Assembly (NCBI GenBank): GCA_016839555.1
Contig: JAEOUA010000003.1
Span: 160,001 to 224,000 of the forward strand
Direction: 5' to 3'
DNA from: Promethearchaeota archaeon
GTDB lineage: Archaea; Asgardarchaeota; Lokiarchaeia; Sigyniarchaeales; SOKP01
Length of the DNA stretch: 64,000 nt
Numbering within the stretch: the stretch's first letter is position 1; every line of letters starts with the position of its first letter. This document shows positions 1 to 64,000 of this stretch, in pieces. Position numbers and translations under genes: made by a program. The notes under the pieces are model-generated. The model was given only the letters and a program-made list of their open reading frames with translations, was not told where the DNA came from and made no database searches.

Positions 1-818
1 TTTAATGTCATCTCTTCTTTTATTTTGGTATCATTTATTTTCTTTTTAATATCTTCAAATGACTTAACTAAATCTCTAATTCTTTCAGAAAACTTTTTGA
101 ATTTTTGGAATTTATTCAAATCATTATTATTACGAGCGATTTTAAAATTAATTTTTTCCTGCTTCTGCTTTTGAATTTCTAATTTTTTTTGATATTCTTT
201 TTTTTCTTTCTGAGAATGGTCTAATGTGGCTTTAAAGGTATCGATTATTTTAACCTCTTTTTCAAAATCAAGGGCACGTTCTCTAAACGCATTTGATAAA
301 GCAGTAGCTGTTTTAATGCCAAAAACAATATCTAACTTTTCATCACCCATTAATATTTTAGAAATTTCTCCCTGAGAAAAATGAATTCCTGCCTCAAAAA
401 GTCGCTTAGAAATCCCAAGAAGTTCGTTTAATTTTAAAGATAAAACTCCCTCTGAATCTCCAAAATCTGTTGCTAAAAGATATTTTTCTTTATCTTTATT
501 TATAATTTTTTTTAAGGTGAAAAATCCATTAGCAGAACGTGATTTTCCCTTTAATTTGTGCATTCTCTGTAATTTATAAATGTTATCATCTTTACCTTTA
601 AAGATAAGCTCCACGCCCACAATATTTTGTTCAAATCGAGTCAATTGTGAAATACTTCGAAATCCTCGAACCATTCCAAAAAGAGCGTATTCTATAGCAT
701 AAAATATTGTTGTTTTACCTGCATTGTTTTTTCCATGAATTAGATTGAAGTGTTCATCTAAATGTATATTTAAGTCTTCATGTCTTCTAAAGTTTTTTAA
801 TTTTATTGATTTAATCAT
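1..818 (-). CDS. Second Rad50/SbcC-like SMC-family ATPase, N-terminal part (runs off the window edge; not in the ORF track)
   Basis: Manual translation from ATG at 818: MIKSIKLKNFRRHEDLNIHLDEHFNLIHGKNNAGKTTIFYAIEYALFG...GIHFSQGEI... It has Walker A GKNNAGKT, a Q-loop, then a K/E/Q-rich coiled coil, and the frame is open to the edge. The ATG overlaps the TAA of the upstream small ORF. Confidence 0.9.
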   Translation of the reverse strand, partial: MIKSIKLKNFRRHEDLNIHLDEHFNLIHGKNNAGKTTIFYAIEYALFGMVRGFRSISQLTRFEQNIVGVELIFKGKDDNIYKLQRMHKLKGKSRSANGFFTLKKIINKDKEKYLLATDFGDSEGVLSLKLNELLGISKRLFEAGIHFSQGEISKILMGDEKLDIVFGIKTATALSNAFRERALDFEKEVKIIDTFKATLDHSQKEKKEYQKKLEIQKQKQEKINFKIARNNNDLNKFQKFKKFSERIRDLVKSFEDIKKKINDTKIKEEMTL

Positions 819-1053
819 CTCTAATTTGCTCCATTTCATCCCTTTCTTCTAATATATCTAATTCAAAAATTTCTTTTATTCTTTGGTGCAATTGAATGCG
901 CGCGTCCTTTACTAATTTAAAAGTTTTAGTAAGATTATTCTCATCATCATATAAATAGTTAGCAAATTCAAATAAACGTACGAGATCGTTTTTTTCATTC
1001 TCAGATAATATAAATTGTGCCAATATCTCTAAAAGGTCGAATTTGAAGCTCAT
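811..1053 (-). CDS. Small acidic helical protein (~80 aa) between the two Rad50-like genes
   Basis: ORF track gives 811..1140. The first ~29 codons are AT-rich, intergenic-like sequence, so the likely start is ATG 1053 (MSFKFDLLEILAQF...). It is translationally coupled to the downstream SMC gene. Confidence 0.65.
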   Translation of the reverse strand: MSFKFDLLEILAQFILSENEKNDLVRLFEFANYLYDDENNLTKTFKLVKDARIQLHQRIKEIFELDILEERDEMEQIRDD

Positions 1054-1136
1054 TATAGAAACCATTCTTTTTATTGATTTGTCTTTAATTTTGGTAATAA
1101 AATAATTATAAAAATTAATATAAAAATTATTATTAA

Positions 1137-3854
1137 TCAACTAATTTTAGTTAAATAATTGACTTCTGTCTGTTCATTATCATCTTTTGTCAACTTAATA
1201 ACATATTCACTATGGCGCTTAAAAGAATCATCATGAGAAATAACAAATAATTGATTAAAATTTCTTGAGACATCATTAATATATCTACTGAGATTATTTT
1301 TAGAATTTTCATCAAGATTTATAGTTGGTTCGTCAAAGATCGCAAAGTTAGCAGAGGTTAATGTTTTTAAGATAGCAAGTCTCACTGCTAATGCAGCAGA
1401 CATTTTTTCGCCTCCAGATAATCTTAAAAATCCTTTCTTAGTTCTTGCTTTAATAATTTCGATTTCATAATTCTTGTTCCATATTAATGAGGTGTTTTGG
1501 TCCCCACGGATATTTCTATATATATTTGATGCGTATCTATTTACTTTCTTTATTAATTCCACTCTCATTTTAGGTTTAAATTCTCGTATCCATACACGTA
1601 TTTTCTTCACGAATTTTTGTTCAGCTTTCAAATTTAACTCTTTATTTTGGAATTCTTCGAGTTTTTTTTCCTTATCTTCTAATTTTTTAATAGATTCATT
1701 AACATCATCAAATTGTTCTTCAATATTATTTAAATTTTCTTTCAATTTAATGACCATTTCATGCTTCTCATCAAATTCTTTTTTAAGCTTATCAAAATTT
1801 TCCTCATCAAATTCTTTTTCATATTTTTTCTTTTCCTTTAATTTTTGCTGAGATAGATTTATGATGTTTTCCAATTTATTTTGAGATTCTAATACTTTTT
1901 GCTTTCTATTCACCAATTTTTCTGCTTCATTGATATTTTTTTGGAATTTGTTATATTGAATTTCTAAATCATTCAATTCTTTCCTTATTTTTGCTAATTT
2001 TGATGGAATTTTTTCTTTTTTGTTTATTTCCTGATTAAATATAGTTCTTTTTTGTTCTAGTTCTTTTAATTTAGTTTTAAGGGGTAAAAGATTATCTTGA
2101 ATTTTTTGGAGACTTTGAGCATTTTTGTTATGGATTAAGTATTGATCATAAAAAGTATTTAATTCTTCTATTTGTACTTTAAGGTTATTTTTAGAATTGA
2201 TAAGTTCTTCTTTTTGCGATATGTTTATTTCTATTTCGATAACATCTTCTTTTAAATTTTTTAAATGTTTTTCATATTCTTCAAGTGTAATTAATTTTTT
2301 TTGTAATCTTTCGATTTCAGTTTGGATTTTAGATTTGTTTTTTAATTTATCCTGAATTTCATTGAATTCATTACGTTTTAATCGTAATTCTTTCTTTTTC
2401 CCTTTTATTTCTTTTTTAAAACCTTCAACATTAAAATTTCCTTCTTGTAGATCTGTACATTTTTTACCTGAAAATGGACAGAGTTTATTTTCAATCTTAT
2501 TTTGATTATTTTGATAAAATGAAAGATCATTTTCTATACTTGACATTTCTAATAGTAAAGAATCTTTAATTTTTTCAAGGTTTATGATTTTTTTATGCTC
2601 TTTTTGTATATGTAATAATCCGCTTATTTCATTTCTTAATAAGGCTATTTCTTGGTTTAAATTTGAAATTTTTTTTTTATTTTTTTCTAAAATATTTTCA
2701 CTAGAATCGATTATAGCTAACTTTTTATTTAGTTCTTGTAATTCATTCTTAAAACTTAAAAGTTGCTGATATTTTGGTTCAATTTCTTTTAGTTTTTCTT
2801 TTGAAAATTGAGCGTCTTTTATTTTGTCTTCAAGATTAGTGTATTGATGTTTAATTTCTTGATATTTCTGATTTAATTGGTTTAATTGATCTTTTTGCTG
2901 TGTTAATTCGTCATTTTGAGTTATAAAATTATTTTTAATTTTATAAAGAGATATATATTTTTCATAAGCATTTTTGGTATAATTGCAGATCTTCTCTGCT
3001 TTAAAAGACTCATTCAATTGTTGTTGGAGAGTTTTTAAATTTTCCTCTTCCTTTTTTTTCTCAAAGTTTAATTGATTATTATCTATGGTAATAGTTTCTA
3101 ATTTTTTTTTTAAATCTTTAAGCTTTTCAAGTTTATCTTTAATAATCTTTCTCCTTTTTTTAGATTTTTCTAGCTTTAACGATGTATCTTTCATTTTTTC
3201 GATAAGATTTTCTTGTGCTTTTTGTTTTTCTTCCTTTTCCTTAGTTTCGCCTATTAATTCGCTAATTTTTTTTTGAATTTCAATCAATTTTTCTTTATAT
3301 TTTCTTTCAATTATTCCTAAATTCTCCCAAAATTTTTCATAGATATCTAATTGAAAAATTTCATCAAAATATTCCTTCCTTTCCTTTGGACTCATTAAAA
3401 AACTGTTAATGATCATCCCTTGGGGTATGCCTATTGCTGTGTTAAATAATGTTTCTAGATTCACATCATATTTTACACCAATTTGCTTTTTTATCCAAGA
3501 TTTAAATTTTGAAATAGTATCTATATCAGGTGAAAGAGATTTACCTTTATCATTAGTTACTTGTATATCACTTCGTCCAATAGTGCGTATAATGCGATAT
3601 ATTTTACTATCTGCTCCACTTATCCAGATTTTTACTGTTCCATAGGAAGGTCTCTCGTTTTCAACTGCTCTTATATAGTCTGAATGATGAGTTTTAGACT
3701 TTAAAAAATCGAACAACACGAACCCAATCATTTCAAGAACAGTAGATTTTCCAGCCCCATTATCACCATAAAGAACATTTAATCCTTCTTTAAAAGATAT
3801 AGATGTATTCTTATGGGTTTTAACATTTTTTATTTCTATTTTTCTAATTATCAT
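1137..3854 (-). CDS. rad50: Rad50/SbcC SMC-family ATPase
   Basis: Walker A GDNGAGKS, Q-loop IGIPQG, long coiled coil with central CPFSGKKC, signature LSGGE, Walker B IFDEPT, H-loop ISHD. Start placed at ATG 3854 after a GGGGG SD-like motif (track start 3905). Confidence 0.92.
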   Translation of the reverse strand: MIIRKIEIKNVKTHKNTSISFKEGLNVLYGDNGAGKSTVLEMIGFVLFDFLKSKTHHSDYIRAVENERPSYGTVKIWISGADSKIYRIIRTIGRSDIQVTNDKGKSLSPDIDTISKFKSWIKKQIGVKYDVNLETLFNTAIGIPQGMIINSFLMSPKERKEYFDEIFQLDIYEKFWENLGIIERKYKEKLIEIQKKISELIGETKEKEEKQKAQENLIEKMKDTSLKLEKSKKRRKIIKDKLEKLKDLKKKLETITIDNNQLNFEKKKEEENLKTLQQQLNESFKAEKICNYTKNAYEKYISLYKIKNNFITQNDELTQQKDQLNQLNQKYQEIKHQYTNLEDKIKDAQFSKEKLKEIEPKYQQLLSFKNELQELNKKLAIIDSSENILEKNKKKISNLNQEIALLRNEISGLLHIQKEHKKIINLEKIKDSLLLEMSSIENDLSFYQNNQNKIENKLCPFSGKKCTDLQEGNFNVEGFKKEIKGKKKELRLKRNEFNEIQDKLKNKSKIQTEIERLQKKLITLEEYEKHLKNLKEDVIEIEINISQKEELINSKNNLKVQIEELNTFYDQYLIHNKNAQSLQKIQDNLLPLKTKLKELEQKRTIFNQEINKKEKIPSKLAKIRKELNDLEIQYNKFQKNINEAEKLVNRKQKVLESQNKLENIINLSQQKLKEKKKYEKEFDEENFDKLKKEFDEKHEMVIKLKENLNNIEEQFDDVNESIKKLEDKEKKLEEFQNKELNLKAEQKFVKKIRVWIREFKPKMRVELIKKVNRYASNIYRNIRGDQNTSLIWNKNYEIEIIKARTKKGFLRLSGGEKMSAALAVRLAILKTLTSANFAIFDEPTINLDENSKNNLSRYINDVSRNFNQLFVISHDDSFKRHSEYVIKLTKDDNEQTEVNYLTKIS

Positions 3855-3867
3855 CTTATAATCCCCC

Positions 3868-5442
3868 TTAAATATTAAGATCTCCATCATCAATAATTTC
3901 ATCAATATCTAAATTCTCATCGCCTTCACCATCAATATCTAATAAATTTTTAAATTCTCCCAACTCTTTAGAAAACTCTTCTTCCCACATCTTATCTATA
4001 TTCATTTGCTTCGATATTTTACTTATTTTCTTCTTTTTTTTCTTTTTTGGATTTTTGAATTTTTCTTGTTTTTTAACAATATTTTTAAGTTCTTGGAAGA
4101 TATCTTGATGAAGATTGAACCAATTATTAATATCACTTTTAATAACCTTATAATCAGCATTCTGGGTAAGTTTCTCTTTTAATTGATTTAAGATGAGTTG
4201 GGAAATTTCTTCTTTATGTTCCCGAAAAGTTTCTTCATTTTTTATAGTTGTTAAGAGTGCTTCTTCTTCGATTTTATCAAAACTCCACTCATCATTCATA
4301 TCAAATTCCTCTTCCATTTTAGAAAAGATTTGGTTATTTATTTTCAAACCTAATATTTCAAATGTGTCAAAAATTTTGATTCTTAATTCTGCTAGATCAA
4401 TTTCTAATTCAGAATAGCCCGTTTCACCTTTTATAGAGAGATATAGAACAGGAACATCAAGATTACTTAATAATGGATTAGAATCACTCCTTTCAGGAAC
4501 ACCTAGTTTTCTAAGTTTATCTATTATCATTATTTCAGCTTCTTCAAATGAATTAGATTCTGAAATATCTATAGAAGAAAATGATAAAAATCTTCTATTG
4601 GGAATAGAATAAGCGTCATAAGTATTTCCATTTTCACATAATATTGATTTTACCCTAAAATTGTTATTTTCATCTGGAAATATTTCCACTAAAAAAATTC
4701 CACGGCCTTCGGCGTATTCGTTAATTTCATTAATTTCAAGGCTTCCCGGATTAAATATCCACGGTTGATTTTCGGGTAATTGATATTGTTTATGAAAATG
4801 TCCCAAAGCTAAATAATCAACCTTCTTGTGTAGATCTTGAAGATTTTCAGTTAAATCATATCCTTTTTTTCTTTTATCTTGCCCATTTATCCCAAAATGC
4901 ATCATTAAAATAATGAATTTATCATTCTCTTGAATTTCTTTCCTAATTAAAGGATATAATTCTGGAGTTGAACTCCCAAAATAACTCATTCCATAAATCA
5001 CGGCATTTTTAATCTCTATCTTTCCTCCAATATGATCCCTAGGGGAAAAATTAGCAAACTTAATACTATTAGAATGATAATCATAAGTTCCTGAAAGTAA
5101 AATTATTAAATCTAAATCAGCCAATAATTTCAACCATGTATGTTCTGAAAAGAATGGAGTTTCATGATTACCTTCTATACATATAATAGGTATTACTCTT
5201 TCTATTGTTTCTTGACATTTTATTTGAAAATCTCTTATTGTCTTTATAATATTAATTAATGTAGATGGATTGATCTTACGCTCGTTATCGATTAAATCAC
5301 CGCTAATTAAAACGAAATCAACTTCTTCAAAAATTGCCTTGTTTAATACCCATTCAAATGCTTTGAAAAAATCGTAATATCTTTGAGTGATATTATAAAG
5401 TGTTTTTCCCAAATGTATATCTGCCGCATGTATAAATTTCAA
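3868..5442 (-). CDS. mre11: Mre11/SbcD metallophosphoesterase nuclease with a long C-terminal extension
   Basis: Motifs ADIHLG, GDLID, EGNHE, MHFG, LGHFH, NPGS. TTG start preceded by GGGGAG. Adjacent to rad50. Confidence 0.93.
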   Translation of the reverse strand: MKFIHAADIHLGKTLYNITQRYYDFFKAFEWVLNKAIFEEVDFVLISGDLIDNERKINPSTLINIIKTIRDFQIKCQETIERVIPIICIEGNHETPFFSEHTWLKLLADLDLIILLSGTYDYHSNSIKFANFSPRDHIGGKIEIKNAVIYGMSYFGSSTPELYPLIRKEIQENDKFIILMMHFGINGQDKRKKGYDLTENLQDLHKKVDYLALGHFHKQYQLPENQPWIFNPGSLEINEINEYAEGRGIFLVEIFPDENNNFRVKSILCENGNTYDAYSIPNRRFLSFSSIDISESNSFEEAEIMIIDKLRKLGVPERSDSNPLLSNLDVPVLYLSIKGETGYSELEIDLAELRIKIFDTFEILGLKINNQIFSKMEEEFDMNDEWSFDKIEEEALLTTIKNEETFREHKEEISQLILNQLKEKLTQNADYKVIKSDINNWFNLHQDIFQELKNIVKKQEKFKNPKKKKKKKISKISKQMNIDKMWEEEFSKELGEFKNLLDIDGEGDENLDIDEIIDDGDLNI

Positions 5443-5457
5443 TGTTAATACTCTCCC

Positions 5458-8400
5458 CTATTCTTTATATCTTAATCTAACTTCTTGAATAATATTATTA
5501 AACTTGTTTTTTATTTGAAGAGGCAGTTCTTTGTTACAAAATTCTTCTACGTACATATAAATTTTTGAAGAATTCTTAATAAGCTCCCTTTCATTGGGAA
5601 TATACTGTATAAATTTGTCGCTAGAAATAAATATGAGTTTATTTTTTGCTCTTGAAGTTAATACATTAAATCTATTTAAATTATATATAAAATCATCTTC
5701 CATTTGCAATTTATCCTCATCCGACAACCCTATGGAACAAATTATTAAATCTCTGTCAGAGCCTTGGAATTTCTCCACAGAATAAACTGTATCTTTTAAA
5801 AGTTGCATTAATTTAGATCTTGATAATTTTGTAAAGAGCTTAAATAAATTATATAACTTTCTAATAATAGTACGCCCTTGGGCATTATGTGGTGCCACCA
5901 CCCCAACTTGTTCAGACCAAAATCTAATTTCCTCTTTTCTATTTGAAGGAGCCACCATTATATAAAATCCTTTAACAATTTCAGCAACGATTTGAGCCTC
6001 AAAAAGGCTAATTCCAATTTCAAATTGTTCATTATGAATAATTGAGCATGCTACCCTCTTTGGGAGTAAAATTTCCTTTAACCATAATTTATTAATATTG
6101 CTTAGATTCCCCTGAAGGGTACTTTTTGCATTTTGCTCATATGCCTGTAAATCCTCGTATAAACCCAAAAGAGAGGTAAATTCAACAATATCTTTATGAG
6201 AACGATAATTAACTTTTAATTGTTTACTAGAAATGTTATGCCCCTCAACATAATACCTAAAAACATTATCTAAAATTAATTCAAGGTTTTTCGGTGGCTT
6301 TTTAACCCTCACAGGCGATAATTGATTATGATCTCCAACAATTACTATTTTAGTAAGAGATTCTGGGGATATTTTGTTGTTAGCGATTATTAAAGGATCA
6401 ATCAAGTTCTTGTCATTAATCAATTTTTTTGAAAGCATATCAGTAGGTTTTTCAATAGTAATTTTTGGTTTTTTAATAAATTGCAAACTTGACATAAAGT
6501 AATCTGCTGGCATTTGACTCGCTTCATCCACAAAAATTAAATCGAAAGCAAAATTATCTGCAACCCTCTCCGTTAAATGATATAATTGATGAGCATTCGC
6601 AAAGATAATGAAATTATTTTCTAAAGATTCCTCTAATAAAATAGTGTTAGTCACTGATCTGGGTTTTCCATTTAATTTCCAAGTATTTCCATCTTTCATT
6701 AAATCATCTATATCTCTACATTTCGGGATCTTAGGTATGGGATTTTGTGTACTAGAATGAATAAATATCATCTGGAGCTTTGATGAGGGAGTTTGTTTTC
6801 CAAATATATCTTTACTTTTCCGGATTTTATCTATTATAACTCTTAGTGCTGCATAAGAAAAAGAAGTGATGAGTATTTTAATTGATTTATTTTGCTTAGT
6901 CCGCCTTATAACATATTCATCAATAAAAGCGGCTATAGTCTGAGATTTACCTGTGCCGGGAGGGCCCAATATGGCTGATATTATATTATAGAGAGAATTT
7001 TTTATTGCTTCTTTTTGAGAAGGATCCGGAGTAGGGGCGATTTTTGTAAACAGATGGGGTTCCTTTAACTGCTTATTAAAGTGCTTTAATAATAATGGGG
7101 CAAATAAATAAATTGAGGGAGTTGTAAAAGACCAATTATACGGCCATTTTAATTTGGGCTTAATCCTAAGATTCCATAGAAAAGCTAATCTTGCTCCTAA
7201 CCAAGATTGCCCAAAATTTTCTCTTTGTAGTAAACCATTATTATTTCGACAGTTATATAATTTATTAGACCATGAATCGGGACTAATAGGATAGATATAC
7301 CATTCTTCTTTTACCGGATCTATTCCCTCTTCACTGCAAATATTGTATACATTATTAGATGTTGGTTTTGTAGTTATAATATATCCTCCAATTGATGGAT
7401 CCCATTTTATATCATTAATAGATATAATCCATTTAAAAACTCTATTATCAATTTTCAATCCCCTTTTGGAATTGGGAATTAACAATACTCTATTACCCTC
7501 TTGGATCTTCATATTACAGGAAAGTCCAATAAGAGTAAATTTATATTTTAATGATTTACCTTCTAAATCTATTATTTCAAGGTGTTGTATTCTAGCAGAA
7601 GATAATTTCCCGATACTGAAATCTGGAAACATTGTTCTATAATATTCTTCATCTTGCTGCTGTAAAGCATTATTAAGTCTTGAGAATAAATACCAAACAT
7701 GAGAAATATCATGATATTCAGAGGGTAAAATTGCACTTTTATAATCATGTCGACTAATTGTCCTTGCGTTTTCAGAAAGAGCTGTATTTCCTTCTTTTTG
7801 AAATTTAGAGCGGATTTGATCAATTACATGAAGTTTAAAAATAATTTGCTTTCTAATAATGTTTAATTTTTTCTTCTTTTTCTCTGGATCTTTTTCCCTT
7901 AAATATAATAACCAATTAGCAAGATCCAAGAAATTAAAATGAGGAATCCAGTACATTTTTGTATTTATATTTAATTTAAATAATTTTTTAGCAATGCTAT
8001 GCCAAGTATAATTGATTATATCTGGAAATCCAACACAAGTTTCCGCAAAACTTTGAACGTCAAATAATTTTTTATGTTGATAAGGATTACTGACTTCAGT
8101 ATCTGAGGGCGTAAAATACATTAAAATAGCTTCATAAGCAGCTCTTGCTTTTGTATTACTAATAACTACATTTAAATTTCTCTGTAGCATATCTTGAAGA
8201 TGTTCTAATTGATTTCTAGACCAATAAAAAATGCTTGTGTCTGGACCGATATAATATTTTCCATATTTCCCATTTATATCAATAACAATAAAATCCTCAA
8301 TGATATTGCACATCTGTAATACCAAGTTCAATCTTAATATGGTAGTAATGGTTAGATCAGCTTCACTTTCATTGGTAATATCTTCGTTCACCTTCGCAAA

Positions 8401-9933
8401 TCTATACATTATACTGCTTCCCGCACTTGTTTTTTCACCTCTTAATGAGATCTCAACGGTTTTTAATTTTTTTAAACAATTTAAAAATAAGTCAACAATC
8501 TCTATTGGGATTTCTCTTATTAAATAATCATTCAACTCTCCTTGAATTTCTTTAGTGGATTTATTTTCTTCAAGTCCGTTTTTCCAAATTCTCCACCAAT
8601 TATCGAAAATACCATGATATTTTAGTTTAGATGATATAAACATTTTTAAAAGGATACCTACAGCAAATATTCTATCCGTATTTCTATCATACTCAACATC
8701 AAAATTGATTCTAATAGGGGAATATCTAGGAATTGAATAGGAATAGATCTGAGTATTTTTTGGATACACTAATCTTTTGTTTTTTAACGCTTTTATTTTT
8801 AGTTTTAAATTTGGTAGTTCGGAATAAAGAGGTTTAGGAATATTATCAATTTTTATTTTATCAAAATTTTTTATTAGATCTCCAATAGTTTTGAAATTGA
8901 ATTCATTTATTAATTGTTGAGCAATCGATTTTGAAGTAAAGGGGATTAATTTTATTGACCAATTTTCGGGGTCATTTTTTTCCTTCATTCCTAATGTTGC
9001 TTTACAATCCTCTATAAATTGACAATATCCACATCCATCATGAATATTTGTTTTAATTTGATTAATTGGACATGGTGATTTTTTCCATAATTCTTTTACA
9101 ACCTTTATTACTTGATTATAAATTCGATTAGCTTCTTTCCAACTGACCAAATTAACTAACTCATTGTTAAATAAATCTTCTATAGAACTAATGGTTTTAA
9201 GTTCCTCCTCTCCCCTCAAAGATAATATCCCATTAAAATTTGCTCTTACATAATAGATATTTTCTAAACCTATATGTTTTAAATAAAAAGCTAGCGTTTT
9301 TAGATAATAAAATATCTCTAAAAAATGCTTTTTACCTACATTCTCTTCATTTGTATATTTAATATCAAAAATCGATATTCCTAATCGTTCATTTTCTTTT
9401 TCTTTTGGAATTTTTTGAATACTCCCATCAGCTAAAATCTCGTACAAAGATTCAACATATTTATTTAATCCATTGCCAATAAAAATTAGATCTGGCCTCT
9501 GAGAGGAATATTCAACAGGAATATCTCTGAATTTTGCTTTATGCATAAAAATAGGATAAAAAAAAGAACGTGGTATTTCGAATTCATATTCTAATAGTAG
9601 GATGAGAGAATTCGAGATATTATTTTTTAATTTTGTGCTGAAATTAATTAAAATATTTGGATATAAATAAGAGTCTTCTATTTCTCCATCATATTCTCTA
9701 AAGTACGTATTGTTCAGTTTTTTTAAGTATGAATAAACAATTTGTTCATATTCTTTTCCTTTTTCTTTTAAGTATTTGGTTTGAAAAATTAATCGTTCAG
9801 GAGGAGTTGAAGGGATTGGCCTTAGTGGATTAAACCATAAATCAGGATGATCTCGACCCAATTCTAAAAATAATCTTCTCTTGCAATTCGTAAGAATATA
9901 ACTTTGTAATAAGATCTTATTAAATTTGGCCAT
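5458..9933 (-). CDS. Nuclease-helicase fusion: Fe-S PD-(D/E)XK nuclease, RNase H-like domain and SF1B (Dna2/UPF1-like) helicase
   Basis: N-terminal Cys (NCKRRL), RPDLI, IFDIKY and CGYCQFIEDC give the 1+3 Cys arrangement of Cas4/AddB/Dna2 nucleases. Middle region has INFDVEYD. C-terminal helicase motifs: GPPGTGKS, DEASQ, VGDHNQL, NYRSH, VEKFQGSDRD, NRFNVLTSRAK. Confidence 0.88.
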   Translation of the reverse strand: MAKFNKILLQSYILTNCKRRLFLELGRDHPDLWFNPLRPIPSTPPERLIFQTKYLKEKGKEYEQIVYSYLKKLNNTYFREYDGEIEDSYLYPNILINFSTKLKNNISNSLILLLEYEFEIPRSFFYPIFMHKAKFRDIPVEYSSQRPDLIFIGNGLNKYVESLYEILADGSIQKIPKEKENERLGISIFDIKYTNEENVGKKHFLEIFYYLKTLAFYLKHIGLENIYYVRANFNGILSLRGEEELKTISSIEDLFNNELVNLVSWKEANRIYNQVIKVVKELWKKSPCPINQIKTNIHDGCGYCQFIEDCKATLGMKEKNDPENWSIKLIPFTSKSIAQQLINEFNFKTIGDLIKNFDKIKIDNIPKPLYSELPNLKLKIKALKNKRLVYPKNTQIYSYSIPRYSPIRINFDVEYDRNTDRIFAVGILLKMFISSKLKYHGIFDNWWRIWKNGLEENKSTKEIQGELNDYLIREIPIEIVDLFLNCLKKLKTVEISLRGEKTSAGSSIMYRFAKVNEDITNESEADLTITTILRLNLVLQMCNIIEDFIVIDINGKYGKYYIGPDTSIFYWSRNQLEHLQDMLQRNLNVVISNTKARAAYEAILMYFTPSDTEVSNPYQHKKLFDVQSFAETCVGFPDIINYTWHSIAKKLFKLNINTKMYWIPHFNFLDLANWLLYLREKDPEKKKKKLNIIRKQIIFKLHVIDQIRSKFQKEGNTALSENARTISRHDYKSAILPSEYHDISHVWYLFSRLNNALQQQDEEYYRTMFPDFSIGKLSSARIQHLEIIDLEGKSLKYKFTLIGLSCNMKIQEGNRVLLIPNSKRGLKIDNRVFKWIISINDIKWDPSIGGYIITTKPTSNNVYNICSEEGIDPVKEEWYIYPISPDSWSNKLYNCRNNNGLLQRENFGQSWLGARLAFLWNLRIKPKLKWPYNWSFTTPSIYLFAPLLLKHFNKQLKEPHLFTKIAPTPDPSQKEAIKNSLYNIISAILGPPGTGKSQTIAAFIDEYVIRRTKQNKSIKILITSFSYAALRVIIDKIRKSKDIFGKQTPSSKLQMIFIHSSTQNPIPKIPKCRDIDDLMKDGNTWKLNGKPRSVTNTILLEESLENNFIIFANAHQLYHLTERVADNFAFDLIFVDEASQMPADYFMSSLQFIKKPKITIEKPTDMLSKKLINDKNLIDPLIIANNKISPESLTKIVIVGDHNQLSPVRVKKPPKNLELILDNVFRYYVEGHNISSKQLKVNYRSHKDIVEFTSLLGLYEDLQAYEQNAKSTLQGNLSNINKLWLKEILLPKRVACSIIHNEQFEIGISLFEAQIVAEIVKGFYIMVAPSNRKEEIRFWSEQVGVVAPHNAQGRTIIRKLYNLFKLFTKLSRSKLMQLLKDTVYSVEKFQGSDRDLIICSIGLSDEDKLQMEDDFIYNLNRFNVLTSRAKNKLIFISSDKFIQYIPNERELIKNSSKIYMYVEEFCNKELPLQIKNKFNNIIQEVRLRYKE

Positions 9934-10289
9934 AAATCAAATCTTAATTTTTATAGTATTAATTTAATACCTAGCTTTTGATTTATAATATAGGACTTAG
10001 TAAGTTTATTGTTAAAAATAAAGAAAAATAATAGGAAATCAACATATAGATTTCTTTTTATGAAAATTTGTTTATTTATTTGTAGAACTCATTAATTCCG
10101 TAATGAAAGCTTTAAGATTATGTCTATTTTAACTCAGAAATAAGGCTTGGTCTTGATAATATGCATTTATGATATTTATATTTCATAATCTTTAATTTCT
10201 TTCTATTCTAGTGAATATTTTTAAGCTTGGTCACACAGAGTACTTCGTAATATTTATATATGATGGCTGATTTGTTATTTTTAATAAAG

Positions 10290-10308
10290 TACTTTGTATA
10301 ATAAAGTA
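10290..10308. promoter_or_regulatory. Inverted repeat TACTTT-N7-AAAGTA, candidate operator of the downstream wHTH regulator
   Basis: Perfect 6-bp arms, about 140 bp upstream of the operon that ends in a wHTH gene. Confidence 0.45.
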
Positions 10309-10446
10309 ATAAGAAAGATTATTCTACATATTATTAATAAATAGTTCTAATCACATTTAGGATATATTTTTTTAATATCTAAGAATGAAATAAAAATGAA
10401 AATTAAAAAGGATAGTTGAATTCAAATTTAGAAGTGATATATAAAA

Positions 10447-10692
10447 ATGAAAAAATTGGAATTTCGACTATTTAGGGCATTAATGGTAATACTCTTAATA
10501 ATCATCACACTCTCATATCTAATAAGATTCATAGATGGAGAGGCAATTACCTTTCAAGGGTTTATTTCTTGCCTGAATATTCCTTTAATTGCCCTATGCT
10601 TAATCTTATCAGCGACTTTAATAAGAAAAAGAGAAGAACTAAATATCAAAAATAATCAATATTCTAAATCTAAATTTAAACGAGGTGTATAA
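10447..10692 (+). CDS. Small 2-TM membrane protein
   Basis: Two hydrophobic segments; first gene of a co-oriented cluster. Confidence 0.6.
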   Translation: MKKLEFRLFRALMVILLIIITLSYLIRFIDGEAITFQGFISCLNIPLIALCLILSATLIRKREELNIKNNQYSKSKFKRGV

Positions 10693-10696
10693 AAAA

Positions 10697-10954
10697 ATGT
10701 GGAATAATATTAAAAAAGAAGTTTTAATATCCATCGGAATGTTTTCTTTGGTTATTGCTATTTTTTTAGATAGATTTGGTCCAGATTTCGGGATAATAGA
10801 TTTCTTAGTGGGTTTATTTACAGGGTTGTCAGCAGCTCTTAACCTTGGATATCTTATTAGATTGCGACTAGAACGTAATAATAATCCAAACTTAACCAAA
10901 ATTAAAAACAAATCCGATGAAATAAATAAACAAAATGCAAATAAAAATGAATAG
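10697..10954 (+). CDS. Small 2-TM membrane protein
   Basis: Two hydrophobic helices (…IDFLVGLFTGLSAALNL…). ATG 10697 follows GAGGTG; the track's GTG start lies inside the SD. Confidence 0.7.
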   Translation: MWNNIKKEVLISIGMFSLVIAIFLDRFGPDFGIIDFLVGLFTGLSAALNLGYLIRLRLERNNNPNLTKIKNKSDEINKQNANKNE

Positions 10955-10974
10955 AAAACTGAAAGGTGAAAAAA

Positions 10975-11661
10975 ATGGTTGAAAATATAGATTTAAAAGC
11001 TCTGGAAAAAAAGGCTTTTAGATCTACCTATGAAGATGGCTTATGGGATATATTTTTTGGAATGATTTTTTTAGGATTGGGTATCCTTTGGACATTTTCC
11101 TTTTCTAATATATTGATAGGATTTATTATTCAAATTATAATTAGTATCTCTGCTGTAATATTACTTAAACTATTAAAAAAATATATTACAACACCGAGAT
11201 TAGGGAATGTAAAATTCAGTGAAAAGCGTAAAGTAAAGAAAATTAGATTAAAGATTTTTTTAGTTATTTTTGTGGTTATCAATATTATTGTACTTATTTT
11301 AACTATAAACAATCTATTCAAATTAATAGATTTAGAAGGAATATATGTGTTATTAATTATTGGAGTTTGTTTTGTCTCAATTCCATTTATAATCGTCGCT
11401 TATTTTTTGGATTTTAAAAGATTATATTTTATAGCAATTATGGGCGGTTTTTGTTTTTTTATTTTTGGGATTTTGGATGAAATTCTTGGAAATCCTTGGA
11501 GTAGTATTTTTTCTTTCGTTTTATTGGGTATTGGTGTTATAATATGGGGAGTAATTTTGTTTTATAAGTTTTTAAATACATATCCATCTCAACATAGAAA
11601 GAGTAATGAAAAGATTGGAGATAATAATTATGAAATGAAGTTCATGGAAGGAAATGAATAA
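10975..11661 (+). CDS. Multi-TM membrane protein, paralog 1
   Basis: LKALEKKAFRSTYEDGLWDI…ITTPRLGNVKF…, ~6 TM. ATG 10975 follows AGGTGA. Confidence 0.8.
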   Translation: MVENIDLKALEKKAFRSTYEDGLWDIFFGMIFLGLGILWTFSFSNILIGFIIQIIISISAVILLKLLKKYITTPRLGNVKFSEKRKVKKIRLKIFLVIFVVINIIVLILTINNLFKLIDLEGIYVLLIIGVCFVSIPFIIVAYFLDFKRLYFIAIMGGFCFFIFGILDEILGNPWSSIFSFVLLGIGVIIWGVILFYKFLNTYPSQHRKSNEKIGDNNYEMKFMEGNE

Positions 11662-12292
11662 ATTGAATGATGAAAAACTCAATTTGAAGGAACTTGAAAA
11701 AAAAGCATATCGCTCCACTTTTCAGGATGGTATTTGGGATATTTATTTAGGCATTATAATATTAGGATTGGCTCTCTCAACCATAGGAACATTATTTGGA
11801 TTAGATTCTATTATATCCATGTTATTTATCTTGCCTTTAGTTTATTCTATAGCAATTGCTGTTTTGATACTAGGAAAAAAGAAAATAACAGTTCCAAGGA
11901 TAGGATATGTAAAGTTCGGATTGAAAAGGCAGAGGAGGAAAAAGGAATTATTAATATTTTTATCTATTATTTTTATTATTAATGTAATTATCTTTCTACT
12001 TTCTAATCTTGAAATAGTAGATATTGGAGGGTTATTGATATTAACTATAATAATAATAGTTATACCATTAAGTATTGTTGCCTATTTATTAGACTTTAGA
12101 AGATTATATTTAATCGCTCTCTTAATTGGAATTGGGATCTATACAAGTATTGAGTTTGTTGATATACTTGGTTATCCTTTAAGCCCAATTCTGAGTTTTG
12201 GAATCATAGGAGGTGTTATTATTTTCTGGGGAATCTATTATTTAATTAAATTTCTTAAAAAATATCCAATTGTGGAACAAAATTCCGAATAA
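11654..12292 (+). CDS. Multi-TM membrane protein, paralog 2 (tandem duplicate)
   Basis: LKELEKKAYRSTFQDGIWDI…ITVPRIGYVKF…AYLLDFRRLY; clearly homologous to the preceding gene. Confidence 0.8.
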   Translation: MNKLNDEKLNLKELEKKAYRSTFQDGIWDIYLGIIILGLALSTIGTLFGLDSIISMLFILPLVYSIAIAVLILGKKKITVPRIGYVKFGLKRQRRKKELLIFLSIIFIINVIIFLLSNLEIVDIGGLLILTIIIIVIPLSIVAYLLDFRRLYLIALLIGIGIYTSIEFVDILGYPLSPILSFGIIGGVIIFWGIYYLIKFLKKYPIVEQNSE

Positions 12293-12302
12293 GGAGATAA
12301 GA

Positions 12303-12650
12303 ATGGCTGAAAAAAAGGATTCGGAGGAGATCTTATTACCTAAATTTAGTGAGGAAGATAAATTCATCCATCAATCAGCTCGTTTAAGGCTTATCTCTTT
12401 ATTATATGTAATTGAGGAAGCAGACTATGTATTTTTGAAAAACCAGACAGGACTTACTTGGGGAAATTTATCATCTCATATGGAAAGGTTGGAAGAAAAA
12501 GGATTTGTAGATGTAAAAAAGGAGTTTAAAGGTAAAAAACCTCAAACAACTGCTAAATTAAATGAATATGGAAAGAAAGCATTTGAAGCATATCGTCAAA
12601 AAATTAAAATGATGGATAAATTGTTGAAAAATGCAGATTCTAATTCCTGA
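12303..12650 (+). CDS. Winged-helix transcriptional regulator (ArsR/MarR-like, HTH_34 type)
   Basis: IHQSARLRLISLL…LTWGNLSSHMERLEEKGFV…KGKKPQT…GKKAFEAY. ATG 12303 follows AGGAG. Confidence 0.88.
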   Translation: MAEKKDSEEILLPKFSEEDKFIHQSARLRLISLLYVIEEADYVFLKNQTGLTWGNLSSHMERLEEKGFVDVKKEFKGKKPQTTAKLNEYGKKAFEAYRQKIKMMDKLLKNADSNS

Positions 12651-12736
12651 AAAAGGGTAGATTACATATTTTATAATCAAAAAACTAAAAGATTTATTTC
12701 AGAATATAAGAAACCAAAGAGAAGGATACTTAAAAA

Positions 12737-13339
12737 TTAAGAGCTTTTTTCTTCTGCTATATCTTTTTTAGCGCCTTTAGTTTTTTTCTCTTCATAAAAG
12801 TCCTCAATATCTTCGCTAATCCACTCTTCTTTCCCTAAAAATGGGCTTCTCATAGAGAGCCCTAACTTTCCACTTCTGCCCCCTCCCAAAGATACCGCTA
12901 TCACTTTCGCTCTTATAGTATCATTCACTTCTAATATTTTTCCTGTTTCCTTTCCAATAAATCTATTCCCTACTTGTTCATACGAGATGTAATCATCACA
13001 TATTTGACTCACATGAACAAGGCCATCTAATGGCCCTAAGCGAATAAAAGCACCAAAATCTACGATTTCCACCACATTTCCTTCTACAATTTCTGATACA
13101 GTAGGTTTGAAGGTTAAAATCGTAAATTTTACTTCATGAAAAGTATTGGCGTTTCCAGGAATAATTTGCCCCGAAGAAACAGAAATCACATCCACCACAG
13201 CTATAATAAAACCATATTCACGAGTGATAACACCTTCATAATCCTCACTTAAAATGATTCTGGCTGATGTGGTTTTATCTTGATGGAAAAGAAATGGAGG
13301 GATTTCAATCTTCCCTTCAATACTTATCAGCTTAAACAT
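12737..13339 (-). CDS. rpoE1: DNA-directed RNA polymerase subunit E' (Rpo7)
   Basis: N-terminal RNP-like domain plus S1 domain (DFGAFIRLGPLDGLVHVSQICDD…LGLSMRSPFLGK). Confidence 0.95.
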   Translation of the reverse strand: MFKLISIEGKIEIPPFLFHQDKTTSARIILSEDYEGVITREYGFIIAVVDVISVSSGQIIPGNANTFHEVKFTILTFKPTVSEIVEGNVVEIVDFGAFIRLGPLDGLVHVSQICDDYISYEQVGNRFIGKETGKILEVNDTIRAKVIAVSLGGGRSGKLGLSMRSPFLGKEEWISEDIEDFYEEKKTKGAKKDIAEEKSS

Positions 13340-13522
13340 CTTATTATAAAGAATTATAAAGAATTTTTTTATAAAGAAATAAAATTTAGATGAATTGGTT
13401 AAGGAATTATAGAATTAATATTTTGTGATTTTATTATTTTTAATATAGATTTTGAACAAAAAATTACAGAAATTGTTCTAAATCTTCAAAATTTCACTAT
13501 TTTGTAAAATAATTATTTCTTT

Positions 13523-13852
13523 TTAGGTTTTTGTGTTTTTTTTTTTGGACAACTTATATAATTTAAAATTTAAATATTCAAGATCTTGCTCTAAGGAATG
13601 AATTTCCACATTGAGTGCCTTTAATATTTCATTTCCAAACACCTTCATATCTTTATCAACAATCATATGCTCTCCCAAATCTTTTAGTATTGATTTCTCA
13701 ATTTTATCAAAAATATATATTAATTGATAATCTTTTTCAGTTTCGTATAATATCTCGAATCCGGTTGCCCCATTTAAAACTTTCTTTTTAATTTCAATAA
13801 CTTTGTTTAATTTAGCTTGTTTGGTGGCAATTGTATTTTTTATAAAATCCAT
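13523..13852 (-). CDS. Hypothetical protein
   Basis: 109-aa ORF with an upstream GGGG SD-like motif; no recognised motif. Confidence 0.6.
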   Translation of the reverse strand: MDFIKNTIATKQAKLNKVIEIKKKVLNGATGFEILYETEKDYQLIYIFDKIEKSILKDLGEHMIVDKDMKVFGNEILKALNVEIHSLEQDLEYLNFKLYKLSKKKNTKT

Positions 13853-13965
13853 TCTTTTATAAATAATCCCCTTTTTTCATTATAGAATAATACCTCAAAA
13901 TCTTTATCGGTTCATTCTTTTTAACATTATGGAAAAAGATAATCAAAGGGATTTATAAACATATA

Positions 13966-14541
13966 ATGAAAATTTCTGTGGATGTTGATGGTGTTTTATT
14001 TGATATAATGATATTATATTGTAAGATATTTAATAAAAGATATAAAACAGATTATAATAAAAAACATGTTATTCAATGGGATTTTTTTATTGATTGGAAT
14101 ATTGAAAGGGAAGATGCTTTTGCGATTTTTCGCGAAATTTATGAAACCCCCGCCCATGTTCCATTAACAGATCAAAATGCCCCTCAAATTCTTGAAAAAT
14201 TGAACAAAGATAATAAAATAGATATTGTATCAGCAAGAACCAAAAAATTTAGACCACAACTTGAAAAGGAACTTTCAGTTCATGGAATTGAAAAAGGAAG
14301 GCACTATGATAAATTAATTCTAGTAGATGATACTCCTAAGGATATTAAACTTCAGCTAAAATATGATATTTACATAGATGACAATCCTTTTTTAGCAGAT
14401 GCAATAAAAAATGTTAAAAACTCAACTCTCCTCTTATATGAACAGCCTTGGAATCGAATGGTTAAAACCTGTTTTAATATAAAGAAAGTAAGTAATTGGA
14501 AAGAAATATTTGAGTATTTTACCCAATTGAAAGACGATTAA
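13966..14541 (+). CDS. 5'(3')-deoxyribonucleotidase-like HAD hydrolase (NT5C family)
   Basis: VDVDGVL, VSAR, YIDDNP, QPWN motifs. Confidence 0.85.
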   Translation: MKISVDVDGVLFDIMILYCKIFNKRYKTDYNKKHVIQWDFFIDWNIEREDAFAIFREIYETPAHVPLTDQNAPQILEKLNKDNKIDIVSARTKKFRPQLEKELSVHGIEKGRHYDKLILVDDTPKDIKLQLKYDIYIDDNPFLADAIKNVKNSTLLLYEQPWNRMVKTCFNIKKVSNWKEIFEYFTQLKDD

Positions 14542-14566
14542 TAAGGTAAAAATAAGAAGAGGTAAA

Positions 14567-14938
14567 TTAAATAAGTTCGGCTATTTTTTCTGTTGTTCTT
14601 TTACAATCTAGAAAAATTAGACCTAATCTGACATCTTTTGTCGTAGAAACAGTTAAAACTGCATTAGGTCCTGCCTCTAAGACCAATAATATTCCATCAT
14701 TTCCCTTCACCATTATTTGCTCAAGGTCGCCTTTTTGCATCTCGTGCGCTGCTCTCTCGCCAAGGGATAAAATAGCTGCAGTCATAGCAGCTATTCTAGT
14801 CTCGTCAATTCCTTGAGGTAGAGCTGAGGCGATTGGCAGACCCTCAACAGAGACAATTGCTGCTGCTTTTACTTCTGGTATCGAGGCTAAAAGACTTTTG
14901 AGGATGCTATCTAAGGTCTCTCCAGTACTTTCTTCCAT
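14567..14938 (-). CDS. Roadblock/LC7 (MglB-like) domain protein
   Basis: AAAIVSVEGLPIASALP…DETRIAAMTAAILSLGERA…VRLGLIFLD. Probable ATG at 14938 after GGAG. Confidence 0.93.
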   Translation of the reverse strand: MEESTGETLDSILKSLLASIPEVKAAAIVSVEGLPIASALPQGIDETRIAAMTAAILSLGERAAHEMQKGDLEQIMVKGNDGILLVLEAGPNAVLTVSTTKDVRLGLIFLDCKRTTEKIAELI

Positions 14939-15123
14939 AATATTCTCCAAACAATTTTATTTAAAATTAAACTCAAGATTATGATTAATTTTATAGTATT
15001 TATAGTTATAGTAATATTTATTTTTTATTTTTTTTTATTTTTATATATCGTTTCAAGATAAAAATCTCACGTCTAAAATTAAAAAAATTTTCATCCAAAG
15101 ATAAAATATATCTATTTTAATTT

Positions 15124-16344
15124 ATGATAGAATTTTTTTTGAAAGTAACTTTCTGTATATTAATTTTAATTTTACATTTTAATATTATGGATTATTGGAA
15201 TCTAGTTGCCGCTTTATATGAGATAGCTTTGGTACTAATTTTATATATTGTCGCATCTATAATGATTTATATAGGAATTCGAGGAATTAATGTAAACAAA
15301 GGAAAGAGAAAAAACATTTATGGAAGCGTTTCTACATTGATATGTGGCATTTCATGGGTTTTTTTTGCATTTTATAATTCTTTTGTTGGTCTTTTTACTT
15401 ATCCTTATGATGGATTTATGGTTTGGTGGATTGGGGTTATTTTTATTATTTTTGCGTCCTTCGGTCTTCTGGTAAGAAAGGTTTCACATAGTACGGATTT
15501 TAAGGAGGCAACTCATTCTGATCAAGAATTATCAAAAATCGAACTTTTTATTAAGAAAATACGGAGAAAGGAGACATATAAAGATGAAATCCCAATTAAG
15601 ATGGAAATAATTCGTAAAAGCTTTCATTTAACTGGGCTTATCTTTATAGTGGGGTATTTTGGCTGTTATTGTATTCCTCCTCTTACTTTATTAGCAAATA
15701 AAGGAATATATGTTTTTATTCATTGGACCAAACCAATATATAATGTGTTATGGGGTGATATCAGCAATTATCCCTATCCGTTTGATGGTATTGACGCGAT
15801 TAATGCAATTATAACACTTGGGTTATTGGGAGCTTTTTTTTTTATGATCAATTCAGACTTAATACGAGTGCTTTTGGGCCCAGAATATTCCATTTTTCAC
15901 TTCTTAACACGTTCCACCCTTAGAAATGAAGAATATGAAGCGGTTGGACCGCAAATCTATTTAATTACAGGTGCAATTTTTGGCTATATTTTATTTTTAA
16001 TGGGTATAATCGATATTTTATCATATATAGCTGGTCTGAGCTGTAGTTGTTTTTCTGATGCATTAGCAGCCTTAGTGGGGAGAATATGGGGCGATAAAAG
16101 TGTTAATTGCCGCGGTGGGCAAAAAAAAACAGTAGAAGGTTTTATTGCAGGGACGGGAAGCGCGTTTGCATTTTGCTTAATAATTGTGGGCCCGATTTAT
16201 GCAATTATTGGTACTTTAATCTTCTTATTAATCGATTATTTATCTCTTCATATTTCAGATAATATATTAAATCCGATATTTATACCTTTAGGAATTACAA
16301 TTTTATATTGGATTATACAAATTCCCATCGGATGGTCATTTTAA
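15124..16344 (+). CDS. CTP-dependent polyprenol/diacylglycerol kinase family membrane protein (dolichol/phytol kinase-like) with extra N-terminal TM helices
   Basis: EIIRKSFH, SDALAALVGR.WG, KKTVEGF, ISDNI motifs. Confidence 0.8.
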   Translation: MIEFFLKVTFCILILILHFNIMDYWNLVAALYEIALVLILYIVASIMIYIGIRGINVNKGKRKNIYGSVSTLICGISWVFFAFYNSFVGLFTYPYDGFMVWWIGVIFIIFASFGLLVRKVSHSTDFKEATHSDQELSKIELFIKKIRRKETYKDEIPIKMEIIRKSFHLTGLIFIVGYFGCYCIPPLTLLANKGIYVFIHWTKPIYNVLWGDISNYPYPFDGIDAINAIITLGLLGAFFFMINSDLIRVLLGPEYSIFHFLTRSTLRNEEYEAVGPQIYLITGAIFGYILFLMGIIDILSYIAGLSCSCFSDALAALVGRIWGDKSVNCRGGQKKTVEGFIAGTGSAFAFCLIIVGPIYAIIGTLIFLLIDYLSLHISDNILNPIFIPLGITILYWIIQIPIGWSF

Positions 16345-16398
16345 AAAAATTTAATTGAATATTATATTTTATTTTAAAAAAATAATCTAAATCCACAT

Positions 16399-17241
16399 AT
16401 GACTGCTTTAATTGATGATTTAAAGAGATTGAAATTAGCCATTTTTGATTTAGATGGTGTTGTGTATAGGGGCAACAAATTAATTCCCAATGTTGATCAA
16501 ATTATCAAAAGATTAAATAATCTTTCAATACAAGTCGTTTATAATTCAAATAATTCAACTGCTACACGTGAAATGTATGTAAAAAAATTAAAAAAGTATA
16601 ACATTTCTAGTAATATCAATGATTTTTATACAAGCGCGTCAATAACCGCCACAGAAATCACAAAATTAAAACAAAAAGCAAAAATATTTATAATTGGAGA
16701 AATAGGTCTAAAGAAAGAGCTTGAAGCGAAGGGGCATACAATCCTTACAGAGAGAGATAATTTTGAAGTTGTTGATTTTGTAATTGTTGGACTTGATAGA
16801 GATTTTAATTATAATAAGTTATCAATTGCACAGAGATGTATTTTAGATGGAAATGCATTGTTTTATGCTACGAATTCGGATACAACCTTACCAGTAGCAG
16901 AGAGACTAATGCCTGGTGCGGGGGTTATGGTGAATGCTGTAGAAACATGCACCTCTCAGAAGCCGATAAAGATTTTTGGTAAACCAAATCCTTTTGGAAT
17001 TAATTTAATTTTAGAAGAAAGAAATACAGAACCCGAATTTGCATGTATTTTTGGAGACAGATTAAATACAGATATTCTTGCAGGTAATAGAGCAGGCATC
17101 ATTACTGTGGCAGTGTTAACTGGAGTAGCTACTTTAGAGGACGTTGAGAATATTAAAAAAAATTCATTGTTATCAAAAAAAGTAGATAGAAATTTAATAC
17201 CAGATATAATTCTAAATAGTTTAGATAATATTTTTATATAA
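16399..17241 (+). CDS. HAD-IIA (NagD-like) phosphatase
   Basis: FDLDGVVY, NNS, FGKPNP, GDRLNTDI, VLTGV. Confidence 0.92.
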   Translation: MTALIDDLKRLKLAIFDLDGVVYRGNKLIPNVDQIIKRLNNLSIQVVYNSNNSTATREMYVKKLKKYNISSNINDFYTSASITATEITKLKQKAKIFIIGEIGLKKELEAKGHTILTERDNFEVVDFVIVGLDRDFNYNKLSIAQRCILDGNALFYATNSDTTLPVAERLMPGAGVMVNAVETCTSQKPIKIFGKPNPFGINLILEERNTEPEFACIFGDRLNTDILAGNRAGIITVAVLTGVATLEDVENIKKNSLLSKKVDRNLIPDIILNSLDNIFI

Positions 17242-17772
17242 TTTGTTTAAAGTGAATAAAAATTTTTTTTTATATTATTAATATATTAATGTTTTTCTCT
17301 CTTCTCAAATTTTTATTCCCAAAGCACGCTAGTATCAAAATTTTTTAAGAATTTCCTAATGGAACCTTTATTCCATTTTTAAATTTATAAAAATTGTTTC
17401 TTATTAATAAGGTAATAATCAATTTTGAAAATATCTATGAGTTTACTACTATTTTGAAATTTTTTCGAAATCATTATTAACCAATAAATATTCATAGCCA
17501 CTAATATCCGACAAAAAAGAAGAAGAGAGTTATCTTCATATTTTTTAGGAAATAACTGCAAAGAGTATTTTAAATCATTAATATAATAAAACTATAAGAA
17601 TCCTTCTTGTAATAAACTAGATTCAAAAAAAACTTCAATTTATAAAAAGAATTTAAATAGTTCTTAGATAAGTGGGAAAATAAATCTATTTTTATTTCCC
17701 AAAATTTAATTTTTATTTATTAATCATTTAATAAAAATGTTAATGAGTAAATATCTCCAGTGAATATTTTTC

Positions 17773-18324
17773 TTAAATCATATTAATTCTTCTCAATAAC
17801 TCTCTTGAAAGCTCTTCAAATATCAACTCTACATTCTCTCCCGTTTTTGCAGAACATTCTTCATATGCATATAAATTTTGAGTTCGAACAAATTTTTTTG
17901 CTTCATATCCTGGTATGGATCTTTTATCTTCCAAATCTTTTTTACCGCCAACCATAATGATTGGTAGTGCCTCACCTGGCTGCTTCCTAGAAGTATATTC
18001 CTCTCTAAAAATCTCTAACCAATCCTTTATATTTTTCAAGGTGGAATATCGTGTGATATCATACATAAATATTCCTCCAGATGAGCCAGAAACATATTTA
18101 GGCAAAATAAAACGAAATCGATCTTCACCCCCAAAGTCCCAGAGCTGCAGGGTCACTTTTATGTTTTCAATTTGTAATTTTTTTACATAAAAATCTACAC
18201 CTATCGTTAGCGTAGTGGAAACATCAAATACTCCTAATAAATAGCGCTTAACTAAGGATGTTTTGCCGACTCCACCATCCCCGAAGATGCAGATTTTAAA
18301 CAGAGCGTCGTTCTGGACCCTAAT
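17773..18324 (-). CDS. Rab-like small GTPase, probable ATT start; longer than the ORF-track call
   Basis: Frame extends upstream of track start 18156 to give IRVQNDALFKICIFGDGGVGKTSLVKRY…TIGVDF…LWDFGGEDRFR…YDIT…GGKKD…CSAK. No in-frame ATG/GTG/TTG lies between the upstream stop and G1. GGGAG lies 6 nt before ATT 18324. Confidence 0.9.
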   Translation of the reverse strand: MRVQNDALFKICIFGDGGVGKTSLVKRYLLGVFDVSTTLTIGVDFYVKKLQIENIKVTLQLWDFGGEDRFRFILPKYVSGSSGGIFMYDITRYSTLKNIKDWLEIFREEYTSRKQPGEALPIIMVGGKKDLEDKRSIPGYEAKKFVRTQNLYAYEECSAKTGENVELIFEELSRELLRRINMI

Positions 18325-18788
18325 ATATATCTCCCTTAAATTATTCTCATTAACCTTTAATTTATACTAAGATAAAAAATTTTATAATTTTCTTTAATAA
18401 AAAAATAAATAATACTATATATTAAAATTTTTTAAACTAAATTATAACTTAACTAAAAATAAATGATATAAACTCAAAAAAAAATTTTGAAAATAGGAAT
18501 GATTATAAATATACCCAAGAAGCGATAACTAATTTAATTGAAAAGATTAATTAAAATTAAATTTTAGATCAAATAACAATAAAAAATAAGAATTTCTGAT
18601 AAAACCCAATTAATTATTAGCATATAAGGGTGAATTTTCAATCAAATGTATTTCAATATATAAAAAAAGCTTTAAAATATAATACCTCTAGAATGAATGT
18701 CTATATTTCTGATTCTTAACTATATTTACCCAAATTACACTTTAAACTAGCTAATAAGGGGAAAATTCGATTTCACTCTCTTATTTCT

Positions 18789-19367
18789 TCATGAATTTTC
18801 GGTTTTCACAACTCCTACCCTTCTTAATAATTCTAGGGCAAGATCTTCAAATATTTCTTCCACATTTTCTCCAGTTTTGGCGGAACATTCTCTATATTTA
18901 TATAACTTTTGATTTTGAACAATTTTTTTGGCATGATCTCTTTCTACAGATCTATTTTCCTCCAAATCCTTTTTGCTGCCAACCATTATAATCGGAAGGG
19001 TACTATTTGAGTGCCCATGATTAGAATATTCCTCTCGAAATATTTCCAACCAAGAATTAAAATTTTTTAAGCTTGTATATCTTGTAATATCGAACATAAA
19101 AATTCCTCCTGAAGAGCCTGCAACATATTGAGGTAGAAGAAAGCGAAAGCGTTCTTCTCCACCGAAATCCCAAATTTGTAATGTAACATTCATATCATTA
19201 ATCCGAAGTCTTTTAACAAAAAAATCTGCGCCAATAGTAAGTTTTGTAGAAAGGTCGTAAAAGCCCAACATATAACGTTTCACTAAAGTGGTTTTCCCTA
19301 CTCCACCATCTCCGAAAATTATTACTTTAAAAAGAGCATCAGTCTTAAAGTTAATACTAATCCTCAC
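18789..19367 (-). CDS. Rab-like small GTPase, tandem paralog (true start may be ATT 19355)
   Basis: GDGGVGKT, TIGADF, WDFGGEERFR, FDIT, GSKKD, CSAK. Confidence 0.93.
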   Translation of the reverse strand: MRISINFKTDALFKVIIFGDGGVGKTTLVKRYMLGFYDLSTKLTIGADFFVKRLRINDMNVTLQIWDFGGEERFRFLLPQYVAGSSGGIFMFDITRYTSLKNFNSWLEIFREEYSNHGHSNSTLPIIMVGSKKDLEENRSVERDHAKKIVQNQKLYKYRECSAKTGENVEEIFEDLALELLRRVGVVKTENS

Positions 19368-19608
19368 CTAGCTATTTTTGAGTAATTCTTATATAATTTC
19401 AATTAAGAAAAATATTTTTATACCTATAATGATATTAAGAAAAATTGATTTTAAATAATTTTCTTTTGAGATAAAGAAAAATTTCTTAATTTTTCAAAAT
19501 TAGAATGAAATTGTTTTATATAAAAAAATTTCTCATTTTATTAGTTGAAATTTTGAATTTTAAATTTAAAATAAATCAATTTCAAATTTGCGTTACATTT
19601 TTCAAGAA

Positions 19609-21009
19609 TTATAAGGATTCTATTAATAATTTATAATAATTATTTAAAAAATGAAAATATCCTAATCTTGCATTTATTATGGAGTCAAGCTGAATGAATT
19701 CATTTGCTGCATGAGCATTTCCTCCAATCCCTAAACCTCCAGTAACATAGTTAATGCCTAATTCATTCTGAATTTTGCTTAAAGGGGAGGCAGCTGCACT
19801 TATTGGCCAGAGTTCAGGCTCCACATTTAGCTCTTTAAAGGTATTAAGCAAACTTCTAACCAGTACAGAATTTCTTTTTACTCTAGAAGGTCCATATCCT
19901 AAACGTTTTTTAATGCTTATTTTAATAGGTAAATTTTTTAAGAAATTTTTGGCTTGTTCTTCTATTTCTTTATAAATTATATGAGGTAGAATATTATGAG
20001 CAAATCTAATATCTATTTTAGAGAGTGCGGAATTTGGCACCGAATTTTTAATTCCTTTTTTTAAATATCCCCCTTTAAGAGTAGAAATATTAAAAGTAGG
20101 TTTGAATAAATATGCATATAAAAATTCTTCAGGTTTTTCTATTGAAACATGATCTATTCCTGCTTTTTGTATAATTTTTGATATTATTTTTTTCTTAATA
20201 AGCGCATTAATTAAGTCTATTTCTTCTTTAGATAATTCATAAGCTTTAGCTAATGATTCGATATTAAATTTTCTCTTAGAATAAATTTTTTCAAGAAATT
20301 CAATAAGATATTGAGGAGAATTAGGGATAATATTTGCGTATGAAGAGTGTGCCTCCAAATTACTAGTCTGAACTTTTATTTTTAATGATACTATTCCTTT
20401 ATATCCTAATTTTAAAACCGCTTTTCCGTCTAAATCTTGTTTAACAGCAGGATAATAGGCATCTTTACAGTTTCGAAATAGTTCCTTATTTTCTTCAAGT
20501 AATTTTAAAAGGGTAGGAGAGCCTATTTCCTCTTCTCCATCGAATACTAATAATAAGGAGAGTGGTAATTTATTTTCCTTTTTTAATAATTTTATGATAT
20601 TTAAGAAGGAAATAAGAGGTGTTTTAGAATTATACGCGCCCCTTGCAATGATACAATTTCCCAAATGATTTAGAGGGGAAGGGAGTTCTCTAATGCTTGC
20701 TCCAAAGGGTTCCTCTATCCAATCCTCTCTTTTATTGATTGGTTGAGTATCATACATCATATAAATTAGTAATTGTGAAGAATTATTACCTTTAATCTTT
20801 GCCAAAAACACAGGATTAATTTCTCCTTGAAATTTTTCTATGCTTTCAGAAAAATCTGAAATATATGAAGTAATATAATTAATAGCAGTAGATATTCCTT
20901 CAGAGTTTAGTGTAGAACTTGGAATTTTAAGAAATGGACACAAATCCTTTTGAATAAACTTTTCATTATTTGCTTTTATTTTTTCTTCTATATTAGTCTC
21001 TACTTCCAT
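19609..21009 (-). CDS. M20/M25/M40 family metallopeptidase-like protein
   Basis: YMMYDTQP, RGAYNSK, GEEEIGSP, AHSS, NAHAANE. Confidence 0.85.
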   Translation of the reverse strand: MEVETNIEEKIKANNEKFIQKDLCPFLKIPSSTLNSEGISTAINYITSYISDFSESIEKFQGEINPVFLAKIKGNNSSQLLIYMMYDTQPINKREDWIEEPFGASIRELPSPLNHLGNCIIARGAYNSKTPLISFLNIIKLLKKENKLPLSLLLVFDGEEEIGSPTLLKLLEENKELFRNCKDAYYPAVKQDLDGKAVLKLGYKGIVSLKIKVQTSNLEAHSSYANIIPNSPQYLIEFLEKIYSKRKFNIESLAKAYELSKEEIDLINALIKKKIISKIIQKAGIDHVSIEKPEEFLYAYLFKPTFNISTLKGGYLKKGIKNSVPNSALSKIDIRFAHNILPHIIYKEIEEQAKNFLKNLPIKISIKKRLGYGPSRVKRNSVLVRSLLNTFKELNVEPELWPISAAASPLSKIQNELGINYVTGGLGIGGNAHAANEFIQLDSIINARLGYFHFLNNYYKLLIESL

Positions 21010-21078
21010 TTTCCTAAAAAATAAAAAAAAAAATTAAAATTAGTTATTCTAGTTAACTGATTTATTGGTTTTAAAATA

Positions 21079-22338
21079 TTATTTTTTTGAATCTACACTT
21101 TTTAAATATTCCATACAAATTTGAACCACTAATCCTAAAGCTTCAGGATCTACTACTTCTGGGGTGTCATATCTTGTATGGTAATAATTTACTAATTCAT
21201 TTACTAACTTAAGTCCGGAAATCGAGGTTGCTGAAATATTCTTTTTACTAAATGCTGCGGCATCAGTAGCACCAAAGGGTAATATAGCAATAGGATCCTC
21301 TATTTTTAGATTTTTTGCTATGGTCTCTAGCTTCTTATAAATTTCTTCAGAATGTTTAGCGCCTATTAATGGTTCACTTTTTAAAATTGCTGTACTTTCA
21401 GGTTTACTAATACCATCTATATTAACCACTTTAGCGTCTTCCTCTTTAAGTTCATCATAATGTTTCTTAATATATCGTTTTGCTCCTCTCAGTCCCGCTT
21501 CTTCTCCTGCAAAAGAAATCAAAGTAACCTTTGTGTGCTCTGGAACGAATTTTCCTTCTTTTTTATTTTCTGATAATAGTTTTCCAATTCCCAATACAAT
21601 ACTTACACCTGAAAGATTATCAAAAGCTCCTAAAACGCTATTATAACTATGGAAAAACATATATGCTCCTACGATTGGCACAAGTCCTATGAGTATAAAT
21701 CCAAAGATAAGAAATAATACAAGTGCAAAAATCGAGAAAAGATTTAATATTAATTTTAAGATTATAACGAAAAACAAAAGAAGAACACCTAAATATCCAA
21801 TAAAGATTGTAATTTCACCGAATCGCTTTAAATAATAAAATATATTGAATTCATAGGCAGAATCGTGGTGAGCTGAGAAGATTATCGAATTCTTCATCTC
21901 TTTTTGAGGTTCAATCACGCCAATTACATTCCTTGATGTTTTATTGGGGAAGAGAAAATCAAAAGATTCATGATATCTCATAACTTCCAAGATGAAATAG
22001 CTAATAGTAATAGAAATCAAAAGTACATCGATTAACAAAAAAATTATGCTATATATTTCAGGTAGATTAAGAATATTTAAATCAATCAACAATGAGAGCC
22101 AATAAAATATGATTGAAACAAGAACCAAAAACGCACCATATCTTATTCCTCCTAAAAATGCGGTTGGGCTACTAATATATTCCTCTTGATGAGTTTTATC
22201 GCAGAATTTTTTCAATTCTCTTTCAATACGATCTCCCGCTAAGAGTTCAGCCTCTGTTCCCGACTCTCTTGGTCCTATTTCTTCACAGATTTCTTTGATA
22301 AAATTATGCATATATTTATTTAAATTTTGATTAGCCAT
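21079..22338 (-). CDS. M28 family peptidase with inserted TM helices
   Basis: GPRESGT, SAHHDS, GAFDNLSG, GEEAGLRG, ATDA, YHTRYDT; hydrophobic insertions. Confidence 0.88.
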   Translation of the reverse strand: MANQNLNKYMHNFIKEICEEIGPRESGTEAELLAGDRIERELKKFCDKTHQEEYISSPTAFLGGIRYGAFLVLVSIIFYWLSLLIDLNILNLPEIYSIIFLLIDVLLISITISYFILEVMRYHESFDFLFPNKTSRNVIGVIEPQKEMKNSIIFSAHHDSAYEFNIFYYLKRFGEITIFIGYLGVLLLFFVIILKLILNLFSIFALVLFLIFGFILIGLVPIVGAYMFFHSYNSVLGAFDNLSGVSIVLGIGKLLSENKKEGKFVPEHTKVTLISFAGEEAGLRGAKRYIKKHYDELKEEDAKVVNIDGISKPESTAILKSEPLIGAKHSEEIYKKLETIAKNLKIEDPIAILPFGATDAAAFSKKNISATSISGLKLVNELVNYYHTRYDTPEVVDPEALGLVVQICMEYLKSVDSKK

Positions 22339-22481
22339 TTTTTATGAAATAGTTCTTTTTTATTTAATTAAGAATGTGATTCTTAGAAATTTATAATTAT
22401 TTACTTTTCAAAATAATAAAGATTTAATATAATTTAAATAAATAAATGTAAAATAAGAACTCAAAATTTATTATAAAAATT

Positions 22482-23363
22482 ATGAATAGAGATTTTATAA
22501 AATTCGAGAGCTTTGATGGAACCTTTCCCTTTAAGCCAAATTTTAAAAATATAAATGGATTTAATATGCATTATGTTGATGAAGGAGTTGGTGAACCTAT
22601 CTTATGTTTGCATGGAATGCCTACTTGGAGTTATCTCTATAGGAAATTCATTAAAGTACTTTCAAAAACAAATCGAGTTGTGGCTCCTGATGCAATGGGT
22701 TTCGGGAAAAGCGATGTTCCTCAAAATAAGAATTATGTAATGCAAGAACATATTGATAATTTAAAAGAATTAGTACTTAATTTGAATTTGAAAGATATAA
22801 CCCTAATTGTTCAAGATTGGGGTGGTCCCATTGGATTTGGTTTGGCGGTAAATTATCCAGAAAAAATAAAACGATTAATTATTATGAATACCTCTATAGG
22901 TGTAATGAAAGAGGGAAGAAAACCTTGGTATGCACCTCTCGAAGAAAAAGGGATTTATAAGCAGTTCATAATGAATATAAGTGGACTAATAAAAGGAGGA
23001 ATTTATAATAAAGATAAAATTACTGATTCTATGATTGAAGCATATAAAGCACCATTCCCAAGTGAGAAATATTATATTGGTGCGTTTGTCTGGCCTAAAG
23101 ATATTCCTGTAGGTGAATCCCATCCAAGCGCTTCTATTATGAAATTTGTACGTAATAATTTAGAGCGCTTAGAAGAGCAGAAAAAGATATTAATTTGGGG
23201 AGTAAAAGATCCTATATTTCCAGAAAAATTAATTTCTTGGTGGAATAAAATTTACCCAGGTATAGAAACCCATAAGATTAAGAATGCCTCTCATTTTTTA
23301 CAAGAAGATGCTCCTAAACAAATAATTGATATTATTAAGCAGTTTTTAGATAACAATCCTTAA
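22482..23363 (+). CDS. Haloalkane dehalogenase-like alpha/beta hydrolase
   Basis: LHGMPTWSYLYR, GFGKSD, nucleophile VQDWGG, ASHFLQED. Confidence 0.9.
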   Translation: MNRDFIKFESFDGTFPFKPNFKNINGFNMHYVDEGVGEPILCLHGMPTWSYLYRKFIKVLSKTNRVVAPDAMGFGKSDVPQNKNYVMQEHIDNLKELVLNLNLKDITLIVQDWGGPIGFGLAVNYPEKIKRLIIMNTSIGVMKEGRKPWYAPLEEKGIYKQFIMNISGLIKGGIYNKDKITDSMIEAYKAPFPSEKYYIGAFVWPKDIPVGESHPSASIMKFVRNNLERLEEQKKILIWGVKDPIFPEKLISWWNKIYPGIETHKIKNASHFLQEDAPKQIIDIIKQFLDNNP

Positions 23364-23482
23364 TTCAAAAATTTCTGTCATTTTCTTTTTTTTTGGTTTT
23401 TGTTGGAATGAAAAAAATCTACTCCTTTAAATAAATTAAACGAGATTTATTACCAACAATAATCTCAATTTAAAATTCATTA

Positions 23483-23743
23483 ATGAAAAAAATGGTATAT
23501 TATAGATTTAGATTAACTGGGGTGCCTCCTGACCAAGCTATAAAGCAAATTGATATTGATCCAAATCAAACTATTCAATCTGTTAAAAAAAATGTTCAAC
23601 AAGAATATAAACTGAATCCTATTTTAGCAATTCAATTTATTTTCAAAGGAAAAGTCTTACCAGATACCATGGCTTTTTCAAAAGCGGGAATTCATCCTAA
23701 AAAGGATGTTATTACTGTTATGGCAACTCAGGCGGGTGGATAA
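23483..23743 (+). CDS. Ubiquitin-like beta-grasp protein ending in Gly-Gly
   Basis: 86 aa; TIQSVK…QFIFKGKVLPD (compare ubiquitin LIFAGKQLED); ends QAGG-stop. Confidence 0.85.
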   Translation: MKKMVYYRFRLTGVPPDQAIKQIDIDPNQTIQSVKKNVQQEYKLNPILAIQFIFKGKVLPDTMAFSKAGIHPKKDVITVMATQAGG

Positions 23744-23812
23744 TTCTCTTATCCATAGGAAAAATATTATTTGAGTTTTATTGAATTTAAAGAATCTAGG
23801 GAATAATTTCAA

Positions 23813-23897
23813 AGAAATAGATCAAATGGGAATTGATCTTTTCTAAAATTGTCGTTCGGTAGATGAGATCTTAGGAGCTACCTCCTTAAATCGTCAT
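23813..23897. other. Two adjacent predicted hairpins in the Ubl-LRR intergenic region
   Basis: AGAAA(T)AGATCAA-atgggaa-TTGATCTTTTCT and ATGA-GAT-ctt-AGGAG-ctac-CTCCT-taa-ATC-g-TCAT. Confidence 0.45.
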
Positions 23898-23926
23898 TAT
23901 TAATAATCAGAAGGGATGCTTTATAA

Positions 23927-25549
23927 ATGAAAGGTTTAATCTATATATTCACTTCTTTAACAGTCTTTTTCATAATAAATTTGATAGTTCTTAGGAACTC
24001 CAGAGAATTAAAAGAATATAAAATCAATGAGTATTTAAAATTAAAATTAGAAGGCGATAGAACCTATATTTATGTAAAAAATAAACGGTTTCGTCAATGT
24101 ATGTACTTGCTAATGAATGTTCAACTTGATAAAGTGGAAAAATATGATGTCATTAATTCTATAGATGAGGCCGCAGAAACTTTAGATCGATCAATGGAAA
24201 GAGATCAATCTATTAGGAGGCAAATTTCTCCCCAAGTAGAATTTTGGGGGCATTGTTCTAATATAGAAGCATGGGCAGAAAATGATTATGATACTCGGCT
24301 CTTACATAGAAACTTAGCATTTCCATTACTTAGAGAGCTCATGCTTGCGGGTGATCCTATAGCAAAAAGAGTGTTTAAAGAAGAGATCGCTATAAGAATA
24401 ACTAGTAAACATCCCACTGTTATTAACTATTTATTTGAAGAAGGATACTTAAAGTATTTAAAAAATTATGAACTAGAAACTATTTTTGATGATTTAGATA
24501 TTCCTATTATCGCTCAAACATCAAATTCTTTAAATCGAATTTTAGAAAGTGGTCAACAACCATCAGAAAGAGAAATATTTTATGTATTGAAAAGGTTCTT
24601 TGAAAAAATTGGGATCAATCATATTCCATTTATATTTTCAAAAATAAGAAAAAATGTTTCTCCTCAGAATCAAGATAAGATTGTTAAATTAGTATATGAA
24701 AATTACAAATCAAGAAAAAATTTTTCTGAAATAGAGTTTATTAATGAAAATCTTGAATATTTCAATATCGAGGAAAATGACTTCATAAAGTATAATAATA
24801 AAGTTATTGGCATAATTCAAGAGGAGGAAAAATTAATTTTAAAACATAAAAAAATAGGAGAAATAAATAAATTAAAAGGCTTAACTAATTATTTTGAAAA
24901 AATAAAAAACTTAGATTTAAGCAATAATCTAATTCAAAATTTAAGTGGTATAGAAAAATTTTCGAATGTACGAATTCTAAACTTAGATAATAATTTAATT
25001 AAAAATGTTAGACCCTTAAAAAATCTAACAGAATTAGAACGTTTATCGCTTAAAAATAACAATATTTCTAATATTGAGGAAATTGAAGATCTAGAGAAAT
25101 TAAAAACTATTGATTTGTCTGGAAATAAGCAAATAATTGAAATTCCTGAAATATTGACTTGTTTACCAGCATTAGAAGAAGTTAAATTATGGAATTGCAA
25201 TATTTATAAATTTAACGAAGCAACATCTCATATCTTTTGGAATAATCAGAATTATAGATTTTTTAAAGGATTTAATCATGATGATGTAAATTATTATGAA
25301 AATACGCATCGAGCAAAAGCGTTATCGCCCGTTGATAATGGATTATATAAAAAATTTGTCGAATGGATTATCAAAATGAGGAAAAAGATGAAAAAATATC
25401 ATTTTTCCTATGATGATATTAAAACATTTCATATTCAAAATCCCTCCCTTAACGCGATTTGGTCGGGCCGACTCACCAATTCTTTTAAAATCTGGTTAGA
25501 TTTTAATAAATATCAGAAGAAGATCACAGACTTTTTAAAGAATAAATAA
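23927..25549 (+). CDS. Leucine-rich repeat protein with an Asgard-type N-terminal domain
   Basis: About 5-6 LxxLDLSxNxI repeats. N-terminus EYKINEYLKLKLE…EFWGHCSNIEAW.ENDYDTRLLHRNLAFPLL resembles a domain I recall as expanded in Lokiarchaeia. Confidence 0.85.
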   Translation: MKGLIYIFTSLTVFFIINLIVLRNSRELKEYKINEYLKLKLEGDRTYIYVKNKRFRQCMYLLMNVQLDKVEKYDVINSIDEAAETLDRSMERDQSIRRQISPQVEFWGHCSNIEAWAENDYDTRLLHRNLAFPLLRELMLAGDPIAKRVFKEEIAIRITSKHPTVINYLFEEGYLKYLKNYELETIFDDLDIPIIAQTSNSLNRILESGQQPSEREIFYVLKRFFEKIGINHIPFIFSKIRKNVSPQNQDKIVKLVYENYKSRKNFSEIEFINENLEYFNIEENDFIKYNNKVIGIIQEEEKLILKHKKIGEINKLKGLTNYFEKIKNLDLSNNLIQNLSGIEKFSNVRILNLDNNLIKNVRPLKNLTELERLSLKNNNISNIEEIEDLEKLKTIDLSGNKQIIEIPEILTCLPALEEVKLWNCNIYKFNEATSHIFWNNQNYRFFKGFNHDDVNYYENTHRAKALSPVDNGLYKKFVEWIIKMRKKMKKYHFSYDDIKTFHIQNPSLNAIWSGRLTNSFKIWLDFNKYQKKITDFLKNK

Positions 25550-25796
25550 GAGTAATCATAAATCTTTTCATATATTTATTTTAAAGATGTAATCTTACTT
25601 TGTTCTCTCAATTAATATTAATTAATTAAGATTTTTGAATGCAAAAAAAATAACATAATCAAGCTTACTCTAATCCTTGATAATAAGAAATTTGTAGAGA
25701 TTTCAAAAATACATTAATATTTAAATAGATGATTTTATCATCATATATTTGAGTAAAATTTTCTATTCAAATCAATTAAGATAAAATTTAGATTAT

Positions 25797-26711
25797 ATGC
25801 CATCGAATTCTGATCATAAAGAATTGCATAAAAATAATATTAGGGAAAGTTGTTGTGATAATCCTAAAATATCAGAATCTGATGGTTTTAATGTGTGTTT
25901 AAATTGTGGCGCAGTATTTTCGAGAATAATCGACAATTCTCCGAGAAGAGCATATAGTCAAGAAGAAATTAATAAAAGGAAAATCTCTGAAATAGTGTAC
26001 TCTCCTATTGGCCCTCGAACCATAATCAAGGGTTCTCGAGATGCTCATGGAAACTTAATTAATCCAAAATATAAATCGATATTTTATCGATTATCAAAAA
26101 TTCATCGATCTTTAATTACTAGTTTTGAAAGAAATTTATGGACGGCTTTGCCTCATCTTCAAACATTTCAAAAGAAAATTGGCTTACCAGAAAGAGTTGC
26201 AAAAGATGCACTCCGGATTTACACTGAAGCTGTAAAGAAAAAATTAACAATGGGGAGAAGTATTATTACATTATTATGTGCCTCAATTTTTTGTGCTGTA
26301 AAAATACATGGAATACCCCGTACTTTGTCAGAAATTACCGAGGTTGCTCAAGTTTCAGAAAAAAAAGTATTAAAAAATTATCAATTGATTTTATTAAAAA
26401 TTTTACCTGAATTAAATCTAAAAATACACCATTTCAATTCTATTGATTATATTGATAAATTTAATGACCAATTAAAATTATCTATGAAGTGTCGCCATGA
26501 GGCCATAAAATTAATTGAAAAAGCAAAAAGAAATGGATTTATTCCTAGCGGAAAAGACCCCAAAGGAATTGCCGCAGCAGTTCTCTATATGACTTCAAAA
26601 GATAATAATGAAAATAGAACTCAAAAAGAGATATGTTCGTGCTCTAATATAACAGAAGTCACTCTTAGATTAAGAATAAAAGAAATTTCTAAATTTATAG
26701 AAATGAAATAA
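25797..26711 (+). CDS. tfb: Transcription initiation factor IIB paralog
   Basis: N-terminal Zn ribbon (CC…VCLNCG) and two cyclin repeats (GRSI…PRTLSEI; SGKDPKGIAAAVLY…RTQKEI…TEVTLRLR). Confidence 0.9.
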   Translation: MPSNSDHKELHKNNIRESCCDNPKISESDGFNVCLNCGAVFSRIIDNSPRRAYSQEEINKRKISEIVYSPIGPRTIIKGSRDAHGNLINPKYKSIFYRLSKIHRSLITSFERNLWTALPHLQTFQKKIGLPERVAKDALRIYTEAVKKKLTMGRSIITLLCASIFCAVKIHGIPRTLSEITEVAQVSEKKVLKNYQLILLKILPELNLKIHHFNSIDYIDKFNDQLKLSMKCRHEAIKLIEKAKRNGFIPSGKDPKGIAAAVLYMTSKDNNENRTQKEICSCSNITEVTLRLRIKEISKFIEMK

Positions 26712-26832
26712 AAGATTGGCTTTTAAATTTTTAAGATAAATGTAATTTTACCAAAATTTTTTTCTTATTATGGATTTTATATAATATAATTTATGAATAA
26801 AACGTGATTATATTAATAATAAGGTATTAAAA

Positions 26833-27486
26833 ATGGATTACGTCGAACGAAATTATAACATATTAAAAGAGAAGATGCTTACCCAAATGGAGAATGCTCT
26901 TGAATTCGGAAAAGAATTAATAGATTCTGAGTTAGATGCGGGTGTTTTAAATTTTGTGGTTAAGCCAGTCGTTAAAGCTTTTTATAACTATTGGTGCGAC
27001 AAAGATGCACGTACTGGGACTCGCAAACAGATAAAACTCGTATTGGATTTAGGTAAAAATTTAGTTCAAAATGGAGCCGAAGCCAATTTTGATGAAGTAA
27101 TTGAAAACCATTTTCAAGATTATTTAAAAGGCGATCAAACCTATCTCAGATGTAAAAAAGAGCACAAGGATTTCAACAAATTACGGCAAATAACAAAACA
27201 ATGTTTTATCACTCAAGTAGAGGGTGCTATAAAATTTTTAAAGGTCCAAGATGATGCCAAGGAATATGATGATTTAACAAGAGCAGCATTTAAAACAAAG
27301 CAAGAAGCTTACGATGCTCTTTCTAGACAATTAGACTATCACGATGAAGGGATAAAAATTGTAGAAAATAGCCCCGATATATTGGATGTGCCTACAGGAA
27401 AAGGAATTATCATCAAAATTTTAAGAAAAGGATTTGAACAGACCAAGAAAGAATTAATAAAAAGCTTAAATGTAGTTTATAATTAA
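26833..27486 (+). CDS. Hypothetical alpha-helical protein
   Basis: 217-aa ORF with typical codon usage and upstream AAGG; no motif recognised. Confidence 0.7.
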   Translation: MDYVERNYNILKEKMLTQMENALEFGKELIDSELDAGVLNFVVKPVVKAFYNYWCDKDARTGTRKQIKLVLDLGKNLVQNGAEANFDEVIENHFQDYLKGDQTYLRCKKEHKDFNKLRQITKQCFITQVEGAIKFLKVQDDAKEYDDLTRAAFKTKQEAYDALSRQLDYHDEGIKIVENSPDILDVPTGKGIIIKILRKGFEQTKKELIKSLNVVYN

Positions 27487-27552
27487 GTGCACTTATTTTT
27501 TTAAGAACTCACCTCTTAACATTTATGGAATATTTATTTAAAAAAAATTTCA

Positions 27553-28647
27553 ATGAAGATTTATACAACTAATAATACATATAAAAATAATAGCAAAAGA
27601 GCGGGGTTTAAAAAAAGATCTATAAACCTTCGAAAGATCTTTTTGCCCTTGTTTACTGGGGCTATTATTCTTATTATATATTTCTATACTTCGGAAGGAT
27701 GTGGTTCGATATCGACTCCATTCGTTAATGAAGCACATTTTTCTTTCCAATTTAATATAACTTTACTTATATTTGTTTTTTTTTCATTTTTAGCTGGCCC
27801 TTATCAAGGAGGTATTACAGGCTTTTTTGGTGAATATTTATACCAAATTGTAAATTACGAGTTTATTCATATTGATTGGTGTATTATTGTAGCCTTATTA
27901 GGAATCTTATCAGGAATATATAAATATGAACCATTAAAATATAAAAATAAATTAAAAATATTCTACACCTTTTTAATATTATTCATTTCTTCAATTATCA
28001 TTAGCTTTATAGTTATAATATTCAAAGTTCTCTTATCCTCAAGCTTAACGCTCGTATCTATTTTGTTATACTTTGGATTTAAATTTTTTCTCCAAGCACA
28101 ACTTACAATAGTATATATTGTTCCATTTCTTCTATTGATATATGATAAAGGGCTTGCTAATAAAGAAAAGTTCATCTATAATATTGCGCTTACTCATCAT
28201 CCCATAACTCAGAGTGATCATACTTTTTATTTTAAATTTGGCAGAACATATATATTTTTTTGCTCTAGATGTTCAGGTGTAATAATTGGTGGGTTAATGA
28301 TGAGTTTCATTTTCGATGTTGTCGAAAAAGTTTATCCCTTCATAATAAGTCCCGAAGTAGCAGTGATTTTTTGCATTGTCCTCCCAATTCCGGGTATAAT
28401 TGATTGGGGAACCCAAACATTAGGGTTACGAAAAAGCTCTACCGAATCTAGATTATTTACGGGATTTATTATTGGATCTGCTTTATATATACTTACCTTT
28501 ACTCAAGAATATTATTTACTTATGATAATACTAATAATCTTTTATTTTTCCATCGTAGGCCTATTAATGTTTATTGGGAATAGGAGACAGATGAAAAAAG
28601 AAGAAAAGAGTAAATATAATTTCCATAAGAGAAATTTCGATGACTAA
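27553..28647 (+). CDS. ECF transporter S-component-like domain fused to a DUF2085-like membrane domain
   Basis: N-half AGPYQGGITGFFGEYL…WCII (S-component-like); C-half THH…DHTF…CSRCSG…IDWGTQ…RLFTG (DUF2085-like). Confidence 0.7.
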   Translation: MKIYTTNNTYKNNSKRAGFKKRSINLRKIFLPLFTGAIILIIYFYTSEGCGSISTPFVNEAHFSFQFNITLLIFVFFSFLAGPYQGGITGFFGEYLYQIVNYEFIHIDWCIIVALLGILSGIYKYEPLKYKNKLKIFYTFLILFISSIIISFIVIIFKVLLSSSLTLVSILLYFGFKFFLQAQLTIVYIVPFLLLIYDKGLANKEKFIYNIALTHHPITQSDHTFYFKFGRTYIFFCSRCSGVIIGGLMMSFIFDVVEKVYPFIISPEVAVIFCIVLPIPGIIDWGTQTLGLRKSSTESRLFTGFIIGSALYILTFTQEYYLLMIILIIFYFSIVGLLMFIGNRRQMKKEEKSKYNFHKRNFDD

Positions 28648-29155
28648 TAAAAATATTATTTTTATTCATGGTTTGGAATCATCAGGACATGGATTTAAGG
28701 GAAATTTATTCCGAGAGCGAATCCCTGCTATTTTAACTCCTGATTTTCGGCCATATTCTCCGGAATTTTCTTACCAAGAATTATTGAAAGATCGAATGGG
28801 AGAATTGATTGGGATTCTAGAAAAAGGAGAGCATTGGAGAATAATAGGTTCCTCTTTTGGTGGTTTGATGGCTACTTTATATTGCTTAAAATATCCGAGA
28901 AAAGTATACAAATTAATTTTACTAGCACCTTTTCTAGCTGTACCAGAATTAGATCCCTCTAAATATGAAAAAGTAAATGTGCCGATAATAGTATTTCATG
29001 GAAAAAATGATAGAGTTATCCCAATCAAAAAAACTAAACCTCGAGCAGAAGCATTATTTAATAATTTAGAATATAATATTGTTGATGACGATCATATGCT
29101 TCATCCAACCACAGAATCTATCAATTGGTTGGAAATATTAGAATTAGAAAAATAG
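28640..29155 (+). CDS. Small alpha/beta hydrolase (YqiA-like esterase)
   Basis: FIHGLESS, GSSFGG, HGKNDRVIP, DDHML. Confidence 0.88.
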   Translation: MTNKNIIFIHGLESSGHGFKGNLFRERIPAILTPDFRPYSPEFSYQELLKDRMGELIGILEKGEHWRIIGSSFGGLMATLYCLKYPRKVYKLILLAPFLAVPELDPSKYEKVNVPIIVFHGKNDRVIPIKKTKPRAEALFNNLEYNIVDDDHMLHPTTESINWLEILELEK

Positions 29156-29379
29156 AAGTATCAAAAATTCAATCAACTCTTCAATTGACCTAAAATAATA
29201 ATTGGACTCCAATTTTTTTATAGAGCTTAATATTCTTTAATTTATTGTAATAAATTACTACAATAATAAGTAGCAAAATTGAAGTTCTATTGAAAATGCT
29301 ATGAAAAAAAGAAACTAAATAGAAAAAAAATATAAATCATATAATAAAATTAAATTATAGGAATAAATTGTTGTAAAAA

Positions 29380-31056
29380 ATGACTCGAAAAAAATATATC
29401 TGTTCGGAATGTGGTAATATTTTTAATGAAGAATTGGGTCTATTAATTGAAAATAATATACAAGTATTTTGCGAAAAGTGTGGTGCTCCATTCACTCTTG
29501 AGAGTTCTGAACTTTTACAAAAAGAATTCAAGCCAATAAAAGAACCATCTGAAAGAAAACGAGTTTCCAAAAAAGAGAAAGAGAAGAAAGCTAAAAAAGA
29601 AAGAGAACGAAAAGAAATAGATCACTCCAAATTAAATGGAACAATTAAAGTATTTAATAAATTTGCTTATATTCCAATCTTAATTTTTGGGATTGTGTCA
29701 TTAATATTAATCTCTGAATGTTTTGCCAATCCTGAACAATTTACTATTCTTTTTATAAGACATTTTACTGCTGGTATAGCTGCATTAAGTATTGCTATTT
29801 ATGATAATAGATTTATTTCAAAAAAAATCAAAGAAGGTAAACATAATGATGTTGTATTGGATGCATTTTGTATGGGTATATTAGGATGTATTACTTTCGG
29901 ATTAGGGGTTCTCATATTGATAAAAGGTGTATTAATAATAATTTATGTATTTCTAAATGAAAATAACGAGGAACGAAGTTTTTACAAAAAGGGATTATCA
30001 ATGAAAAATTCTTTTTGTAATTTCTCTTCAAAAGCAGGTTATATTATAATAGTATTAGTTTTTAACGGCTTTTATAGCGGAAGAATTAAAGTGAATGAAA
30101 TACCAGTTTTGACATATATAAAAAACTTACCACATATTTCTATCGCTTTTCCTTATTTTATTGCTTTTTGCATATTCTTTTCTATGGCTCTTATTAGTCT
30201 TATCATAAATTCTTTGATAACCCACAAAATCTATTATAGACAGAAATTTGATACCAAACATGGCATATCATTAATAATATTAGGTATCTTAGCCGTTATG
30301 TTCTATGGTGCAGGAATATTTATGCTTTTAGAAGGAGCTTTATTGATAATGTTGCGGATTATAACTCCAGAAGAATATGAAGAAAAACCAATAATTGTCA
30401 AAGAAAGAGAAGAGGTCTCTAAGCTAAAAATAGAAGAAAAAGAACCTCAAATAGAACTTCCTCCGATTCCTTTTACGGAAAGAACAGAAGAGAAAGAAAA
30501 ACTCGAAGAGGGAAAAGAAGAGTTTAGAGAAAAAAAAATAATTGAAAAACCAGTTTCACAACCTCCTTTTACTGCACAAATTGAGAAACAAGATATATCT
30601 GAAGAAATTAAAGAAGAAATTATTAAAATAAAGGATGAAGAAATAGAAGGAATAAGTGAAGAAAAAAAAGAAGAAGAACTAGAATTAAAGCTCCATGAAT
30701 CTCTTTTACCTGTTAAAAATAAAAAAGATAAAAAATTGGTAAAAGAATATTTTTCAAAGATTTTTACTTTGCTCTCTAAAGAAATTAGAGAAAAAATAAA
30801 AGATTTAGATATATCGAAAAATGAAAGGAAAGAAATTCTAAAAGAGCTAGCTTTTCTCAGTAAGGAACAACAAATAAAATATATTAATGCTCTAATCTAT
30901 CTATATAAAGAAGAAATCCCACAACAATTAATCGACCGGATAAAAAATCTTAAAAATGTAAAACCCGAGCATTTCGAAAAATTAGTAGATCAATTAAAAT
31001 ATATGGATACTCAAGAACAAGAACAATTTATTCAATTTTTAGAAAAATTTGCATAA
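29380..31056 (+). CDS. Membrane protein with N-terminal Zn ribbon, duplicated TM unit, acidic linker and C-terminal helical repeats
   Basis: CSEC…CEKCG, ~8 TM helices, E/K/P-rich linker. Confidence 0.75.
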   Translation: MTRKKYICSECGNIFNEELGLLIENNIQVFCEKCGAPFTLESSELLQKEFKPIKEPSERKRVSKKEKEKKAKKERERKEIDHSKLNGTIKVFNKFAYIPILIFGIVSLILISECFANPEQFTILFIRHFTAGIAALSIAIYDNRFISKKIKEGKHNDVVLDAFCMGILGCITFGLGVLILIKGVLIIIYVFLNENNEERSFYKKGLSMKNSFCNFSSKAGYIIIVLVFNGFYSGRIKVNEIPVLTYIKNLPHISIAFPYFIAFCIFFSMALISLIINSLITHKIYYRQKFDTKHGISLIILGILAVMFYGAGIFMLLEGALLIMLRIITPEEYEEKPIIVKEREEVSKLKIEEKEPQIELPPIPFTERTEEKEKLEEGKEEFREKKIIEKPVSQPPFTAQIEKQDISEEIKEEIIKIKDEEIEGISEEKKEEELELKLHESLLPVKNKKDKKLVKEYFSKIFTLLSKEIREKIKDLDISKNERKEILKELAFLSKEQQIKYINALIYLYKEEIPQQLIDRIKNLKNVKPEHFEKLVDQLKYMDTQEQEQFIQFLEKFA

Positions 31057-31070
31057 TGATTTGATTTCAA

Positions 31071-31952
31071 ATGTCCCTCGAAAAACGTAAAGATACTAAG
31101 GAAAAAGAAGAGGAATCAATATTAAAGGATAGCTCATTCAGGGTAAATGACTTTACTCCATTACAGTTGAAAAAAGCAGCTAAAAAAGTGGAACCTCCTG
31201 TTGAAAAATTATCCGAAATCGAAAAAGATGTATTAGAAATTGCTAAAGAAGTTTTAAAATTAAAAAGATTCGATACGGAGTTTGAAATCAAAACTCAAAC
31301 CCAAATCCAAAAATATCCTATTATTGAGAAACTATATGCTACATGCATATCAAAACTTGCTTATAATAAGGGATACAGTAAAGAAGATATCTTTTTAGCA
31401 ATAAGAAGCTTAGAAGATAAGAATTGGATTGTCACTAATGAACGACGAACTAAGTTAGAAGTATTAAAAAATGAAAAATTAGCGGCTGTATTAGAATTCA
31501 TACGGAAATATCCTGGAGTACACGGAAGAGATGAAAAAATAGAAGAAGAACTTGGGATCACGCGAACTCCCTTCTTGAAGCATGTTATGACTTTAGAGAA
31601 TTTCGAATTAATAAGATCAAAAAAAATAGGAAGACGATTGCATTATTTTGTAAAAGAAGTTGATGAAAATTTTGATGAATATAAAGCCCTTTTCTTTAAT
31701 CCATTAATTCCTCAAATTATCGAAGAATTTTTCAATGAAGAAACGGTTTCCATTACCGAAATTTCTGAAACTTTGGATGTATATCCTGGAACCATAAATT
31801 ATCATTTGAAGAAATTGAAAAATTTAGATATTATCAAAACCATTAAGAATAAAGAAGGGAAAAAAATGCACTTGGTAAATGTTGATCTTCTAAAGAAATA
31901 TAACGAAATATTTAAGGAACCAAATTTCTCTAACCTTCTCAACGGATTATAG
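31071..31952 (+). CDS. Multi-wHTH DNA-binding protein
   Basis: FIRKYPGVH…KHVMTLENFELIRSKKIGRRLHYF and SITEISETLDVYPGTINYHLKKL. Confidence 0.8.
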   Translation: MSLEKRKDTKEKEEESILKDSSFRVNDFTPLQLKKAAKKVEPPVEKLSEIEKDVLEIAKEVLKLKRFDTEFEIKTQTQIQKYPIIEKLYATCISKLAYNKGYSKEDIFLAIRSLEDKNWIVTNERRTKLEVLKNEKLAAVLEFIRKYPGVHGRDEKIEEELGITRTPFLKHVMTLENFELIRSKKIGRRLHYFVKEVDENFDEYKALFFNPLIPQIIEEFFNEETVSITEISETLDVYPGTINYHLKKLKNLDIIKTIKNKEGKKMHLVNVDLLKKYNEIFKEPNFSNLLNGL

Positions 31953-32059
31953 AGTTTAATTAATTTAATTTATATAATCTTTATTTAAATTATTCATAAT
32001 ACTTTTTTTATGAATTAATCAGTAAATTAAAAAGATATGAATATAAAAAATGTTATTTC

Positions 32060-32929
32060 TTAGATATTTTTAATATCCGCTAGAGAATTAATTAGAATTT
32101 TTATAGCTCGATCAATTCCTGGCTCCATCTCAGAGTGAATCTCATTGGAATTTAGGAAATCATATTCTGTTCCCGGTAAATCTGAGAATCCTAATATAGC
32201 ACACGTTTTAAGGTTATATAATGCGCCTAATAAAAATAAAATTGAGGACTCCATATCAATTGCTTCAACTTCGATTGATTTCATTGTTCTTAAAAATTCT
32301 TGAGTTTCACAGAACAAAGCATCTATGGTCCATAAATCCACCATTTTAATTTTAGATTCATATAAAGACTTTCCTTGATTATACAATACATTACTCAACG
32401 CTTCGTTTGGTTTTGAGATATATATGATTTGATTGCCAGCAATGAGATTTTGAAATTTTCCACGGGGATTTTCAATAGATTTTAATTGAGTCGATAAGCT
32501 TGTATTGGTTAAAATGTATTCAGGAGATGTCCCATCTCCACAGTATGCTAATTTAGGAATTATCACATCACCTATATTCACATTATTTTTTAATCCAGGA
32601 ATTCCCCCACAAAAATCTATTCTTAGAATTTTATTTGCTTTCGTTCTTTTTAAACACTCCATCATTATTGCCATATTGGGACATCCCATGTGACTGCGAA
32701 TTACACTAACTCGTACTCCATTAAGCAGTCCGTTGTAGACATAGCCTTTTTTATTTTTATTATCTAATTTGTTAACAACTTTTTTCATTACCAATTTAGT
32801 CGTAGGGAGGATCACTATTTCATTAACATTAGATGGGGCAGTTTCTAAGAAAATACGGGTAATTTTTTCATCGTTGTCAATAAATTTGAGTCCTAAATTA
32901 ATTAGGTCTCTTTTAATTTTATTTATCAT
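32060..32929 (-). CDS. Nucleoside phosphorylase (PNP/UDP family)
   Basis: SHMGCP, RIDFCGG, IGDVIIP, GDGTS, DALFCET, DMESS. Confidence 0.85.
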   Translation of the reverse strand: MINKIKRDLINLGLKFIDNDEKITRIFLETAPSNVNEIVILPTTKLVMKKVVNKLDNKNKKGYVYNGLLNGVRVSVIRSHMGCPNMAIMMECLKRTKANKILRIDFCGGIPGLKNNVNIGDVIIPKLAYCGDGTSPEYILTNTSLSTQLKSIENPRGKFQNLIAGNQIIYISKPNEALSNVLYNQGKSLYESKIKMVDLWTIDALFCETQEFLRTMKSIEVEAIDMESSILFLLGALYNLKTCAILGFSDLPGTEYDFLNSNEIHSEMEPGIDRAIKILINSLADIKNI

Positions 32930-33066
32930 ATTAAACTCTTGATTATATTTTATAAGTAAGTATCTAATTATTATAAGACTTATAATTCTTAATAATTAAT
33001 TTAAATTATCTCTCAAAATTTTTAATAAAATAATGGAGAGTCAGTAAAAAGAGTTTAAATTAACTC

Positions 33067-34365
33067 GTGGGTATAATGAATAATACTTTTTTTAATCATA
33101 ATGGAATATCCAATGAATTCGTTGAATCATATATCAAAAGTAATTATAGGATAATAGGTAATAATAAACATTCCGCTATAAAGCCTTGTCATTGGTTAGA
33201 ACAAAGACTTTTAACGGGAAGAGATAATAGAAATTGTTACAAGGGGGTATTTGGTATAGAAAGCCACAGATGTCTTCAAAATACTCCTTCCTTACCGTTT
33301 TGTAATCATCAATGTGTTTTTTGTTGGAGAGATATTGAAAATGGATCAATCGGGAGCGATTTCTCAGTTAAACCAGATGAACCAAAAGAACTAGTTGATG
33401 AAATGATAAGACATCAGCGAAATATTATTAAAAACCATTTACCTCTAAGAAGATACTTAGAGAACTACGAAGTAATGCTCGACATTATGTGTTCAATGCT
33501 GAATAATGAAGGACCCCATAATATAAACTCATTATCAAAATATATTCATATTAGTAAAAATAAAATACAGCGAGCCTTAAACCTATTAAAAAACCAAGAT
33601 TTTATAAGACCTACAGACAATTCAATGAATTTTCTTAAATTAGATCAAGAAATAAGGAAATCATTGAATTCAAGAGAGGATTTAGAGCTTTTAATGAACC
33701 GAGAATTAACTTCTCCAAATGATATTATGAGGGCACATTCAGAAGCTTTATATCCTAACCATGCGGCAATATCACTTGATGGGGAGCCTTTACTTTATCC
33801 TAAATTATCTGGTTTAGTATATGAATTTAAAAAAAGACAAATGACCACATTTATTGTAACTAATGGTACATGTCCAGATAAAATAGAATCCTTGAACCCA
33901 CTACCTTCCCAATTATATATAACTCTTCCAGCACCTAATGAAGAAATATACAAAAAAACTTGTCGCCCAATGATTAAAAATGGTTGGGATAAAATTAAAA
34001 ATACTCTTGATTTAGTTGATTCACTTCCTACGAGAACATTAATAAGATTAACTGCTGTAAGGAATCTAAATATAAAAGAACAATTTATTGAAGACTATAT
34101 AAAATTAATTGATAAGGCAAATTCAAACTTTTTTGAAATTAAGGGATTTACATTACAAGCGAAAGCTTTATTAATAAACCAACGCCTAAAAAGTAAACAC
34201 CCAGTTCAATATTATTTTCCTAACTATGAATATTTGGAAGAAATTGCCAAATTATTTCAAGAAAAAAGCGGATTTCCATTAATATATACGAATATTCCAA
34301 GTAGAGATTTTTTATTTGCGGTTAATTGGGATGAAAACAAGGATCCAAAAATAAAAAAACCCTAA
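33067..34365 (+). CDS. taw1: 4-demethylwyosine synthase (radical SAM Taw1/TYW1) with an internal insertion
   Basis: HSAIKPCHW, CYK..FGIESHRCLQ.TP, CNHQCVFCWR, HAAISLDGEPLLYP, TFIVTNGT. Confidence 0.92.
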   Translation: MGIMNNTFFNHNGISNEFVESYIKSNYRIIGNNKHSAIKPCHWLEQRLLTGRDNRNCYKGVFGIESHRCLQNTPSLPFCNHQCVFCWRDIENGSIGSDFSVKPDEPKELVDEMIRHQRNIIKNHLPLRRYLENYEVMLDIMCSMLNNEGPHNINSLSKYIHISKNKIQRALNLLKNQDFIRPTDNSMNFLKLDQEIRKSLNSREDLELLMNRELTSPNDIMRAHSEALYPNHAAISLDGEPLLYPKLSGLVYEFKKRQMTTFIVTNGTCPDKIESLNPLPSQLYITLPAPNEEIYKKTCRPMIKNGWDKIKNTLDLVDSLPTRTLIRLTAVRNLNIKEQFIEDYIKLIDKANSNFFEIKGFTLQAKALLINQRLKSKHPVQYYFPNYEYLEEIAKLFQEKSGFPLIYTNIPSRDFLFAVNWDENKDPKIKKP

Positions 34366-35618
34366 TATCTATTGTTTACTAAATTTAATATTTTCTCTAA
34401 AAAAATCTTCATAAATTCTTCTCCGCTTTCAATTAAACCCAGTTCTCCCTTTTTTCCGGATCTTTCAGAGAAGATTCTTTTCTGATTATTCACCCGTTCA
34501 TTCATTGGATTATAAATCGCAAATGGAACAGGATCGCTTGAATGTGTCCGAATTGCACAGGGGGTTGGATGGTCTGGGAGTACACAAATTTTCAATTGAT
34601 TATTAAATATTTTTTCTGCTTTAATAAAAGGCTTTACAATTTTTCTATCAAAGTCCTTTAGAGCCACACTCTTTTTCTTCGGATTTCCCGTATGTCCCAT
34701 CTCATCTATGGCTTCCACATGAAGGTACACAAAATCTTTCTTTTTCAATTCTTCTAGAGCAGCAGTAACTTTTCCTTTGTAATTCGTATTAGGTAAACCT
34801 GTCGCTCCCTTAACATGAATGGGTTCTAAACCCGCAGCGATGCCCAATCCAAAGATTAGATCGACCGCAGAGATCACAGAACCTTCCAAGCCGTATTTAA
34901 TTTTAAACGGTTCTATTTTTGGCTTTTTCCCTCCACTCCACGGCCATATATTTGTTGCTATGTTTTTTCCTTTCTTTTTCCTTACTTTATTTATCTCATG
35001 ATCAAGTAATAAAGGTCTACTCCTCTCGATTAATTCGACTAATAATTGCGCAGTTAGCTTTGCTTTCTCATCATCAAAACTATTTGGAATTGGTAGATTT
35101 TTCTTAAAATTTTCACCTAATATATCATGAGGGGGAGTAGTTAGTATTTTTTCTGTGTATATTGTTCCATTCAAACGTAAAATATGACGGTATTGAACGC
35201 CCGGAAAAAAATCAACGCCTTCATCTGATAACTTATTTTGAAGATATTTTATGAGAGTTGTGGATTCTTCGGTAGATATGTGTCCTGCGGAATAATCTTC
35301 TATAATAGAATTTTGAATTGTAATAAGATTACATCTGAAGGCAATATCAGTCTCACTTAAGGGAACACCAGCGCTTAACGCTTCTAAGGGGCCTCGCCCT
35401 GTTAAATCCTTTTGAGGATTATACCCGATTATGGTCATATTCGCAACATCACTCGAAGGGTTCATCCCCGCGGGAATTGTCCTTAGTAATCCCATTTTAC
35501 CATGAGTTGCGAGATAATCCAGTGATGGTGTATCTGTTGCTTCAAATATTGTTTTATTCTCCAATTCTTCAATCGGCCAATCTGCCGCACCGTCACAAAT
35601 TAAAATTACATGTTTCAT
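34362..35618 (-). CDS. apgM: 2,3-bisphosphoglycerate-independent phosphoglycerate mutase (archaeal type)
   Basis: CDGAAD, SDVANM, GRGPLEA, PPHD, HVEAIDEMGH, PDHPTP, THSSDPVP. Confidence 0.93.
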   Translation of the reverse strand: MKHVILICDGAADWPIEELENKTIFEATDTPSLDYLATHGKMGLLRTIPAGMNPSSDVANMTIIGYNPQKDLTGRGPLEALSAGVPLSETDIAFRCNLITIQNSIIEDYSAGHISTEESTTLIKYLQNKLSDEGVDFFPGVQYRHILRLNGTIYTEKILTTPPHDILGENFKKNLPIPNSFDDEKAKLTAQLLVELIERSRPLLLDHEINKVRKKKGKNIATNIWPWSGGKKPKIEPFKIKYGLEGSVISAVDLIFGLGIAAGLEPIHVKGATGLPNTNYKGKVTAALEELKKKDFVYLHVEAIDEMGHTGNPKKKSVALKDFDRKIVKPFIKAEKIFNNQLKICVLPDHPTPCAIRTHSSDPVPFAIYNPMNERVNNQKRIFSERSGKKGELGLIESGEEFMKIFLEKILNLVNNRY

Positions 35619-35654
35619 CTAAAATCTCTAATATAGTGAAAGATTCAGATCATA

Positions 35655-36287
35655 TTAATTATCTTTTTTTTGAGTATACAATCTTTTTGGGATTTCGCTT
35701 ATATTTTTTTTGAAATCAATCTCTCTTACCATATTTTGAAATTTCTCTAACCACTTAATTTCTGCTTCATTATGTAATTCATAATGTTCCAGAGCTAAAA
35801 TTGTAAAAGGATTTAGGTCAAATAAAATATTAGACTCAACATATTTTTTTCCTTCTTCAATTTTTTTAAATAATTTTGTTCTTTCTCGAATTTGATGTTC
35901 ATTAGATTCTATTAATTCTTTCTTCCCTCTGAAAAATCCATATAAAAGAATGAAAGGAGTTATAGCATCGATATTGAAATAAAATTCTTGTAAATTATTT
36001 AAATAATATTTCATCTGCTTAAAGAATTCTTCTCTTCCTTTTGGGAGCAATTTGTAAATGGTTTTTTCAGGGCGATTTTCGTCTTGTTCAGATCCTATTT
36101 CTTCTATAAATCCCTTTTTTTTAAATTTTTTAAGTGTATAATAAAAAGAAGCGTTTGAGGATGCTTCAATATAATGATCAAATCTCCAGTCTATTGATAC
36201 TTTGATTAATTCATATCCACTCATGGGTTTTTGATAGGTGTTAAAAACTCCCAAAATAAATACTTCGAGAGGTCTATTTTTTGCCAT
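35655..36287 (-). CDS. PadR family transcriptional regulator
   Basis: PMSGYEL…SFYYTLKKF.KKGFI…RPEKTIYKL…GREEF, plus C-terminal helices AEIKWL. Confidence 0.88.
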   Translation of the reverse strand: MAKNRPLEVFILGVFNTYQKPMSGYELIKVSIDWRFDHYIEASSNASFYYTLKKFKKKGFIEEIGSEQDENRPEKTIYKLLPKGREEFFKQMKYYLNNLQEFYFNIDAITPFILLYGFFRGKKELIESNEHQIRERTKLFKKIEEGKKYVESNILFDLNPFTILALEHYELHNEAEIKWLEKFQNMVREIDFKKNISEIPKRLYTQKKDN

Positions 36288-36394
36288 AAAATTATTTTCA
36301 GATTTATTTTTATAATTATTTTTTTTATTCTAATTTAAATAGTTAAATTTAAATATTTAAATTTAATTATTATTTATTATAACACGCTTATAAA

Positions 36395-36946
36395 TTGAGA
36401 TTTATTATGAGAAAAGAAAATAATAAAAATTTAAATTATGAGGAAGAAAAGTGGCATTTTTCCCCATTAGATATAATTCTAACGAGTATTTTTACCCTCG
36501 CGTTTATTGGTCAATTCATTTTGCTTTTTATTTATAATAATGAATTGAATTTGAAATATTTAGAATACATAGGGTATGGTCTTTGGGGGATCTCAATAAT
36601 ATTTGCGATTTTACCAATGATCATTTTAAAAAGAAAAGGTAAAGCTCCTAAAGGGAAAAGTTATATACATACTCAAAAGATAGTAACAACTGGATTATAT
36701 GCTATTGTGAGGCATCCGCAATATTTTGCAGGTATTATATTAACTATAAGTATTACATGCATCACACAATCATGGATTAGTTTAATTTTGACAGTGCTTA
36801 TTATAATTCTAACATATCAGTGGACATATAGCGAAGATAAAAGCTTAATTGAGAAATTTGGAAAGGAATATGAGGAATATAAAGCGAAAGTACCTAGATT
36901 GAATCCAATTTTAGGTATAATTTATTATTTTATCAAAAGAGACTAA
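36395..36946 (+). CDS. ICMT/PEMT-family membrane methyltransferase
   Basis: VTTGLYAIVRHPQY, EDKSLIEKFGKEYEEYKAKVPR. Confidence 0.9.
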   Translation: MRFIMRKENNKNLNYEEEKWHFSPLDIILTSIFTLAFIGQFILLFIYNNELNLKYLEYIGYGLWGISIIFAILPMIILKRKGKAPKGKSYIHTQKIVTTGLYAIVRHPQYFAGIILTISITCITQSWISLILTVLIIILTYQWTYSEDKSLIEKFGKEYEEYKAKVPRLNPILGIIYYFIKRD

Positions 36947-36998
36947 AAGAACCAAGTTTTAAAGATATATTATAAAAAAAAGAAGTATATAACATCAA

Positions 36999-37754
36999 AT
37001 GGAAAATAAAGAAGTTCCAGAATCTAAGGGGAGCAAATTGTTCATGTTTTCTCCAAATAAAGATACCTATATTGCTATTTTTACAGAGATTCTGATGATA
37101 ATTTTGTATTTTAGCACCACTAATTTATTGAGTTTAAGTAATAATACTGTAATTCCTTTTCTAATATTTGGAATTCTTACTAATTTGGTACTTAATGTGT
37201 TATTTCCAACGTGGTGGATCGTTTTCCATAGGGGTGAATCCCTTTCAGAGCTCGGAATTAGTAAAGATCGCATATTATTAAATATTGTTATTTCCATAGG
37301 CTTTTCTATTTTTACGGCATTTCCAGTGATTCTTCAAATTAGTCAGATTGAAAATGGTATCGCCCATTTAGTCTACAATGGAATTATTTTATGGGAACCA
37401 TTTTTTGTATATTGCTGGCTTCAATTGCGATACGAAAAGGCATTTGGAATTATCCCTGGTATCCTGCTAACGGGTCTCAGCTTTATGGCATATCATATCG
37501 GAACATTTTATTTTGAAAATTTACTAATTCTTCTTTTTTGGGGCTTAATATTTGCGATTATTTTTCATTTTATCAAAAATATTATTGTCTTATGGCCACT
37601 GACTTGGAGTTTCTCATCATCATTGGGAACTCTTATGGGAAATATGGTATTTTCATGGGACTTGGTCTTTTTATGGTCTATAATATTAGGAATTCAAATA
37701 GCATTTATAATTTTTGCTTATACTTATTCAAACCAAAAAAATTTTAAAAAATAG
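36999..37754 (+). CDS. CPBP (CAAX protease/Abi/Rce1-like) intramembrane protease family protein with degenerate motifs
   Basis: LSELGI, WEPFFVYCWLQLRYEKAFG, FMAYH; ~8 TM. The canonical EExxxR is reduced to WEP. Confidence 0.65.
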   Translation: MENKEVPESKGSKLFMFSPNKDTYIAIFTEILMIILYFSTTNLLSLSNNTVIPFLIFGILTNLVLNVLFPTWWIVFHRGESLSELGISKDRILLNIVISIGFSIFTAFPVILQISQIENGIAHLVYNGIILWEPFFVYCWLQLRYEKAFGIIPGILLTGLSFMAYHIGTFYFENLLILLFWGLIFAIIFHFIKNIIVLWPLTWSFSSSLGTLMGNMVFSWDLVFLWSIILGIQIAFIIFAYTYSNQKNFKK

Positions 37755-37773
37755 AAATGAGGCATAAAAAAAA

Positions 37774-38322
37774 TTGAATGAAGTTAATAAGGATGATAAA
37801 ATACTAAAAAATAATGAAGCTTCGGACAGAAAATTTTCCTGGAAAGATTGTATATATTCAAGTATTTATTGGCCTATTATGATTGCCCAAATGGTCTTAG
37901 TGTTCTTATTCTATAATTATTATCAATATAAGATAATATCATAGTTTGGTTGGGCAGTTTTAGTATTATTTCTCATTATCGGTGCGCTTCCGAGAATTGC
38001 CTTGAAAATATACGGCGAAGTAAAAGAAGGAAAGAGATTTTTTGAGAGTAGCAAATTGATAGATAAGGGGATTTATGGAATAATTCGTCATCCATATTGG
38101 CTTTCTTGGATTTTACTAAGTTTTTCACTAATATTAATGTCTCAATATAGGATTATGATTTTATTAGGTGGTATTGCGTGTTTATTAATTTATGTAGAAA
38201 CTTTTCACTTAGATACGAATTTGATTAAGAAATTTGGAGAGGATTATAGGAAATATAAGAATAAAGTGCCTAGATTAAATCTTTTATATGGATTTATCAA
38301 ATATTTTGTTAGAAACATTTAA
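37774..38322 (+). pseudogene. Second ICMT/PEMT-family methyltransferase interrupted by an in-frame TAG (37942-37944)
   Basis: The frame of track ORF 38002..38322 extends to TTG 37774 (GAGG upstream): …FYNYYQYKIIS*FGWAVL…GALPRIALK…GIYGIIRHPYW…KKFGEDYRKYKNKVPR. Full length is 182 codons against 183 aa for the paralog. Confidence 0.75.
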
Positions 38323-38414
38323 AGCACAAATTAAGTTCAAAAATAATAGAGAATATAGAAAAAGTTAAAAATAATGGAAAATCAATTTTTTCTAAAATTA
38401 TCCAAATACTATTT

Positions 38415-39053
38415 TTATTTATAGTAATTTGTGAAAAAGAAATTAATTATTTTTTTTAATTTACCCAAATTAGTTTTTTTCAATCCCGAGAACTTTAAAT
38501 ATGGTAATTGGACTTGATAATCATAATTGAAATGATCCAAATGGACAATATTAAATCCATATCTTCTTGCTGAATCAATAAAAAACTTAATTATTCGTAT
38601 TTCATCAAAATTAGAAATCTTATCAATTTTATTAATTAAGATAAGAATAGGAATAGCAAATTCTAGTAAAAAAGTAATCATCTCAAAGCTTAGTGGAATT
38701 GTTTTTTGTTTCTCATAGAAATATTTTCCCAATTCATCTTCAATTCGCAATACATTGAGCACCACTAAGCCAAAAAAATACTTATCATGGTAATTTTCAA
38801 TATGGGAAACTAATTGTTGTTTAATATGCTCCTGTCGACGCCGACTTTCCTTTTTCATATACCCGAAACCAGGTAAATCAACAATTTGATACGACATCTG
38901 CTTTTGGGTAATCGGTTTGATTAATAAGGTACTTCCTGGGGTTTTCCCTATTTTCCCCTTATATTGACTAGGATTAGGCAAAAGTAATTTTGCAATAGTA
39001 CTTTTCCCAACATTTGAATTACCGATTATTAGAAGAGAAGGTTTTTCCTCCAT
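38415..39053 (-). CDS. engB: EngB/YihA-family GTP-binding protein
   Basis: GNSNVGKS, PGST, DLPGFG, NKIDK. Confidence 0.8.
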   Translation of the reverse strand: MEEKPSLLIIGNSNVGKSTIAKLLLPNPSQYKGKIGKTPGSTLLIKPITQKQMSYQIVDLPGFGYMKKESRRRQEHIKQQLVSHIENYHDKYFFGLVVLNVLRIEDELGKYFYEKQKTIPLSFEMITFLLEFAIPILILINKIDKISNFDEIRIIKFFIDSARRYGFNIVHLDHFNYDYQVQLPYLKFSGLKKTNLGKLKKIINFFFTNYYK

Positions 39054-39166
39054 CTTATATAAAATAGTATGCTTAAACTAAATAATCTTGGGATTTTTTT
39101 ATAAAAAAAATAATCGAATTAAAATTCTATTAAAAAGAAAATAAACGAGATTTAGAATAGAGATAC

Positions 39167-39340
39167 TTATTTAATTATTTTAGATTTGAGGTACATATTG
39201 ACTGTCTCATATTTTGACGGAATCCCTTTAGCATATTTTTCTTTTTCTTTTTCTAAACACTCTGGACAAATAGCTAAATGCAATTTATTATGAAATTCTT
39301 TATCACATTCTAAACATATAAATTTCTCTGATGTGAGCAA
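39167..39340 (-). CDS. Small CxxC…CxxC zinc-finger protein (57 aa, not in the ORF track)
   Basis: TTG start after GGGTGA: MLTSEKFICLECDKEFHNKLHLAICPECLEKEKEKYAKGIPSKYETVNMYLKSKIIK. Confidence 0.75.
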   Translation of the reverse strand: MLTSEKFICLECDKEFHNKLHLAICPECLEKEKEKYAKGIPSKYETVNMYLKSKIIK

Positions 39341-39560
39341 AAAATCACCCTTAAAAATTATTATATTATGATATATAGAGATTTTTTGCTTTATATACTA
39401 AGGGAGGGAAAGGAATTATCTAAATATTCGTGAAATCCTTTTATTTCAAATAAAGTTTGTTACTTTACCTCCAAAAAGAGGAAAATTTTCAAATTATTAA
39501 ATTTTAGATGTACAGAAACTCTCATATAGAAAATTTGAAAAAAACTAAAAAAAAAGAGAT

Positions 39561-40403
39561 TTAATAAGTGTAGAAACCTTTCTGCGTTTTTAATCCCAAT
39601 TCTCCTTTATCTATTTTATCTTTAAGAGCCTGAGGCGGCAAATCTTTAGGATCGCCACTTTCTTTATAATATGACATCTCAATATCATATACTACATCTA
39701 GACCAACACCATCCATTAATTGGAAAGGTCCAAGACCCATACCAGTATAAATTTTCCAAGCTTTATCCACTGTTTCGATATCAGTATAACCACCTGCCCA
39801 GATCTCCAAACATTCTTTCTTAACAGCTCTCCAGATCCTATTAAAAACAAATCCTAGACATTCTTTTTTTACAAGTAATGGCTCTAATTCAATGCTTTCA
39901 ATCCATTTTTTTCCTTTCTCGAAAGTTTCATCACTAGTTTGTGATCCTCTCATTATATCAGCCATGGGAATTGTTTTTGGTATATAGAAATGGATATTTA
40001 ATACCTTGTCTTTTCTTTCGACCGCATCTTCAATTTTAGAAACGGGTATTGACGAGCTATTTGTTGCTATAATTGCATGAGGTGGAGCAGCTTTATCTAT
40101 TTTAGAAAAAACTTCTCTTTTTAATTCTAATTTTTCTGGAACAGCTTCAATGATAAGATCAGCATCTGCGACAGCTTCGGAAAGATTTTCATGATCAGTT
40201 ATTTTCCCATATATATTTTTTACTTTCTTTTTTCTATTTAGGGATCTTCCAGTTTTATCAAGACCTTCGGGATTAATATCATATATTCGTATGTTATAGT
40301 CATAAAGCACAACCTGATTTATTATTTGTTTTCCCATAAAACCTATGCCTATAACAGCTACGGTTTTTATTTCATTCATTACATATTCACCCATTTTTTT
40401 CAA
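39561..40403 (-). CDS. 3-hydroxyacyl-CoA dehydrogenase family protein
   Basis: GIGFMG, IEAVPEKLELK, ATNSSS, HF, GFVFNRI, GPFQLMD.VGLD, GELGLKTQKGFY. Confidence 0.93.
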   Translation of the reverse strand: MKKMGEYVMNEIKTVAVIGIGFMGKQIINQVVLYDYNIRIYDINPEGLDKTGRSLNRKKKVKNIYGKITDHENLSEAVADADLIIEAVPEKLELKREVFSKIDKAAPPHAIIATNSSSIPVSKIEDAVERKDKVLNIHFYIPKTIPMADIMRGSQTSDETFEKGKKWIESIELEPLLVKKECLGFVFNRIWRAVKKECLEIWAGGYTDIETVDKAWKIYTGMGLGPFQLMDGVGLDVVYDIEMSYYKESGDPKDLPPQALKDKIDKGELGLKTQKGFYTY

Positions 40404-40638
40404 TATTTTTATATTGATTAATAAAGTTTAAAGAAATGAATTTGAATCATTTAGATAAATTTAAGAATCCAACTATATTAATTATTATTTTTTTTATAAT
40501 TTTAAGTGATATCAGAATGAAATAATGCTCACTCTTTTGAATTTTTATATTTTTTGAGTTTTATAAAAAGAAATGCAGCTCAATTATCTGAAGATTCGCG
40601 AATATTGCTTATATTTTAAATTATTTAAAGCTGATATT

Positions 40639-41484
40639 CTATATGTCTGAAAAATCATCTTTTAAGAACTCGCGAAACATTTGCTTCTTTTTTCCCTCTT
40701 CAATAGAAGGCTTAGTCAAAATTGGTTTTCCTGCTTTTTGTAGAATATTTTCAAGTTTCTCTACATCAATATTAATTTTGAAGTTTCCTCCGGGTAAATA
40801 ACGAATAACTTGACTATTATTCATTTTTAATCGCAAGAGATAACCTAATCCAAAATAGAATTGATTCTGTGGAATCGGATTTAAAGCTGATTTGCTGGTA
40901 TCATCTTTAAGTATATCATATAAAAAAGATTTACTTGCTGTGTGATCTTGAACCTCGAAGGTTAAAAAATAAAGCGCATGATACCAAATTTTATCACGCT
41001 TCTGTTTTACATAATTTAAAAAATCCTCTTCCGTAATAACCTTCTTCTTTTCTTTTTCCTTCTTCTTTTTTAATTCTTCCTCAATTTTCTTTTCTAACTC
41101 ATCTGAAACCGCTGAAGAAGTTTTTGAAACAGGTTTTTGTTCGGTGGAGAGAGTTTCCTCTTCTTTAACTATATCAATTGCCTTCTTCATTTCAATAAGC
41201 TCATCTAGATCCATTTTTCCGATATCCGAAAAATCCATCATCAATTCTTCTTTCTCCTCAAGTGGACTTAGGCTCTTAGGACGTTTTTTATCCGTATCCT
41301 CCTCAATGTATGATTCCTCAGCTTGTTTTACTTGTTCAATAGCCTCTTTCATTGCCTCTATTTCGTCTAAATCTAAATCTTCTAAATCAGAAAAGTCTGA
41401 TTTTAGATCCTCTAATTCACTTAGATATTCTTGGTAATCATCATCTTGACGATTATCTTCATCTTTTTTTTGGTTTTCATTCAT
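40639..41484 (-). CDS. Hypothetical protein with acidic N-terminal repeats
   Basis: Two ~27-aa DFSD…DLDE…MK.AI..VK repeats and a globular C-terminal domain ending DFSDI. Confidence 0.75.
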   Translation of the reverse strand: MNENQKKDEDNRQDDDYQEYLSELEDLKSDFSDLEDLDLDEIEAMKEAIEQVKQAEESYIEEDTDKKRPKSLSPLEEKEELMMDFSDIGKMDLDELIEMKKAIDIVKEEETLSTEQKPVSKTSSAVSDELEKKIEEELKKKKEKEKKKVITEEDFLNYVKQKRDKIWYHALYFLTFEVQDHTASKSFLYDILKDDTSKSALNPIPQNQFYFGLGYLLRLKMNNSQVIRYLPGGNFKINIDVEKLENILQKAGKPILTKPSIEEGKKKQMFREFLKDDFSDI

Positions 41485-41604
41485 AATCTCTATTTTAAAA
41501 CTAAATCAACTATATTGATGAATTTTAAAATACTACTTTTTTCGTTTAAGTATCAATATAATAAAAGAAAAATAAAATAATTAAAATTAATTTAAACATT
41601 TATT

Positions 41605-42324
41605 TTGGATAGGATGGAAAAAATTACTTTGGACACATATAAAGGCGTTATTTTTGATTTAGATGGAGTAATTTATGATATAAATGATGCTATCAGAAAA
41701 GCTGTTGATGATATTATTGAGAAATATAATTTAAAAGTAAATATTGATAGTATATTACAAGAAATTGCCCATTTGATTGAGGAACTGCAATATAAACCAG
41801 TTCCAAAATCTATTTTAGATTCATATAATCTACTTAAGCTTGATTTTCTTGAAGGATTATCCTATTTTAAAAAATTACGAATTGCACTTTTCCTTTTTAA
41901 TCAATTTAACAAATATAGAGAAGATGCTGGTTTATTTAGTGGTATAGAGGAATTAATTGAGAAATTATCTAAACAGAACTTAAAATTGGCAATATTAACG
42001 AACAATAAAAGTAGTTATGCTGAAGAAATCTTAGAAAGATTTAATTTAGCGAATTACTTTCCCACGATAGTTGGATTTAATGAAGTATCGAACGTTAAAC
42101 CTGATCCAGAAGGATTAATTAAAATAATGAATGATTGGAACGTCAAGCCAAGCGAAACTATTTTTATAGGGGATATGCAAACAGATGTAAAAGCAGGTAA
42201 AGCGGCAGGAACAACAATGGTTTGTGTCGCAAGCGGTTTAGCTGAAAAAGAAGCACTTTTAGAAGAAGAACCCGATTATCTGGTTGATGATACTGATGGA
42301 TTAAGAAATTTATTTGGTCTTTAA
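41605..42324 (+). CDS. HAD-IA hydrolase (phosphoglycolate phosphatase-like)
   Basis: FDLDGV, ILTNN, KPDPEG, IGDMQTDVKAGKAAG. Confidence 0.9.
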   Translation: MDRMEKITLDTYKGVIFDLDGVIYDINDAIRKAVDDIIEKYNLKVNIDSILQEIAHLIEELQYKPVPKSILDSYNLLKLDFLEGLSYFKKLRIALFLFNQFNKYREDAGLFSGIEELIEKLSKQNLKLAILTNNKSSYAEEILERFNLANYFPTIVGFNEVSNVKPDPEGLIKIMNDWNVKPSETIFIGDMQTDVKAGKAAGTTMVCVASGLAEKEALLEEEPDYLVDDTDGLRNLFGL

Positions 42325-42434
42325 ACTAGTGGTTTATCTAATAATGATAAACTCTTATAGACAATTATTTAATAAAGTAAATTGCTTTAAACTCTCTTAT
42401 AAATAGAATATAAATATGCTTTTTCTTTAAATTT

Positions 42435-42617
42435 TTATTCTTGGCCATAAACTTTGGTCCATCTGGTTTTTCGAGGATTTTTCTTTTGCTCTAACATTGC
42501 ATTTCTGCATTTTTTCGAACAAAAATGAAGTATTGTTCCATCCTTTCTAACATACATAATACCACGTCCTATTGGGATGTCGTATTGGCAAAAACTACAA
42601 ATGTTCCTTCTTGGCAT
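42435..42617 (-). CDS. rpl24e: 50S ribosomal protein L24e
   Basis: CSFC…IPIGRGIMYVRKDG…FCSKKC…NPRKTRWT. Confidence 0.96.
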   Translation of the reverse strand: MPRRNICSFCQYDIPIGRGIMYVRKDGTILHFCSKKCRNAMLEQKKNPRKTRWTKVYGQE

Positions 42618-42655
42618 TATTGTTTCACTTAAATTTTTTGATATTATTTTTTATT

Positions 42656-43045
42656 CTATTCCTTGCTACTTTCAAAAAGTTCGCTTTCTCCCTCTTTAAT
42701 GATTTTAAGATTTACTAGAGTCATATTCGCAGTTATTTCGTTTCCGCGCACCATTTTTCTTCTTTTTTGCCCTTTTCTTTTCGGTTTATATCCTACACGC
42801 TTCTTAGAAACTAAAATTTTCTTTTTCACAGGCCCTTGTATCTCTTTTACCATAGGAAATCCACTGGAGTCTGAACCACCAGTTATTATGAATTCATAAT
42901 TAGGAAATCCAACTAAGCCGCCCTTCACTGTTTCTCCGATACGCATTCCCTCTATACTACCAAATCTTCTATCATCTATTATAATCTTTTTAGAACGTCC
43001 ATCGGGCGCAGAAATGTTTAATTTATACACGGTTTTTTCTGACAT
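42656..43045 (-). CDS. rps6e: 30S ribosomal protein S6e
   Basis: YKLNIS…GMRIGE…ITGGSDSSGFPM…G.KRRKMVRGNEI. Confidence 0.96.
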   Translation of the reverse strand: MSEKTVYKLNISAPDGRSKKIIIDDRRFGSIEGMRIGETVKGGLVGFPNYEFIITGGSDSSGFPMVKEIQGPVKKKILVSKKRVGYKPKRKGQKRRKMVRGNEITANMTLVNLKIIKEGESELFESSKE

Positions 43046-43219
43046 AATAATTTCTTACCGAGATGATGTATAATTATTGTTTAAAATTGTTTAAATTTTA
43101 TTAATTTTATTAATTCTAATAATTATGTTTATCAAAAATCAATTCTTTAATATTAGAGACTCTATAGAAAAAAGAACTCGTTGATAGTATAATTTTCTAT
43201 CAATTTTTATGATAATAAA

Positions 43220-44560
43220 ATGGTTCTGCTTATTAATCCAAAAACCTCAAAACCAACGGAGATAAATAGTGATTTTTTCAGAGAACCTAATATGGGGTTG
43301 CTATATCTCGCTGCAGTATTGGATAGCAATAATATTGATGTTGAAATCTTGGATCTTGAGCAATTCATGAAATTAGGCAAAAACCAGAGAAAAGATATTA
43401 TAATAGAAAGCGCTACCAGCCACCAAATAATTGGCATCACTTCACTAACAAACACATTTAATAATGCTTTACAAATCGCCTCTATTATAAAGAATCAATT
43501 TCCTGAAAAATTCATAATTATGGGGGGCGCCCATGTATCCTTTCTTTATGAAAAAATATTAAAAATGGATTTTCAGAATGAAAATATTATTGATATTATT
43601 TGTATAGGAGAGGCAGAAGATAATTTTTTAAAGCTAGTTAAATTACTTCTTACTCATAATTTAAACAGTTCAAATTTCGGAGGTTTAAAACAAAAGATTA
43701 ACAATATTAAAGATATTGCTTATATTAATTCTAAGGGAAAATATATCTATACAGGCATTCAACCAAAAATAATTAATTTAGATAACTTACCTCTACCTGC
43801 AAGATATAAATTATCTCCAGTAAATTATGCTTATACCGTGGCCAATGTAATTGTAAACCGGGGGTGTCCAAATGAATGTTCTTTCTGCTCAAGACAGAGA
43901 TTATTCAAGACCACAAGAATAAAATCGATAAATTCGCTAATTGCCGAATTAAGAGATATCAAATCATCATTTACTTACAAATTTATCAATTTCTATGATA
44001 ATATAAATCTAAATAACCAAATCTTCCAAGAGTTTTGTAATATATTAAAAAGAAAGGAATTCAATTTGCCTTGGGGTTGTGAGCTGCGTATTGATAAAAT
44101 TTCTTATGATGACGCTAGATTATTAAAAGAGGCGGGTTGTATGGTTATAGCCACAGGAATAGAATCTGCTAGCGAAAAAGTCTTGAAACAAAATTTTAAA
44201 TATCAAAATCCTGAAAGGATAAAGAAAGGAATTGAAAATTTAAAAAAATTTAACATTCCTATTCAAGCATATTTTATATTAGGACTCCCCGGCGAAACTC
44301 AAAAAACCTTTCAAAAAACTATCGATTACATTAAAAATTTACCTTTAATTAAAGAAGATATCATCAATTATTTTATGGCCACTCCTTATCCTGGTTCTAA
44401 GCTTTGGGAAGATAGTAGTGCTTTTCAAATAAAAATTTTTGAAAGTGATTTTTCCAAATATGATTGTAATCATCTGATATTTGAAACTAAGGATCTTAAA
44501 AGGGTGCAACTAGAAAAGATGAGAAAAGAAGCAAAAGAAATAGAAAACCATTATCAATAA
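43220..44560 (+). CDS. B12-binding radical SAM protein
   Basis: MGLLYLAA, MGGAH, GEAE, RGCPNECSFC, GIES, GLPGET, PYPGS. Confidence 0.92.
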   Translation: MVLLINPKTSKPTEINSDFFREPNMGLLYLAAVLDSNNIDVEILDLEQFMKLGKNQRKDIIIESATSHQIIGITSLTNTFNNALQIASIIKNQFPEKFIIMGGAHVSFLYEKILKMDFQNENIIDIICIGEAEDNFLKLVKLLLTHNLNSSNFGGLKQKINNIKDIAYINSKGKYIYTGIQPKIINLDNLPLPARYKLSPVNYAYTVANVIVNRGCPNECSFCSRQRLFKTTRIKSINSLIAELRDIKSSFTYKFINFYDNINLNNQIFQEFCNILKRKEFNLPWGCELRIDKISYDDARLLKEAGCMVIATGIESASEKVLKQNFKYQNPERIKKGIENLKKFNIPIQAYFILGLPGETQKTFQKTIDYIKNLPLIKEDIINYFMATPYPGSKLWEDSSAFQIKIFESDFSKYDCNHLIFETKDLKRVQLEKMRKEAKEIENHYQ

Positions 44561-44714
44561 AAATACTAATACAAATAAGATCTTCATTCTCTATTAATTT
44601 CCTTCTATTATTTTTTCTCAATTTAATTTTTTTACAAAGATATTTAAATAATTCAAATAATAAAATTATGAAAAAGAAATAAGAAAAATAAATATAAAAA
44701 AATAGTGAGATCGA

Positions 44715-45437
44715 ATGGTAAAAGGAAAAGAATTTGAATATGATATATTGGAAAGTCCCACATTTTCCTATTTGAGAATCCATTTGAAAAGGGGGCAACA
44801 AATCCAATGTGAAGGGGGCTCAATGATATATTTCAATCCCGCGCTGGAAATTGCAACAAAAAAAGCAAGCAAAGGATTTTTAAAATCACTTAAAAGAGTA
44901 CTAGCTGGTGAAACTTTTTTCTTGAACACTTTCACGGCAAAAGGAGATGGGTATTTAGGATTAGCTCCCGCATTCTTGGGTGATTTAATGCATATTCCGA
45001 TGGAACCAGGTAAGAAATGGATATTATTTAGTGGGTCTTTTATTGCAAGTTCAATTCATTTTAATACTGAAACAGAATTTTTAGGATTAAAAAGGGGTTT
45101 ATTCGCAGGAGAGCGTGCCTTTTATTTGCTTATAGATTCTCTAGATAGCTCAGGTGATTTATTTATTGGAGCAAATGGCGCCTTTTTTGAAATAACATTA
45201 GCTCCAGGTCAAATATTCAATTGCGATAATGGGCATCTTGTTGCTATGGAAGATTCTGTTACTTTTGATATAAAGCGTGTGGGAAATTTAAAGTCTACGT
45301 TTTTATCCGGTGAGGGGGTGATCACTCAACTTAAAGGACCGGGAAGAGTCATTATGCAGTCGAGAAATCCAAGAGAATTTGCCATGTGGATCTATTCTTT
45401 AATGCCGAAGGAAAGAACAACTAGTTCAAGTTTTTAA
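44715..45437 (+). CDS. AIM24/TIGR00266 family protein
   Basis: EGGSM…GETFFLNTF…DNGHLVA…SGEG…GPGRVIMQSRN. Confidence 0.9.
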   Translation: MVKGKEFEYDILESPTFSYLRIHLKRGQQIQCEGGSMIYFNPALEIATKKASKGFLKSLKRVLAGETFFLNTFTAKGDGYLGLAPAFLGDLMHIPMEPGKKWILFSGSFIASSIHFNTETEFLGLKRGLFAGERAFYLLIDSLDSSGDLFIGANGAFFEITLAPGQIFNCDNGHLVAMEDSVTFDIKRVGNLKSTFLSGEGVITQLKGPGRVIMQSRNPREFAMWIYSLMPKERTTSSSF

Positions 45438-45538
45438 AATATCCTTTTTTATTATAATTTTTATTATTAATTCCATTTTTTTTAGGTTTCTTTTAAAACA
45501 ATTTAAGACTAAAAAATTAAATTATAAAATAAATAAAT

Positions 45539-45560
45539 TCTAATCACATTATAATAATGT
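45539..45560. promoter_or_regulatory. 22-bp candidate operator, copy 1 (TCTAATCACATTATAATAATGT)
   Basis: Identical to 46161-46182; lies just upstream of the SD of the next gene. Confidence 0.7.
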
Positions 45561-45575
45561 TTAAAACAATAAGAG

Positions 45576-45920
45576 GTGATAATTATAGCTTTTAAAGCAC
45601 TATTTCTTGCACATGCACCTGATGGAGAGGCAGAAAAGCATAGATGTGTTATTGAAACACCTAATCTCTATAAGCTCTTTGTGGTAGTGGTCAAAAACCA
45701 GGAGCAAGCAATTGAAGTATCAAAAAAATTTGTTAGAGATGAGGGAATTCAGTCAATCCTCCTCTGTCCAGGTTTCGCATATAAAGATATTGCTGAATTA
45801 AAAGATGCGGTTGGTGAAAATGTCGGACTTTTTGTGGCCAGAGGAGATGGCCCAAGTAACAGGGTTTCAATGGAAGTCATGATACGAGAAGGGTTTTTAC
45901 AAGAAAAAGGGAAAGGATAA
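45576..45920 (+). CDS. DUF6506-like small protein (true start possibly ATA 45585)
   Basis: AFKALFLAHAPD…EGIQSILLCPGF…VARGDGPS. The track's GTG lies inside the SD GAGGTGA. Confidence 0.75.
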   Translation: MIIIAFKALFLAHAPDGEAEKHRCVIETPNLYKLFVVVVKNQEQAIEVSKKFVRDEGIQSILLCPGFAYKDIAELKDAVGENVGLFVARGDGPSNRVSMEVMIREGFLQEKGKG

Positions 45921-46160
45921 AAAGATCAATAATAATTCAACGAGAACTTTTTAATTTTCAAAATTATTTTATTGAAAATTACATATTTTTTTATTTGATT
46001 AGAATTATAGCAGAAAATTGAAGTAGATTTTAGAATAATTTCTAAAATAATAATTAATTTTCTAATACAGAGATAGAAAGATTATAATATCTTTTTTATC
46101 TTGTTAATAATGTAATACTAATATATTACTAGAAAAATATATCATTTGAAATAATTAAAC

Positions 46161-46184
46161 TCTAATCACATTATAATAATGTGA
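46161..46184. promoter_or_regulatory. 22-bp candidate operator, copy 2, containing the perfect palindrome TCACATTAT-A-ATAATGTGA
   Basis: 9-bp perfect inverted arms at 46166-46184, about 35 bp upstream of the fae-hps ATG. Confidence 0.72.
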
Positions 46185-46219
46185 ATTCTATCAAAATAAT
46201 AAAAAAAAAGCAAATAATT

Positions 46220-47515
46220 ATGCCGAGTAAAATGGATTTTTATATAGGAGAGGCTTTAATTGGCGAGGCTCCGGATTTAGCTCACTTAGATGTGATGATT
46301 GGTTCAAAATCAGGTCCTGTGGGGTATGCTTTTTCACAGAGTTTAAGTCAGCCCTCTATGGGTCACGGTTCTCTTTTAGCAGTAATCAGACCAAATTTGG
46401 TACCAAAACCGCAAACTCTTATCATTCCGAAGGTCACGATATCTAAAATGGAAGAGGCGAATAAAATTTTTGGACCCGCCCAATCTGCAGTTGCGAAAGC
46501 TGTCGCTGATTCTGTTGAAGAAGGAGTAATTCCATTAAATAAAATAGACGAGTGGGTAATAATAGTTAATGTATTTATTCATCCAGAAGCAAAAGATTAC
46601 AGAAAAATATATCAATATAACTATGGCGCAACAAAGCTTGCATTAAAGCGCGCTTTAAATAATTATCCTCCTATTGAAAAGATCTTTTATGATAAAGATA
46701 GAGCGAAACATCCTGTTGCAGGAATAAAAGCTCCAAAATTATGGAGACCCCCCTATTTACAAATTGCACTCGATCATCCTTCTTTAGAACATCAAACTAA
46801 AGTAGTTAAACAACTACCTAAAAGTGATAGAATTATTCTAGAAGCTGGAACTCCTTTTCTTAAAAAATATGGCATGGAAGTAATTGAGAAAATAAGGGAA
46901 GCTGCCCCAAATAAATATATTGTTGCAGATCTTAAGACCCTAGACGTTGGAAAACTCGAAGTTGATGATGCATTTAATGCCGGAGCGGATGCTGTAGTGT
47001 GTAGTGGATTAGCATCTGCAGCATCAATAGATAAATTTCTGTTAGAAGCAGAAAGAATGGGGATTGATGGAATTATAGACATGATGGAAGTTCCAGATCC
47101 TGTCGCAAAGCTCGAAAAATTAAAGCAAATTCCCCGTGTAGTAATACTACATCGTGGAATCGATGCTGAACAATCAACAAAAATAGAAGGGACTAATGAG
47201 GCTCAAAAGAAAAGATGGGGCTTTGTTCCAAAAATAAAAGAACTATATAAAGATAAAGAGTTAGCAAGTGGGAGAGATAGAGTATTAGTAGCAGTAGCGG
47301 GAGGAATAGTACCAGAAACGGCAAGTGATGCGCTATCAATGGGAGCTGATATTTTAATCGTAGGGAGATTCATAACCAGCTCTAAAGACATAAAGAATTC
47401 AACACGAAGAATTATAAATATATTACCAGGGTATTCAGACATAGATTTAAAGAGAATCCATACTGAAGACGACGACAGAGAAGCTCTGGAAAAAGCTTTA
47501 AAGGAAAAAGATTAA
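46220..47515 (+). CDS. fae-hps: Bifunctional formaldehyde-activating enzyme / 3-hexulose-6-phosphate synthase
   Basis: Fae: IGEALIG…AHLD…GH..LLAVIRPNL..KP…IFGPAQSAVAKAVAD…YNYGATK. Hps: PYLQIALD, EAGTP, ADLKTLDVG, LHRGID, AVAGG, IVGR. ATG 46220 preferred over GTG 46181, which lies inside the operator. Confidence 0.95.
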   Translation: MPSKMDFYIGEALIGEAPDLAHLDVMIGSKSGPVGYAFSQSLSQPSMGHGSLLAVIRPNLVPKPQTLIIPKVTISKMEEANKIFGPAQSAVAKAVADSVEEGVIPLNKIDEWVIIVNVFIHPEAKDYRKIYQYNYGATKLALKRALNNYPPIEKIFYDKDRAKHPVAGIKAPKLWRPPYLQIALDHPSLEHQTKVVKQLPKSDRIILEAGTPFLKKYGMEVIEKIREAAPNKYIVADLKTLDVGKLEVDDAFNAGADAVVCSGLASAASIDKFLLEAERMGIDGIIDMMEVPDPVAKLEKLKQIPRVVILHRGIDAEQSTKIEGTNEAQKKRWGFVPKIKELYKDKELASGRDRVLVAVAGGIVPETASDALSMGADILIVGRFITSSKDIKNSTRRIINILPGYSDIDLKRIHTEDDDREALEKALKEKD

Positions 47516-47588
47516 AAATTATTTTTGTTTAACTAATTTTTACTCATTCTTCATTAATTAATATCTAATTTTTATTAATTATCATAAT

Positions 47589-49856
47589 TTATTGTTGTAT
47601 GGGTCTACTTTTATTTTTATAGATGGAATAAATGAATTGAGAAAAAATTCGGGCGTATTCCTCTTGATTGCTTATAATACTTATTAATTCTTGTTCCTTT
47701 TCTGAGGAAGGACAGAGAATTACCTCCTCGTCATCACGTGAAATAGCATAAAATCTTCCCTCTTTAGGAAGGTGACGGAAGATTACATTTCCACCTCTTA
47801 ATTTTCTCATTTCTTCCTTGAATTTTGTCATATCCCAGTGGCAGATTATAGTAATGTTTATGGATTTGTCTTCTGCGAGTTTTCTGGAAATTTCTTGTAA
47901 GATTTCAGGCACAACTATTGGAGTTATAATCATAAGCGATGATTTTGCTTGAAATATAGCGTCTACCATTGCTGATATTAGTGTTTCCCTTCCTAAAGTA
48001 TGCCAAGTAGTGATTTCTGATATTTCGGGTATTTCTTTTGATGCATTAAAAATATCCATTAATTTTTGTTCATTAGATTTCGCAGTCTCATTTGTATCAT
48101 GAATATAATTTTGAAATTTTGAGATCCAATCATTTATAGTATTTTTTATCTTTTGGATGGTATTTTTTGAGGTATTTGTAAGACTGTCTTGCAGAGTTTT
48201 AGTACTTTCTTCACAGTTACTTATATGATTTTCCAATAAGGTTGTTAAGTTAGAATTTAATTCGGTTGATTCTTCTTCCCAGGAGCTTATATGATTATTA
48301 ATTTTATCAGATATACTATTTTTGACATTGCTAAATTTATTATCAATACTTAAGACCCAAGAATCATTTTTTTTCTGAACATCTTGATTATAATCAGTAT
48401 AATGCCTTAATATGTCTTCTTTGTGTAAGTTGATTGCCTGATTGTATTGGTCATTATGTTCACTAATAGTTTTTTCTATTAAATCACTTAGTTTTACTGT
48501 TGTGTCTGAACAATCTTCAATACCAGAATTGAGAGTTTTTTCAATTTCTTTAGAGAGCTCAGAAGCTAAATGTTCCAATTGAATATCAATGGTGCTTTCA
48601 GCTTTTTGGTTAAGATCAGCTGTTTCCGTCGCTAAAGCGTTATTTTCGGTTGTAATTATTCCTGTCAACTCTAATTTTATTCTATCTGTGGTTTCTTTAT
48701 TTATTTGTATGAACTCATCACTGGTTTTCACAAAATCCTCTTTTAAAGGTTTGGAAAGTTCCAAGATCTCTTTTTTCACTTGCTCATACTTTTCTTTATA
48801 TTCTTCATGTTTTCCTCCCAATAAAGCTTTGAATGCAGAGAATCTACTGGAAAGATCTTTGGAAAGGTCTGTATATAAATCAGAGTATTGTAAAAGATTA
48901 TCAATTAATTGGCTTGTGGTTTCCTTAAATCTAGTAATTTCATTAACAACAGTTTCATTTTTTTCATCAAAAGTTGATTTTAAACTGTTTTTTAAATTCT
49001 CAGTTGTATTTTTCAAATTATTTATGTGATTATAAAGTAAATTAGAAATCTTATTCTTTAAATCAACTACAATTTTGTCCATTCTTTCGAAATATTTTTC
49101 AAGAATAAGATTCATTTTTGGTTGGAGCTCTCCCGCAGTCGTTTTATGTCGTTCATAATGTTCATCCAGTTCTTTTTTAAGCTCTATTTCCAGATCCTCT
49201 AATTTATTATTGAAATCACTCAATAATTCAGACATTAGGCGTTTAATATCATCTTTAGATGTTTTTATTTTATTTTCGTTTTGTTCTTTAAAAGATCCGG
49301 ATAGAGATTTTAAATCAGTATTTAAGGTATCCAAGATCTCCTGAACGTCTTTTTGAAAATCTTCACCAGTCGCAGTAAATTTATCTTTTGCTTTTATTAT
49401 TCTTTTTTCTTTACTTTGATTTTTCATATCGGTTTCTTTAATGAATATCTTGCTCTGAGAACTTAATGCATCAGTAAATTCCTCAATACTTTTTTTTTCT
49501 ATTTCTTCTAAGGTTTTAAATTGATTGGATTTATCCTTTGTTACTTGCCCTTTTAGTTTTGTAAGATTTTTTCGTAAATTTTCCGATTGTGAACTGTATA
49601 ATTCAAAGTAAGGCTCAAGAGGTATATATCTTTTTACTATACCTTCTATTTCCTTTAAAAATCCACTTTCTACCAATTTTTCTGTAATAGTGATAACAGT
49701 TTCATATTTAATTTCATTCTTTTTACCATATTTAAAAAATAAATAGACTTCCCCTACCGTGGCTCGGGGAACCCGACAATAAACCTCATAAATTGCTAGT
49801 TCATCCTCTGTAAGCCCATACTGGTCAAAAATCTCTTCTACAAATTTTTTTATCAT
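47589..49856 (-). CDS. TrmB-like wHTH plus long helical/coiled-coil region plus C-terminal TrmB/PLD-like domain
   Basis: GLTEDELAIY…LVESGFL…RYIPLEP; about 520 aa of amphipathic helix; AKSSLMIITP…RDDEEVILCP. Confidence 0.75.
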   Translation of the reverse strand: MIKKFVEEIFDQYGLTEDELAIYEVYCRVPRATVGEVYLFFKYGKKNEIKYETVITITEKLVESGFLKEIEGIVKRYIPLEPYFELYSSQSENLRKNLTKLKGQVTKDKSNQFKTLEEIEKKSIEEFTDALSSQSKIFIKETDMKNQSKEKRIIKAKDKFTATGEDFQKDVQEILDTLNTDLKSLSGSFKEQNENKIKTSKDDIKRLMSELLSDFNNKLEDLEIELKKELDEHYERHKTTAGELQPKMNLILEKYFERMDKIVVDLKNKISNLLYNHINNLKNTTENLKNSLKSTFDEKNETVVNEITRFKETTSQLIDNLLQYSDLYTDLSKDLSSRFSAFKALLGGKHEEYKEKYEQVKKEILELSKPLKEDFVKTSDEFIQINKETTDRIKLELTGIITTENNALATETADLNQKAESTIDIQLEHLASELSKEIEKTLNSGIEDCSDTTVKLSDLIEKTISEHNDQYNQAINLHKEDILRHYTDYNQDVQKKNDSWVLSIDNKFSNVKNSISDKINNHISSWEEESTELNSNLTTLLENHISNCEESTKTLQDSLTNTSKNTIQKIKNTINDWISKFQNYIHDTNETAKSNEQKLMDIFNASKEIPEISEITTWHTLGRETLISAMVDAIFQAKSSLMIITPIVVPEILQEISRKLAEDKSINITIICHWDMTKFKEEMRKLRGGNVIFRHLPKEGRFYAISRDDEEVILCPSSEKEQELISIISNQEEYARIFSQFIYSIYKNKSRPIQQ

Positions 49857-49953
49857 AAAAAATACCTGCCTTTCTTAATTAAACAATCTATTAAAATTAT
49901 TTTTTAATAATTAATAATACTATTTAAAATAGTCTTTAGTTTATTGAAAGTAA

Positions 49954-51744
49954 TTAGCTAAATTTATATAAGCTTTTATTTAGTTCCCTCAGATATTTCC
50001 TAAACATTTTAAGTATTTCACGATCATAAGTTAATATGCCGTTTACTTCTCCCTCAACATCAGTGATTTGAGTATAAATAGCAGCGCTCAATCCTTGTTC
50101 GATTAATGGTTTAAGTTTATCAATTAATTTTTTATATCTTTTCATTAATTTATCACGAGTGCGAATTTTCCTATACACAAATTTATTTTTAATCTCCCAC
50201 ATATGATTTTCAAACTCCAAACCTAGACCTCCAAATTCACCTATTACGGCAGCACGAAACCCAATTTTTTCAATCGGGGGCATTATGGGATTTGGATAAC
50301 TATGTTGATCAATGATATCTCCTACACCGAAATCAAACCAACCACTTGCTGCGTCTATAAGTCTTGAAGAATCTAAGTTTTTTATTAGATTTACTATGTT
50401 TTCTGTATCAAATTGACCCCATCCTTCATTAAAAGGAACCCAAGTAATAATGGATGGAAAATTAAAGAGATTCTTTATAATAGATTTAAGCTCGTTATAA
50501 TAATATTCTTTACTTTTTTCTCCTCGGGATTCTTTTAAATTATTAATATTCGGAGGTAGATCGCTTATATAATTAACCCCACCATTTGGCATGTCCTGCC
50601 AGACTAACATCCCAATCTTATCACAATGATAATACCAGCGGGCAGGTTCTACCTTCACATGCTTTCGAATCATGTTAAATCCGAGGTCTTTAGTAATTTC
50701 AATATCAAAGCGTAGACCTTCATCGGTGGGGGCCGTATAAAGTCCATCAGGCCAATATCCTTGATCCAATGTACCGTATTGAAATATTTTTTCGTTGTTG
50801 AGCTCAATAGTTTTAATTCCATTTATTTCCTTTCCAAGGCTTATTTTTCTCATCCCAAAATAGGATTCTATCTTATCTAAAGTCTCATTATTTTTTTTGA
50901 GTATTATTTTTAGATCATAAAGAAATGGACTTTCTGGGCTCCATAATTTTGGAGAAGGAATCTTTAAAAGAATATCTTTATTAATACTCGAAAGGGAAGC
51001 AACTATTTTATCATCTTCTTTTATATCAACTTGGATCATACACTTTGCTAATTCATTGTTAATTGAAATCGATAGATTTAGTGTTTCCTCATCAATATTG
51101 GGTTTTATTTTGATATTGCTAATATAGATTCTGCGAACTGGTTCAAGCCAAACCGTCTGCCAAATGCCCGAAACTGCAGTATACCAAATAATTTTAGGTT
51201 TTAAAGCCTGTTTACCACGTTCTTGTTCTCCCGTATCCGTAGGATCCCAGACTTTTACAATTAATTCATTATCTTTTTCATAATCAATATATTTAGAGAT
51301 TTCAAAAGAAAATGGTGTATATCCCCCTTTATGAACCCCCAATTTTTTCTTATTTATCCATACGCTTGCTTGCCAATCAACAGCTCCAAAATGTAGCAAT
51401 AGAAGTTTATTTTCCCAATCTTTAGGCACGCGAAAGAATCTTCTATAATACAATCTATATTTCGGTTTTAATTTCTTTTTTACTCCAGATAAAGCAGATT
51501 CGATGGGAAATGGAACAAGGATTTTACCGTCATAATTTTTAACTTCACTTTCCACTTTTGGGTATATAGCATAATCCCACAAACCGTTCAAATTTAGCCA
51601 TGCTTTGCGTTTCATTTGAGGCCTAGGGTATTCAGGAAGTGGGTTTTCAGGATTAATATCACCACTCCAGCAAGTTTTTATCTGATCTTCAATAGGCTTC
51701 CATTTGGAGCTTATGCTCGTATTTATCTTTTTTCTATCATTCAT
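49954..51744 (-). CDS. Glycoside hydrolase family 2
   Basis: EYPRPQM, NLNGLW, LHFGAVD, SGIWQTVWLE, LDQGYWPDG, RKHVKVEP, WVPFNEGWGQ, GEFGG. Confidence 0.93.
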   Translation of the reverse strand: MNDRKKINTSISSKWKPIEDQIKTCWSGDINPENPLPEYPRPQMKRKAWLNLNGLWDYAIYPKVESEVKNYDGKILVPFPIESALSGVKKKLKPKYRLYYRRFFRVPKDWENKLLLLHFGAVDWQASVWINKKKLGVHKGGYTPFSFEISKYIDYEKDNELIVKVWDPTDTGEQERGKQALKPKIIWYTAVSGIWQTVWLEPVRRIYISNIKIKPNIDEETLNLSISINNELAKCMIQVDIKEDDKIVASLSSINKDILLKIPSPKLWSPESPFLYDLKIILKKNNETLDKIESYFGMRKISLGKEINGIKTIELNNEKIFQYGTLDQGYWPDGLYTAPTDEGLRFDIEITKDLGFNMIRKHVKVEPARWYYHCDKIGMLVWQDMPNGGVNYISDLPPNINNLKESRGEKSKEYYYNELKSIIKNLFNFPSIITWVPFNEGWGQFDTENIVNLIKNLDSSRLIDAASGWFDFGVGDIIDQHSYPNPIMPPIEKIGFRAAVIGEFGGLGLEFENHMWEIKNKFVYRKIRTRDKLMKRYKKLIDKLKPLIEQGLSAAIYTQITDVEGEVNGILTYDREILKMFRKYLRELNKSLYKFS

Positions 51745-51829
51745 GTCTAATAATAGTCACTATAAACATTATAGCAATTCTCTTATATTATAAAAATATC
51801 TATTTTATATTAAATAAAAAATTTGAAAT

Positions 51830-53233
51830 TCAGAAACTCTGAAACCACAAATTAATATCGTTAGCAAACACGATTAAAAATATTAATATAATTAGGATTA
51901 TAATACAATAAATTGCTCCCATTCGAGGTTTTCTCTTATAATAAATATCTTTTGCCCTAGATTGATATTCTTTTGCTTTTGCTTCATAAAATGCTTTTAA
52001 ACCCTTAAGAGTAAGCGATAATTCTCCATTTTCTTCTTTAATATATTTATCTTTAATTAATTTATTTAGATATTTTTCTGCAATTTTGGGCCCTAAATCC
52101 TTATAGAAAAAATCGGCAAATCCTTGATAATATACACGTCCTAGTGATAATCCTTGTTTAAAATTTTCTAATAACTCACTTCTTATTATTCTTTCTCTTC
52201 TTATGCTTGCCAAGATATAGCCTGTTAATCGATTTTTATATAAATTATCACCATATACTTTAATATCACTAATATCAAACTCTTTCTCTTCCATTTTTCT
52301 CAATCCCCACAAAAATTCTATACCCTCTTTAAAGATTATAACAGCAATAATCAATCCAACAAGAGCATCAACAAAATAATACTTAAAAATAGAAAATATT
52401 AATCCAATGATCACTCCTATAGAAATCATTACATTTAATTGAGAATCCTTTGAATCACTTAAGAGTGATAAATTTCCAGACGTTCGACCTACTACACCTT
52501 TTGCCCACATTAATCCCCAATTTAATACTATGGATAAAAAACTTATTAAAAAAGCTTGAACAGTTGGAAAAATAGGCGTTAAATTAAACAATGCTTCTAT
52601 ACTTGACCATATCATTATACCTCCAGTAATAAACATAGTTAAAATGATTAAAACGCTGGCAATTTTATCCTTTCCTAGTTTTATTCCAATTAGAAAAATA
52701 ATTATTATTTTAATAAAGTCTGATAAGTTCTCAAATCCTTCCGATATAAGCCCTTGAGATGATAATTGGAAGCCAATGAAAATTTTTAATGATGATAAAA
52801 TAACCAAGCAAATGGTGGTTAGAATTAAAACTGCTTTTTCAGATAATAATCTCCTCATATAATGGGTTATCTGGGTAGTTTGTAAATATGTCAATTCCAC
52901 AAGCTTTTCTCCCTCGTCCGATAATTTAACAGAATTGGGATCAACTATTATTAGATTCTTATCTTTTGCGGTTTTTATGAATTCCATAACATCTTGTTCC
53001 TCCACTACTAATTGACTTGTAGTAGATATAAAAAACTTACGCATTTTAGACTTTAATTCTGTTATAGAAGTGATTCCGTCATAGATAAGAGAAAGAAATC
53101 CATATAAATAACTGGTATGAGGTTCTTTTGTTGTGTAGTTTTTTCTAATAATTCTCTCAAATTTATGATATTTTCTTCGTAATTCCTTTCTTTCAGATTC
53201 TGGAAATTTTGATTTTAATTTGGAAGCATTCAT
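51830..53233 (-). CDS. Cation diffusion facilitator-like TM domain flanked by wHTH-like domains
   Basis: Core SQGLISEGFENLSD…SLLSDSKDSQLN…DALVGLIIA; flanks AKDKNLI…KLSDEGEKL and LIKDKYI…LSLTLKG. Confidence 0.75.
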   Translation of the reverse strand: MNASKLKSKFPESERKELRRKYHKFERIIRKNYTTKEPHTSYLYGFLSLIYDGITSITELKSKMRKFFISTTSQLVVEEQDVMEFIKTAKDKNLIIVDPNSVKLSDEGEKLVELTYLQTTQITHYMRRLLSEKAVLILTTICLVILSSLKIFIGFQLSSQGLISEGFENLSDFIKIIIIFLIGIKLGKDKIASVLIILTMFITGGIMIWSSIEALFNLTPIFPTVQAFLISFLSIVLNWGLMWAKGVVGRTSGNLSLLSDSKDSQLNVMISIGVIIGLIFSIFKYYFVDALVGLIIAVIIFKEGIEFLWGLRKMEEKEFDISDIKVYGDNLYKNRLTGYILASIRRERIIRSELLENFKQGLSLGRVYYQGFADFFYKDLGPKIAEKYLNKLIKDKYIKEENGELSLTLKGLKAFYEAKAKEYQSRAKDIYYKRKPRMGAIYCIIILIILIFLIVFANDINLWFQSF

Positions 53234-53482
53234 AAGATCTAATTTATTTAAGAAGAATCTAATAATTAAGAAATTAAAGGTTTTTTTTTAAACCTTTCTA
53301 TATATAAAAAATTGTGATTTATAAGAGCTTCTTAATAAACTTAAAGTAAAAGAATCTTAAGATATTGAAGATTCTTTGAATAGTGGTTGTATTTTATTAG
53401 ATGAATGTCCTTTATATTTTATTTGAAAATTATTTATAATTATGATATATATTAAATAACCATAATAAATTAGGTGATAAAA

Positions 53483-53989
53483 TTGGTTGAACCAGAAGAA
53501 TTTTTAAAAATATTAAAAGAGAGGAGAACCATCCGATGTTTCAAAGACGAGATGATATCAGATAAAGAGCTAAATATGATATTAGAGGCGGGACAATGGG
53601 CGCCCACTGCGTCAAATAAACAAACTTGGAAGTTTATAGTAATTAAAAATAAAGAAATCATTAATAAATTAGCAAAGACTGCAATTTATGGTAAATTTGT
53701 TAGAGAAGCACCGGTTGTTGTTGCAATTATCGGATTTGTTCATGATAATCCAAATTGGTATATTCAAGATACAAGTTTAGCTTCAATGAATATGATGTTG
53801 ATGGCATGGGTGTTAAATATTGGAACTTGTTGGATTGGAAGCATGGACAGAGAAAAAGCAAAAGAAATAATTGGAATTAATAAAGATGATTTTCTTTTAA
53901 CAATCCTTCCTTTCGGCTATTTAAGGAAAAAAGTTCCAAATCCGCCCCCAAGGAAAGATCTGGATGAGATTTCAGAAGTAATAGAATAA
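53483..53989 (+). CDS. Nitroreductase family protein
   Basis: RRTIR, APTASNKQTW, GTCWIG, PFGY, PRK. TTG 53483 follows AGGTGA. Confidence 0.92.
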   Translation: MVEPEEFLKILKERRTIRCFKDEMISDKELNMILEAGQWAPTASNKQTWKFIVIKNKEIINKLAKTAIYGKFVREAPVVVAIIGFVHDNPNWYIQDTSLASMNMMLMAWVLNIGTCWIGSMDREKAKEIIGINKDDFLLTILPFGYLRKKVPNPPPRKDLDEISEVIE

Positions 53990-54011
53990 TTATGACTATT
54001 TTTATATTCCC

Positions 54012-55178
54012 CTAATTTCTTTTTAAAGTAAGTTCTTCTAATGCTTCTGGTGCTATAGTTAGTTTTATATATCCATCTTTAGTTATTAATACCGTATCAG
54101 AATGTCGGAATCCTCCAATTCCTGGAATGTATATACCTGGCTCAATGCTCACAACCATATTTGGTTCCAATACCCTATCATATCCTTCTGCTATATATGG
54201 TGCTTCATGAGAAGTCACTCCAAATCCATGACCAGTTCTATGAAGTATATAATCACTGTATCCGTTTTTATTAAGGAAATTTTTCACTTTTTTGTCTATC
54301 TCACTCATTATTATACCTGGTTTTAATAATTCATACGCTAAATTCCGAGCATTCATTATTATTTCAAATGGTTTTCTCGCTTTATCTGGAACAGAATTTA
54401 AAAAGAATGTCCGTTCTACCTCTGCACCATATCCATCTACTCTCGCCTGCACAATCGACACATGAGGTCCACCTTCCTCCATTTTAGCAAAGATATTTGG
54501 AACTAGATGAGGTTCATGAGAGATACTGGGTGGCCATACCGCTGCTGTTGTTTCAATAGCCTTAAAATTAGCATTAGGAATATCCATTATAATTTTAGAG
54601 GTCATAGCAGAGGTTGCTTCTTGATATAGGGCAAATTCTGCTACATCCGGCTTACATAATTTCAATAATTTTTGATGACCTCTACTGACGATCTTACTCG
54701 CATAAACAAGTCTTCCAATTTCATAATCACTTTTTATAAGTCTAACTTCCTCAATTATCTCTGACACAACTTTTTTTCCAGGTGTTTTTTGAAATATTTC
54801 CATAGGCATACTAGGTTCAATTCCAATTATAGCATTGGTATTAAAGATTTTTTGATACTTATCATACCAATTTTTACCTTCTGGAGCTGGAAATTCATTA
54901 TATTCAATTAATTCCAATTCGGGGACTACTCTGTCTCTAATATGTGCCACTTCAAGCAAAGGCACCACCATTTTTAGCGAGCCTTTATTACATATAATTA
55001 AGATAAATGGGCGTTCGTGAACATAAAAGGCAAAATTCGTCAAGTAATAAATATTTACAGGGTCAAAGCAAACAAAATAATCTAATTGCTCTTTTCCCAT
55101 TAAGGCTCTCACCTTTTCTAAACGATTTGCGAGCTCTTCCTTATTTGGTGGAGTTTTGATAACTTTTGGTTTTTTCAT
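54012..55178 (-). CDS. M24 family hydrolase (Xaa-Pro peptidase/creatinase-like)
   Basis: Creatinase_N-like domain; GYGAEVERT, HRTGHGFG, HEAP, EPGIY, RHSDT. Confidence 0.88.
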   Translation of the reverse strand: MKKPKVIKTPPNKEELANRLEKVRALMGKEQLDYFVCFDPVNIYYLTNFAFYVHERPFILIICNKGSLKMVVPLLEVAHIRDRVVPELELIEYNEFPAPEGKNWYDKYQKIFNTNAIIGIEPSMPMEIFQKTPGKKVVSEIIEEVRLIKSDYEIGRLVYASKIVSRGHQKLLKLCKPDVAEFALYQEATSAMTSKIIMDIPNANFKAIETTAAVWPPSISHEPHLVPNIFAKMEEGGPHVSIVQARVDGYGAEVERTFFLNSVPDKARKPFEIIMNARNLAYELLKPGIIMSEIDKKVKNFLNKNGYSDYILHRTGHGFGVTSHEAPYIAEGYDRVLEPNMVVSIEPGIYIPGIGGFRHSDTVLITKDGYIKLTIAPEALEELTLKRN

Positions 55179-55267
55179 TACTTTCTACCTAATTTTAATT
55201 TGAAAATTTTAAAAGTTAAAATTATAAATTCTGATAATAAATTGTTTATTTTTCAAATTAATAAAAG

Positions 55268-55280
55268 TATCAATTTGATA
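55268..55280. promoter_or_regulatory. Palindrome TATCAA-T-TTGATA upstream of the M24 gene
   Basis: Perfect 6-bp arms; same half-sites as at 56031-56055. Confidence 0.4.
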
Positions 55281-55367
55281 TAAAATATAGAAAAATAGCG
55301 CTTGCATTTATGATTAGAAAAATTATGTAAGAATTTAATACTTTCAAAAGAGTTTATTAAATAACTA

Positions 55368-55931
55368 TTAATCTAGAACAAATTCTAGATATATAAGGTT
55401 TGGAGACATCTTTTCTGTCTTGACTTTAAAAGCTAAATTAAAGTGGTTTTTTATTATGTTTTTAAAAAAGTGAATAAAAAATATAGAGAAGTTTTCATCT
55501 AAATCATGTAATCCTCTTAATATAATTAAATCTGATTTTTTCTTAACATCTAAAGTATTAAACCATTTCAATCCTTTCTTTCCAAAGAAATCTGTAAAGA
55601 ATTTATTATAATCTTTTATACTCTTTTTGTTCATTGGCTCCGCAATTGAAAATCTCATAATATCAGCAATCAAATCGGAATTAATTTCAGCATATTTCTT
55701 TAAATCAGTTTCAATTTGTGAATTAAAAAGTTCAATTAATAATGATTTTGATACAATTATCATATCATTAGTTTGATTTAAAAGCTCAAAATTTATCCAT
55801 TCCCTTAAGGCTTCTTTTGCCAACATGCCACGCGATTTATTAATCTGTTCTGAAAACAAATCCAACTTATTTAAAAGCTTTTGAGAAAGTCTGAATCCAA
55901 TAAAATTATTCGAGTTTTTTTTATCAGCCAT
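55368..55931 (-). CDS. Ribbon-helix-helix regulator with a C-terminal domain
   Basis: FIGFRLSQKLLNKLDLFSEQINKSRGMLAKEALREWI. Confidence 0.8.
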   Translation of the reverse strand: MADKKNSNNFIGFRLSQKLLNKLDLFSEQINKSRGMLAKEALREWINFELLNQTNDMIIVSKSLLIELFNSQIETDLKKYAEINSDLIADIMRFSIAEPMNKKSIKDYNKFFTDFFGKKGLKWFNTLDVKKKSDLIILRGLHDLDENFSIFFIHFFKNIIKNHFNLAFKVKTEKMSPNLIYLEFVLD

Positions 55932-56030
55932 TTTTACTCAACAAAATGTAAATTTATAATAAATTTTTAAGCATATTTTTTCAATATTCTTAATAAAAAA
56001 TTATATTTTCATAAGTTAACTAAATTGTCA

Positions 56031-56055
56031 TGATCAATATTTGATATCAATGATA
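56031..56055. promoter_or_regulatory. Cluster of overlapping ATCA/TGAT palindromes in the divergent RHH / methyltransferase-ligase promoter
   Basis: TGATCAATATTTGATATCAATGATA contains ATCAA-tat-TTGAT, TTGATATCAA and TATCA-a-TGATA. Confidence 0.5.
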
Positions 56056-56122
56056 ACATTTAAATATTTTTAATAATTTTTAATCAATTAAATAAAAAAA
56101 AATTAAGGAATATTTTAAAAAA

Positions 56123-58033
56123 ATGAATTCTGAATGGATTGAAACTAAAAAATCTAAAACTTCAACTTGTTTAGGTCCAATTGAAAATTTAGAAGAACAT
56201 GTAGATAAGGACTGGTGGAATCATATTTTTAATTCCATGTATTTAAAAACAGATGGAGATGTTGTAGAGGATCCAATAATAACTTCAAGAGAAATTGATC
56301 TTTTTTCGAAAATACTTGATCTAAAGCCTAATGATGTAATACTTGACTTATGTTGTGGACAAGGTAGGCATTCTCTTGAATTGGCAAGAAGAGGATTTAC
56401 TAATATTGAAGGATTAGATCGTTCGCATTTTCTAATTAAAAAAGCTAGAGAAACGGTAAGAAAAGAGGGTTTAGCTGTGAAATTTCAAGAGGGTGATGCT
56501 CGGAAACTAAATTATTCTACTGATTCATTTGATGTGGTATTGTTATTAGGAAATAGTTTTGGATATTTTAAATCAATAAAGGATGATCTTTTGGTATTAA
56601 CTGAAGTATTTAGAATTCTAAAACCTTGGTCCCGTATTTTAATAGATTTAGCAGATGGGGAATACTTAAAAAAGAACTTTGCACCTCATTCTTGGGAGTG
56701 GATTGATAAAAATATTTTTGTATGTCGCGAACGCTCTCTTTCTCTAGATAAACATAGATTAATTTCAAGAGAATTAATTACTCATGTCAACATAGGAGTA
56801 TTGATTGATCAATTTTATGCTGAAAGATTATATTCTAAAAATAGAATTTTGGAATTATTAAAAAAAGCTGGTTTTACTAATATAAATTTTCACGGAGAAG
56901 TATCCCCTGCATCTCAGAGGAATCAAGATTTAGGAATGATGGAAAAGCGTATACTAGTGAGCGCTTGTGCAAAAAAAGAATGGACAGTTGTTGAAAAGAA
57001 ACAAAAAAAGGCACAGAAAAATGTTGTGGTGATTTTTGGAGATCCTAACAAGGCTGATATTTTAAAACCATTAAGAATCTTTGATGAGGATGATTTTTAT
57101 ACAATAGAACAATTAAAAAATAATTTGCGAACATTTGAGGAATATAATTTTATGTATCTTACTAATCATAATACACTTGTTCAAGAATTATTGAAATTAA
57201 GAGGTCAAATTGATTATGTATTTAATTTATGCGATGAAGGATATGATAATAATGCGAGAAATGAATTACATATTCCCGCACTCTTAGATGTTTTAAGAAT
57301 ACCTTATACAGGAGCAGGACCTCAATGCCTTGCTTTTTGTTATGATAAATCTCTAGTGAGAGGAATTGCAAAAGAAATGGGGATACCCGTACCACACGCC
57401 ATATATATCAAACCAAAAGATGAAAAATTTGATTTTCCCTTTTATTTTCCAGCAATAGTGAAACCTAATTTCGGAGATTCTAGTTTCGGAATAACACAAC
57501 AGAATGTTATCTATAATGGAGAAGACCTCATAAATGTAATTTCTAATTTACGCGAGCAATTCGGTTATAATAGTCCTATCTTGATTGAGCAATTTCTTCC
57601 AGGGAAAGATTTAACTTTAGGAATTATTGGAAACTCTTATGATGATTTTCTCATTCTACCTATTTCTGAGGATGATTATTCTGAACTACCATCAGATCTG
57701 CCCAAAATCTGTGGATATGAAGCAAAATGGTTGCCAGATTCGCCTTACTCTAAAATTAAATCTATTAAAGCAGAATTACCCAATAAAACGGAAGAATTAA
57801 TTCAAAGAAGCAGTCTTAAATTATTTGAGAGATTGGAATGCCAGGATTATGCCAGATTTGATTGGAGGCTTGATATTGATGGAAATCCAAAATTATTAGA
57901 AGTAAATCCGAATCCTGGATGGTGTTGGGATGGTCACCTTGCTAAAATGGCAAGCTATAATAATATGGATTATAAGGATATGCTTTCAAAGATTCTTAAA
58001 ACTGCAGAGAAACGATTAGGTTTGGTTAAGTAA
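56123..58033 (+). CDS. Class I SAM methyltransferase fused to a D-Ala-D-Ala ligase-like ATP-grasp domain
   Basis: ILDLCCGQGRH, GDAR, GNSFGYF; then FNLCDEG, IPYTG, YDK, VKPNFGDSSFGI, EQFLPG, YARFDWR, LEVNPNPG. Confidence 0.9.
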   Translation: MNSEWIETKKSKTSTCLGPIENLEEHVDKDWWNHIFNSMYLKTDGDVVEDPIITSREIDLFSKILDLKPNDVILDLCCGQGRHSLELARRGFTNIEGLDRSHFLIKKARETVRKEGLAVKFQEGDARKLNYSTDSFDVVLLLGNSFGYFKSIKDDLLVLTEVFRILKPWSRILIDLADGEYLKKNFAPHSWEWIDKNIFVCRERSLSLDKHRLISRELITHVNIGVLIDQFYAERLYSKNRILELLKKAGFTNINFHGEVSPASQRNQDLGMMEKRILVSACAKKEWTVVEKKQKKAQKNVVVIFGDPNKADILKPLRIFDEDDFYTIEQLKNNLRTFEEYNFMYLTNHNTLVQELLKLRGQIDYVFNLCDEGYDNNARNELHIPALLDVLRIPYTGAGPQCLAFCYDKSLVRGIAKEMGIPVPHAIYIKPKDEKFDFPFYFPAIVKPNFGDSSFGITQQNVIYNGEDLINVISNLREQFGYNSPILIEQFLPGKDLTLGIIGNSYDDFLILPISEDDYSELPSDLPKICGYEAKWLPDSPYSKIKSIKAELPNKTEELIQRSSLKLFERLECQDYARFDWRLDIDGNPKLLEVNPNPGWCWDGHLAKMASYNNMDYKDMLSKILKTAEKRLGLVK

Positions 58034-58130
58034 AAGTTTTATTCCACTTTTTTCTCTCTTATTTTTTATCCTTAAATTTTAAATATTTTTTTATAAGAAT
58101 TTTATTATAAGATTTAAGATTAAATGGTAT

Positions 58131-59720
58131 ATGGTTATAGGTTATTTTGGTTTAGTCCTTCACGGGCATATTCCGTGGTGTAAAAAATCTGGAGTCTGGC
58201 CAGCGGGAGAAGAATGGTTAATGGAAGCTATGGCAGAATCCTATATTCCTTTTCTTAATATTATGAGAGAACTTAAAAATGAAGGTATTAAGACAGCCAT
58301 TACGATCAATATTACGCCAATATTGGCAGAACAACTCTCGGATGAATATATGAAACAGCGCTTTTCTGAATATATGGATGATTTAATTATCCGTGCTCAA
58401 AATGATATTTCGAGATTTCAATATCAACCAAAAAAAAAAGAAATCTCACAATTTCATCTCAATAGATTAGAACAGGTTCTAAATACGTTTTATCATAATT
58501 ATTATAGAGATCTTCTAGGAACTTTTAAATGGCTCCAAGAGGAGGGCATGATTGAATTAATAACATGTGCAGCCACACATGGCTTTCTACCGTTATTTGA
58601 AAGCGACTCCGGAATTTTTTCACAAATTCAGACGGCTGTTGACACTCATAAAAAATATTTTGGAAGGCAACCCAAGGGTATTTGGCTTCCTGAATGTGCT
58701 TATCGTCCAAAAGAATATAGAAATGGAAAGGTGAGAGAAAGTTTAGATTATTGGCTTAATAATTCGGGAATTGAGTATTTTTATGTGGATACTCATGGTC
58801 TTTTAGATGCTGAGCTTCTAGAAGTAAAAAATTCATTTGGACTCACAACAAAATTCGGTTATAATTTAGAAACAGGAGTGTCTGTGTTTGGGCGAAATAG
58901 AAAAACAAGCAGACAAGTATGGGATGCGGAAATAGGATATCCTGGTGATGAATATTATAGAGAATTCCATAAGAAAGATAATGAATCTGGTTTGCATTAT
59001 TGGCGAATAACTGGAAAGGACGTAGATAAAGAGCATAAAGAATTATATGATAGCAAAATGGCGCAAGAAAGAGTGGACAGCCATAGCTTGCATTTTGTTT
59101 CTATAGTGGCTGAAATATTAAAGGCATTTTCAGAAGAATTTAATACTAGAGGAATTATTGTATCTCCATATGATTTCGAATTATATGGACATTGGTGGAT
59201 GGAGGGGATAGATTGGTTAAAAGCTATATTTAACTTAATTAATAAAAATGAAAATATCGAGATGATAACCTTTTCAGAATATATCTCCAAATATAAAGAA
59301 CAATTTTCAATTATAAAGATGGGGAAAAGTAGTTGGGGAAAAGGAGGATATTTTGAAGTATGGCAAAATCCTGATCATGGATGGATTTGGCCCTACATAA
59401 ATTCTTCTATAAAAGATTTTGAAAATGTATTAGCAGACACTCCTAATCCTGGAAGTTGGGGAATTGATATACTTCAACAAACAGCTAGAGAATTATTATT
59501 AATGGAGGGTAGTGATTGGCCATTCCTTTTATATACAAAACAAGCAAAAGAATACGCAAATAAGCGATTTCATCACCATCATCAGCGATTCAACAAATTA
59601 ATCTGGCAAGCAAAAAATTTAAATGAAAGAAATAGAATTTCTAAAGAAGAACTCATGTATATCAAGGATATTGATTCATGTTTTCAAAATTTAAATATTG
59701 AATATTTTAGAAAGAGATAA
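58131..59720 (+). CDS. GH57 1,4-alpha-glucan branching enzyme
   Basis: VLHGHIP, ESYIP, ATHGFLP, GIWLPECAY, YDFELYGHWWMEG, ARELLLMEGSDWPF. Confidence 0.92.
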   Translation: MVIGYFGLVLHGHIPWCKKSGVWPAGEEWLMEAMAESYIPFLNIMRELKNEGIKTAITINITPILAEQLSDEYMKQRFSEYMDDLIIRAQNDISRFQYQPKKKEISQFHLNRLEQVLNTFYHNYYRDLLGTFKWLQEEGMIELITCAATHGFLPLFESDSGIFSQIQTAVDTHKKYFGRQPKGIWLPECAYRPKEYRNGKVRESLDYWLNNSGIEYFYVDTHGLLDAELLEVKNSFGLTTKFGYNLETGVSVFGRNRKTSRQVWDAEIGYPGDEYYREFHKKDNESGLHYWRITGKDVDKEHKELYDSKMAQERVDSHSLHFVSIVAEILKAFSEEFNTRGIIVSPYDFELYGHWWMEGIDWLKAIFNLINKNENIEMITFSEYISKYKEQFSIIKMGKSSWGKGGYFEVWQNPDHGWIWPYINSSIKDFENVLADTPNPGSWGIDILQQTARELLLMEGSDWPFLLYTKQAKEYANKRFHHHHQRFNKLIWQAKNLNERNRISKEELMYIKDIDSCFQNLNIEYFRKR

Positions 59721-59741
59721 AATTAATTTAGTTGTTTTGAA

Positions 59742-59975
59742 TTAGAAAATAATATTAATCGCATTCATAGGGCAAATTTCAATGCATTTTTTACAATTTT
59801 CCCCTAAGCAAAGCTGGGGGAACACAGGGTCTATTATCCAATTTGTGGGTTGATGATAATCTTCATCCGTGAATGTGATATTAAAGACACATGGTTCACA
59901 GACTTGTACGCATTTTCTACAGAGTTCCGGTTGAGAACATTTATCCAGATCAATCGCAATATTGGGGATTTTCAT
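59742..59975 (-). CDS. Ferredoxin (4Fe-4S dicluster type)
   Basis: C…CRKCVQVCEP and CLGENCKKCIEICP. Confidence 0.85.
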   Translation of the reverse strand: MKIPNIAIDLDKCSQPELCRKCVQVCEPCVFNITFTDEDYHQPTNWIIDPVFPQLCLGENCKKCIEICPMNAINIIF

Positions 59976-59977
59976 TA

Positions 59978-60844
59978 TTAATATTTTCCTCTGGTAATTG
60001 GGATTAAATTTCTATCTACTAATTCAATTGCGTTATTCTCGCACACTTCCGCACAATTCCCACAGCCATAGCATAATTCTGGATCAATAATTGGTTTCTC
60101 TTCATATTTTAAAGCACCAAATTGACAGCGATCTGCACAGTTTTCACATCCTATACATTTATCTTCATTCACTATGGCAACATTCTCTCCTTTCCAACAA
60201 GCTTTAATATCGAAATCAGTTCTCAATCTTAACGCTCCACAAGACGGTATAGAACAAGAGCATAAGGCTACAATAGCTGGTAATGGACCTGCCCAAATCG
60301 AATGTACATATCCTTCTTTAAACATTTGATCTAGAAACTCAGCAGCTTTTTCTCCATCTAATACCTCAAGTCCATTCTCAGGGATAAACCTTGGTAATTT
60401 TGGAAGCACCTCTTTTAACGGAGTAAATCCTAAACAAGTAGACTTTCGAACACCTTGGTTGAAAAATTTACATGGGCATATAGCTCGTACTACTTCTTCA
60501 GCCTTTTCTAATACTATTTGTTTTGCTTCTGAAAGGGTAATCACTTGTCCAAAATGCCCTTGAGCAGCATCTATATTTAGCTTTTGGGTTTTTCCATCTT
60601 TTATAAAACCCCTATTTGCATACCATTTTAGAAATCGCCCTAAAAATGGAGTATCGACTTTTTTACTCATCCATTTCAGATTAAATAATCCATGAACTTT
60701 TCTTGAATAGGCTCTTTCCATATTACCCCAAAGGTCTTCCAAATATTCTGTTGAGTTTACTTCATCTGCAGTTTCTCTTATATAATTTCTGGCATTCATA
60801 TACCATTTTCCATTTGCCCCATGTTTCATACAAATTTGGCACAT
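59978..60844 (-). CDS. Fe-S protein with C-terminal 2x[4Fe-4S] ferredoxin domain
   Basis: MCQICMKHG, CPC, CSC…C, CIGCENCADRC, CYGCGNCAEVC. Confidence 0.88.
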   Translation of the reverse strand: MCQICMKHGANGKWYMNARNYIRETADEVNSTEYLEDLWGNMERAYSRKVHGLFNLKWMSKKVDTPFLGRFLKWYANRGFIKDGKTQKLNIDAAQGHFGQVITLSEAKQIVLEKAEEVVRAICPCKFFNQGVRKSTCLGFTPLKEVLPKLPRFIPENGLEVLDGEKAAEFLDQMFKEGYVHSIWAGPLPAIVALCSCSIPSCGALRLRTDFDIKACWKGENVAIVNEDKCIGCENCADRCQFGALKYEEKPIIDPELCYGCGNCAEVCENNAIELVDRNLIPITRGKY

Positions 60845-61129
60845 ATAAGAACAACTCTCTGATTGGTATTTAATTTATTCTAATTTTGAGTTATTATAAT
60901 AATTATTTCTTTTATTAATTAAAAAATTTTAAATATCAAATTTTAAAGTTAATCTTATAGTGATTACAAAAACAGAATAAAGATTTAGAATAAATTTATT
61001 AGCTATATTCTCTATCATTATTTATCTTTTTTTAAAAGATTATTTCTACTTCTAATCTTAAAAAATATTATCTTCAAACAAAGATACTTAAATTTAGATT
61101 AGTTTAAATGAATTTATTAAAAATTAAGG

Positions 61130-61405
61130 GTGATGTTAGATTTAAATAAAACCATATCATTTGAGGAGTTGATTTCTTGCATTCCAGAGGATAAAATTAT
61201 AATATTAAAAACATTAATTTTGAAAGCTCAACATATACTCAGAGACGAAAATAAAAGATATGGAATAACATTACCGCATTTGATAAATTTTTTAGTAAGA
61301 AATGAAGAATTTTCAGATGCCCATAGAGATTTACTCATAATTCTTCAAAAAAAGTTAAGAGAATTCAAAAAGAAAGACTCAAATTTATATATAGAAATAA
61401 AATAA
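61130..61405 (+). CDS. Hypothetical protein
   Basis: 91-aa ORF; no motif recognised. Confidence 0.55.
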   Translation: MMLDLNKTISFEELISCIPEDKIIILKTLILKAQHILRDENKRYGITLPHLINFLVRNEEFSDAHRDLLIILQKKLREFKKKDSNLYIEIK

Positions 61406-61495
61406 TTTTCCTTCATTAAATCCGCCTTAAAAAATCTCATATTTATATTTTATTTTGTAATAGAATGAATCATTTAATTATATTTATGCCATGTA

Positions 61496-62320
61496 TTAAA
61501 AATTAGAATTAGTACTTGAATCTCCTGGTTGTTCAATTTTTTTTCTACTAATCTTTTGAAAAATTTTACCCCAGTCAACATATACAATAAGAAACATTAT
61601 AATTATTGTTGCTGCCCATACTATTGAACTTTGTATGATATCTAATGGGGTTGTTGCCGGAATAATACCTGTTTTTGCAGCTTCTAAATCGATCCCAAAT
61701 AAACTAAATAAAAAATCTCCTATTACAGTGTCAGCAAACCAGATCGGGAGTGCGCTGCTTAAGAAACACAAAACGAATTTCCCTATAAAACAATAAATTA
61801 AAGTCTTAAGGATACTGTAGCTTGCCATCCCAAGTACTATGAGAAAGGCATCATCAGGTAAGGGTGTTGCGGCAAATATAAAAATTAAAAGTGGGGCCCA
61901 ACCTTTATCTACATAAGTTTTCATCCTTTCGATGTTTTTGTTATTTTTAAAGATATTTTGAGACCCGCGTCCTATTAACCAAGCTGAAACTTCCCCTATA
62001 CTTGCTCCAAGCCCGCCAATCATGCCTAAAATTATTGGATTCACTCCAGGAAAACCAATAACTGCAGAAATCACAATAAGCGCAATAACATATGGAACAG
62101 GGAAAATGATAGTTAAATTTCCAAAAATAGAAATAATAAAAACCCCAAAATAAATACCCGGCGCTCCAAAAGTATCATAAAACCAGAATATAGTATCAGC
62201 CAACCATTGTCCAAAATTAATCTGTAATATAGCTAAGAGGAGAAATACGAAAATGATGATTCCAATAAATATAGGTCCAAGATACTTTCTTATAGTATTT
62301 TTTGTTTTTTCTAACCGCAT
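61496..62320 (-). CDS. DedA/VTT-domain membrane protein
   Basis: GNLTIIFPVPY, GLGASIGEVSAWLIGR, FAATPLPDD, IGK. Confidence 0.85.
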   Translation of the reverse strand: MRLEKTKNTIRKYLGPIFIGIIIFVFLLLAILQINFGQWLADTIFWFYDTFGAPGIYFGVFIISIFGNLTIIFPVPYVIALIVISAVIGFPGVNPIILGMIGGLGASIGEVSAWLIGRGSQNIFKNNKNIERMKTYVDKGWAPLLIFIFAATPLPDDAFLIVLGMASYSILKTLIYCFIGKFVLCFLSSALPIWFADTVIGDFLFSLFGIDLEAAKTGIIPATTPLDIIQSSIVWAATIIIMFLIVYVDWGKIFQKISRKKIEQPGDSSTNSNF

Positions 62321-62449
62321 TCTATAATATAAAAATTTCTTTCTATTGCTTTATTAATATTCAAATTTTTAGCTACTAACTTGAAATTATTTTTTTAAAT
62401 CTTAGTGTTATTAAATTTATCAATTATTATAATTATTCGTAAATTAGTT

Positions 62450-62620
62450 TTAGAGTTTAAGATCTATTTTTTTAATGAAAATGGAACATTTTTTATAAAA
62501 TAGATTACATAATTGACCACTACTCGCTTTATTGCATTCATTTGAATATGGGCATTTGATATTCTTTTTATTAAATGTTATTTTGACCCTATGGAGTCTT
62601 TTTTCAATATTTTTGGTCAT
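62450..62620 (-). CDS. Small Cys-rich protein (56 aa, not in the ORF track)
   Basis: MTKNIEKRLHRVKITFNKKNIKCPYSNECNKASSGQLCNLFYKKCSIFIKKIDLKL; four Cys; co-oriented between proS and the DedA gene. Confidence 0.6.
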   Translation of the reverse strand: MTKNIEKRLHRVKITFNKKNIKCPYSNECNKASSGQLCNLFYKKCSIFIKKIDLKL

Positions 62621-62679
62621 ATTTCTATTTTAAAAATTTAAGTAATTAAAAATATGAAGCGTAAGAGATTAAAATTAAT

Positions 62680-64000
62680 TTAATAACTTTTTGCAATATA
62701 AACTGTGCAATCAGCTGGTTTTCCACAGACTAAACAATTGGCAAATTCATGTTTTTCCTCGCCAACTCTTTTTCCTCTAATAAATCCCCCAATATCCTTT
62801 TCTACCACTTCCGCACAATGATAACCTTCCATATCAATTGAGCAAAATCCACAACAAACAATTTTACCTTTTTCAATAGCTTCTTTAGCTGAATCGATTT
62901 CATAACATACCTCTATTTCACTCTCAAAATCAACATAAGCTTTTTTCCATAATTTTTTTGTATAAGTTGATGTTAATTCTTCTAATATTTTGTCTAGTTC
63001 ATTTTCTTTTACAAAATATTTCTTCCCATCATACCGTCTTACGATTATCACTTGATTTTTTTTAATATCTCTAGGTCCGATCTCAATTCTAAAGGGTACT
63101 CCTTTCATTTCCCAGAAATAATACTTTTGTCCTGGAGAATCTTCTGAATCATCTAACTCAACATCATATTTATCTTTAAGTTTTTTAAAAAGCTCATTAG
63201 CTTTCTTAAGAACTATTTCTTCTTTATTTTTAAAAAGGATAGGAATAATTACGAATTGTTTTGGAGCAAGATCAAATGGTAGAACTAAGCCTTTATCATC
63301 TCCAAGATAGGCAATCATAGCCCCATAAATTCTACTTATCGCAGGACCATAACATGTTTGATACCCATATTCTTTTTCTCCCTCTTCATTAATAAATGAG
63401 ACATTAAATGGTTTTGAGAAGTTTTGCCCAAGTAAATGAGTAGATGGTAATTGAAGGACTTTCCCTGAGCCCATTAAAGCATCCGCTGCAAATGTCTTTT
63501 CAGCTCCACTAAATTTATCCCATTGTGGTCTTTCAAAAAAGATTATAGGTATACAAAATTCATCTTGAAGCATTTGATAAGTCATTTGCATATCTTCCTT
63601 TACTTGTTCTTCCGCTTCTTTCATTGTTGCAAAAACATTATGAGCCTCAATCCAATGAAATTCTCTCGCGCGAAAAAAGGGTCGTGTCATCTTACCTTCA
63701 TATCTAAAAACTTGACATGATTGATAACGTTTAAAGGGTAAATCATTATGACTTCTTATCCAATAGCTATACATAGGATAGAGAGCAGTTTCACTTGTTG
63801 GGCGAAGGGCTAATCTTTCCGTAAGTTTTTCTCCTTCACTTCCGACCTCACTAATCCAAAAAACTTCTGGAGCAAAACCTTCCACATGTTTAGCCTCTCT
63901 CTTGAAATTACTCTCTGGTATAACCGTAGGCATTATCAATGGAAGATGATCATTTTTTTCAAGTAATTCTTCGTATTTTCTATACATGCGTTTAATTGTA
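62680..64000 (-). CDS. proS: Proline--tRNA ligase (archaeal/eukaryotic type), 5' end outside the window
   Basis: HVEGFAPEVFW, LRPTSET, FRYE..TRPFFRAREF, HLLGQNFS, WEMKGVPFRIEIGPRD, C-terminal Zn domain ending AKSY. Confidence 0.96.
   Translation of the reverse strand, partial: TIKRMYRKYEELLEKNDHLPLIMPTVIPESNFKREAKHVEGFAPEVFWISEVGSEGEKLTERLALRPTSETALYPMYSYWIRSHNDLPFKRYQSCQVFRYEGKMTRPFFRAREFHWIEAHNVFATMKEAEEQVKEDMQMTYQMLQDEFCIPIIFFERPQWDKFSGAEKTFAADALMGSGKVLQLPSTHLLGQNFSKPFNVSFINEEGEKEYGYQTCYGPAISRIYGAMIAYLGDDKGLVLPFDLAPKQFVIIPILFKNKEEIVLKKANELFKKLKDKYDVELDDSEDSPGQKYYFWEMKGVPFRIEIGPRDIKKNQVIIVRRYDGKKYFVKENELDKILEELTSTYTKKLWKKAYVDFESEIEVCYEIDSAKEAIEKGKIVCCGFCSIDMEGYHCAEVVEKDIGGFIRGKRVGEEKHEFANCLVCGKPADCTVYIAKSY

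Follow-up and report, generated by a model that had tools for sequence, protein, structure and literature searches.

The small acidic protein and the divergent Rad50-like ATPase encoded at the edge of the 64,000-nucleotide stretch of Asgard DNA analysed here (the window) probably constitute an Mre11 stub and its Rad50 partner, Rad50-B, a pair that heads a five-gene module derived from an archaeal mre11-rad50 operon and that would work as a clamped, nuclease-free Rad50-B machine. Both genes are read from the minus strand. The small ORF (811..1053, 80 aa) runs from an ATG at 1053 to a TAA at 813-811, and the first 272 codons of Rad50-B occupy 1..818, the gene continuing beyond the window over a total of 839 aa (minus strand, 158299-160818 of contig C1, equivalent to L006:8299-10818). 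The preliminary description had reported an acidic ORF of 80 aa overlapping the start of a divergent Rad50-like ATPase, and the minus-strand reading bears this out: the small ORF, whose product has a pI of 4.5, shares 8 nt of its stop region with the start of Rad50-B (811..818, minus strand, ATGATTAA; ATG at 818-816), the text across the overlap being AGAGATGATTAA. A GGAG-type SD-like sequence lies in the final codons of the small ORF, ahead of Rad50-B, and from this sequence and the overlap we infer that both genes are translationally coupled. The small-ORF start codon and its tight junction to the ATPase gene are kept in seven related genomes, with distances of -8, -8, 0, -4, +3, +24 and +4 nt, and in most of the distant loci the small gene overlaps the Rad50-B gene by 1-8 nt. 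Upstream, an AT-rich spacer of 83 nt (1054..1136, minus strand) extends from the stop codon of the neighbouring Rad50-A gene to the small ORF and holds the sequence AAAGACA (1080-1086) about 30 nt before the ATG. An AAGAC-type motif appeared at a similar distance 5′ of the ATG in 7/7 orthologs, in four of them in the AAAGACA form, and is found too in genomes G024 and G014, both devoid of Rad50-A upstream. The spacer probably serves the module as a promoter or leader of its own.

Profile comparisons identified the small protein as a free-standing homolog of the C-terminal helix-loop-helix of Mre11, which is the Rad50-binding region of this nuclease (review PMC7752040). Alignment of the small-ORF profile with a 29-sequence Mre11 profile by hhalign gave a probability of 96.4% and an E-value of 1.2e-9, matching residues 4-63 of the small protein to Mre11 columns 346-405 of 414 through the common motif ENLT..(F)NL.K.AR..L, while profile-profile negative controls gave a probability of 0.1%. 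An HMM built on the last ~70 residues of Mre11 recovered exactly the 41 small ORFs present among 2,295 six-frame ORFs, at E-values from 1.5e-11 to 5e-4, the next match lying at 5.1. This homology is supported by a single Mre11 clade, of which one member bears the label Nanohaloarchaea. The co-resident Mre11-A (524 aa, 3868..5442, minus strand), a neighbour that carries a phosphoesterase domain, has a C-terminus dissimilar to the small ORF, the comparison with its profile finding nothing (probability 0.1%), and the small-ORF HMM showed no similarity to the two Mre11 proteins of the genome or to the one of a relative (E of at least 0.006). Since the stub resembles neither Mre11 of its own genome, it has not been derived recently from a resident mre11. 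The small protein lacks the phosphoesterase and capping domains of Mre11, and Pfam found no Metallophos match in it, nor did the ORF match any Pfam, NCBIfam or PADLOC entry. Searches with its profile HMM against PDB sequences returned only noise (E of at least 0.41).

The small protein consists of a conserved core (residues 1-65) and a variable acidic tail, with 20 D+E against 11 K+R, half of the acidic residues being located within the last 20 positions. Its structural model is all-helical, with main helices at 18-35 and 38-79 and a pLDDT of 68, and is too small and too helical to be informative in fold comparisons: Foldseek gave E-values of at least 7.4, and VIA-align returned only generic long helices, with Z of at most 5.8. 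An alignment of the seven orthologs contains 23 invariant columns. A database search restricted to proteins of 40-147 aa yielded 46 clusters of homologs at E<=3.4e-25, all of 65-119 aa; public MAG records label such homologs as 'hypothetical protein' and those of Rad50-B as 'AAA family ATPase'. Of 400 Asgard genomes, 24 gave a match to the small ORF, and in 21 of these the match immediately precedes a Rad50-B homolog; of the remaining three, one is an orphan, one is interrupted by internal stop codons and one is a weak match lying within a long ORF. Overall, the small ORF keeps its start and tight junction in the seven related genomes and lies immediately 5′ of a Rad50-B homolog across about 35 non-redundant loci, whose hosts range from Asgard archaea rich in AT to bacteria rich in GC; conservation beside rad50-B homologs far exceeds chance.

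An interface between both proteins, which had been proposed beforehand, was predicted well above the controls. Modelling of the complex gave an ipSAE of 0.69 (runs 0.68-0.69) against 0.01 for the best of three controls, a mark attained in the benchmark by 58 of 80 solved complexes and by 2 of 110 mismatched pairs, although the Rad50-B alignment was shallow (7 rows) and the prediction may reflect memory of solved Mre11-HLH/Rad50 structures. Because such complexes have already been solved, the result shows likeness to Mre11-HLH/Rad50 as much as binding. At least 83% of the contacts were common to the runs, with a partner pLDDT of at least 78. The predicted contacts involve conserved hydrophobic positions of the small protein and residues 160-181 and 670-710 of Rad50-B, the best-conserved part of the coiled coil. 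L24, F28, L55 and I59 make up the conserved hydrophobic face of the small protein. Hence the prediction places this protein as a clamp on the base of the Rad50-B coiled coil, at the site where Mre11 binds Rad50. NLTK (residues 40-43), which varies least among the motifs of the small protein, falls outside the predicted interface, so that the clamp would account for only part of the function of this protein.

By its motifs and domain layout, Rad50-B is a Rad50-derived ABC ATPase. An N-terminal Walker A and a C-terminal Walker B/D-loop and H-loop flank a long coiled coil, and the protein matches Pfam AAA_23 at 7e-15. Its head begins MIKSIKLKNFRRH...GKNNAGKT...HFSQGEI and that of Rad50-A begins MIIRKIEIKNVKTH...GDNGAGKS...IPQGMI, both translations agreeing with the heads first quoted. 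The motifs GKNNAGKT, FLLIDEPTEF and LITHQD are invariant in the seven orthologs and kept in Asgard and bacterial members. So is, in the seven orthologs, the sequence CEYCG at residues 415-419 of 839, and a single CxxC near the midpoint was found in 20/20 family members examined, which points to a putative zinc hook. The ABC signature LSGGE/Q is absent and replaced by Y[EQ]GGG[HYQ], invariant across the family. The closest solved relatives are the archaeal Rad50 heads of M. jannaschii and P. furiosus. With 96.6 bits as its best score, Rad50-B stays below the cut-off of 847 of the NCBIfam Rad50 equivalog (NF002244), and Rad50-A is also below, with 208 against a cut-off of 700.

Rad50-B had been regarded as the second Rad50-like ATPase and as an old paralog rather than a recent duplicate. 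The count must be amended: a full HerA-NurA-Mre11-Rad50 operon, recognised with Pfam, is present on contig C11 of the same genome, and thus Rad50-B is the third Rad50-like ATPase. The age of the divergence holds, since identity between Rad50-B and Rad50-A is 29-30% over ~90 residues at each end and, in a head-domain tree obtained by a quick search, unrooted, with long branches and a sparse outgroup, the Rad50-B family forms one clade (support 98%), with Rad50-A located in a separate one. In that tree the sister clade of the Rad50-B family (support 92) includes the Rad50 of a NurA-HerA-Mre11-Rad50 operon whose Mre11 is precisely the one matching the small ORF, and bacterial Rad50-B sequences are nested among archaeal ones. 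The module thus appears, from these sequence relationships, to have originated from archaeal Mre11-Rad50 and not from bacterial SbcCD.

The preliminary description had also suggested that the small protein could be a kleisin-like or LmuC-like subunit bridging Rad50-A and Rad50-B in an asymmetric SMC heterodimer, echoing the eukaryotic SMC pairs. We consider this highly improbable. The genes of Rad50-A (905 aa, 1137..3854, minus strand) and Rad50-B lie side by side in the same orientation in five related genomes, the variant signature of Rad50-B could be tolerated in an asymmetric head dimer next to the LSGGE of Rad50-A, and the small protein is predicted to bind beside the ATPase head. However, Rad50-A is a neighbour outside the module. 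The module adjoins Mre11/Rad50-A in only five closely related Loki genomes, which leaves the A/B heterodimer unsupported, and neither Rad50-A nor Mre11 accompanies it in two Loki genomes belonging to the same family, in any of the other Asgard lineages or at any bacterial locus. Conversely, Rad50-A orthologs of about 905 aa are present in genomes where neither Rad50-B nor the cassette was found; the module being mostly devoid of Rad50-A and Rad50-A occurring without it, the eukaryotic echo is likewise unbacked, and nothing points to a bridge between both ATPases. Moreover, the variant signature is invariant even in bacteria lacking Rad50-A, hooks and arm lengths are unlike (905 aa with CPFSGKKC at the hook position for Rad50-A, 839 aa with CEYC for Rad50-B), and the motif-bearing spacer of 83 nt parts Rad50-A from the small ORF. 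No kleisin features were recognised in the small protein itself. It resembles ScpA, MukF and JetA in being a small helical element predicted to sit on an SMC-like ATPase at the part of the coiled coil nearest the head, but its model has no C-terminal winged helix for capping a second head, 80 aa are too short to bridge two heads, neither Pfam nor PADLOC gave a kleisin match, and its sequence homology is to Mre11.

The comparison with LmuC fared better in its evolutionary logic, given the homology to the Mre11 C-terminus, than in its letter, since the PADLOC LmuC model found no match. According to a published proposal, the long LmuC descends from the C-terminal domain through which SbcD binds SbcC, and its gene directly precedes that of LmuB (PMC12663957). 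In both Lamassu and the module, a small subunit is encoded ahead of a CxxC ATPase of SbcC/Rad50 descent, and the occurrence is accessory and patchy. Unlike Lamassu, the module encodes no LmuA-type effector, the PADLOC LmuA and LmuC models matching none of its proteins; the arms of the Rad50-B family are of full length (700-870 aa) and the partners are different, namely the 174-aa protein p174, a MoxR AAA+ ATPase and a VWA protein. The PADLOC LmuB model recognises Rad50-B (E 1.8e-26) and Rad50-A (1.1e-28) alike and is therefore indiscriminate. As the origin appears to be archaeal Mre11-Rad50, the module looks like an event parallel to Lamassu. With Mre11-Rad50 (SbcCD) it shares the gene order, partner first and ATPase second, a Rad50-like ATPase with a CxxC hook in the middle of the coiled coil, and a partner homologous to the Mre11 C-terminal helix-loop-helix and predicted at the same site of the coiled-coil base. 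It differs from SbcCD in the stub, which lacks the phosphoesterase, capping and dimerisation domains and consequently provides neither a nuclease nor an Mre11 dimer bridge, in the [EQ]GGG signature of Rad50-B instead of SGGE, and in the association of Rad50-B with p174, MoxR and VWA genes in place of HerA/NurA.

The order of the module is fixed: small ORF, Rad50-B, p174, MoxR AAA+ and VWA/MIDAS protein. With MoxR as query in the search for related loci, the complete set of genes was seen in about 28 loci from Loki-, Thor- and Kariarchaeota, Planctomycetota, Myxococcota and Pseudomonadota; with one exception, no gene is missing wherever the locus extends far enough to reveal the five, and a partial Heimdall locus has MoxR-VWA only. 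No Metallophos gene was found within the module in any locus. The p174 protein, for which no Pfam family was found in 16 members, yielded a confident model with no structural match in Foldseek (E of at least 0.4) or VIA-align (Z of at most 5.5) and has no similarity to Mre11. Its C-terminus bears the invariant motif PT.TE.FF, which, like the acidic tail of the stub, is a candidate ligand of the MIDAS site. MoxR is an AAA_5 protein of ~300 aa with Midasin as best solved relative (E 2e-30), an invariant Walker B NE and 58-88% identity among loci. The VWA protein is large and carries its VWA domain at the C-terminus, and its MIDAS motif DxSxS is intact and invariant; no nuclease, protease or toxin effector domain was recognised in this or any other module protein.

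An AAA_5 MoxR followed by a large VWA protein with DxSxS is also the arrangement of RavA-ViaA, CbbQ-CbbO, NorQ-NorD, Midasin and the MoxR-vWA conflict systems. The module departs from these pairs in the NE instead of DE of the MoxR Walker B, in a VWA protein fused to no peptidase or other effector, and in its Rad50/SMC-like ATPase, a coupling without counterpart in the searchable MoxR/vWA literature, where no Rad50 or ABC ATPase partner is mentioned. The ternary conflict systems of Kaur et al. (2020) combine MoxR, a vWA protein, usually effector-fused, and a third sensor or scaffold, of which the module has MoxR and VWA; the text of that study (PMC7159879) contains no mention of Rad50, SbcC or ABC ATPases. 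The literature searched gave no paper combining Asgard, Rad50 and MoxR, and the five-gene module is apparently undescribed so far.

Taken together, the data favour an explanation in which an archaeal mre11-rad50 operon would have given rise to the module, with mre11 shortened to a Rad50-binding stub, in parallel to the origin proposed for Lamassu LmuC/LmuB from SbcD/SbcC. The stub would clamp the coiled-coil base of a Rad50-B homodimer, resulting in a nuclease-free, ATP-gated, hook-linked complex able to bind or sense DNA. In this complex p174 might be an additional subunit, and the midasin-like MoxR together with the MIDAS-bearing VWA protein may remodel or load the complex or relay its state. 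As for its role, we favour the sensing of foreign or aberrant DNA, since the module appears accessory, patchy and common to two domains, with Lamassu as precedent.

A more specific version of this role, compatible with the explanation above, is that the module provides Lamassu- or Wadjet-type immunity against viruses or plasmids, with Rad50-B and the stub sensing DNA ends or replication intermediates; we regard it as possible but rather doubtful. The occurrence in 24/400 Asgard genomes, and in 3/6 other genomes of the window's genus, is patchy, archaea and bacteria both carry the module, the bacterial sequences falling within the archaeal ones, and the flanking genes are heterogeneous, a few of them conflict-type (HipA, SUKH-1, a PIN-like pair). 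Likewise, a split of SbcD of this kind is proposed to have turned SbcCD into Lamassu (PMC12663957), and MoxR-VWA cores are recurrent in conflict systems (PMC7159879). On the other hand, neighbours are mostly housekeeping, and in the window's lineage the module lies within a conserved neighbourhood of ribosomal and transcription genes. No PADLOC model matches the small protein, p174 or VWA, the LmuB models match Rad50-A equally, no effector domain was found, and MoxR shows a degree of conservation uncommon among defence genes. A defence reading is also weakened by the fact that no plasmid or viral-contig copy was found with the queries used, which were a bacterial p174 for plasmids and MoxR for IMG/VR viral sequences. 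If the module does confer immunity, its output could tentatively be assigned to MoxR-VWA, or to an unrecognised effector within p174 or the N-terminal 660 residues of the VWA protein.

A housekeeping device for DNA maintenance or chromosome tethering, in which a nuclease-free Rad50 bridges DNA via its zinc hook and the stub is only a structural cap or a competitor keeping true Mre11 off Rad50-B, seems unlikely. The Rad50-type hook and intact ATPase motifs are consistent with such a function, as are the helicase-nuclease/Mre11/Rad50-A repair-like operon alongside the module in five genomes and the DinB-family and Exo_endo_phos neighbours of two loci. Nevertheless, most of the genomes searched within the window's family yielded no copy of the module, which is thus dispensable, the MoxR-VWA link is without precedent in repair, and transfer across domains suggests an accessory role. 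A broader and more speculative proposal, which we would not yet put forward as probable, is that the module represents a new SMC-based class, in which a stub clamp, a Rad50 paralog and p174 are wired to a midasin-like AAA+/MIDAS remodeller. It would be of archaeal origin by mre11 truncation, exchanged between Asgard archaea and bacteria of complex cell biology (Myxococcota, Planctomycetota and Alphaproteobacteria), and could serve as DNA-sensing immunity of a new kind, devoid of a classical effector, or as an ATP-driven tether loaded and unloaded by MoxR-VWA.

These results correct as unsupported a tempting eukaryote-like reading of an Asgard locus, that of an SMC heterodimer. They also draw attention to a compact five-gene module that holds two proteins of unknown family, one of them a confident model without structural match, and that would couple a DNA machine of the Rad50 type with an AAA+/MIDAS pair resembling midasin, a pairing not found in the searchable literature. 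Its presence in an archaeon available in culture, Candidatus Lokiarchaeum ossiferum B35, as well as in Myxococcota and Gemmata relatives, makes it experimentally approachable. Finally, the stub and Rad50-B would offer a second, independent case, provable by sequence, of a route for which Lamassu has until now been the only proposed example, by which an Mre11/SbcD-Rad50/SbcC repair operon is repurposed through the trimming of the nuclease to a Rad50-binding handle.

Every relevant gene of the region lies on the minus strand of contig C1 (window: 160001–224000) of this 3.7 Mb, AT-rich Lokiarchaeial (Promethearchaeota) assembly, the GC content being 26% over the first 1,140 bases of the window. 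An SF1 helicase protein of 1,491 aa (5458–9933) is followed by Mre11-A (3868–5442), Rad50-A (1137–3854; 905 aa), a spacer of 83 nt (1054–1136) and a small ORF encoding 80 aa (811–1053), which overlaps by 8 nt the gene of a divergent Rad50-like ATPase, Rad50-B, starting at the ATG at 818. Rad50-B runs past the window edge and reaches 839 aa when the DNA beyond it is included. Next after it, in the bordering DNA (locus L006) just outside the window, come a 174-aa protein, p174 (L006:7747–8271), a MoxR AAA+ ATPase (L006:6759–7667; 302 aa, Pfam AAA_5) and a protein of 843 aa carrying a VWA domain at its C-terminus; DUF359 and then the gene of ribosomal protein S24e lie further 3′. The peptides and the stop/start overlap quoted in the preliminary description proved correct on translation, and the small protein is indeed acidic (pI 4.5, half of its 20 acidic residues, 10, being among the last 20 positions). 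Regarding the neighbouring genes, Rad50-A (1137–3854, minus strand) carries CPFSGKKC (Cx6C) where a CxxC zinc hook would be expected. The helicase upstream of Mre11-A has 72–73% identity in those three related genomes whose loci extend that far, and shows weak helicase-domain matches to the anti-phage models PLuB, ProA and Hhe, all of them far under the model cut-offs.

The small ORF is a genuine gene that has Rad50-B as its fixed partner. Six further genomes of this family encode Rad50-B orthologs with 45–51% identity, and in all six loci the small ORF stands directly upstream with its start kept, the alignment of its orthologs containing 23 invariant columns. When 5.8 billion proteins were searched with the small-ORF profile, 46 clusters of 65–119 aa were retrieved, none with an E-value above 3.4e-25; the named ones are hypothetical proteins of Promethearchaeota. 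The gene is present in 24 of 400 Asgard genomes and directly followed by a Rad50-B homolog in 21; the other three hold an orphan copy, a copy with two stop codons and a weak match inside a long ORF. In genome G023, a copy broken by TGA and TAA (L069:8001–8228; E 1.8e-20) lies just upstream of ORFs of 385 and 529 aa and of an Mre11 (432 aa)/Rad50 (707 aa) pair, and may be the relic of a lost module.

The distance from the small ORF stop to the Rad50-B start is −8, −8, 0, −4, +3, +24 and +4 nt in the seven orthologs. The final codons of the small ORF contain a GGAG/GGAGG Shine-Dalgarno-like sequence, which partly accounts for the Glu/Gly-rich tail of its product. In the G001 ortholog (L029:5836–5842) Rad50-B begins without ATG, GTG or TTG, and a CTG-ATA overlaps the TGA of the small ORF, an arrangement that suggests initiation at a non-canonical codon or by termination-reinitiation. 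An AAGAC-type motif occurs in all seven orthologs about 30 nt before the ATG of the small ORF, as AAAGACA in four of them (1080–1086 on the minus strand of the window, within the spacer 1054–1136). Since the motif is kept even in the two loci without Rad50-A upstream, it suggests that the small ORF and the genes following it might have a promoter or leader of their own.

Searches with the small protein gave no family or fold match, and modelled alone it forms a short helix and two long ones (18–35 and 38–79; pLDDT 68). Its origin emerged from comparison with the operon of P0197, a canonical Rad50: the small-ORF profile aligned to the last 58 residues of the Mre11 encoded there. When compared by hhalign with a profile of 29 sequences of that Mre11 clade, one of them labelled Nanohaloarchaea, residues 4–63 matched Mre11 columns 346–405 of 414 (probability 96.4%, E 1.2e-9), sharing the motif ENLT..(F)NL.K.AR..L, while control comparisons of the small ORF with the Loki Mre11-A and of p174 with the Mre11 profile each gave a probability of 0.1%. 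As an independent check, an HMM built only from the last ~70 Mre11 residues was run against 2,295 six-frame ORFs of the fetched loci, recovering the 41 small ORFs among them at E-values from 1.5e-11 to 5e-4, the next match being at E 5.1. Because Mre11 binds Rad50 beside the ATPase head through its C-terminal helix-loop-helix (PMC7752040), the small gene reads, from its sequence, as an mre11 cut to its Rad50-binding handle, which has kept the mre11 position upstream of a rad50-type gene.

Binding of the small protein to Rad50-B was predicted by co-folding. The small protein (44-row alignment) was modelled with residues 1–260 and 620–839 of Rad50-B (7-row alignment), giving an ipSAE of 0.69 over three runs (0.68–0.69) versus 0.01 in the best of three controls, a score that reflects likeness to the already solved Mre11 helix-loop-helix/Rad50 complexes as much as binding. 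Among 80 solved complexes 58 attained this ipSAE mark, as did 2 of 110 mismatched pairs; the counts are only approximate here because our own alignments were supplied. The three runs had at least 83% of contacts in common, with a partner pLDDT of at least 78. Predicted contacts involve the conserved hydrophobic positions of the small protein and residues 160–181 and 670–710 of Rad50-B, that is, the coiled-coil base, its best-conserved stretch outside the head.

Rad50-B itself is a Rad50 derivative and not an ortholog. Its Asgard and bacterial members retain Walker A, Walker B (DEPT), the H-loop (THQ or THH) and a single central CxxC, and every member examined carries the ABC signature Y[EQ]GGG[HYQ] instead of LSGGE. 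All seven Loki orthologs share an invariant HFxQG Q-loop, which a motif search did not detect in most of the distant members. Rad50-B scores far under the NCBIfam Rad50 cut-offs, and an exhaustive HMMER search placed 69 representatives of its family at E ≤ 1e-30, with canonical Rad50s just beyond. In a head-domain tree, obtained by a quick search, unrooted and with long branches, 30 Asgard and bacterial rows of the family formed one clade (SH-aLRT 98), whose sister (support 92) includes P0197, 27% identical to Rad50-B and encoded in a NurA-HerA-Mre11-Rad50 operon; Rad50-A was placed elsewhere. The genome of the window also carries, on contig C11 (L112:1018–7377, plus strand), a canonical operon of HerA (580 aa), NurA (402 aa), Mre11 (439 aa) and Rad50 (696 aa; Pfam Rad50_zn_hook). 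It thus contains three Rad50-like ATPases and two Mre11-like phosphoesterases, so that Rad50-B, previously described as the second such ATPase, is the third, and the helicase/Mre11-A/Rad50-A set of the window is itself an extra set.

The small ORF/Rad50-B pair belongs to a five-gene module for which Rad50-A is not needed. Mapping by BLAST and HMM over all fetched loci revealed the order small ORF, Rad50-B, p174, MoxR, VWA, with genes mostly overlapping or near-abutting, in every sufficiently long locus (~28) except L033 (6786–10667), where the small ORF and a Rad50-B homolog (837 aa, 35% identity) precede a leucine-rich-repeat protein. In L033, p174, MoxR and VWA do not follow the ATPase, and a Band_7 protein and two unknown genes lie upstream. 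The module adjoins the helicase, Mre11-A and Rad50-A in five genomes only (genera g1 and g7); it is located away from them in two same-family genomes, and neither Mre11 nor Rad50-A was found near it in any other mapped locus. ORFs of ~905 aa of the Rad50-A type were also seen in genomes that yielded no Rad50-B.

Organism names were obtained by searching one genome per species with MoxR, which is highly conserved. Whole modules were found in Lokiarchaeia, including the complete genome of Candidatus Lokiarchaeum ossiferum B35, Thorarchaeota and Kariarchaeota, and among bacteria in Gemmata and Gemmatales, Myxococcota, Sandaracinaceae, one Alphaproteobacteria MAG and MAGs labelled Rickettsiales and Alcaligenaceae. 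Partial loci come from Heimdallarchaeota (L090; MoxR and VWA only), an Archangium contig that stops in MoxR and a Planctomycetota MAG that begins at p174 (L091), and in a further metagenome contig a sigma-70 factor and a response regulator are neighbours of the module. Rad50-B is split in two ORFs in L073 (9296–11484) and the VWA gene is split in another genome (L074:4837–7494), which may be due to frameshifts or module decay. Paralogous MoxR-VWA pairs also stand alone in Loki genomes (L104, L106, L107), one of them in Candidatus Lokiarchaeum ossiferum besides its full module; their MoxR is 53–57% identical to that of the module, with no small ORF, Rad50-B or p174 alongside.

Of the five genes, MoxR is conserved best (58–88% identity from Asgard to bacteria), and it has an invariant NE in place of DE in Walker B. 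Its best solved relative is eukaryotic Midasin (E 2e-30, as against 2.5e-14 for a bacterial MoxR and ~1e-6 for NorQ/CbbQ). The VWA protein keeps an intact, invariant DxSxS MIDAS motif, and no domain was recognised in its ~660 N-terminal residues. The confident AlphaFold model of p174 (pLDDT 86.8, pTM 0.74) is helical in its N-terminal half, whereas its C-terminal half is a small alpha/beta unit; neither a convincing PDB match (Foldseek, VIA-align) nor a Pfam family was found. The protein carries a lysine-rich KKGKKY patch and a C-terminal motif, PT.TE.FF, near-invariant from Loki to bacteria.

Taken singly, the Rad50 derivative, the Mre11 C-terminal domain and the MoxR-VWA pair are of kinds already known; no description of this gene combination, of the Mre11-stub gene or of p174 was found in the literature searched. 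We consider the identity and architecture of the module, as read here, highly probable. In the working that we consider most likely, a Rad50-B homodimer would be joined at the zinc hook with its heads gated by ATP, and one stub would clamp the base of each arm. As the stub is devoid of the nuclease and dimer domains of Mre11, the complex could bind or tether DNA, not cut it. An additional subunit is probably provided by p174, and the MoxR ring with its MIDAS adaptor would load, strip or relay the state of the Rad50-B/stub complex. Against a DNA-sensing role speak the lack of a recognisable effector in the module, the heterogeneous and mostly housekeeping flanking genes, and the lack of plasmid or viral copies with the queries used. 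On the other hand, the patchy cross-domain distribution, together with the precedent of Lamassu, whose LmuC/LmuB have been proposed to originate from SbcD/SbcC by splitting of SbcD, favours an accessory role of the module in DNA sensing, a function that we put forward tentatively, as a possibility rather than the probable one.
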